A stretch of DNA of 64,000 bases from Euglena gracilis (GCA_039621445.1 CP154954.1:29888395-29952394); one strand, 5' to 3'. Shown: positions 1 to 64,000, numbered from the stretch's first letter. Translations and numbers: made by a program. Notes: generated from the sequence alone by a model not told the origin.

Positions 1-70
1 GAGGCAAACTGTCTCCCACCAGCAAGGGTCACCGGTTCCCCCACTCACCTCCCTCCCCCCTCCCCCGCAG

Positions 71-1708
71 TGTTCACGTCCAGCGCCGCGGCGGTGATGC
101 CATCCCCCTTCGCGGTGGGCTACGGCACGACGAAGGCGGCGCTCACGGAGTTTGCGACGTCCCTCGCGGTGGAGGGGCGGGCGAAGGGCATCGACGTCTG
201 CGTGTTCCACCCGAGTCCCGTCAACTCCCGCTTCCTGCAGGTGTGGGGGGCCTGGGGGGGGGGGGCTCCCCGAAACCCTGGTGGGGTCCAACCCCCCCCC
301 ACACCACCCTTTCCCGTATTGTTGAGGGTGCCAATTTTTAGGTCAACGTTTTTCTTCGGTGCCAAAGGAAACCTCCTGCAAACTGCCATGGTGGGTAGGT
401 AGACCACCAGGCCTTCCGGTACAGCTCTGCCGGTGGTCTGTGCCGTACGCGCGGACCGGAGGCCTGTTTGATGGTGATGGTAGCGAGCTAAGCAAGGTGG
501 GGAACGGGGATAGTGTTATACCTTTTGACCCTGCTGCTTGAATCCTCCCCCATCCCCCCCTTCTCCTGAGAAAACCAGCTTCCCAACGGGAAAATCAGAG
601 ATATTTCTGGATGGCGCTCACAGTTGGATTTTGTGGCCACTGTGGTGGACTCCGTCCACTCCCCACCAGCAGGGGTGCCGTGCCCTAGGCCCTAAGCAGC
701 AGCTGTCCCGGGGTCGGTCAAAAGGAGCTGAGCAGACTTTCTGGACGGACGGGACATTATGTGGCTCACCCTCTTCGGCGCTCCCAGGGCGGGGGCACCA
801 ACGTGGAGGTCGCCAAGCTCCAGATGTTCGACGCGGCGTACAAGTTGGCCTCCAGCCCGGATGACCTTCCGGACAAAGTGTTTGCGGCCATCGGTGTGCC
901 CTCCATTCATCACCCATGGGTCATCCTCGTGCGTGTGCAATGTGTGATGCGATTTATTTTTGCTTTAACCACATCCTTTTTGTCCGTTTTTGTTTGTTGC
1001 GCTGGTTTCCAAAACAATCATATCACGCCAGCAAAATCACATTTCAGATACAGAACAATCTCAGTCGCTTGAACCGAGGGGACCATGGGGGGTCCAGCCA
1101 GCCCCCAAAAGTCAGTTTTCTCAGCTCTGAGCTGACATTAAGTGACGCCCTGATGGAAAGGCTCAGGTGGCCCCCAGCCTCCCACCTTTCTGGGGGGACC
1201 CCCGAGTCGATACCCGCCCTCTCTCCCCACAGCGGGGCTCCTCCACTTCCCTCCCCCAGGCCGGCCGTGCATTTCGGTGGATTTCGGCGGCGTCGCGGTG
1301 GGCATGCGGTTGATGGTGATGACGCTCGGCGGCAGTCTGCTGAATTTCGGCTTCGCCGTCTGCGCGCCGCTGCCCAGGACGGCCGGGTGACCCCCCCCCC
1401 CCCACGGTGTAGTTTCGGTGGCCAACGGCAGCACCGCGCGGGAGTGGAGCCAGAGAAGCATGGCTCAGGGAGTAGTGTTTCATTGGGTTACACACAGCAC
1501 CGCCAATGCCAAAACGAGACATCTGGCCACGTTGCCAGAGCATTTTTTTTTTGCATTCTACGACTGCTTTTGTCCCCAATCGTCTTGTTCCGAACGGATG
1601 AATTCTTACCAACTTTTTTTTGGGCCGTTTGATGATGCTGCAGCACCGTTGGGTGCTGGGACCAAGGCCTTCCTGCCACGGATGCCTGATTATCGCAAGC
1701 ACAGCTAA
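71..1708 (+). CDS. Short-chain dehydrogenase/reductase, 3' part (exons 71-240, 788-893, 1260-1371, 1681-1708); 5' exons lie outside the window
   Basis: FTSSAAA...YGTTK (catalytic S and YxxxK), then DVCVFHPSPVNSRF. Two GT-AG introns and one stem-loop intron join in frame to ...FAVCAPLMPDYRKHS*. Confidence 0.85.
1372..1680 (+). other. Non-conventional (euglenid-type) intron
   Basis: Starts GCC-CAGGACGGCC and ends GGCCTTCCTG-CCACG. 10-bp stem with one mismatch, CAG at +4..+6, CTG at -8..-6. Removal gives in-frame APL|MPDYRKHS*. Confidence 0.8.
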
Positions 1709-2991
1709 GCCCATGTGACCGCTGTCGCTCCCAACTGCCCCCCTACCACCGCATGATTTGTGCCCCACTGCCCAATGGTGTTTGTGGCAAACATGCGAAC
1801 CCGCGTCAATACAAACCGACGCCATGGAGTTTTAGCATATATTTCCAAACCATGTCTAAATTCAATACAATGCAGAATGTTTTAATTCAATACAATGGAA
1901 CGAGGGAAGTGAAATTTAAAGCATTTTAACGTTTTCGGCAACAGGACACAAAGCCTCCCCAAAGTTTCTTTTGAAGGCAAAGCATGAAATTCCGAAATGG
2001 CAGAATCGTTTTGTGCAGTGCATCTGGGGAAACACAGCAACCAAGGTTCTGGTTGGCTCGGTGGTGGACTCAAAAAATTGAGGTTGAATTGGTCCTATAA
2101 TTTCCCAGGTCTTGTCCTTGGACTCCACAATTAGCTGAGGGGCTTTATGTTTGGCCGAGTTTTCAACAGGGCGCTTGCATTCAATCATTTATCAGTCATT
2201 AGAAACTCAATCGACAGCTTTTGTGTGTTTAAATCTCCAGGCAACACAAATTGAAGCGATTCAAACTTGCCCCTCCCCCCAACCCCCCAAAGCCGGATTT
2301 TGTCGATCTTGGTCTTCAGCTTTCAAGATTTTTTTTGGCTACATTATGCATGACTGGCAAATTCATGCTTCCAGCTCTTTATCAAATCCGTGATACTGTT
2401 TTCAGTGATGAGTGAACTACTTTTTTTCTCATTGGTTTGGTTTGGTTTGGTTCCATGGAGGTCTCGGGGCACACTAAGTAGTAGGCTGCTGAGGCTTCGC
2501 AAACACGTTTCTTAGCTCTGCGCACTGCTGCGGTGGTGGGTAGAGAGGTTGACCGCCCCACTCGCAGGTGGGGTCCGACCCCCCAGGCTTTCCCATACAA
2601 CCTTGCCCTTGCACACTTGGCGTTTTCTTTTTGGGCTTTTTCTTTATTGTTTTGCTGTTTTTGGCACCCGGTTCGCCCTGGGTCTGGCCTAGTTTCAGCC
2701 CTGGGACCACAGGGGGGAGGGTCAGCCAGCAGCTTTTTTATCAGCCAGCCCAAATTTTCAAGCCTCTGATCTGGACCCCCCCCACAGGGGATTGATAAGC
2801 GACACCCCAGGAAACTGTCCCCTGCCAGTTCGGCCGGTTCCGGAAACCCTGACAGATTCTCGAATGGCCCCAGACTCTCACGCTCGCCAGTTTCCCAGGG
2901 ATGGTTGTGGCTGGCCCACGGCCTCTCTCCCCCCACCCCCCCACACCCCCAGGGCTGTCTTCACTGCGGGGCGGCGGGCCCCACTGCTGGG

Positions 2992-24918
<21,927 letters not shown>

Positions 24919-26279
24919 CTGACTGGGCGGCTTCCAGAGCAGGAGGGTGACGTATCTTCCAGGTCCATTGCTCAGGGTTGGACCCCAAAAATGTTCTCAT
25001 TCGGCTTTGGAGCCAATCGACATTGATACTCCACAGAATTTGATGCTAACCACCTCACAACCCAAAATAATTTGTTTTGCCAGTTTGGTGATGCCTCGTT
25101 TTATGCCAAGTGCCAGTACAGGTACCCCCCCCAAGCCCAATGAACACTAAGGTGACATTCTAGACGGTCCGAACAGGGGGCGTTCATTGGGCAGGGAGTA
25201 TGATTTCTGTGTAGATAAGGATTATGGTGACAATCTAGACGGTCCGAACACCCCCTGTTCATTGGGCAAGGGCGTTCGTTGGGCATGGGGGGGGGAGGTA
25301 CTGAATAGAAGGGATGTGGAGCAGGCTTTCTCTTTTTCTTAGGCCTGGGATGAGAGATACAGAGCAGTTTTAGATTCTGAATTTTGGTGCCAGAAGGCAT
25401 TTCAACTTTTTAAAAATAGTTTTGATGCTCAGTGGACCAAGCCCTGGAGCCAGAGGCAGTCATTTTTCAATGTCCTCTTCTTTTGAAATTCCAAAATCCT
25501 CAACCTAACTTGTTACCTACCACTTTTTTCACTAGCTTTTTTTTTAAAAAGGGGGGGTGTCATTTTTGGTGCCCCAGCTTGGGCTCTAGGGCTTGTAATT
25601 TTCATATTTTTTATTCAAAAGTGCAATTTGTTCAACGCATCCGACTGCTTCTTAAAGAAAGATATTAATAAATATAAAATATATATAATATTAATAAATA
25701 AAAAATATTTATTATAAATAAGTATAAATATATATGTAATATTAATAAATATAAAAATAAAGTATTCCTGCCAGAAAAGTTAATTTGGATCAGCTACTCA
25801 AGTCGGACTGGCTATTTCGGTTCTTTTTTTGGCTGATCCCAGAAATGCTGTGTGCATGCATTTGAAACGGAATCCTAATTTTTCCATTTATGGTATTCTG
25901 CGGGATGCATTGCTGTTCCTGCCAGCTTTTCCAACACGGAACCCTCACATGTGAATGACGTGGCTCGCATTGCAGAATCTTTCCAGGCTTTGCAGGCAGA
26001 TATTAAAGATTTTAGGCTGTAGCTGTAGGCAGTCATTAAAAAACCCAACACAACAGCCCAACACAACAACGCCACACCACTCCAGCGAGCACTTTTATCA
26101 GCCTGCAGGTGAACCCCAAATATTTTTTTGTAAAAAAAAACCTAATCCCAATCAGTAATATGAACGTGGCCATTCTAATTGACTTGGTATTGTATTCTAA
26201 TCACCCCGGGAGGATTTGCAAATCTTATAACCACCCTGTATTTTTTCTCAGTTTATGCACGTAAAAGGATGGAGATAAC

Positions 26280-29200
26280 ATGAGGACCCCCCCATCCGTC
26301 ATTCCTGCCCCACTTCTGGGCAGAGGCAACCGCAACTTTTCTGGCATTTTGGAGGCGATTTGGGAGGGAAACGGCCTCCTTGGGTTTGGTATGGCTTTCA
26401 GTGGCCACCCGCCCCCCCTTCCTCAAAGGCACCCAAGGCTGCACAGGAGCCCCCGAAACCGTATGGGTGGTGGGGGGGCAGCAGGGTGGTCCATAAGGGA
26501 CGGGATTTTTTTTTAGTTTAGGACCGCCTCTTAAGGACCACGCCCCCCCCCCAGGGCAGTTTTGAACCCGAAAAAAATTTTCCGATGCTTTCGGCACCGG
26601 ATGTTTTTTTACCCCATTTTGGGACCCATATGCAGGCACCCATAGCAAAAATGTAGGTGCTTGCCAAGGTTGACTGCTTGTTTTTTTTTTGAAACACAAA
26701 AAACGTGTTCTTTTTTTTAAAAACAAGGTTTTTTTTAAAAAAAAGGTTGTTTTTTAAAAAAAACTTTTTTAAAAAAAAAGAACATGCTTTTTTGTTTCAA
26801 AAAAAAAACACAACAAAAAAACGTCACTTTTTGATGACCAAAAAAATGAATCTAGAACTTTTTCCTCAACAAATGGCCATTTCGCAAGGAAACCTCCCTC
26901 AAAACCCCATTTTTCACACCTTCCAAAAAAATCAACATTTTCTCAAAATTTTGATTTTGAGAGGTTTTTGAAGCAAAAAAATGCCACTGAAAATCCAAAA
27001 AATTTCCAAGGAAAAAAAATGTCAGTAAAATTTGACTGTTCCAAAATTTGGTCCACTTTTTTTGACTTTCGTTATTTTCCACCCCCTCCTAAAACTACCA
27101 AATTTAACCTTGAAATCTTTGAGATTTTTTGTGAAAAAAAATGTGGTTTTCCATCAAAAAATCACAATTTTTTTCGGCTTCCAATTTTGTCGGTTCTAAT
27201 TTTATCTAGCCCCAATTTCCTCCCCCCCCCCCAGTATTTTGAGTTCATTTTTCAAAATTTTTATTTTTTTTTCAGCCCAAATCCCCCGTTTTCCCGAAAT
27301 TGGTGAAAATAACCCCCCCCCCCCCCAAACCCCATTTTTCACAACTTCTAAAATTTCAACATTTCTCAAAATTTTGATTTTGAGGGATTTTGGAAGCAAA
27401 AAAATGCCACTGAAAATCCAAAAATTTCCAAGGGAAAAAATGTCAGTAAAATTTGAATGTTCCAAAATTTGGTCCCATTTTTTTGACCTGCATTTTTTTT
27501 GACCCCCCTCCTAAAAACTAACAATTTTCAACCCTAAAATTTTGGTGATTTTTTTGGGAAAAAATGTGATTTTCCATCAAAAAACCGTGTATTTCGGGTT
27601 CATTTTTCAAAAACAATTTAAAAAGATTTTCCCTGGCCAAAATCCCCTTTTCCTTATTTTTTTGGTTGAAGTGTATGGGGACGGGACTTTTTTTTTTGCT
27701 TAAGGACCGCCCTGGGGGGCCGGATTATTTTGTTTAGTCAAAAGACCCCCCCCCCCGGGAGGGTGGGCCAAACCCCCTGTGGGGAGGGGAGTCCTGGGCC
27801 AGAGGCCAGGGTATGGGTTTTGGCGCAGAGGGCAAAAATTTTTTGGGGAAATGCCTTCAGATGGCCCGATTTCTGGGGGGGGTCTTGCCCCGGGGGGGAG
27901 GGGGTCCTGGGAGGGGGAGGGGGCCGGCCTGGGTGGGTGGGGGACCCCCAGAGGTTTAAAAGGAAAAGAAGCCTGTGGGGGACTCCGACCCCTGTGCAGC
28001 CCTGCCAGCACCCCCCATCACCCTCCCACAGGTGCCGCTGTCGCACCTCAGCACGTACCCGCTCAGCCCCACCAACGGCCAGGAGGGCTCGAAGCTCGGC
28101 GACTTCGTGCGGTGGCTGTCGGACCGCCCGACCAGCCCCACCTCCGGGCCCCCGGCCAGGGGGGAGAGCGTCTCTGCGCCACACCCAAGGGGTCTGTGGG
28201 GCTTCCCTCTGCGTTCGTCCGTGGCAAACTGTGGCGTTGGGGCCTCCCCCAAACAGCGTACGGCGCCATCGGCCATCGGTGCCGTATGCATTTTCTGCGC
28301 ATCGCGGGTCTCAGAAGAACACCCCCTCCATCTCTGAGGCACACCGCCACCATCGCAGAAGCACTCCCCCGCCTTGGGGTTCGGCCTGTCATTTTCACAG
28401 CCTGTCGACCTCTTCGCGTCGGCTTGGGGGGATGGATTGCCCAAAGCCACTCCTCTCCCCCCTGCCCGCGGCCCACACCCTCCCCGCCAGCCCCATCTCT
28501 GGGCCCGCGGAGCCCGCCGTGAATCCTGCTGTTGCGAAGTGAACCCCCGCCGCCACGCCCGCCCTCTGCCATATTGGCCCCGCCTCGCCACCCTCGCTGG
28601 GGCTGGCCGGGCGTCCCCTTTGTGTTGTGCCCCGGGCCAGGGGTTTTTTTAGTCTTGGACCCCCTCCCCTGGGGGGGGGTGGGTCTCTTGGACCCCCGGG
28701 AGGGGGGGGCTGGTGGGTATATCTTTTTCGGCACCAAAGGCGCCGAAAATTTTGAAAAGGTGCTGTTTTTAGCATTTTGGCCATTTTCGGGCAAGAAGTG
28801 GGTGGGTCCCCCGGGGGGGCCCCACCCCAGGGGTTGGGTGGGTGGGTGCGGACCCCCTCCCCCCCCTCCCCTCCCGGTCTTTAAAAAAAGCCCCTGCCCC
28901 CGGCGCTGTCAACCCCCGCTCGGTGTCACTCGCAGGTGGTCACTCGCATTCGGGGTTGTTGCTGCAAAATGGGGGGTGTCGGATTATTTCTGCCTAACCT
29001 GAGTCCCGTTCCCTCCGTCTGATGATGCGCACTGCTTGTTTTCTTTGTGTGGTCTCTTCCCTGGCACCTGAGCATCAACAGCTTTTCTGCCCTAAAGTCC
29101 CCTTGTATTGTCTGACCTTCGCATTCATGCCTGTGCCCCCCTGGTCTATTTATAGCACCCTGACCTCCGGGATGCCCTCTGAATGTGGAGTTGGTCAGGA

Positions 29201-32200
29201 GAGCAGGATTTCCTTCTGTGATCCCATCCGACCATATCTTTCTAGTTATTTGTATTTGACCATGTCCGATGTCTGGGTGATTCTGAATAGCCCGCCTCCC
29301 CCCTCATAAACCATTCAGTCAATGCCAGCCGATCTGCACCTTTGGATTTTTTGTCCGCCTCATTTGTTCTCAATTGCTTGTTTCTGATTTGTTTCTTTAA
29401 ATTCTTTTTTCTTTACACCATTATTTATCCAATGATTTAATTTAATGATTTTCCCCATGCCATGACGACCAAGTGGACTGCGTCCAGACATTCTGGTGCC
29501 GAGGCTCTGGATAGCCATTGAATCCAAGATAAGGTCCGTTTGGTTTGGCGGGTTCCTTCCCACTGAACATCTCCTTGCCCTGGGGCAAAATTAAACGCCT
29601 TCCTCGGCAGGTCAGGGCAGACGACACTCAGGAGGGGGGAGGGGGCGAATGTTGGGCTCCCCCCTTTTGGCCATGCCAACCTTCATCCAGAGATTTTTTT
29701 TAAGGTTATTGACCTTGAGAGTAGGTTGGGTGTAGGGGTTAGGTGCATGGTCCTCATGGCTCAGGGGTTAGGTGCATGGCATGGACCTCCCCAGGATGGG
29801 TTCAGGCTGAGGAGGTGCCCCTCGAAGGGCTTTCCACTATTTTCGGCGTGAATCACCGCAAACAGAATTTGAGTTTCCAAAAGGACCCCAGAAGCCCGCG
29901 TCGGTCAAGAAATAATACAAAAATAAGACCTCCCCCTAAAAAGTAAGACCCCTGGATATTTTCAGCAACGGACTCAAAAATAAGGCCCGGGTCTTATCCT
30001 TGGGGGGGTTACCTTCAATCTCATGGATCTTTATTTTCTTGAAGATTTTGGGCATCAGTGAAGATGCAATTTTGTTGAATCCAGTATTAAATTGATGGGT
30101 CTTGGCATTTCCGATCCAGCGGGTCTGTTCCATTTGGCCAAAATGCTGAAGTGGCCAAAAAAGGCTGGAGATGACCAAAAGAACACCCCGCTGAATGTTT
30201 CAAGAAGAGCCAACCATCGTTGAATTGGTTAAGAAAAGTTCAAAAGTTGACAATTGATTTTTTGGCTACTGGATTTCGAAAAAAAAATGGTCTGTACCTA
30301 TTTTTTGTCACGCAATGCCACGCAGTGTGCACGGTGCAGTGGACACGATGCACGCGGTGCACATGCTGGATGCGGTGCAAAATACGAGCATCCCCAATCC
30401 GGGGCAACAATTCCCCTGCGGTGACCTCCTCAGACCCCAATGGCTCCAGTGTCACCCACTGCAACTGTTTTGTGACCATTTCCGTCGCCGCGGCTGTCGC
30501 CATGCCCCAGGTGTGTGTCCCACACAGGGCGTTCCTTCCAGAATGGACGATAATGGGTCGGTATAATTATAATTTTTGACAGTTTTTTTTTGAAAAAAAG
30601 CATTTTGCAGTTTCGATTTTTGTCACCCGGTTCGACCCCCAGTCAGGCCCAGTTCCAGCCGGGGACCCTTGGCCACTCCCCCCACCCCCATCTCATCCGT
30701 CTGAGAACACTGCAATAAAATACAGTCCGGCAGCCCGGGATTTTCTTAAGCTGGAGGGGATACAGAGGAGGTCCAGCCAACCAGCATTTTTTCCCAGCCA
30801 ACGGGCTGCGGACCCCCCCCCCACAGGGTCCGCTGATATAAATTTCTGGTGGGGGCCGGTGGGGCCAGGCCATTTTTTTTTGAAAGGGGGAGGTCAAAAT
30901 GACCAAAAATGGCATTTTGGGGGTGGTTTTGGGCCTTCACCTCCTAATTTTGGCTGAAAATGCCAACCCAGCTGGATTTGGGCTTTTTTTTGCCTATTTT
31001 CGGGTTCCAGCTGGGTCCAGCTGCCAGCCAGCCGGACCCTCCCCCCCCCCCCACCCCCGGACCCCCCACCCCAGGTCCAGCCATTGGGGGGGGGGGGGGA
31101 GTGGCCACCACCTTTTTTTTCCAGGCAGCACCTTTTTTCCAGCCTCCCTGTGGGACCCCCCCCTTCCGGGGTCCTCAAGAATACCCCTGCCGGCAGCAGT
31201 CTGCATTAAGGTTTCCATCTAGGGGGGGGGGGAGTGGCGGGCCACTCAGATCTGGGTCGCCAGCAGTGGCATTTTGACTGCAGCCGATAGAAACCAGGCC
31301 CATTTTTTTGGGGCGGAAGTCATTATAATTGAGTTTTGAGGCATTTTCTTGCACGGTTCACGAAAGATCCTATTATTTCCGTTTGTTTCTTATTCGTTGT
31401 ACTTTTTTAAGGGCAGTCGAAGAGCATTCCAGGCGGCGACCGGGGTGGAAATCAAAGCGTCGAAGAACACATCTTCCCCGAGTTCAGGGTGGATAGACAC
31501 AATGTTCAGAAAGACGTCACCGTGCTCCAAAGTCTCTTCCTGGGGTCCGCCAGTTTTGGCCAATTTTTCCGTCAGTCAGAGAAATTGCCAGAATGATTTC
31601 TTCTGGCTTTTAAGGCGCTTTCAGGGTTTTCAAGGCATTTTGGCCAGAAAAGGCAAGGTTTCTGGAGGTTTCCAAAATGCCCATAAAGAATGGGCCCCGA
31701 TGGAAACCCTGGCTAGTCCGCCCCACTGCGCCCCTCCGTCCTCCCCAGCCGGCGGGGGCGGCATCCTTGAGGCGGATGGTGAGCGGTATGCCCCCTCCCC
31801 CGGCCCCCCCCCTCCCCCGTCACGGACGCAGTCGAGTGCAGCCGAGTCCCACAGCCGCCGGCAGTGGTCCCCAGCCTCCCCTGTCCCTCCCCTCTTGGCA
31901 GATGCCCCGCCGAGGCCGGATTGGACGGGCGTGCTGCTGCATCGGCGGTTCGAGGCGCTCCACCCGCCCTTCCCCCTCCGGGTGGGGCCGCTGGAGATCA
32001 CTGTGCACAACCGACCAGCCGGCGGCTGCCTGCCCATAGGACAGGGGAGGCCTTTGCCAGTATCTAGATCATATCTAGATCATACAATCACTTAGTCACT
32101 GGCCGACCCCCCCCCAGGGGGTGGGTGACCGGTTTTTGGCCCGGCCTTCCTCCCGCGGGGGGGGGGGGTCGGCAAAAAACCACTAAAGCGACCCGGCTCC

Positions 32201-35200
32201 GAAGGCGCAGATAAATTTCTTTGGCCTTTTTTTTCATATTTTTGGTCAAGTTTCCTTCAGGTTCCAGAGTGACCAACCCCCCCCCAGCCCAGGGTAGTGA
32301 CTGACTGGTTTTCCAAAAAAAAAAGTGACCGACTGGTTTTTCGAAGAGTGGAGTGACCCCCCAGGGGTCGGTAAAGAAAATAGTATCATCTAGATGTGCT
32401 TGCAGCAGGCCACGTGGGTGTTTCTAATAAGGTTGATTAATAATATTTTCCATCTTCTCCCCACCTGAATCCCCGTATGTGTCCATCCCATCCGTGTATT
32501 CTGTTCATTGTCCATCTGCTTCCTACCCCCTCCCTCAAACTTCAACCTGCCCGGGTTTCATATTTGGGCGAATATCATTGATCAATACTCTCAGGGTGTT
32601 TAGGTTTGGGGGGGGGTCATTTTCTGGGTGTTATGAGAATCGATTTCCGGGCCCAAAAACTCATCCATTGTCCAGTACCGTGCCCTGCATGGCGGACTCC
32701 ACCCAACTCCCGCCTCGTGTTTGCGTTGCTCTTCCTACTGGAGGGAACCCAAAATGTTTCCTTTGCGTCCTGAATGAGCCTCCCATGTCCGTGGCAGTCC
32801 CAAAAAGCCCTCTGCCACTTTTTCCCGCCAGGCTTCGTGTTGGTGTGGTGCACGTCCCCCGCGTGTCCGTGGTACCCGCTGCCACACACTCCATGGGCCG
32901 TGTCAATGCGGTCCCCCTCCGGTGGCACTGCAGGTCCTCCTTCGCAGCAGCCGCGGCTGCCTCCAGCGGGCGGCCTCCGCGCGGCAGGGGGGTGGGGCAG
33001 GTCCCCAGCGCCGCCTGCGCTTCCAGGACGAGGCCCAGGTTGGCCCCACGGCAACGGACCAGGCACACCCAGACAGCTCCTCCTGCGGCCAACCCGTTTC
33101 CCCAGGCCACAGCCATGTGGCCGGGGGACCCCTGCCATTTCAGCGAGCCTCGCCCGTTCATTAAAAGTGGAAGGTCTCCGCCCCGCACATTTGTACGGGT
33201 CGAGAGCAGATAAGCGAGCGGGTTGCCATTGCCTCCCAAACGTGTGCACAAATGGTTCAATGTCACCAAGTTTGACGTCAGCCGCCGGTGTAAGTATGCC
33301 TGAGCTGGGTTGACCTGAAGCGTCTGCTGTCAGCCAACGGACGATGAGACGACGAAGCCGCCCACCGCTGCGCAGCCCTTCCCCACATCGGCTGACGAGT
33401 TATCAGTTTGCAGATGTCAATGCCCGATGCTTTGTGGTGCATTCAGCGGCTTTGAATGGATGGCAGTCTCTAAATACAGTGCAGCGGTGATACATGCCAA
33501 TGATATTTCCCCAATTTGAGGAGAATGGGTCCTCCAAGAAATCCTTGGGGTGCCTCAATATCCGCTGTAGTCTGTGGTGGAAGGGCACAGTTCCCATCGG
33601 GGTTTTCTTAAGCCGGCCAGCCAGCCCCCAGCCACGCTGCGGACCCCCTCCCCCCCGGGGGGGTCCACTGAAATAAAGGTCGGGCCAGCCCGGCAAAGCC
33701 GGGCTGGACTGGAAAAAAAGTTTCGGTGCAAACCGAAACTTTTTTGAAAAGGGATGTCAAGAATGGCCAAAAATGACATTTTGGGATGGTTTTTGGGTCT
33801 TCACCTCTTTTGGGCATTTTTGGGGTATCCGCCGGGGCCAGCTCCCAACCGGCCAACCCCCCCCCCTGGACCCCCCCCACCCCGGGTCCAACCATGGGGG
33901 GGGGTGTCCAGCCAGCACCTTTTTCCAGCCTCCCTGCAGCACCCCCCCCCGGGCGTCCTTAAGAAAACCCCTGCTTCCTGTGGATTTTGACACCTTGAGC
34001 GCTGTGGAGGGCCTCGTTTCGGGGAAGGGCTGCCACCACCTCCAGCAATGTGGCCGCCGCTCAACGGCCTCTCAGCCACAACCACAGGCCTCCTCCGCGC
34101 AGCCTCCCTTGCCCATGGCCTCCGGTGGCCCACTCCTGAGAGGTCCCCGAATGTCGTCCGGTTCGGCAATGCCTATTTCGCAGTCGACTGTGAAACTGGC
34201 CCGACCGCCGCAAACAAACGGAAACCAACCGCCAGCGGCACCAATGCCAACAGTGAACCGGCGGACGGGAGGTGCCAGAAGCAGGGGATTTCTTAAGCCG
34301 GAGGGTACCCTACCCCCAGGGGGGTCCAGCCAGCCAGCAGCTCAAATCCAGCCAGCAGCCCAAATTCGGGCTGGGATCCCCCCGGGGGGGTCGAGTGAAA
34401 TAAAGTCGGGTCCAGCCCGGCCGGAGGTCGGGCCAGCCGGCCGAAGGCCGGGCCAGCCAACTGAGCTGCCCAGCTCACCCATCCCTGCATTTTTTTCCCT
34501 CATCATAGCCAGGCACCTACGGCCGACCAGGGCCGACCAGGGCCGACCAGGGTCGACTATGATTTTCAGGACCCCCGTAGGTGGGGATTCCGACCAGGGC
34601 CGACCAGGGCCGACCAGGGCCGACTTGCATGTGGTTGGCCGACCGAAGGGGAATGGATGAAGGAATTCGGCAGCTTTCCCTCTGGAACAAGCACCTCTGA
34701 TGATGCTGGGCGATGCAGGGCGATGCTGGGCGATGCTGGGTGATGCTGGATTTTTGGAGACCAGAGGTGGGGTTCCGATGCTGGGCGATGCTGGGCGATG
34801 CAGGGTGTTGCTGGCATTTTTTTTGTATATTTTGAAGAAATAAACCCATTTTTGGATAATTTTCCCACAAATCTCCAGTTTTACACCCATTTTGGCCATT
34901 ATGGACCAGTTTTTGCTAATTTGGGGGCTATTTGTCACTGATTTGGCAAATATTGGGCTAATTTGGGTCAATCTGAGCTTTTTTTTTTTGCCATTTTGTG
35001 CCCTTTTGGTAATTTTGGGTCATTTTTCACAATCTTTTGTGGATTTTGTTGGCGTTTTTGGGTAATTTTTGGTTATTTCAAGCCATTTTAGGTCTTTTTG
35101 GTTGCTTTTGGGGTGCCAATGGAGGCCTTATGGGGCACTTCCTTTTGATCTTGGCGAGACAATCCAGAAAATCATTCCATCCTCACATTTTTTCTGTGAA

Positions 35201-38200
35201 GGATACCCCCACCTATGGCCGATTATTTGCCAACCAGGGCCGACCAGGGCCGACCAGGGCCGACCAGGGCCGACCAGAGCACCAAAATGGGAAGTGACCA
35301 TAGGTGCCTGATCATAGCCTCCTCCATCACAGCCCCCAGCCTTCATCTAGCTCCATCCATCAAAATGTCAAAAAGACAAAATGATTTAAAAAAAATTTTG
35401 TTTTCCGTCGACCCAGCCCAGCCCAGCCCCCTCCAGCCCCCCTCCCCCCCCCCCCCTATACCCCGGGGGGTCCAGCCAGCAGCCTTTTTGCCAGCCGGAG
35501 GCTGGACCCCCCCCCCCGGGGGGGCCCTAAAGTCATCCCCTGGCCAGAAGGAGAGGAGCGCTGTGTGGACCAACTCTGGGGGCGCGAGCCCGCGGGGTCC
35601 ACTGGAGCCCCCACCGCCCCACGTCCGGGGCCCTCCCAAGGAGTGGCCGGGGCTTACGATCCATCCCCATCGTTACACCTCGGTTAAGAAATCGGCTGTG
35701 GAAGGCACCTCCCATAATCATCCTGCCAAAGGGGCATAAGTTCAAAACACTCAATGCGGAACATAATTGGCTGCATCAGTGTGGGGTCATATTTTTTGAC
35801 TTTTTTTGGCACAGTGTGAAGTGTTCGGGTTGAAAGGGGTTTTATATGTGTGGCTTCCCCAGTTGCCTCTCCCAAGCAGATACGGCGTCGTGGTTTCTTT
35901 TCTGTCCGCTTGCCATTGTCCAATTTCGCACAGCAGGATGACAATGCTCCAAGTCGCCATGCCTTGGGATCTTCGCCTCGCCACGTCGGGTGGCTGCTGG
36001 GGGGGTCTCCCATTTTCACCAACACCTGCATGCAATTTTCCCTGGTTTGCCTGGTTTGGAAGTGCGCTTAAGGGAGCGAGGGGCTCTGCCCAGGCTTCTG
36101 TTTAAGGAAAGTCGCACCCCCCTGGAGGGGCGCCTGCTATGGGCAGGCACCAGGGCTGTATTTTAGTCGGGTGCCGACCCCACCCCAGGGGGGGGGGGGC
36201 CTGCCTGGACAGGCACTCCAAGGCACTCCCAATCTGACCCCCCCCGGGGGGTACCCCCGGGCCGGGGTGGGGGGGTAGGGCACACGGCCAAAAGTGCCCT
36301 GGCACAGACCCCGGCGCCGAAGGAGCCAAAAATGGCGTATTTTCACAGGAATGCGCCTGGGCACAGGCCGAAATCCGACCCCCCCCAGGGGGGGGGGGTG
36401 CCTGCCTGGGCAGGCACTCACAGGCACTCCGGATCCCCCCCCGGGGGTTGATACAAAAAACGGCCTGGGGCAGGCACCCCAAAGCACAAGGCACCCCCAG
36501 GGGTTGGTAAGAAGAAGCCTGGCTCTGCTCTCTGTGGGGACCCTGCTTCCCACGATGCGTGCGTCTCCAAGTGTCAGACGGGAGCCACAAATCAAAACCC
36601 TTGCGTGAGCATCCCTGGGGAACTGCAACAGAAACGACCGGCTTCCGGCCCAACCCTTCGCGCACCTTAGCCCCCGGCAAATAATTAGGTCTATTTTCCA
36701 TATTGATGCATCATCTATTATATTATCATACATTATATTATATGCTAATTCATGTCGTATACATATATATATATATATGTATGTTACATCATTTATATTA
36801 TTGTTTATATTTGTATTATTGTTTATGTTTATGTTTATATGTTTGTGTTATTTATGTTATGTTATATTTATATTTATGTTTATATTATTATTTTATGTTT
36901 ATGTTTGTATTTGTATTGTTTATATTTATATTATAATTTGTTTATATTATTGTTTGTTTAATTTTTGAATTCAATTATAATTTATTCTATTATCCCCCCC
37001 CAGCACACCAGGTGTTGACGGGGGCGTCTGAGTCGCCGGCCCGAGCCCCGGCCCTGCCCCACCGTACCGGCTCCAGCGCGGGGGGACGCCCCGGCGCCGG
37101 TACGAGCTGGTGGTGCTGGCGGACGCCGGGCCCCGGGCTCGGCTGGCTGCCCTGGCGCAGCTGTTGGCCGGCAGGGCGGCGGTGGACCCCCCCCCGGCAC
37201 AAATGGCACATTTTCTGAGCATTTGCTTTTGCGATGGTCTCCGGAGTGTTCGTCAATCTTGGTCGCAGCAGTTCTTGGTCCAGCTCTTGCAGTTTGTCAA
37301 GGCACGCCCATGTGTTTATGGTCTTCCTGCACACGTTTTGCAATGACTCTTAGTCTTGTTAGTTTCGACTTCGCTGGGATTTTTTTTAAAAAAAATTCAT
37401 ATGTGATTTGCCTGTGATTTTTTTAATTTCACCCCAGAAAAGGATTTTTTCCATCCTTTTGCCAATCTTTTAATTTTCCCTGCATGGTACGTTTGGGGTG
37501 TCCACCTTCTCACTCATCGCCTCATTATGGCTGGTGGAAGCGAGATTCTCGTTTGCCTTGCGTGCCACCATTCCATACCCCTGGGGACTGCCGCACTCAT
37601 CCCCCCCCCCCCCGGCCCATTTCCCCAGTCCAGCCACCGCCCTCCCGGGACGGGCTGCTGGACAGCGCGTTCCGCATGGCGTGGTACGCCCGGTCCGCCG
37701 CCGTCCACGCCCTCCTGCTGGCCGACGTGCAGGGCCGGGGCTGCCACTGGTTCCAGGCCACGAGGGCGGCTGGCTCCGTGGAGGACCGGTGTGGCCCCGC
37801 GGCAGCCATGCCGATGCCGCCGCACGCACGTTTTGGACGCGGCACCCAACGGTGAATGAATCAACAGTTGCCTCACACTGCAGCATGGGTTTACAAAAAA
37901 AATTACGACGATGATGACATGTGAGAAAAGTTTGACCTTTACTGGAACAGCAAAGAGTAATAAAAATCATATGTCACCAAAATATTGAAAAATTGGAACA
38001 AATTAAACCTCAATATGGTCAATTGGTGGCCAATTAAATCTGGTGGTTTCACAAGCGTGTGTTGCGAAGCTATCTTCAATTTCTTTCATTGTTTTCAGAC
38101 ACACACATTTTAATTCACACAGCGTCAATGCGTGATTCATACACAATTTGCAATTGCAAATAATTGCAAATTGTCCATTCTTTCTCAACAGGCAGTTCGA

Positions 38201-41200
38201 GGTGGACAGCTTCGTGAAGTGCAGTGTAGGAGACGCCGACGGCGGTGGTGATGAGTGGGCAGTCTTGCTGGTGGACGATTCCCTGCGCTGCGGTGTGTGC
38301 CAGCGAACTCGTATTATTTTTTTTGCTTTGCCCCCATTATTCCCCCCCCCCTCTCTGCCCCTTGAACTGTTGCCCTTTTTTTGCAAATTTTTGGTGAAAT
38401 GGAGCATTTTCTTTTGGGCCGAGGAGTTTACGGCGTCCCCTTCATCCTGGATCAGATTTGATCTTCAAATTTGATCCCCCTCTCCCCCGAATTTTATTTA
38501 TTTTGCAATCTCCCAAAGGGCTGCTGGATGGTAACAGATTCCGGATTTTGAGGGGCGAAAAAGGTTTAAAATGGGCGGAATTGGGGGTTCAAAGTTTTGG
38601 TGATTTTTTTTTGCACAATTGGCAACTTTTTTCGCTTTTTTCACATTTTCGATGATTTTGGTCCCCGGCGCGAAGAGCCAAAGGAATTTTTCAGTGTTTT
38701 TCAAAAAAAAATCAAAAATAAGATCTCCCCCCAAAATTAGACTCCCCTGGAAGTTTCCAGCAACGGACCCAAAAATATGACCGGTTGATATTTTTTGTAA
38801 TTTTTTTTGATTTCAAAACCCCAATTTTCAAATTCCATCATTTTTTTGCAGCTGAAATTGGGTCTTTTTTGGTAATTTTTCAGGGGATTCTTTCACCGTC
38901 TCCAGCAATTTCCGCCGTCACGGGGGGGTTCTATTGGGGGTCTTATTTTGGATATTTTGCCAGTCGGTGCAGGGTGATTTTATTTGGAAGGGTTAGGCCC
39001 TAATGCCTTGATGTTAAACCATTTCATACCTACCTACCCCCAGGAAACTATAATCCTCGGGAAACTGTCATCTAAGCCCTGTCCTCATTGACCTGAGGGA
39101 TTTGACACTAGGGGGCCTGTCACCAACCTACGTACTCGCTGACCTGTCACCTGACAAATGTTTCTCGAAAATTTCGCTGTTTCTCACCCAAAATGATTTT
39201 TTGAAGATGAAATTTGAGGGTCCTCATTTTCGAATTTTGACCACAAAATGTGAAATAATCGCCTTTTTGTATTTCTGGGTCAGTGGGGGTCAAAACAATC
39301 GGTATACTTCATCATAATTCTGAGAGACCCAAGACGTGCAGAACGTCATTGTTTTTGCTTCAATGCCCGGCCTCACTCCCCGCCTCACGCCTCCAGACCC
39401 CAGATTGTGTCCCAGAGAGGCACACAGAGGTGTTCCAACCGGGCTTGGGTGAGGGACATTGCTGACCCGCTCCCGCTCCCGCCCGCGTCGCAGTGCTGGC
39501 GGAAGGGTCGGCGGCCACGGTGGACGTGGACACGCTGGTGGTGGTCGAGCTGCACGACGCGGCCCACCTCCTCAGCCTGGAGGACCGGCTCGCCTGTCGA
39601 AGTGTGCCGTTGTCCTCTTGCTGTCGCCTCCCCTTGAGGGGGCGGGGGGTTGGCCCTGACGTTCTTGGGGGGGAGGGTCAAGTGGATTCCGACAGACAGA
39701 GGGGCATACTTGCACCGCTTGGCCCCCCCCTGACGCTTGGCCTCCCTCCTCCTTAAACACAAACTTGGCCCCCCTGAAGTTGGCCTTTGCCCTTTTGCAC
39801 ATGGCCGCCAAAATTCTTGACTTGCAAATTTGCTCCCCCCCCCCAAGGTTGGCCCCCCGGCCTCACCTTCAATCATGGCCTGGGCCAAGCGCGGCTTCGG
39901 TGGGTGCCCACCGCAGGCAAAATAGGCAGTCATAAAGGCTGCGTGATAAACCCCCCCAAATATAAAGCCCCCCCCCCGGCTTTATATTCGGACGGGATTT
40001 CAACACCCTCAGGGGGGGGCTTTATATTTGGGGGGGGGGATCAAACTTTTTGGGGTGGCCTCTATGACTTTCAGCGGCCATCAATTGTGGCCAAACACCA
40101 ATTTTTGCCAAATTTTCGCTGTTTGCCTCCTATTTTTCACAAAATGTGCATTTTTTTAATCCAAAATGGAGCATTTTTGGTGAAAAAAAAAATGGTGTAT
40201 CTGCCCAAAATTTTTCCACTTTTTCCTGAATGACACTAGCGTCTGGCTCCGCGTCAGGGGGGGGGGGGGCTTTATATTTGGGCGGCAAAACCAAACCCCC
40301 CGGGGGGGCTTTATATTTGGGGGGGGGCTTTATATTTGGGCGGCAAAACCAAACCCCCGGGGGGCTTTACATTGGGGGGGGGGGCTTTATATTGGGGGGG
40401 GGGTTAGCAAGTGTCGTGTTGGGTTGATCTTTTCAGGCAATTAAGTTTTCTCGGGGGGGGGGGACTGGTGTTTTTGCGGCCGTTCTATTTCTCATATAAG
40501 GAAGTGGTCGCAAACCTACCACAGGCCAACCCACCAAGCCATAACCCAAAAAAAACGGACCATAACCCACCAAACGCCCCGTGCTCCCGTCAAAAGCAGG
40601 CCACAGTGGGAACCAGACAACAACGCCAACCTGTTTTGGTTGCAATCGGGTCTGGATGGTTGGTTGCAACACAACCAGATTTGAAAGAGAAGGTAGAAAC
40701 GGTGTGCAGCTGCAAGCACGCAACTGTAACAAAAGCTGAAGCAACGTCTTATCAATGCCATCACAAAAGAGCATGGATGTTTTATATTTGAGCTTTGGGT
40801 TGGAGCCAGTGAAACCAAAGCAGCTGGGTTTAGGGCCAAAGTCATGGAGATCCCAGAAGGGCACCGCCTTAAGTGCATTTTGTATTAAGCAAAATAGTTG
40901 GGTCACTCTCTGGGGTACGGTGGGTGGGCGTCGAGTACAAAATTGGTTCGGCCAAAAAATGCCCAACTATTTCCTGGCCAAAGAAACCATGCAAATTTGT
41001 CTGCCATTTTTTGAATTGATGATTTTCAAGAGACGCAATACCACTTTTTGTTGATTCTGGCGGAAGTGCCCAAATCCCTCCATCCCCCCCAAAACCGTCC
41101 AGTTTTTGGAGCCATTTTTAATTCCCAATTGTTGAAACAACCCGTGCTGATTCGTTGCACAGATTTTTGTATGCATTGCAGTTGGGTGTCCCATATGGTG

Positions 41201-42242
41201 TGCGACAAGGGTTTGCTACTTTCTGGCCGCCTCTGGCCCCATTTTTGCAACATGAATATGCGACATGGGTGCGTTGCAATTGAGCCATAACTGAATTTTG
41301 ACCAGTTTTAATTCTTCATGGCTCCCCCTGGCTGACCTCCACAATGTTTCAGAAGAGGGTACACAAACAAAGGGGGGGGGAACGTGTGTTTTGTGCTGCT
41401 CAAAATTGCCGCGACGTTGTTCAGCAAAAAAAAAATGGCTCTCGGCCCTGTCTGAGCCAGTCACAAAAGACCACACGGCTCAAAGAAAAATGGAATTGTT
41501 CTGGTGTTAAAACCACAAGTCCGCCGCTCTGGGGTCCCAGTCAGTGCAATGGTCCAAAGCCCCCCAGTACAGTAAATTGTTTGGACACCCAAAGTCAGGG
41601 TCCAGGGGACAGGGCTTTATGGGAATCCCCAAACCCCAAAATGGGTGGTGGGTGGGACCCCACCCTCAGGAGGCTCCCCCCCCACCAGGCCTTCCCGTAT
41701 TTCCGGGGCGTCGATCTTTAGGACAAAATTTTATTTTTTCGGTGCCGAAGGATATTTTCCTTGTGTGGTTCTGTAATGGGGGGTTACTCCCCACCTCCCG
41801 GGTGGGGGGTCTGACCCCCCCAACGAGACTTTTTCGTACACACCTGCTGAAGGGGGGGGGGTTAATTTAAAAAAAAACTTATCATCTGGGCAAATTTTCA
41901 AAAGTCAAAGATTGGTCTACAGGCAATTTCGGTGATTTTTGCACAAGTCATAATTTTGAAAACAATGATTTTTTGAAAAGATTTTTGTTATAATTTCTGA
42001 CCAAATTTCATCGATGTTTGTTATTTTTCTCCTTGTGCCTTTTCCCTTTCACGGCAGTGTGGGGGGGGATATTATTTGGGCAGCCGAAGTCTATTGGGTG
42101 GGGTCACTCATTTCAGCTGAGGGGCGTACGGCTTTGCATCCTATTGTGTCTCTTCCTCTGCGCCACAGAAAGGTTGATCTTCGTCTCGCCCGACGACGAC
42201 GCAGCCGTGGTGCGGTACGTGTCCGGGAAGGGGATCGGATAG
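26280..42242 (+). CDS. Multi-exon protein of unknown function, possibly with an N-terminal SPOC-like domain. Start position is uncertain, and it could be two genes.
   Basis: In-frame chain 28032-28129, 28611-28621, 28936-28947, 30424-30510, 31902-32012, from 32965: ...GSKLGDFVRWLSDRPRPLCGHSHLLRPQWLQCHPLQLFCDHF...PRPDWTGVLLHRR. 3' exons ~37012-37170, ~37650-37749, 38191-38292, 39494-39601, 42169-42242 end ...VVRYVSGKGIG*. Confidence 0.6.
26860..27600. repeat. Two tandem copies (about 430-bp period) of an AT-rich repeat; an inverted copy is at ~63350-63530
   Basis: Shared string ...aaaattttgattttgag...gaagcaaaaaatgccactgaaaatccaaaaa...atgtcagtaaaatttga... at ~26945 and ~27368, and reverse-complemented at ~63390-63490. 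Confidence 0.8.
28130..28610 (+). other. Non-conventional intron
   Basis: GAC-CAGCCCCA ... TGGGGCTG-GCCGG, perfect 8-bp stem; frame preserved. Confidence 0.75.
28638..28896. mobile_element. MITE inside the GT-AG intron 28622-28935
   Basis: CAGGGG...CCCCTG. TSD ccccgggc / cccccggc (7/8). Confidence 0.75.
28948..30423 (+). other. Non-conventional intron
   Basis: ATT-CGGGGTTGTTGC ... GCAACAATTCCCCTG-CGGTG, a bulged stem. Gives in-frame CGHS|HLLRPQW. Confidence 0.7.
30735..31189. mobile_element. MITE, intronic
   Basis: Perfect 8-bp TSD ccggcagc; degenerate TIR; internal similarity to 33598-33973. Confidence 0.8.
32013..32964 (+). other. Non-conventional intron
   Basis: GAC-CAGCCGGCGGCTGC ... 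GCAGCCGCGGCTG-CCTCC, 13-bp stem with one bulge. In-frame TVHN|QRAASARQ. Confidence 0.7.
33598..33973. mobile_element. MITE
   Basis: TIR cggggttttcttaag / cttaagaaaacccctg. Flanks gttcccat / cttcctgt (5/8). Confidence 0.75.
34282..35542. mobile_element. MITE with a nested insertion
   Basis: CAGGGGAT...ATCCCCTG. Perfect 8-bp TSD gccagaag. Confidence 0.85.
34510..35310. mobile_element. Nested MITE with subterminal 10-bp tandem repeats (GGGCCGACCA)
   Basis: TIR caggcacctacgg / ccataggtgcctg. Perfect 8-bp TSD atcatagc. Confidence 0.9.
36091..36521. mobile_element. MITE, CAGGCTT family
   Basis: TIR caggcttc / gaagcctg. TSD gctctgcc / gctctgct (7/8). Confidence 0.8.
36700..36992. repeat. AT-rich low-complexity tract (TTTATR-like)
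   Basis: Seen directly. Confidence 0.85.
39947..40406. mobile_element. TA-bounded foldback MITE with CCAAATATAAAGCCCC motifs
   Basis: taaacccccccaaatataaagcccc / ggggctttatattggggggggggtta. Confidence 0.7.
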
Positions 42243-43863
42243 TCATCCTTGGCCCACACGCTCACACCATCCGCGAGGACCGTGACCAGTTTTGCCGGTA
42301 ACGTTCGACTGGGTGGCACACCTGCAGCACGAGGTGGCCCGCTCTCTTATGTATGCATGGGGAGGAAGTGCTCCAGACGCTGTGTGCCACTATCATCGGA
42401 CGTCGTGAATCAATGTGTGCGCCATTGGTTTAGCTTTTTTTTTTGGATGTATTGCGGCTGCGTTTAGCTTCTTTTTTTTGGACAGATGATGTGGTCATTG
42501 GCATAGACGCGATGAGACGTAGTGGCAAAACTACTCAAATTTGGCCAAATAACAGGTAAAATGACCAAAATCACCCCATATTGCAATCATTTTCATGGGT
42601 GGTTCTTGTTGCAAAAGTCATTTTACTTTGTATACAATTCTTGTCCCACGGTGCCATATTGTCTGGGGAGAGGGCTGCAGCGACTGCACTGCGATGAGGA
42701 CACAGGAGTATGGGCAGCAAATCAATTCCCGCTCCGAAACTGTGCGGCCCAATGAGGCCATCATCCCTGTTTGCTGCCAATAAAGTTAATTTTCTTTTAA
42801 AATGTGCCATGAACTCTGGTCAATAAGGGGAGGACTCAGACAGATGGGAAGCACTTCGGTTTTGAGGTTGGTGTTAGTGGGGGTTGGGGGGGTTCACTGA
42901 GCTTTTACATTTTTAGAGCAAGAGCAAAGTTTACCACTGGGGGAAAGGGGGGGTAGAACCCAAAACAGTACAGATGTGGAGCCAAACGGCTTCAAAATGG
43001 CCAGAACTCGGGCTCACCTTGGAGTTGCGGGGAAATCAAAGTACCATTGGATAGGACCAACAAGGGCTTTATTTTAGGTCGTAGGACATTTCCTTTAATT
43101 TTGCTTCATTTCTGAGATGTTTTGGAAACGGGCTGGGCCGAGCCGCCGGGCCGCTGGGCCGCCATTGCTGGGCCGGGCCGGGCCGTTTGCCACATTGAGG
43201 TGGGCTGGGCCGGGCTGCCAGGTTGGGCCGAAGGTCCGCCCTGGCAGTTACATGCCTCAGACATCTGCTACGGCATGGCACCATCAGGCACGTAAAGAGC
43301 TCAGCAGTACACAAAACCTGTCCCAACCCCCCCCCCCTCTGGGAGGGGTAAGGTGGTAGGGGGGGGGGGGGACGTCCAGACCACCCTCTCCCTAGATGCT
43401 GGGAGGGGGTGCCCCCTCTTCTTGACAGATTCCAAAAATAAAAAAATTAGCGAAGATTTTCTTCCAGCGCGCAATGAAAGTGGATTTTAAAAAAAAAGTC
43501 TTTTTTTCCTCACTTTTGAGCATATTGCATGCACATTTTTTGATTTCTGTTGTTTTCCACAAAAAGAATGTGTCAAAAAAGCATTTTTGTATTCATTTTT
43601 GAAGAAAAATTCAGCAACAATTTCGGTCTAGTTTCCGGGCGTTTGCCCGTCCGCAAAACCGAAAATTTTCCTGGCCCTCTTCAGTTTCGAGGTGGGAGGG
43701 GGGGTCCAACTCCATCTTGGGATGGGGGGTCCAGACCCCTCGCTTCCCATACATCCCTGGGGGAGGCCAATATGTCAATTTTGGTGGACTCCAGCTTGCA
43801 GAGGACATGCAAGTAGGGGTGGGCTCAAGCGGTCAAGCAGATTTTTTTGTTTGTTTCCTCTTG

Positions 43864-44600
43864 CGGGGGGGGGGGGGATGCGCTGCGCATTTTTCCGCAT
43901 TTTTGCGCATTTTTGCGCATTTTTGTCAATTTTTCAAAAATGCGCATTTTTGCGCATTTTTTGCACATTTCCCCCCCCCCATTTTTGCACATTTTCCATT
44001 TTTGGGGCATTTTTTGGGCATTTTTTTTGCCCAATTTTGCACATTTTCCATTTTTGCGCATTTTTGCGCATTTTTTTGCCCAATTTTGCACATTTTGCCA
44101 TTTTTGCACATTTTCCACCCAAATCACATGCTCACCGAATTTTGCCCACGATCAACTGGCCCATTTCTGTAACCAACGAACCCATTTTCGCACTTTTTTT
44201 CCACCCAAGGGACCGGCCTCAAGAGAAAACCCTTGGGTGATGAGGTGTGGGTACTCATCCAATGACGATGAGGACACTAGGGGTTTCAGAGACCCCACAT
44301 TGACACGTAACCAAGGCGGGACTCCCACTCCCCTGGTCACAAGTAAGGGGCACCATGGCTGACATTGTTGGTTATGGTGAACGGAGAGTGACACCTTGGT
44401 CATGCATTTTTTGGCCAAAATGCCTTCATTTCAGCTCTTTTTGGTGATTTTGGTTTAATTTTGGGTTTATTGTTGGAAATTTTTCTAAGTCCTTTTTCCC
44501 TTAGGAATGTCACAAACTCAGCGCATTTTTTGCGCATTTTTTTTGCGCATTTTTGCGCATTTTTTCCGAGGGCCGTCCGGCGCATTTCCCCCCCCCCCTG
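43864..44600. mobile_element. MITE with 7-bp TSD, GCGCATTTT-repeat family, intergenic
   Basis: C-G(n)-ATGCGC ... GCGCATTT-C(n)-TG, flanked by cctcttg on both sides. Confidence 0.75.
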
Positions 44601-45291
44601 CCTCTTGTCTAAAGCAAGGAAATAAGCACCACCCTTGTCAAAACACCACCACCCCGGTCTTTACCCTGATTTGAAGGTCATCTTCTCAGGAGGCTTATTA
44701 TTTTGTTTGCATTTTTAAGATAAATTCCTCGAAAATTTATATATTTCAGAAATTTCTGGTGTCTGATTTGGTGAGATATTGTTGATTTTTTTTCCATCCA
44801 CGTGCCAGTAAGTTCAACAGTGAGCCCCAGAAACCAGATATTTTTCGCCGCGAAGCGCTGGATTTTTTTGGAGTAAGGTTTTTTCCTTTGTCAAAGCAAC
44901 CCCCCCTTGGTCCTTATCCATCTTTTCCGGTCCTCAGACACGGGATTTTCGTTATTTTTTTTTTCAGAGGTGCTTTCCAACGTTGCATGCTTGCAAAAAC
45001 GTCACAGGGGAAAGGCTCAGTTCCAGAATAATTTAATCTTGTTATTATTTTTGAATAATTTGCCGCCACCCGACAAGCAAAAGTACAGTGCGTCAAATGC
45101 AGTGAATGCCTGTCGCCCCACACAGTTGCTCGGTGAAAAAAATTTCTTCTCGCACACTTTTGTTTGGTTTTTTTTGCCCCCCTTCCATTGCTGTTGGCCG
45201 ACGGCAGACGGGGACACGTTGCTTTCGCGCCCAGCCCCAGCCCCATGGCCCCGTGACGCGGTGCCTGCCGCCCCCCTACGCGGTGGGGCCC

Positions 45292-48200
45292 ATGCGCCCT
45301 GATGGGCCTGCGCTGCCCCTGGCGATGCCTGGCCCCCGCGCCGGCCGCTGGCCGGGCGGCCCGCGGCACCGCGGGGCTCTCCCGCCCGCAAGGCGCCTTG
45401 GGGGGGGGGTGGGGCTGGGTGAAGCAGCCTCCCTTCCGGCAGGGGAGGTCGAAGCGAAGAGGGCAGCCGAGGAATCCGCCGCTTCGAAGTCAACAAAAAG
45501 TGTCGGCATCACTGCCGCTTCATACGTGGGAATTCCGCGATATTGTCGATTGAGTTTATCTGATGGTATTGGTATTCTTATTTGGCGTGTCGTTTCATTT
45601 CCAGTCTTTCTGTTCATCAATTTTGAAAACAGTTGGAACCAAAAAGGCCCCTTTAAATAATTTGGTCCCCCTGATCCCCCTGAGGTCGGGTCGGGTGGCC
45701 CCCTCCCAGCCAAGCCAGATCCTCAAAGAGAATTTTGTTGCTTAGAGGTGTTGGTTCTTGGGGAGATTGGCATGACCTCACCTCCATACCTCCATGGTTG
45801 GGACACGGGACAAACGAAACGAGAGCCCCCTTCCCCCAAGCCGCCCAGTGGCCTTGTCAGCATGCAAGCCTGGTGACCGTGCTGGAGCGGCCAGAATCAA
45901 ACAGCAGCTGCACTGGTCGGCTACATTTGGTGGTTTTGAGCGGCGGGCCACAATCTTATCTCAGGATGCTTATTCGCGGTGAGGTGGTGGTTATAATACC
46001 CAACACAACCACTTGTACATGCAGTTCGACGTGTGTATGGCGTGTGTGGTGTGTTTGTGTGCGAATACTCATTTCTCGTTTTCTCACAAAATCAGACCGA
46101 CTGACTGCAGTGCCATTTTCATAAAGCTGGGCGTTTTCAAAATCGAGGGTGGAGGCACAATGAGGTTTGAACACCCCCCTGCACAACACGGACACCTTTC
46201 CTCAAAGACCCCTAATTGTATGCACGTGCGCGTAAGCAACCCCAGCCGCTGAAGACACCCCTTCCATGCCAGTGCCCAGGTGCTGTGTCTGGGGACAGTG
46301 GCTGCCTCCCTGCTTCGTGTCTGTTGGCGGACGTTTCAAACGGGGTCCGCGACAGATGCGGACCAGGCGTGCCTGACGCGGACCCATCCATGCGAAACAA
46401 TGACGCCTCTCTGCCCCGGCGTCAACCCGGGCCAGAGGGTTCCTCAACCGTGCGAGTGCCCCCCCCCCCGGCAGTGTGTCCCGGCGATGTGGTCCGCCGC
46501 CCCCGACCGGGGGGCCCGCAGCGGGCAAGAGCTCCAGCCTGCAGTACCTGCGGACCCTGTTGGAGGAGAACGGCTACGCCGTGTTCCGCCGCCCCGCTGC
46601 CTCCGGGGTGGGGCCGCCCGCGCGGTCAGCTCCTCTGGAAGGAGAAGCTTCACATGACACTGGAAGCCTGGAAACGAAACTGAGAAGTCACCCCGGCTCC
46701 GAGGAATACTTTTTCCATCCTCCCCCTGGCCAGGCTGTGTGGACCATATGGATTGCGGGGGGTCGAAATCCCTACCCTGGTGGGTATGGGGGGTCCGATC
46801 ACCCTCCCGCACACCACCTTTCCGGTGTTTCTCGGGGTGCTGATATTTTCGGTTCAATTCCTTCAGCGTGCGGGAGGTTTTCCTTATGCAGGGTGGTTTG
46901 GTTCCCGCTGCCCTTAACAGCCTCTTTGTGTCGCTCCCTTTACCAAGGCTGAGTTGCATTGGGCATTCGTTTTCGGGCAATTCGGCACACGTCCATTTTC
47001 GATCCCACAAGCAACCAGTGGGCTCGTGGCGCACAGGCAGCGAGGCCGCCCATTGCACCGAGAAGGCCACCTCGTGGTCTCGCCAGGGGACTGAGTTCCC
47101 CGCCAACAACGAGGCCCTGCGTCGAGGGGAGCCCTTCGCATAGACTCGCCCAACCAAGAGCAGAGTGTTTCTCAATTCCTCCCCACCTGCACCGTTTTTT
47201 TTTATTTGCTTGTTCTGGTTCTGCTGGACGCCTCACCACCCCAGGGATTGGGGCGGGGATGGGCATTCGGCGCCAATGCACAAGTCCAGGTGGATTCCCT
47301 TCGCCTCTGCCTCAGCATGGCAACAGGGTGCCACTGGCACATTGCATCCGCCCGATTCTTGTCAGGCTCCTGTTGCGGAGGACTGCCCTCCTGCAGAGTG
47401 GTGTGGCAGCGAGAGATGTTCCATTTTTTGCGGCAACCAGGGTGGTGTGGCGGCTGGCTTCGTTGATGCGTGATGATATGGTATGCCTGGACCCCTGTCC
47501 ATATTTCCGTATGTCAGCAAGTCCCCGATATCATCATATCATGTACATCATACATTATCCCGATTTGTAGCAAAAAGATGTGAAGACAGTGCATTTTTGC
47601 GCTTGTTCCATGTATGTGTTTCCCCCGACCAATTCCTGGACCCGTCCATCTCCCCCGCCGCCGCCGTGCCCCCACTCGGAGGACAGCCTCATCCGCTACG
47701 CGGAGCAGTTCGCCCGCGCCACCGGGCGGCCCGTCGTGGTGCTGTTCGACCGCGGCCTGCTGGACCCCCGCGCGTTCATCTCCGAGGCGGAGTACGAGGC
47801 GCTGCTGCGCTCCGCCGACATGACGTGGGACGACGTTGGCAAAGGGCGGGGGCCGGGGGTGCCCCCCCTCCGACCCCCCCCCCCCGGTGGGAAGTGGTCG
47901 GGACCATTGTTGCCAGGAGGGGGTCGATGGGAGAGAGAGCACACCGTTCAGTGGAATTTTCGCACGCCCCACGGGTGATGCAAGCGATTGTATCCTTTTG
48001 GATTGGTTGTGGTGGACGTGCGCCTCCCAATTGAACATGACCAAACAATCACCTAGTCAATGGCTAACCCAGGAGGGTGACTGACTGGCTTGAGACCCCC
48101 CTCGGTCGGTAAAAAGGGGGTCGGTAAAAACAAATTTGTCCGAACGTGACTCCGCTGTGGTCCTCCGCAGAACGTCCGCCGGCCTCCGGCAGCAACCGGT

Positions 48201-50776
48201 ACTCGTGCGTCATCCACCTCGACACGGTGGCGCTGCAGTCGAAGGAGCTCTACGACCGCCTGAAGGGCACCAACGCCGCCCGCCGGGAGACTGCCGCCGG
48301 GGTTGGGGCCGTCGAGCCCCCCCCCTTCCGGACAGCACAGCAGGGTGGGCGTTTTTTTTTATGTTTTGTGACCCGGGGGTGGGTGGGTGCCCGGCTGAGC
48401 CCACCCACAGCGGAAGTCAGGCCGAGTGGGTATGCCACCGGAGGCAGGGTGTGGGTCTTTAAAAAAAAAAACCTCTGGGCGGGTGCAGTGCAGTTGGGGG
48501 GGGGGGCGACCGGACCGGAGCCTGCTGGTCTCTGCGCCAACCCCCTCCAGAGGAGGCCATCGCCCAGAACGTTGCCATCCGCACGGCGTGGGCCCATTTC
48601 CCCTACGCCCAGGCCAACAATATGCCGTACGGCCCCCGCATCAGGACCCTGCGCACCAGGTGGTGGTGCCTCAGGACCCATTGCCGATGCAGCCGGGGGG
48701 GGGGGGGATCCGTGACAGGCGTTTCCATGCCAGGCATCCCCATAGCGGGAAGCAGCAGCGCGGAGACCGAGGAGGAGGAGGGAGGAGGAGGACCCAGGAG
48801 GAGGAGGGAGCCCCGCCACACCCCGTGCCGAGGTGGCGAGAGAGCCCCTGCCGCACCAACCTCCCTCCTCAGTTGCACTAAAACTTCTTGTCTGTTTATG
48901 GCCGGCGCTATCTTCGCTTCTGCCCAGTTTGCTGCGTGGTGAGTGGCCAGGTACCGCTTACACCAGTACTCTTTTTGTTGCTCCGCCTGGCCGGGTGAGC
49001 AACTCTGGTGCAATTCCACCCCCCCCCCTGGGCAAGGACCCCGCAAGGCCCAGCCCTGCCACCCGGCCCGGAGCTGGCCTGCCCCCGTGCTGCACGTGCA
49101 GGCCACGGCGGGCCCCGTGTTGACGAAGCTGCGGGACGTCGGGGCGGCGCTGCTCGGCCACCACGGCATCGGCCAGGCGGTGTCCACCAGCCCCACGAAG
49201 GCCCGCCACATCCTGGCCCGCATCCCGGAGGCGGAGCGCCTCGCCATCCCGCGGGCAGCGCTGGGGGCCCCGCGAAGGGGCCGAAGACCAACACCCTGTT
49301 CCTGGGGGTCGGGATCTCCGGTGCAGTCTGTGTTCGCCTTCGCTTTTCGCTTTTCCTTGTTGGTGCCAGCAGGACATTTGAAACCAGTTTTTTTTGTGTG
49401 TTTCAGAGGGCTGACAATTTGATATCTGTGCAAGCCGTTCACGGACTGGCTTAGTCCGCCTGCATCCTCTGGCCTTCGCCTTGAGCAAGTTGAGGAGCAG
49501 TGTCCAGTTCCCAAGGTTGTGGTCGGGGCCATTCCAGAATCGCAGTGCCACCCCTACACTCCAACCCAGCCGGAGCCCCCACGGCAACGTCCTCCCCGCT
49601 GCAGCGGGTGGTGGTGCTCGCCAACGGGCTTTTTGACCCCCACGCCGCGCGGCCCCTGTCTGCACCCCGACCTCCATCCCATTCCACATCGCGGGGGCTG
49701 CCAACCTCTGTCCCCTCTCCTCCCCACCAAAGTTGACACTGTCGGGCTCGGCGCCGGAATTCACATTTTTGGGAACGTCGACGTGAGGGGGAGTCGTCCT
49801 GCACGACAGCCAGGGGCTGTCGAGCCGTCGTCAACTCCATCCGGCCATCGGGCGACGCGCCCTCCGTCTTCGTTTGCGCCGATGACTGGCTGACAGACGC
49901 GGGCCCCCCACCCATCTCCCCGGCCCGGCAGTGGCTGACGCCACACTCCCATGTGCATGTGTGCACACGCCGGACCGCATGTGCGTGGCACGCGAAGACT
50001 CAAGCGTGTGGACCTGCGTGTTTGCGTTGTCCCAGCCAGTGAATGGATTTGAACGGATGTGCAGCCAGCCGCCGGCGCTTCGCAAGGGTCTTCCCATCCA
50101 CCCGTGAGTCCCACCCAGCTCCAAAGCAGGGAGAATATTTCACATACAGACAGAGGGACCACCCAAGCGCTAAGGTGTGTTGCAATCAGGTTTTCCTGTC
50201 GTAACTTTTTTTGGTGGGGATTGCCTTCTTGATCCGTCAGACCCCCTGGTTCGCTTGCAAGGTCCTTCGGGACTCAATCTGCAGCAGGGATCCAACACCG
50301 ATTCTCCCCCAGCCCAACAGTTCCAGCCTCTCCCGGGCAGGGTGGTCCGCCGGGATGGGAGAGGCCAAAAAAAAACACATTTTGTTGACGTTTTGGGCGA
50401 ATGGGTGACAGTCCAAGGATGCCAGAAATCACTTTTTATCCCGAAGTTGACCCTTTTTTTTTGATTTCCTTAAGGGCCGCCGAAGGCTCCCAGGGTTGGT
50501 ACCGGCCACTTTTGCTGCATGCTTGGCCCGTTTCAAAGTGTGAATGTGGCAGTCTTCGCGCCGTATTTGCGGTTGTTCTCCGTTTTCAAGTGCCCTGTGC
50601 CCCCGGATGGCACGTCGTGAAGCCTCCGCGGCCACCCTGACCGCGCACCTGTTTAGGTGGGGGGGGGCGTCCCCCCCCACCCCCCCCCTCCTGGCCCGCA
50701 GGGGGGGGTCCGGACCACCCCCCCCCACCTGTCCTTATATCGAACCCTGGGCGTGGCCCAACACCAATCCCAATTA

Positions 50777-50807
<31 letters not shown>

Positions 50808-51485
50808 CACATTTGAGAGCTTGTCAGGGGTCCCCAGTACTTGCAACCTGTCAGATGAGGGGGGAAGTGGGTTTTGGTGGGTGGCTGGGGGCAGGGCGGG
50901 TGTGATCTGGGGCCCCTTCGGCCAGTGTCGGGTCGCCCGGCGCTGCAGCAGCTGTGGGCGGTGGGGCGGTGGCGGCCAGGCTTCTTTTTAAGTCAGCAGA
51001 CCCCCCCCCCCCCGGGGGGGGGGGGGGGGGGGGGGTGGGGGGGCCCGGGCCGGACCCCCCCCTGGGGGGGGGGGGTCCCGCGCCGGAGGCGCTGGGTATA
51101 CCTTTTCGGCGCGAAGCGCCGAAATTTTTTGGAAATTGCCTTTAGCGGGCCCGATTTTGGGGGGGGTCCCGCCCCCCCCCCCCCCCGGGGGGGGTCCCGC
51201 GCCGCCCGGGGTGGGTGGGGGGGAGCGCGCCCTCCCCCCCCCCGGGGGTCTTAAAAAGAAGCCTGGTGGCGGCACCGCTACCTCGCTGAGAATTGCCTCT
51301 TCCGCTACGCGCGCGCCGTGGCAGAGTTGACGGGGGCGGACCCGGCCCTGCTGTGCCCCAGCAGCGCCGGCCCCACGCCAGACCTCTCCCGCCCCCAGGG
51401 CGGGACTGCGCCACCACCCCAGACCCGTGCTGCGGTGTCCCATCAAATCGCTGTATTTTGGGGCATTGGAAGCCAGCGCCTTTGA
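45292..51485 (+). CDS. P-loop NTPase of the AAA_28 / NadR-Ttd14-like family, multi-exon (start and some junctions uncertain)
   Basis: Spliced motifs LVVL|TGGPAAGKSS (Walker A), EDSL...VVVLFDRGLLD, K|NRYSCVIHLDTVA, NAARRETA|EEAIAQN...AWAHFPY|VLHV. These match the conserved motif order of this family as I recall it. Confidence 0.8.
45938..46504 (+). other. Non-conventional intron splitting the Walker A motif
   Basis: GAG-CGGCGGGCCACA ... TGTGGTCCGCCG-CCCCC, 12-bp stem with one G-U pair. Restores VVL|TGGPAAGKS. Confidence 0.85.
47844..48193 (+). other. Non-conventional intron
   Basis: GGG-CGGGGGCCGG ... CCGGCCTCCG-GCAGC. Restores VGK|NRYSCVIHL. Confidence 0.8.
48296..48549 (+). other. Non-conventional or intermediate intron
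   Basis: GCC-GGGGTTGG ... CCAACCCC-CTCCA, 8-bp stem. Restores RRETA|EEAIAQN. Confidence 0.75.
48607..49086 (+). other. Non-conventional intron
   Basis: GCC-CAGGCCA ... TGGCCTG-CCCCC. Restores AHFPY|VLHVQA. Confidence 0.8.
50977..51265. mobile_element. Young MITE inserted in an apparent exon; predicted intron 50974-51270
   Basis: Perfect 16-bp TIR caggcttctttttaag / cttaaaaagaagcctg. Perfect TSD gtggcggc (50969-50976, 51266-51273). Confidence 0.92.
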
Positions 51486-52399
51486 GGAGGTTGCGCAGGC
51501 CCCACCCCCTAACTTAATTGAAGTGCGGGCGTGCTTTGGGCATCGGAAGCGTGCGGCTTTGTATTGGCACTAAGCCTGTAGCGGCTCTGCGTTTCCATTG
51601 GGGGATGTCAGCATAAATTCAACAATGTGTATCCAGAGGCAAAGAATTGACTCTGTGTTGTTGGACCCCAACACAGAGACGGTTCTTTGCATGTGGATAC
51701 ATGTTGATGATTTTGCCTCTAGTTGAGTCTGCACCCCTCAGAAATGAATGGGGCTCACCCCCACCCCTCTGGTTGTCACTGTCTCGCATTGTGTCCAACT
51801 TGCCACCACAACTATTTGGGGAGGACGTGGGTTTGTGATGTTGCGGATTCTGCTTTTTAAGCTCTCATCGATGCCTTTCCAGATGTCGACAAAAGAAACC
51901 ACAACCGCCACCAAGACAAAGTGCCAAAAGTCTGATTTTTTAGATGTTCTGATTAGAAGCCACATGAAGGATTTCTTCTGCTATTTTTCTGTTGATTTGT
52001 GCTTTTCAGCATCATTGTTCGGTATTCTTTAAACGGGTGATATCATTTTTGTGTGATTTATCTCTTGAGAACATCAATTCACCAATTTTGTATTGAAGAA
52101 TAATTTCATCAGAATTTCTGCCAAAAGGTGGTTGGTGGTTCTGGCTCAAGGTGGTTTGTCCCACCCTGACAGCGTCCTCAGTGACCTTGGGCTTTCGCTG
52201 GAAGATTTTGGGCTGGGGCAGTGCTCAAGGAGTTTCCTTCTCGGCTTTCAATTGTCCTTTGAGAAAAAAGTGTGAGAGACCCCCAAGTCACCTTTCGGTA
52301 TTGTCCAAGACACACCGTGTCGTTGAGACACCCCCTGTGTCAACAATTTTCTGGAAATCCACCTGAGGTTTTTTTATTTAATTGCGGTGGTGTTGGCAC

Positions 52400-55300
52400 C
52401 CCCCCCCATATCAACGACCCATTCCCTGAAAATTGGCGTGTCTTGGACAAGGTGGAAGAGGCACCACTTTGGAATTTAGGCCACAAGAACCCAATTTGGC
52501 GTCCCGGTCTGCGTGTTTCCACTTTTGCGGAGTTGTGCCGACTGCCCAAACGGAATGGCAATGATGCTTCGATTCCAGGAAGAGCGGCATGATCAGCATT
52601 CGGAAACGTCCGATCCCTTTGTAATACACGTGTCATTCGCCCAAGCCCGAATTATGGTCAAAGGGATCAACGTGATGCATCTTGGCCGTCTCCGAAGGCA
52701 CCTCTGCCCAAACGTGTGTCCTTTCGTCCATGCAGTGCCTGTGTGCATTCCGTGTTGCATTGGACGGCGAACCCACAGTTCTGCACAGCGGCTGGGCGGT
52801 GGAGCACTGGCCCATTCCCCGGCCTGCCCGGTATGACCTCTGCGCCGTGGTGGGCAACCCGGCCTGTGCCAGCAGCTCCCAGACCCGACCATGTGGCCGC
52901 CTGTGGAGGGAATACACTGGCATTTCCGATGTTCTTTCGTCGGGGGGCGGAATTTGCCCCCTGAATAATGACGGACTATTCGGGGAGTTTTTTGATGTAT
53001 TCGATGAGAAGGGTGGAGGTTTGTTGGGTTTCAAAATTCCAGGCTTCTTTTTTAGGAAATGCGCACCCTCCCCCCCCCTCCGGGGGGCTATGGGCAGGCG
53101 GGGGGGGGGGGGAGGGTGTTTTCGACCCCCGAGGTCCCAGCGGGGGGGGGGGGGTAGGATTTTGGGGTGGGTGGTGCAATCCGAAGGCACCGGGGCCCGG
53201 AAATGGGCCATTTTCAAAGGATAATTGGCTAGGTCAACAGGCACCGGGGGCCGAAACCGACCCCCCCCCCCTGGGGTGCCTGCTATGGGCAGGCACCCCA
53301 GAGCGCAAGGCACCCCCCTCCCCCCCCCCGGGTTGGTAAAAAGAAGCCTGTTCCATTCACAACGGGGGTTTTGGCCCTTTTTTGGGGGAAAATTCGCGTC
53401 TCCCAGAGTTGAAACCCAGAGGTTTGAACTTTTTTTCAAGCCTAGTGCACAGCCTAAAAAAGCATCAAAATTGGGCCTGTTCCCTGGGTCACAACATGGA
53501 CAAATGATGCAGGTCCCTCTCTTTTGGTGGCAATTTTTTCCAGTCAGGAGGGGACCCCGGAGGTGTCCTCTTCCCTCGAGCCAGGAGGGGGGGTCTGGTC
53601 CATTTTTTTTAAGTGTGTTGTAAAATGGCTAGCCAGTGGACCCGACCCCCTCGGGGTCCACTGGCCAGCCATAACAAGCAATAACCTTGCTGGGAGGAGG
53701 GGAGGGGGTCGTGGGCAGTTGTCAATCAGGAGGAGGTGGGGCGGGGTTGTGCCCAGACAAAGTAATCTGTGGACCGATGGCTTCAGTCGGCCGCTGCCAG
53801 CAGTTCGATGCCCAGCGAGCGTTCTTCCAGTCGGCAGGGGTCCTGTGCCTCAACGTGGACGGTTGATTAGGCCGCGCAACCTGCAGGGAGCGGGATGCTT
53901 GGGGAAAATCCAAACAAAAAGTGGGCGCCGAAAAATCTGTGAAAATGCCCATGTGCTAAAATTTGTACGTCTTTGGGGGACCAACAAGCGATGTGCTGGT
54001 TTGCCCAGCGGTGTGGGTGATTGCCTGTGCCGGATTGTTGAGCGTTGCGTTCGCGTGGGTGGGACCCCGTTGGGGTACCCCAACCAAGGAAATTCTGCGT
54101 CTTGGTCCCATTTTCTCCAAGTGAACGGGTATTTGCGGGTGAATGGCAAAGGGATTAATTTCCATTTTTTCGACCCACACCCGCCGTTTGCGCACTCCTG
54201 TGCCTTTTTCGGGACATTCTGGAAGAGTAGCGCTCTTTCCTGTCCGTATCGCATCTTTCGCGCATCCTGTATGCTATGCTGTCCTCTCCCTATCACCTTT
54301 CTCTGACCACCCAAACAAATTTTTTCCAACCTTTTATCCAGTTATGCATGACGACATATCCATCGATGAGGGCTGTGCCATAACTCCTATTTCTGTCTTT
54401 CTTAGTTGATTTTTTGGGGTTTGCTGGAATTGTTTTGTGTCTTTGCCAACCAGAAATGTGCCCTCGGCCCCTGGAGTCCCTAAAGCAGAGGCACGTTTGT
54501 GAGAAATCGGGCCTTCCTTGCACAGGACTGTCCCAAGATCGGACCTACTGGCGATTGTTTTTTTTTTAAGCGGTCCATTCTCACTTCTTTTTCACGCTCA
54601 CTAAACGAGAATCTCATCAGCAAACTTCCGAGAGATTTCAATTTTGAGCCCAGACTTCAACAAATAAGAAACGCAATCTGGAGATGAAACCGGTTCAAAC
54701 GACGCACCACGCAACAGGTTGACGACCCCACAGAAACAAGAATCGAACCCCCTCGAAGAAAAACCCTGGGGCAGGACGCTGCGATTGAACCGTCCCCCCG
54801 TAGCTAGCTACACCGAGGACGGGGTGCCTCACCGAAACCGACATAGGAAGGTTGAGAGGGGCGAGGAGTGCATAGCGCAAGCCGCTGCTTGCCTGTGGCT
54901 GGGCTGCGCCCGCACTGTCCTTCACGCTGGTTCATGTGGTGGGGGGGCGGCTGGGGTCCTCGATCAGGCTGGCTGCTGGCCTCCTCTCCGCCAGGGTTGG
55001 AACCACTGTCCCGTCAGTTTGTGTTTTATCTGAGTCAATTTCAATTGGTTCTTGTGCTCCAGGGGCCTGATTTTGTTGGTTGTCAGGACGATCCGGTGTC
55101 CAAGGTACGTCAATGTCTGTGCTGGGTCGTTCATTTTCTTTTCCAAATCAGCCTGATCACACACTTTATCAGTTGTTCGATGAGGGAAGCTGCCCTCAAC
55201 CTGGTGGATTATGATGTCTTCCCCAGCAGAAGAAAGTCGTCCGCATACCACACATGCTGTATGTTTTTCTGGTTCAGCGAGGCACTCAGTGGTTTTGTCA

Positions 55301-57100
55301 GTTTCTGTGACCACCAGGGTCTGAAAGCTCATCCAAATGGAAGGGCCTGGATCTGAAAAGCGTTTTCGCCAATTTAGAAACGCATCTGCCGCTGAATGTG
55401 GGAGTGCACCTGCAAGTGGTGGAAAAATGATTGGATGTGCAGAGTTATCCCCCAGTGCAAATCTTTTTGCTTCGGAGTCTGCGGCAGGGTCTTACAGGCG
55501 TCTGCATTGTGTCGTACAATGTTTTGACACTGGTTTATGTTCCTGAGGTCTGTGATCAACCTGATTTTTCCGGTTTATTTTTTTCTCTCCGGGAAATTTT
55601 AGTGTCCACTGGCTGGTTTTTGCCCACTCCTCGTTTGTGAATGGTCTATGGCACCTGTGTTCAAGTACTCGGTAACGGTTTCCTGTGCGGCTGGTGTGAA
55701 ATCTGCAGTTTTTGATTTTTTTTTCAGCCTTGGGATGCTGAACGTTCGTGCTTCCACCTCTTTTTTGATTGCTTGCAGCAGCACATTGTCTGCCCCCAAT
55801 GTGACCCAATGTTCCAGGTTTTCCCGTGGACCCATCCATCTGCATTGTGGGGTGCATGTTTTGTTTTGTTCCAAGAGAATTGTGATTTCTTTTCTTTTGT
55901 AACGGTGACCCACTGTTCAGACTGTTTTCTGGTAGACCCTGGTGCAGGTGTGGGTACGTTCGCACCAGGGTCCCATCATTCCTGGTTCCCCTTGCCTTTC
56001 CCCCCTTTCCCCTTTCCTTTTCCTTTCCCACAACGAAAGTTGGACCTGCTTCTGGGTCTGATCTGCTGAGATCTGCTGTTAGTTCTACCCCTGCCCCTGT
56101 GCTGGGATGGTTGTGACAACCTGGTGGTTGTTAAGTCAGGTCTGGGGTCCAGACTGGAGGATTGGCTATTTCCTGCACGTAAATGTTATTTGTTATTTCC
56201 TGCAGGTCCTGCCACAAACTTCTTATCCATGCTGAGGTGGCATTTAAATGCTCAAAATCATCTGTTTCTACAGTGTTCACCAACAGATTTAGAGCATTTT
56301 CAGCCTTTTTCTGGGTCTGGATAACGTTTTGGTATACAACCTGTTCCTTCTGGCTGGGAGGGCCTGGGGTACTCCCACATACATTTTCAGATCCTCAGAA
56401 GATTTTTTTCAAAAGGTCAAGGGGGGAGGAGAGGCCAGCCTTTGGCTAAAGGCTAGGGCATCAGTATGGGTGGGGTTAACATGTGTGGGGGGTAAGACAG
56501 CAGTCTAATCAGTGGGGGTTGCCTCCTCTTCAGCTCCTATTGAGACATCTTCCCCGAATTCATTGTCCTTTGGGGCATGGGGGGGGCTGGTTGTTGCCCT
56601 TGCTTTTCATTTTGCCCCACATGCGTTTTCAGATTCTCAAATTCTTGTCTCATTCTTTGAAGTTCTTGAACAATTTGCTCCATCTGCAGATGATTTTCAA
56701 CACCCGTGCAGAAAACCTGTTGGAAAAAAGTTGGCTGAAATAAGGTGTGTTCTGGGGTTTAAGCAAAGTAACTGTGGGTTGTGCTGCCTGCCAAAACTCC
56801 AAAACTGCCTGCAAAGACGAAACCAGAAAAAATGAGATTTTGACATGAATGAAGTCAGAGGACGTAGCTGAGGTACTCTGCTACTCTCTGAACTTGATCT
56901 CAGTCTTGTTTTCAAGTTATCCTTGACTTCCGGACTCTCAGCGGTTGGATACCGCGGATTCTTGCGTGCGAAGGCCAGTGCGGGAGTAGCCCGGCCACAG
57001 GCAAGCAGGGGCTTGTGCTGTGCACAGCCCGACGTCCCCACTTCCTTTTAAGGCACTTTAAGTCACCTCGGACACCCACGTCTCAGGGAGGAAGAGGGGA
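52400..57100 (-). mobile_element. Degenerate DIRS-like retrotransposon (gag, RT, RNaseH and YR remnants with stops and frameshifts)
   Basis: Minus strand: GKGKGKGKGGKGKG gag-like tail (~56000), LLQAIKK...TVTEYLNTGAI RT start (~55650-55790), VWYADDFLLLG (~55220-55255), WDSPV (~54530), TKGH...IPLTIIRAW and HCHSVWAVGTT YR-like remnants (~52540-52730). Same order as the intact neighbour. Boundaries approximate. Confidence 0.65.
53040..53350. mobile_element. MITE, CAGGCTT family, inserted in the degenerate DIRS
   Basis: TIR caggcttcttttt / taaaagaagcctg; homologous to 4044-4296. TSD poor (4/8). Confidence 0.7.
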
Positions 57101-58437
57101 GGAGCACAAGAAGATGGGAAGGCGAGCGAGGAAAACCACAAGCGAGGAAGGGACGCCGACGGCGGAGCACAAAGACCTTCGGAGCCTTTCCTTATTCGCC
57201 GGCGGTCCTGTCGTTCCGCGTCGTTGGCCGATGGTGCTCGTCTGTGACTCAAAAACCCTCGTGGAAAACGACAAGGGAGGGAGGGGCAGCGGGGGCGGAA
57301 CGCAAAAATCTTGTGAGGCCATGCCTGATGACCGCCCCTTGGAAGACAATGCAGCTAACTTTTTTTCGAGGCGGCACTAAGCGGCAACACCGAGCCCAAC
57401 GCATCGCAATCCACAAAACAAACGGCCGGCGTGTGGCGCCGCTTTTGTACCCTGCATGCGCTGGCCCCCATTTTCTGCTGACCGAGGGCTTTTGAGGGCT
57501 TTTGGAACAAATTTCCTTTTGTGGGAGGGGGATCGGGCTCGCAAGATCTTTGTGCTCCGCCCTCGCTGTCTGGTACTCCCTCGAGTAAAACCGACCGGGG
57601 AGGATGGTCGAGGGCGAATCGCACCCCACGGCACAGGAAGTGGGGGGGAGGGAAACCGAGGGAGAAGCACGACCATTCGGGCTGCGCACACTCTGGGGGG
57701 TGAGGTCCTGCTTCTTTTTCTGGCAGAAGGACCTCACCCCCCTCTCGTGCTTCCCTCTCATGCTCCGTTCCTCCAAGTCATCCTTCCAAGCCATCCTTTG
57801 TCTGGGAGTGCCAAAAAGACATTGCGAGGCCACGCCTTGCTCGCCGGCGGTTTTTTGTGAGGCCGACACCTCGTGAACCGTCGTGGCCATGCACACCTCT
57901 TTCGCATGGTCGGTTGGGGGGGGGGCTCCCGTGCTTTTGGGGGGGTGTCTGCATCTTTGGGGGCTTTCCTGGGTGGGTGGCTTGGTCGGCGAACTTTCAA
58001 TAATTCCGAGAGTTATTCCAGTTGAGCTTGTGTGGTATAATTTTCCTCCTCAAGTGATTCTGCCTTCTTTAAATAAATGACCGGAGTTAGATAAATAGGG
58101 GTTAGCCAACTCCGGAAACAAAAAAAAAAGTAAGCAGCACCCCCAGGCACACCAACCACACACCGGAACGGAGCAGCCGGCAAAGAAAGCAGGACCTCAC
58201 CTCACCACCTCGCCGTTCCAAGCCCGACTGGTGCGGCTTCGCTTTGTGCGTCGACTTTGAAGCTGAAGAAAAAGCAAAAAAAAATCGCTGAGTATTTTTT
58301 CTTTCGTGGGTCGACATCGTACTCCCTCGAGGAAAACCGACCAGGGAGGAAGGGACACCGAGGGCGAAGCACAAAGACCTTGTGAGGCCATGCCTTGCTC
58401 GCCGGCGGTGTTGTTTGGATTGTTTGGGTGCGTTGGG

Positions 58438-59478
58438 TTAGGAGGTCCCGCTTAGTGCCGCCTCGCCGGAGTTGGCTGACGATGCTGCTCCGACTTGGCG
58501 ACGTGGCTTCTTGTCCCTGGGGGGTGTCCCCCCCCTCCCGCCCCCCTGGCCCCCACTCTCTGACCGAGGGCTTTTGAACACAAATTTTCTTTTACGGGTG
58601 GGGGGGTCGGGCTCACAAGGTCTTTGTGCTTCGCCCTCGGTGTCCCTTCCTCCCTGGTCGGTTTTCCTCGAGGGAGTACGAGACACCTCGGGCTCCGCAC
58701 TTTGCCCTTGTGAGGCCAGATTGTGCACTGAAATTAGGGGGGCCAGGGCATTTTCTAGGGCACCTTGGGCACCAAGTCTTTGGTAATGGGTTGTAAAAGC
58801 TTCCACCCCCCTCCACTGACCAATTTCACAAACTTCCTGGGCAGAAAGGCCCAATTTTTTGAGTAAACCAACTCCTGCCCCTCTGGTGGAGTGGGCCCCC
58901 CACACCTGAGGGGGCACCCCATGTTTGGCCAAAAATTCTTTAGTGATGGAAGCAATGGTGTCTGCACCTATGGGCTTAAAGGGGGGTTTTAGTGAAATCA
59001 GAAGGGGCCCCCCAGGTCTTACGAATGACCTTGTTGCTGCAACATAAGACATCATCAAATGAAATGGGCTTATTTTGGAGCATTGTGGAATGGACACAAC
59101 TCTTTCCCACTTATGGAATTTCTGGCCTTTACGCCTGATTTTGATGTAGGGCGCCTTGCCCAACACACTGGTGGTTCGTTTGATCCTCTCCAAATCTGAG
59201 CTTCTGTATAAACAGAGGATTCGTGAGCAAAAAATAAGTTGTGTGCGCAATGTACAAATATCAGTGGGAAAGGGGGCTCGGGCCAGCCCCAGGAGGATTG
59301 GGAGGGGATCCCAAAAAGCACCATATTTTTCCAGATTCTGGTTCCAGAGTCTCTTGTAAGGTGCTAACATGGTGTGGAATCTCAGTCCACCAAACCCAGG
59401 AATCAAAAGCATTGCACTGTAGGCATTACGTGCCTGGGACTTGGAAAATTGAAACAATTGTATCAAAGCGTCAGCCAC
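58438..59478 (-). CDS. Tyrosine recombinase of the DIRS element
   Basis: Catalytic set R (LYRSSDL), K (RRKG), HxxR (AHSTRG), W (GQW), Y (THYQR). Confidence 0.92.
   Translation of the reverse strand: MADALIQLFQFSKSQARNAYSAMLLIPGFGGLRFHTMLAPYKRLWNQNLEKYGAFWDPLPILLGLARAPFPTDICTLRTQLIFCSRILCLYRSSDLERIKRTTSVLGKAPYIKIRRKGQKFHKWERVVSIPQCSKISPFHLMMSYVAATRSFVRPGGPLLISLKPPFKPIGADTIASITKEFLAKHGVPPQVWGAHSTRGAGVGLLKKLGLSAQEVCEIGQWRGVEAFTTHYQRLGAQGALENALAPLISVHNLASQGQSAEPEVSRTPSRKTDQGGRDTEGEAQRPCEPDPPTRKRKFVFKSPRSESGGQGGGRGGTPPRDKKPRRQVGAASSANSGEAALSGTS
58612..58718. repeat. DIRS internal complementary region (ICR)
   Basis: 58612-58681 is the reverse complement of 58317-58386. 58681-58718 is the reverse complement of 62887-62924. 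Confidence 0.92.
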
Positions 59479-59494
59479 TTGGTCAGTTGTGGCT

Positions 59495-61747
59495 TCAGGG
59501 GGGTACCCCCATTTTTTCCAAGATTACCCATAAAAGCGTAAAAGCGCTTTGGTAACGCTTTAAGCTGGGGTTTCTCCCCAGGAAATCGTCAATGGTTTTA
59601 TTTTGAATTTGTTTCCCCTCCATGATTTGCCTGAGCAAATCATGCAAAGGAGGGGCCACCTGGGGGGTGGCATTTTTTCCCCCCTGCAGTTTTTGAACAT
59701 GCCCATGTAGGGGGTGATTTTCAGGCAGGGGGTCCCTGGTACTTTCATCTTTATTAATTGGGGCCACCATGTGGCTGAATCCCAAAAGGGGGTGACCATC
59801 AAAACTTTGGTCTGGGGAAACATTCTCAATCGTGGGAGAAATTTCTGAATGATTGACCAAGGGGGGTTTGCATAAAGATCCCCCATGTTGTCCAGGGGAC
59901 ATTGGAGGGCATCCACTGCCCTGGCCTCCCAGTGGGGCCATCTGGCCACAAAATTGGACAGTTTTTTGTTGCCAGGGGAGGCAAATAAATCTGTTTCCAA
60001 ATTTATGAAATCTTTGAAATGCTGCCTTAGCCATTGAAAGAGCTGGGGGTCCAGTGAGTAATCCCCCCTGTCTGACTCCCACCTGCTTATGGGGTCTGCT
60101 AAGCACTCCTGTGAAGGAACCCATTTCACTTGTAGATTTAAATTGTTTTCCATGCACCATTTGAAAAACGGCCTTAGAAGGCTGTTGAAAGGGTCTTTTC
60201 TGCCCCCCCCTTTTGTCAGGTAATAATAAATTACCTGATTGTCTACTGAAAGGGACACCGTTTCCCCTGGCCTGCTTAGACTTTTCACTGTGCTGATGGC
60301 TGCACGTAATTCTTTTACATTGATATGTAAAATGGAGTTTTCTCTCCAAAATTCTTGGACAATTTCTCCAGTACGAATGTCTAGCCCCCCCCAGGCATGG
60401 GTGCTGCTGTCTGAGTGCAACTCCCTGGTTGCATTTTGGGGGAAGGGTCTGCCCCCCCAGGTGTCCAGTAGAATTTTTATTTCCTTTAATTGGGCCTTGA
60501 TTTCCTGGGAAATGGGGTGTTTTGAGTCCCAGGGGGCTGTGGACTTTGCCACCAAAAAATTTGCCAGGGTGTCTGTAAAAGCCCTTAAAAAGGGCAGGGC
60601 CATTAGATTGCATCTTATTTGACCCAAAATGGCAGCCAATTGCCTTTTTGACATGTATTCTTTTTTCACGATTTTTCCCAGCTCCTTTTTTATAGTTTTG
60701 ACTTTCTGGGGGGGCACCTGTAGCTTTCCTTCCTGGAAGTTCAGTTGAAAACCCAGATGGGTTACTACTTGGGTGGGCTGGAGGGTGGACTTTTTCACAT
60801 TGATTTTGAACCCAGAATCCAGCAAATCTTTGACAATTGTGTTCAGGTGATTTTGTAAATTGTTTTGTGTGGGGGCCACCAGCAAAATGTCGTCCAGGTA
60901 AACAAACACCTGGATGCCCCTTTTTCTCCACAGCTTTTCGAAAGTTTTCATGACTGACATGAAAATTTGGGGCATTACATTTAGCCCAAAGCAGCCTGTC
61001 TGAAATTCCCAGGTCTGCCCCCCCACCTGATGTCTCAAAAAAGGTCTTAGGCCTGGGCTCACTGGAATATGAAAATAGGCATCCTTTAAATCTATTTTTG
61101 CTGCCCAGTGGCCTTTTTCCAAAACTGGAAAAATGTGTTGGATATGATCCAGCTTGAAAGGTTTTACTTGGAACTGCTGATTTAATTCTCTGCAGTCGCT
61201 GATCATTCTCCATTTGGTTGTTCCCCCTTCTGGTTTCGAAATTAGAAACCATGGGATTAAATGCTGGGTTTCTGAATCCCAAACTCGTTTTATTGACCCA
61301 GTTTTTTCGTAATCCAACAGGATTTTTTCTGCCTGGTTCAGGTCCAGATTGGCTCTGGGTTTTGGGTGGGTGGACAATTTTGGGGGATTTACCCAGGGGG
61401 GTTGAATTCCATTTTTGATCAATTGACATGTTGCTGGGGTGGCATTTTTTGTCCACCATTTTAGACTTTTCTGAAGTCTCTGGTACAGGGGGGTGTCTCC
61501 CCATTTTTCCTCCATGGAATTTATTTTCCAAATTAGATGATTTTTGGGGTGCTGGGTGGGGGGTGTTGGACACTGCACCCCTAGGGATTGAGCATTCTGC
61601 AAGGGTTGCTGGGGGGGTGTGCATGCTCTTCTCACAGGCTCTCTGGTCCTCCACTTTGTCATTGGTGTTGTCATTTGACATACCACAGGGGCCCCTTTTT
61701 GGGTATCCCCCTTGTTTTGACTTGCCCCTGCCATGGGCATTGAACAA
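59495..61747 (-). CDS. 750-aa ORF overlapping pol in another frame; probably the N-terminal extension of the YR ORF
   Basis: Stop-free for 2.25 kb. Its end (SLKRYQSAFTLLW) resembles the YR N-terminal core-binding region and joins the YR ORF by a +1 shift. Confidence 0.6.
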   Translation of the reverse strand: MFNAHGRGKSKQGGYPKRGPCGMSNDNTNDKVEDQRACEKSMHTPPATLAECSIPRGAVSNTPHPAPQKSSNLENKFHGGKMGRHPPVPETSEKSKMVDKKCHPSNMSIDQKWNSTPLGKSPKIVHPPKTQSQSGPEPGRKNPVGLRKNWVNKTSLGFRNPAFNPMVSNFETRRGNNQMENDQRLQRIKSAVPSKTFQAGSYPTHFSSFGKRPLGSKNRFKGCLFSYSSEPRPKTFFETSGGGADLGISDRLLWAKCNAPNFHVSHENFRKAVEKKGHPGVCLPGRHFAGGPHTKQFTKSPEHNCQRFAGFWVQNQCEKVHPPAHPSSNPSGFSTELPGRKATGAPPESQNYKKGAGKNREKRIHVKKAIGCHFGSNKMQSNGPALFKGFYRHPGKFFGGKVHSPLGLKTPHFPGNQGPIKGNKNSTGHLGGQTLPPKCNQGVALRQQHPCLGGARHSYWRNCPRILERKLHFTYQCKRITCSHQHSEKSKQARGNGVPFSRQSGNLLLPDKRGGQKRPFQQPSKAVFQMVHGKQFKSTSEMGSFTGVLSRPHKQVGVRQGGLLTGPPALSMAKAAFQRFHKFGNRFICLPWQQKTVQFCGQMAPLGGQGSGCPPMSPGQHGGSLCKPPLVNHSEISPTIENVSPDQSFDGHPLLGFSHMVAPINKDESTRDPLPENHPLHGHVQKLQGGKNATPQVAPPLHDLLRQIMEGKQIQNKTIDDFLGRNPSLKRYQSAFTLLWVILEKMGVPP

Positions 61748-62676
61748 GAAATGTGAGGGGGGGTTGCCCCCTTGTCCTCCACTGCCCCTGTGGGGGCATC
61801 CTCCTGGGGCTGCTGTAGTTGATGTATATATAAGGTTTGCACCTTAGCTTCTGGGGGGCCATTTCTGGTCCACCCCTTTGGCCCCCATGGCCTTGTTGAC
61901 GCATTTGGCCTCCCTGGCCTGATAAATGCTGGCCTCCATGGCCCTGTGAAAACTGGCCGCCCTGGCCCTGTGAAAATTGGCCGCCCTGGCCTTGTGAAAA
62001 CTGGCCACCATGGCCTTGCACTTCTTGGCCACCATGGCCGTGCACATGAAATTGAACAGGATTCTGGCCCATATGGCCTTGGTCTCCCCTCCATGGGGCT
62101 GTTCTTGACCTTGGTCTCCAGCTCCAATGGAAATCTGGGGGGGCTGCTGTGCCCCCCCTGCTTCCCCTTGGGAGGGGTTGTTGTGTTAGAAAAATTGGGG
62201 GGATTTGACAGACCTTTCCTCCCCCTTCCTGTGGGGAGATGCTTGTGGAATTGGCCTCCATGGCCACCACCTTGTCCTTGATTCCATCTCCTGGCAGCTG
62301 GTTGGGCTTGTGGGACATGCCCCTGGAATCCTTTGGGTTTCTGTTGTCCCATCTGGCTTGATTTTGGGGCCCCAATGCCCAGATGTTTCTGCCCGTATTG
62401 GGCTGGGGGTTCTTTCCTCGTTCTGGTCCTTCTGACCACTGTGGTCCACAGTCCGTGGCCGTCACTGGGTGGGGGTTTTTTCTGGGAATTTTTTGATGAA
62501 GGGATCTGGGGGGAAGGGACGGCCACGGTTCGCCACGTTCTGTCCGCATCTCCAGTTTCTCCAGCTGCTGCGGCGACTGCTGCTCCAGGTAGTCCACGTC
62601 GAGTGTTTGATGCCAATTTCTTCTCCACAGCATTGTTCATTGAAGTCAGATTTGAAATTGATAATTGGCTTGTCAA
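59560..62676 (-). CDS. DIRS pol: reverse transcriptase, RNase H and adenine-methyltransferase-like domain
   Basis: KIDLKDAYFHI, FGLNVMP, YLDD. RNase H: SDSS...HINVKEL...DNQ...ADPISR. MT-like: DLFASPGN...ANPPW. Confidence 0.95.
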   Translation of the reverse strand: MTSQLSISNLTSMNNAVEKKLASNTRRGLPGAAVAAAAGETGDADRTWRTVAVPSPQIPSSKNSQKKPPPSDGHGLWTTVVRRTRTRKEPPAQYGQKHLGIGAPKSSQMGQQKPKGFQGHVPQAQPAARRWNQGQGGGHGGQFHKHLPTGRGRKGLSNPPNFSNTTTPPKGKQGGHSSPPRFPLELETKVKNSPMEGRPRPYGPESCSISCARPWWPRSARPWWPVFTRPGRPIFTGPGRPVFTGPWRPAFIRPGRPNASTRPWGPKGWTRNGPPEAKVQTLYIHQLQQPQEDAPTGAVEDKGATPPHISCSMPMAGASQNKGDTQKGAPVVCQMTTPMTKWRTREPVRRACTPPQQPLQNAQSLGVQCPTPPTQHPKNHLIWKINSMEEKWGDTPLYQRLQKSLKWWTKNATPATCQLIKNGIQPPWVNPPKLSTHPKPRANLDLNQAEKILLDYEKTGSIKRVWDSETQHLIPWFLISKPEGGTTKWRMISDCRELNQQFQVKPFKLDHIQHIFPVLEKGHWAAKIDLKDAYFHIPVSPGLRPFLRHQVGGQTWEFQTGCFGLNVMPQIFMSVMKTFEKLWRKRGIQVFVYLDDILLVAPTQNNLQNHLNTIVKDLLDSGFKINVKKSTLQPTQVVTHLGFQLNFQEGKLQVPPQKVKTIKKELGKIVKKEYMSKRQLAAILGQIRCNLMALPFLRAFTDTLANFLVAKSTAPWDSKHPISQEIKAQLKEIKILLDTWGGRPFPQNATRELHSDSSTHAWGGLDIRTGEIVQEFWRENSILHINVKELRAAISTVKSLSRPGETVSLSVDNQVIYYYLTKGGGRKDPFNSLLRPFFKWCMENNLNLQVKWVPSQECLADPISRWESDRGDYSLDPQLFQWLRQHFKDFINLETDLFASPGNKKLSNFVARWPHWEARAVDALQCPLDNMGDLYANPPWSIIQKFLPRLRMFPQTKVLMVTPFWDSATWWPQLIKMKVPGTPCLKITPYMGMFKNCRGEKMPPPRWPLLCMICSGKSWRGNKFKIKPLTISWGETPA
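61671..62633 (-). CDS. gag-like ORF1 of the DIRS element
   Basis: First ORF after the left ITR; GQGGQFSQ repeats and a basic C-terminus. Assigned by position. Confidence 0.65.
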   Translation of the reverse strand: MLWRRNWHQTLDVDYLEQQSPQQLEKLEMRTERGEPWPSLPPRSLHQKIPRKNPHPVTATDCGPQWSEGPERGKNPQPNTGRNIWALGPQNQARWDNRNPKDSRGMSHKPNQLPGDGIKDKVVAMEANSTSISPQEGGGKVCQIPPIFLTQQPLPRGSRGGTAAPPDFHWSWRPRSRTAPWRGDQGHMGQNPVQFHVHGHGGQEVQGHGGQFSQGQGGQFSQGQGGQFSQGHGGQHLSGQGGQMRQQGHGGQRGGPEMAPQKLRCKPYIYINYSSPRRMPPQGQWRTRGQPPLTFLVQCPWQGQVKTRGIPKKGPLWYVK

Positions 62677-64000
62677 TTGACACTCGTCAGGTTCGTGTCT
62701 TTCTGGATATTCTTATTCTGTTGACTTCTCCTCTTGGTTCTCCTTCGTTCGAGACTCTGTTCCTTTCTTCTGGGTGTCGAAGGGCAAATTAAGAATCAGC
62801 CAACTCCGGCGAAAAAAGGCACTAAGCGGGACCTCCTAACCCAACGCACCCAAACAATCCAAACAACACCGCCGGCGAGCAAGGCATGGCCTCACAAGGG
62901 CAAAGTGCGGAGCCCGAGGTGTCTGGATGGCATTGATGGCAAAACATTATGCTTATTTTTTGTTTCAAAAGGTTTTCTTTGCACACGCAGCAGCACACCA
63001 CAACAAGGGTGCACCCATTTGGCCCACCAGTGGATGAGCCGAAGACAATTTCGCGAAAGCGTTTATCTTACAAACAATTGGGTGGAGGTTGCAAGGCGGA
63101 CCATTGCAGTCGAAAAGCGGGTGGCCATTTAAAATGTCAATCCAGGGTTTTTCATAAAAATGTGTTGGACCACATTATTGCTCACTGACCCCCCGGGGGG
63201 CAGGGCAGAACGGGAAGGCCTGGTGGGGGGGGGTCGACCCCCGACCCGGCCCGGGAGGTGGGGGGGGGGGGGGGGGGGGTCGACCCACCCACCACAGCAT
63301 TTTCACCGATTTCGGGAAAATGTGCTACTTTTTAGGGTGGGGAGGGGGTGAAAAAAACGAAGGTCAAAAAAAGTGGACAAAATTTTGGCACAATCAAATT
63401 TTACTGACATTTTTTCTCGTTGATATTTTTTGGACTTTCAATGGCATTTTTTGCTTCAAAAACCTCTCAAAATCAACATTTTGAGAAAATGTTGATTTTT
63501 TTGGAAGGTGTGAAAAAATGGGGTTTCGGGTGGTTTTTGCCCGGAAAAAATTTTTGGGTCCAAAAATTGGTGTTCCCGGAAATACGGGAAGGGGTGGTGG
63601 GGGGGGGGGTGGTCGACCCCCCCACCCACCACCCTGACTGTTCGGCCAATTCCCGTTCTGCCCTGCCCGGGGGGGGAAGGGGGTCACTTTCCACCATCCA
63701 CTTCCTGCATTCTCCCCCCCCCACTTCCTGGCTACTCGGGACAAAATGCATCAATATCAATCAATTTTTGGGACCAAAAGCCCCAAAAAATTCCAGCACC
63801 TTTGGCGCAAGAAGGGGCAGAGTTTGGGAGAGTGGGTGGGGCATGGGGGGTCTGCCACCAAAACAAAACCACAAAAAAAACCAGCCACCCTCCCCCCCCC
63901 CCGCTTACTTGGGCTGCGGGAATTGCCAACAAAAAGTTTGACTAGACGGACCGGACTTAGATGTCGAAATTGGTAGCAAAAATTCTGCCGAATTTTTGGG

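Follow-up and report, generated by a model that had tools for sequence, protein, structure and literature searches.

A MITE with an intact target duplication in a coding exon of Euglena gracilis: a candidate nascent nonconventional intron

Host gene and its surroundings

The window, by which we mean the whole stretch of DNA analyzed here, comprises 64,000 nucleotides of the Euglena gracilis genome (GCA_039621445.1, CP154954.1:29888395-29952394). It contains an expressed gene for an AAA_28 P-loop NTPase, and a MITE lies within one of the coding exons of that gene. The MITE carries inverted repeats at its termini (TIRs) and is flanked by a target duplication (TSD). The positions of all of these features are given in Table 1.

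Four sequence runs were aligned on positions 46000-53500. X1 and X2 belong to 19 small contig sets guessed to be RNA, X21 is one of four raw RNA-Seq runs bearing the same species label (about 5% of its reads were used), and X20 is the single large DNA-like set, in which 0.82 of the words are present. The joints between exons come from one RNA contig each in X1 (depth 157.8) and X2 (depth 107.6) and from raw X21 reads, and two further joints come from loose contig ends. When the mapped exons are joined, a single frame stays open up to a stop in the last piece. A GT/GC-AG register is absent from all 14 introns, so the host gene is built wholly of nonconventional introns. The natural nonconventional introns removed from its transcript range from 180 to 1017 nt and resemble the MITE in their G/C-rich content.

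Table 1. Coordinates of the features at the locus, counted from the first letter of the window
Feature	Position	Strand	Remarks
Host gene, AAA_28 P-loop NTPase, mapped part	45802-53880	+	15 exon pieces, 14 non-GT-AG introns; stop codon in last piece
Upstream part of interrupted exon	50936-50976	+	start slidable 50930-50936; joint 49918>50936
Downstream part of interrupted exon	51274-51390	+	end slidable to 51392; joint 51390>52172
RNA joints	46585>47050; 47120>47396; 47433>47673; 47843>48194		
RNA joints	48295>48550; 48605>49086; 49257>49584; 49643>49824		
RNA joints	49918>50936; 50967>51265; 51390>52172; 52210>52821		
Further joints	45937>46505; 52886>53802		from loose contig ends
MITE	50977-51265	+	289 bp, G and C homopolymer-rich; no protein match; sequence read directly; 8-bp flank match 8/8
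Left TSD GTGGCGGC	50969-50976	+	3/5 register: first 5 nt exonic, last 3 nt (GGC) = donor spacer
Left 16-bp TIR CAGGCTTCTTTTTAAG	50977-50992	+	CAG = 5' motif of splicing code
Right 16-bp TIR CTTAAAAAGAAGCCTG	51250-51265	+	exact reverse complement of left TIR; ends CTG
Right TSD GTGGCGGC	51266-51273	+	first 5 nt (GTGGC) = acceptor spacer
Right TSD, sixth base G	51271	+	would be the purine opening the downstream exon
Predicted 297-nt nonconventional intron	50974-51270	+	N3/N5 register, C↓G...C↓G (↓, border of exon and intron); RNA joint and code fit
Family element	21623-22044		8-bp flank match 8/8
Family element	36091-36521		8-bp flank match 7/8
Family element	53040-53350		8-bp flank match 4/8; decayed; nested inside intron 52887-53801

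The protein product is represented by P0001 (EukProt EG_transcript_8976, 445 aa), which was found by translation of exon 47673-47843 and matches AAA_28 with an E value of 2.5e-12. We take the "EG_transcript" naming to denote the Euglena gracilis transcriptome. The spliced window translation is identical to P0001 at 412 of 417 aligned residues; the first 28 or so residues of the protein map further upstream (about 45.3 kb), beyond the RNA-mapped part. The differences fall in exons 47673-47843, 48194-48295 and 52821-52886 (P0001 versus window: 130 H/Q, 134 T/A, 166 T/A, 196 N/D, 417 V/A). P0002, a genomic ORF derived from Logan, pairs Q/A with T at residue 166, and the gene has at least three exon haplotypes in public data. 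At position 48573, in exon 48550-48605, 10 of 26 X21 reads carry C and the window, X1, X2 and X20 carry T; the C is an expressed exonic variant specific to the X21 culture.

The interrupted coding exon is exon 11 (50936-51390 minus the element), into which the element has inserted behind codon 350 of 445. The original prediction, made from the sequence alone, had read the flanks of the element as coding, and the RNA joints and P0001 both agree. It had placed the borders of the exon differently. The proposed CAG acceptor at 50925 is rejected, as the RNA joins 49918 to 50936 (slidable by 6) across a nonconventional intron of 1017 nt, and the exon ends at 51390 (slidable by 2), not at 51485. The unspliced frame opens at 50859 and stops, as had been foreseen, at a TAA (51252-51254) within the right TIR.

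The claim that ten other introns here obey a rule of 3-nt and 5-nt spacers holds only in part. Among the 13 other introns of the gene, 4 fit the strict published code and 7 can take up the 3/5 register with no fewer than 5 bp of helix. We searched the window for repeats that end where any of these 13 introns begins or ends and found none; the only repeats are internal ones, in introns 49919-50935 and 52887-53801. Decayed 8-bp duplications were sought at the 7 older introns in the 3/5 register, where 25 of 56 positions matched versus 20.7 expected, a non-significant excess (permutation p about 0.12).

Two introns of the gene hold further high-copy sequence. Within intron 48606-49085, a stretch at about 48880-49015 is a very high-copy expressed repeat: the X20 bin 48761-49011 has a depth of 186,514 versus about 50 for single-copy sequence, and in RNA contigs the repeat reaches 5437 in X1 versus 158 for the gene. 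Nearly all of its copies have A, not T, at 48911. It has no Rfam match, and a permissive Rfam scan of this high-copy stretch of intron 6 gave chance-level hits only (E 0.5-1). In intron 49919-50935, a G/C-homopolymer palindromic block at 50655-50730 resembles the interior of the MITE, lacks the TIRs of the family and has an X20 depth of 216,622; it may be a decayed or partial family copy. The block is followed by a (GT)n run at 50777-50807.

Elsewhere in the window, an uninterrupted 1050-aa ORF on the minus strand (59563-62712) has an RVT_1 domain (E 4e-23). It is followed on the same strand by a 361-aa ORF (58441-59523) with no Pfam match, and the two together are probably a fairly intact retrotransposon. 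Long low-complexity runs at 24110-24996 (poly-A/V/N/C-type translations, simple repeats) give spuriously high coding scores. Scans of the whole window for tRNAs and Rfam families found no match.

The element, its family and the splicing code

The sequence from 50969 to 51273, read directly, runs GTGGCGGC, CAGGCTTCTTTTTAAG, the interior of the element, CTTAAAAAGAAGCCTG and GTGGCGGC again. The two TIRs are complementary at 16 of 16 positions and the TSD is perfect over 8 bp. The young MITE with an 8-bp TSD of the original prediction is supported. The element plus one TSD amounts to 297 nt, or 3 x 99. Both the anatomy of the element and its exonic position are confirmed.

The element belongs to a real yet heterogeneous MITE family that makes 8-bp duplications, as judged from an excess of TIRs, matching 8-bp flanks and interiors of low similarity. 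The TIR motif has 15 matches with up to 3 mismatches in the window versus 0.74 expected, and none of 100 shuffles reached 15. When left and right matches with up to 4 mismatches and 80-1500 bp apart were paired over the whole window, 7 candidate pairs resulted, 4 of which are credible elements of 289-431 bp (Table 1). The other 3 pairs match at 2 of 8 flank positions and carry 4 mismatches in each TIR. The interiors of the family copies are rich in G/C homopolymers and are only 60-72% similar to one another. The copy in the exon is the least decayed of those in the window. The family is present in very many copies, judging from an X20 depth of 324,372 in bin 51020-51270 versus about 40-50 in single-copy bins, a figure that the homopolymers inflate.

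The exonic element has the properties of a MITE: TIRs, a fixed-length TSD that is seen in several copies, a short, non-coding and multi-copy sequence, and a polymorphism between filled and empty sites (described below). ORFs running into the element have no Pfam match, and raw ORFs around the site have sub-threshold P-loop matches only. No transposase was found in the two long window ORFs scanned, one of which is the reverse transcriptase. An 8-bp target duplication is characteristic of hAT elements, and the element makes one; its termini correspond only approximately to the hAT terminal consensus.

Only one of the four paired copies in the window, 50977-51265, is exonic, and there is no second instance in favor of the family acting as introns. 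The other three show no coding flanks; in particular, no spanning frame and no high-scoring adjacent coding segment was found at 21623-22044 or 36091-36521 in a weak scan that was trained on one gene. The copies at 21623-22044 and 36091-36521 have G at position 6 of the duplication, as does the exonic copy, and 53040-53350 has T. This sample is too small to separate target preference from selection for spliceability.

The cis requirements of nonconventional splicing have been defined by knock-in experiments in an E. gracilis exon, with introns that were natural, mutated or entirely artificial (Nomura et al. 2025, PNAS, PMC12501133). The code reported there is 5'-N3CDG-/-CH'GN5-6↓R(exon)-3', with a donor spacer of exactly 3 nt, an acceptor spacer that is best at 5 nt, a purine required as the first base of the downstream exon, and pairing required beyond CAG/CTG. 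Five wholly artificial 50-bp sequences carrying the features of the code were tried, and all five were spliced in E. gracilis (PMC12501133).

Judged by its sequence, the element carries every cis feature that was shown to be necessary in that code. Together with the TSD it reads GGC-CAG ... CTG-GTGGC↓G in register (shift 6), with an N3-CDG 5' end, a CH'G-N5-6 3' end and a purine (G at 51271) at the start of the downstream exon. CAG is followed by 13 further paired bases. The terminal helix therefore extends well past CAG/CTG, to 16 bp, or 18 bp with flanking pairs, and the minimum-energy and centroid folds of 50964-51280 both contain it (z = -4.6). None of the 10 possible registers of the element is GT/GC-AG. 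The 3-nt/5-nt register, 50974-51270, that had been proposed from the sequence alone matches the experimentally defined code (PMC12501133).

The geometry has a simple consequence. The CAG and CTG are the termini of the element, and the two spacers, 3 and 5 nt, add up to 8, the length of the TSD. Excision in the 3/5 register would thus leave exactly one TSD and restore the mRNA that existed before the insertion.

A presence/absence polymorphism and its bearing on splicing

The mRNA observed for the gene lacks the element. The joint 50967>51265, which skips exactly 297 nt, is present in the X1 contig, the X2 contig and 7 raw X21 reads with 7 starts. Nine letters, namely the TSD and one G, fit on either side of the joint, which makes it compatible with any register from 50968-51264 to 50977-51273. 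P0001 crosses the site of the element uninterrupted (ALQQLWAVGRWRHRYLAENCLFRYARAVAELTGAD), and RNA and protein agree on the frame ...AVGRWR↓HRYLAEN.... The original prediction had called for mRNA lacking exactly the element and one TSD, in this frame, and such mRNA is what X1, X2, X21 and P0001 contain. Among the reads and contigs listed, none from RNA crosses the filled junction, and no back-joined (circular) form of the element is among the 15 joints listed from cDNA RNA-Seq and contigs. A protein search with the ORF 51255-51485 for genomic-type ORFs, with the site either empty or filled, returned no candidate.

The same joint occurs in DNA. In run X20 it is found in one contig at a depth of 40.5, with 30 letters on each side, 9 of them ambiguous. 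X20 behaves as genomic DNA, with a depth of about 40-60 over introns and exons alike, and in the stretch that was aligned the 11 remaining intron joints are all absent from it. A form that lacks the 297 nt and is accompanied by none of the 11 splice joints means that an empty-site allele exists. The site is filled in the window and empty in X20, so the insertion is a presence/absence polymorphism; it is shown to be very young and still segregating.

The empty site lies on a haplotype of its own. An X20 flank contig (record 20, depth 39.3) starts exactly at 51265 and differs from the window over 51265-53111 by 18 substitutions and 25 gap letters, including insertions of 19 nt behind 51409 and of 5 nt behind 52951. 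The 19-nt insertion accounts for 39.3 of the 51.9 of X20 depth at that point and the window-like form for about 12.6. The window-like haplotype thus represents about one copy in four and the alternative haplotype about three in four. The depth of the empty joint, 40.5, matches that of the alternative haplotype. The start of the flank contig at 51265 and the 30-letter sides of the empty contig fit a path in a 31-mer graph, which suggests that X20 holds both alleles and that its graph forks into a filled and an empty path. An uninterrupted haplotype coexists in the DNA of the species and, most simply, in the same sample.

All 18 substitutions of record 20 lie outside exons. With the differences in 51265-53111 being intronic throughout, the exons are strongly conserved between haplotypes relative to the introns, and a mature mRNA carries no marker near the site of the allele from which it came. 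Low-depth intronic RNA contigs do have letters of the alternative haplotype, in X1 at 5 of 6 sites in 51745-52023 and in X2 at 46624. The empty alleles alone are sufficient to explain mRNA without the element, and the RNA data therefore neither establish nor exclude splicing of the element. The 297-nt deletion that was to be looked for in RNA is present there, but the same form is present in DNA and the allele of origin is indistinguishable. The original statement that the element is apparently acting as a perfectly spliceable intron is for this reason unsupported as worded, and the interpretation as a whole is partly supported.

We favor the view that a MITE recently inserted into a coding exon of an expressed AAA_28 NTPase gene is a nascent, spliceable nonconventional intron, and we would put the probability of this at roughly 0.55. 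In pre-mRNA from the insertion allele, the two 16-bp inverted repeats would pair and bring the site 3 nt 5' of CAG next to the site 5 nt 3' of CTG. This is the geometry that the nonconventional-intron machinery of Euglena requires. Excision would leave one copy of the duplication and restore the pre-insertion mRNA, and the insertion would by that route become a nascent nonconventional intron. We infer from the fit to the code that RNA of the element-carrying allele is itself processed in this manner.

The main competitor, which we consider less likely than a nascent intron yet well worth taking seriously, is that the insertion is a polymorphic disruption of the exon that is never spliced. Transcripts of this null allele would meet the TAA in the right TIR and be degraded, the mRNA would derive from the haplotypes without the insertion, whose copies maintain gene function, and the match to the code would reflect how the ends of a transposon look and have no function at the exonic copy. 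Several observations accord with this. The empty form is found in X20 DNA near the single-copy depth of about 40-50 and without the splice joints, the window-like haplotype is in the minority at 51409, the exons offer no haplotype marker, and no other family copy paired in the window is exonic. The lack of RNA that retains the element is also what nonsense-mediated decay would produce. Unspliced or mis-spliced transcripts of nonconventional introns with premature stops went undetected in the knock-in experiments and were attributed to such decay (PMC12501133), which makes the absence of retained-element RNA uninformative. Against a null allele stand the presence of all the cis features needed, which jointly sufficed for artificial introns in E. 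gracilis (PMC12501133), and the removal from the same transcript of natural nonconventional introns of comparable composition. In the gapC gene of E. agilis, moreover, a nonconventional intron bordered by 8-nt repeats is known as strain-specific (PMC4770533).

An error of assembly is very improbable. A mis-join of repeat-containing reads, with no real chromosome carrying the element at this site, could be imagined for an element from a very high-copy family, and no X20 contig crosses the filled junction among those listed. However, a perfect 8-bp duplication of the exact target flanks the element, which is a signature of transposition and is unexpected from a mis-join. The X20 flank contig halts at 51265 and the empty contig has 30 letters per side, as expected for a branching graph. 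Least probable of all is a somatic or recent germ-line excision, in which all copies were once filled and a transposase restored the empty DNA site precisely: it would account for the coexistence of filled and empty states in DNA, but the empty form is the majority, its divergence from the window (18 substitutions and several indels within 1.8 kb) marks an older separate lineage and no recent derivative, and cut-and-paste excision usually leaves footprints and rarely restores a single target copy.

If the element is indeed a nascent nonconventional intron, a more general proposal can be made, though only tentatively. E. gracilis would harbor a currently active family of MITEs with 8-bp TSDs, each insertion of which is born as a nonconventional intron. 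The code N3-CAG ... CTG-N5↓purine would then be merely the TIR of a transposon plus its target duplication, and the excision machinery would have evolved to recognize transposon ends in RNA. The locus would represent an intron gain caught in the act of segregating, with the filled and the empty allele both still present.

Relation to known introns and transposons

Nonconventional introns account for 71.8% of all introns in a Euglena genome (PMC12501133). The idea that they originate from MITEs has stood in print as a hypothesis since 2013, drawn from inverted and border repeats alone (Milanowski et al. 2014, PMC3935182); as that work presents it, no euglenid transposon had been identified at the time. 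A 2024 review labels the CAG/CTG motifs "TIR" and the border repeats "TSD" (PMC11282704), and a MITE origin is also raised in the discussion of Nomura et al. (PMC12501133). In our literature search, no paper named a transposon family as a source of euglenid nonconventional introns. The Sci Data genome paper (PMC11252322) makes no mention of MITE, hAT, DNA transposon, heterozygosity, ploidy or tetraploid.

To this hypothesis the locus adds a concrete family, a copy with intact ends and TSD, a coding exon, the exact register of the code and a natural empty allele that serves as an internal control. Given this combination, an allele-specific measurement of RNA could either confirm the hypothesis or show that null alleles can match the code. 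The agreement between the summed donor and acceptor spacers and the length of the duplication offers a mechanistic rationale for the unusual 3/5 spacing. Nature has provided here a good test of a long-standing hypothesis, short of a demonstration.

The candidate resembles the introns of Nomura et al. (PMC12501133) in its non-GT-AG borders, in CAG at +4..+6 and CTG at -8..-6, in spacers of 3 and 5 nt, in the downstream purine and in the terminal helix. It differs from them as an identifiable member of a multi-copy transposon family that has an intact 8-bp TSD and is present in only some haplotypes, and its splicing is predicted. Excision as circular RNA is on record for introns of tubA (as cited by PMC11282704 and PMC12501133).

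Among transposons, the hAT elements and the Merlin families reported from E. gracilis (PMC8101967) share with the element an 8-bp duplication and short TIRs. The Merlin families make 8-9-bp duplications and have ends that begin with 5'-GG (PMC8101967). The duplication length agrees with Merlin, but the termini do not, as the element starts with CAGG.

A precedent is intron 4 of gapC in E. agilis ACOI 323, a nonconventional intron that is absent from five other strains and is bordered by direct repeats of eight nucleotides (Milanowski et al. 2016, PMC4770533). The authors read these repeats as the result of double-strand-break repair, and their account of this intron names no transposon family (PMC4770533). 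The element described here, in contrast, has 16-bp TIRs and sister copies with 8-bp duplications.

Functionally, the closest system to the candidate intron is the introner. Introners are known from Micromonas, Aureococcus, dinoflagellates and others (Huff et al. 2016, Gozashti et al. 2022, as reviewed in PMC11282704). They differ from the element in being removed by the spliceosome through GT-AG or related sites that are supplied in part by the duplication (PMC11282704), whereas the element has no GT/GC-AG register, and they are defined by many intronic sister copies, whereas the element family has one exonic copy in the window. The likeness lies in the outcome: introners are non-autonomous DNA transposons that insert into exons and are removed together with one copy of the TSD, leaving a scarless mRNA (PMC11282704), and the Euglena element would do the same by way of the nonconventional code.
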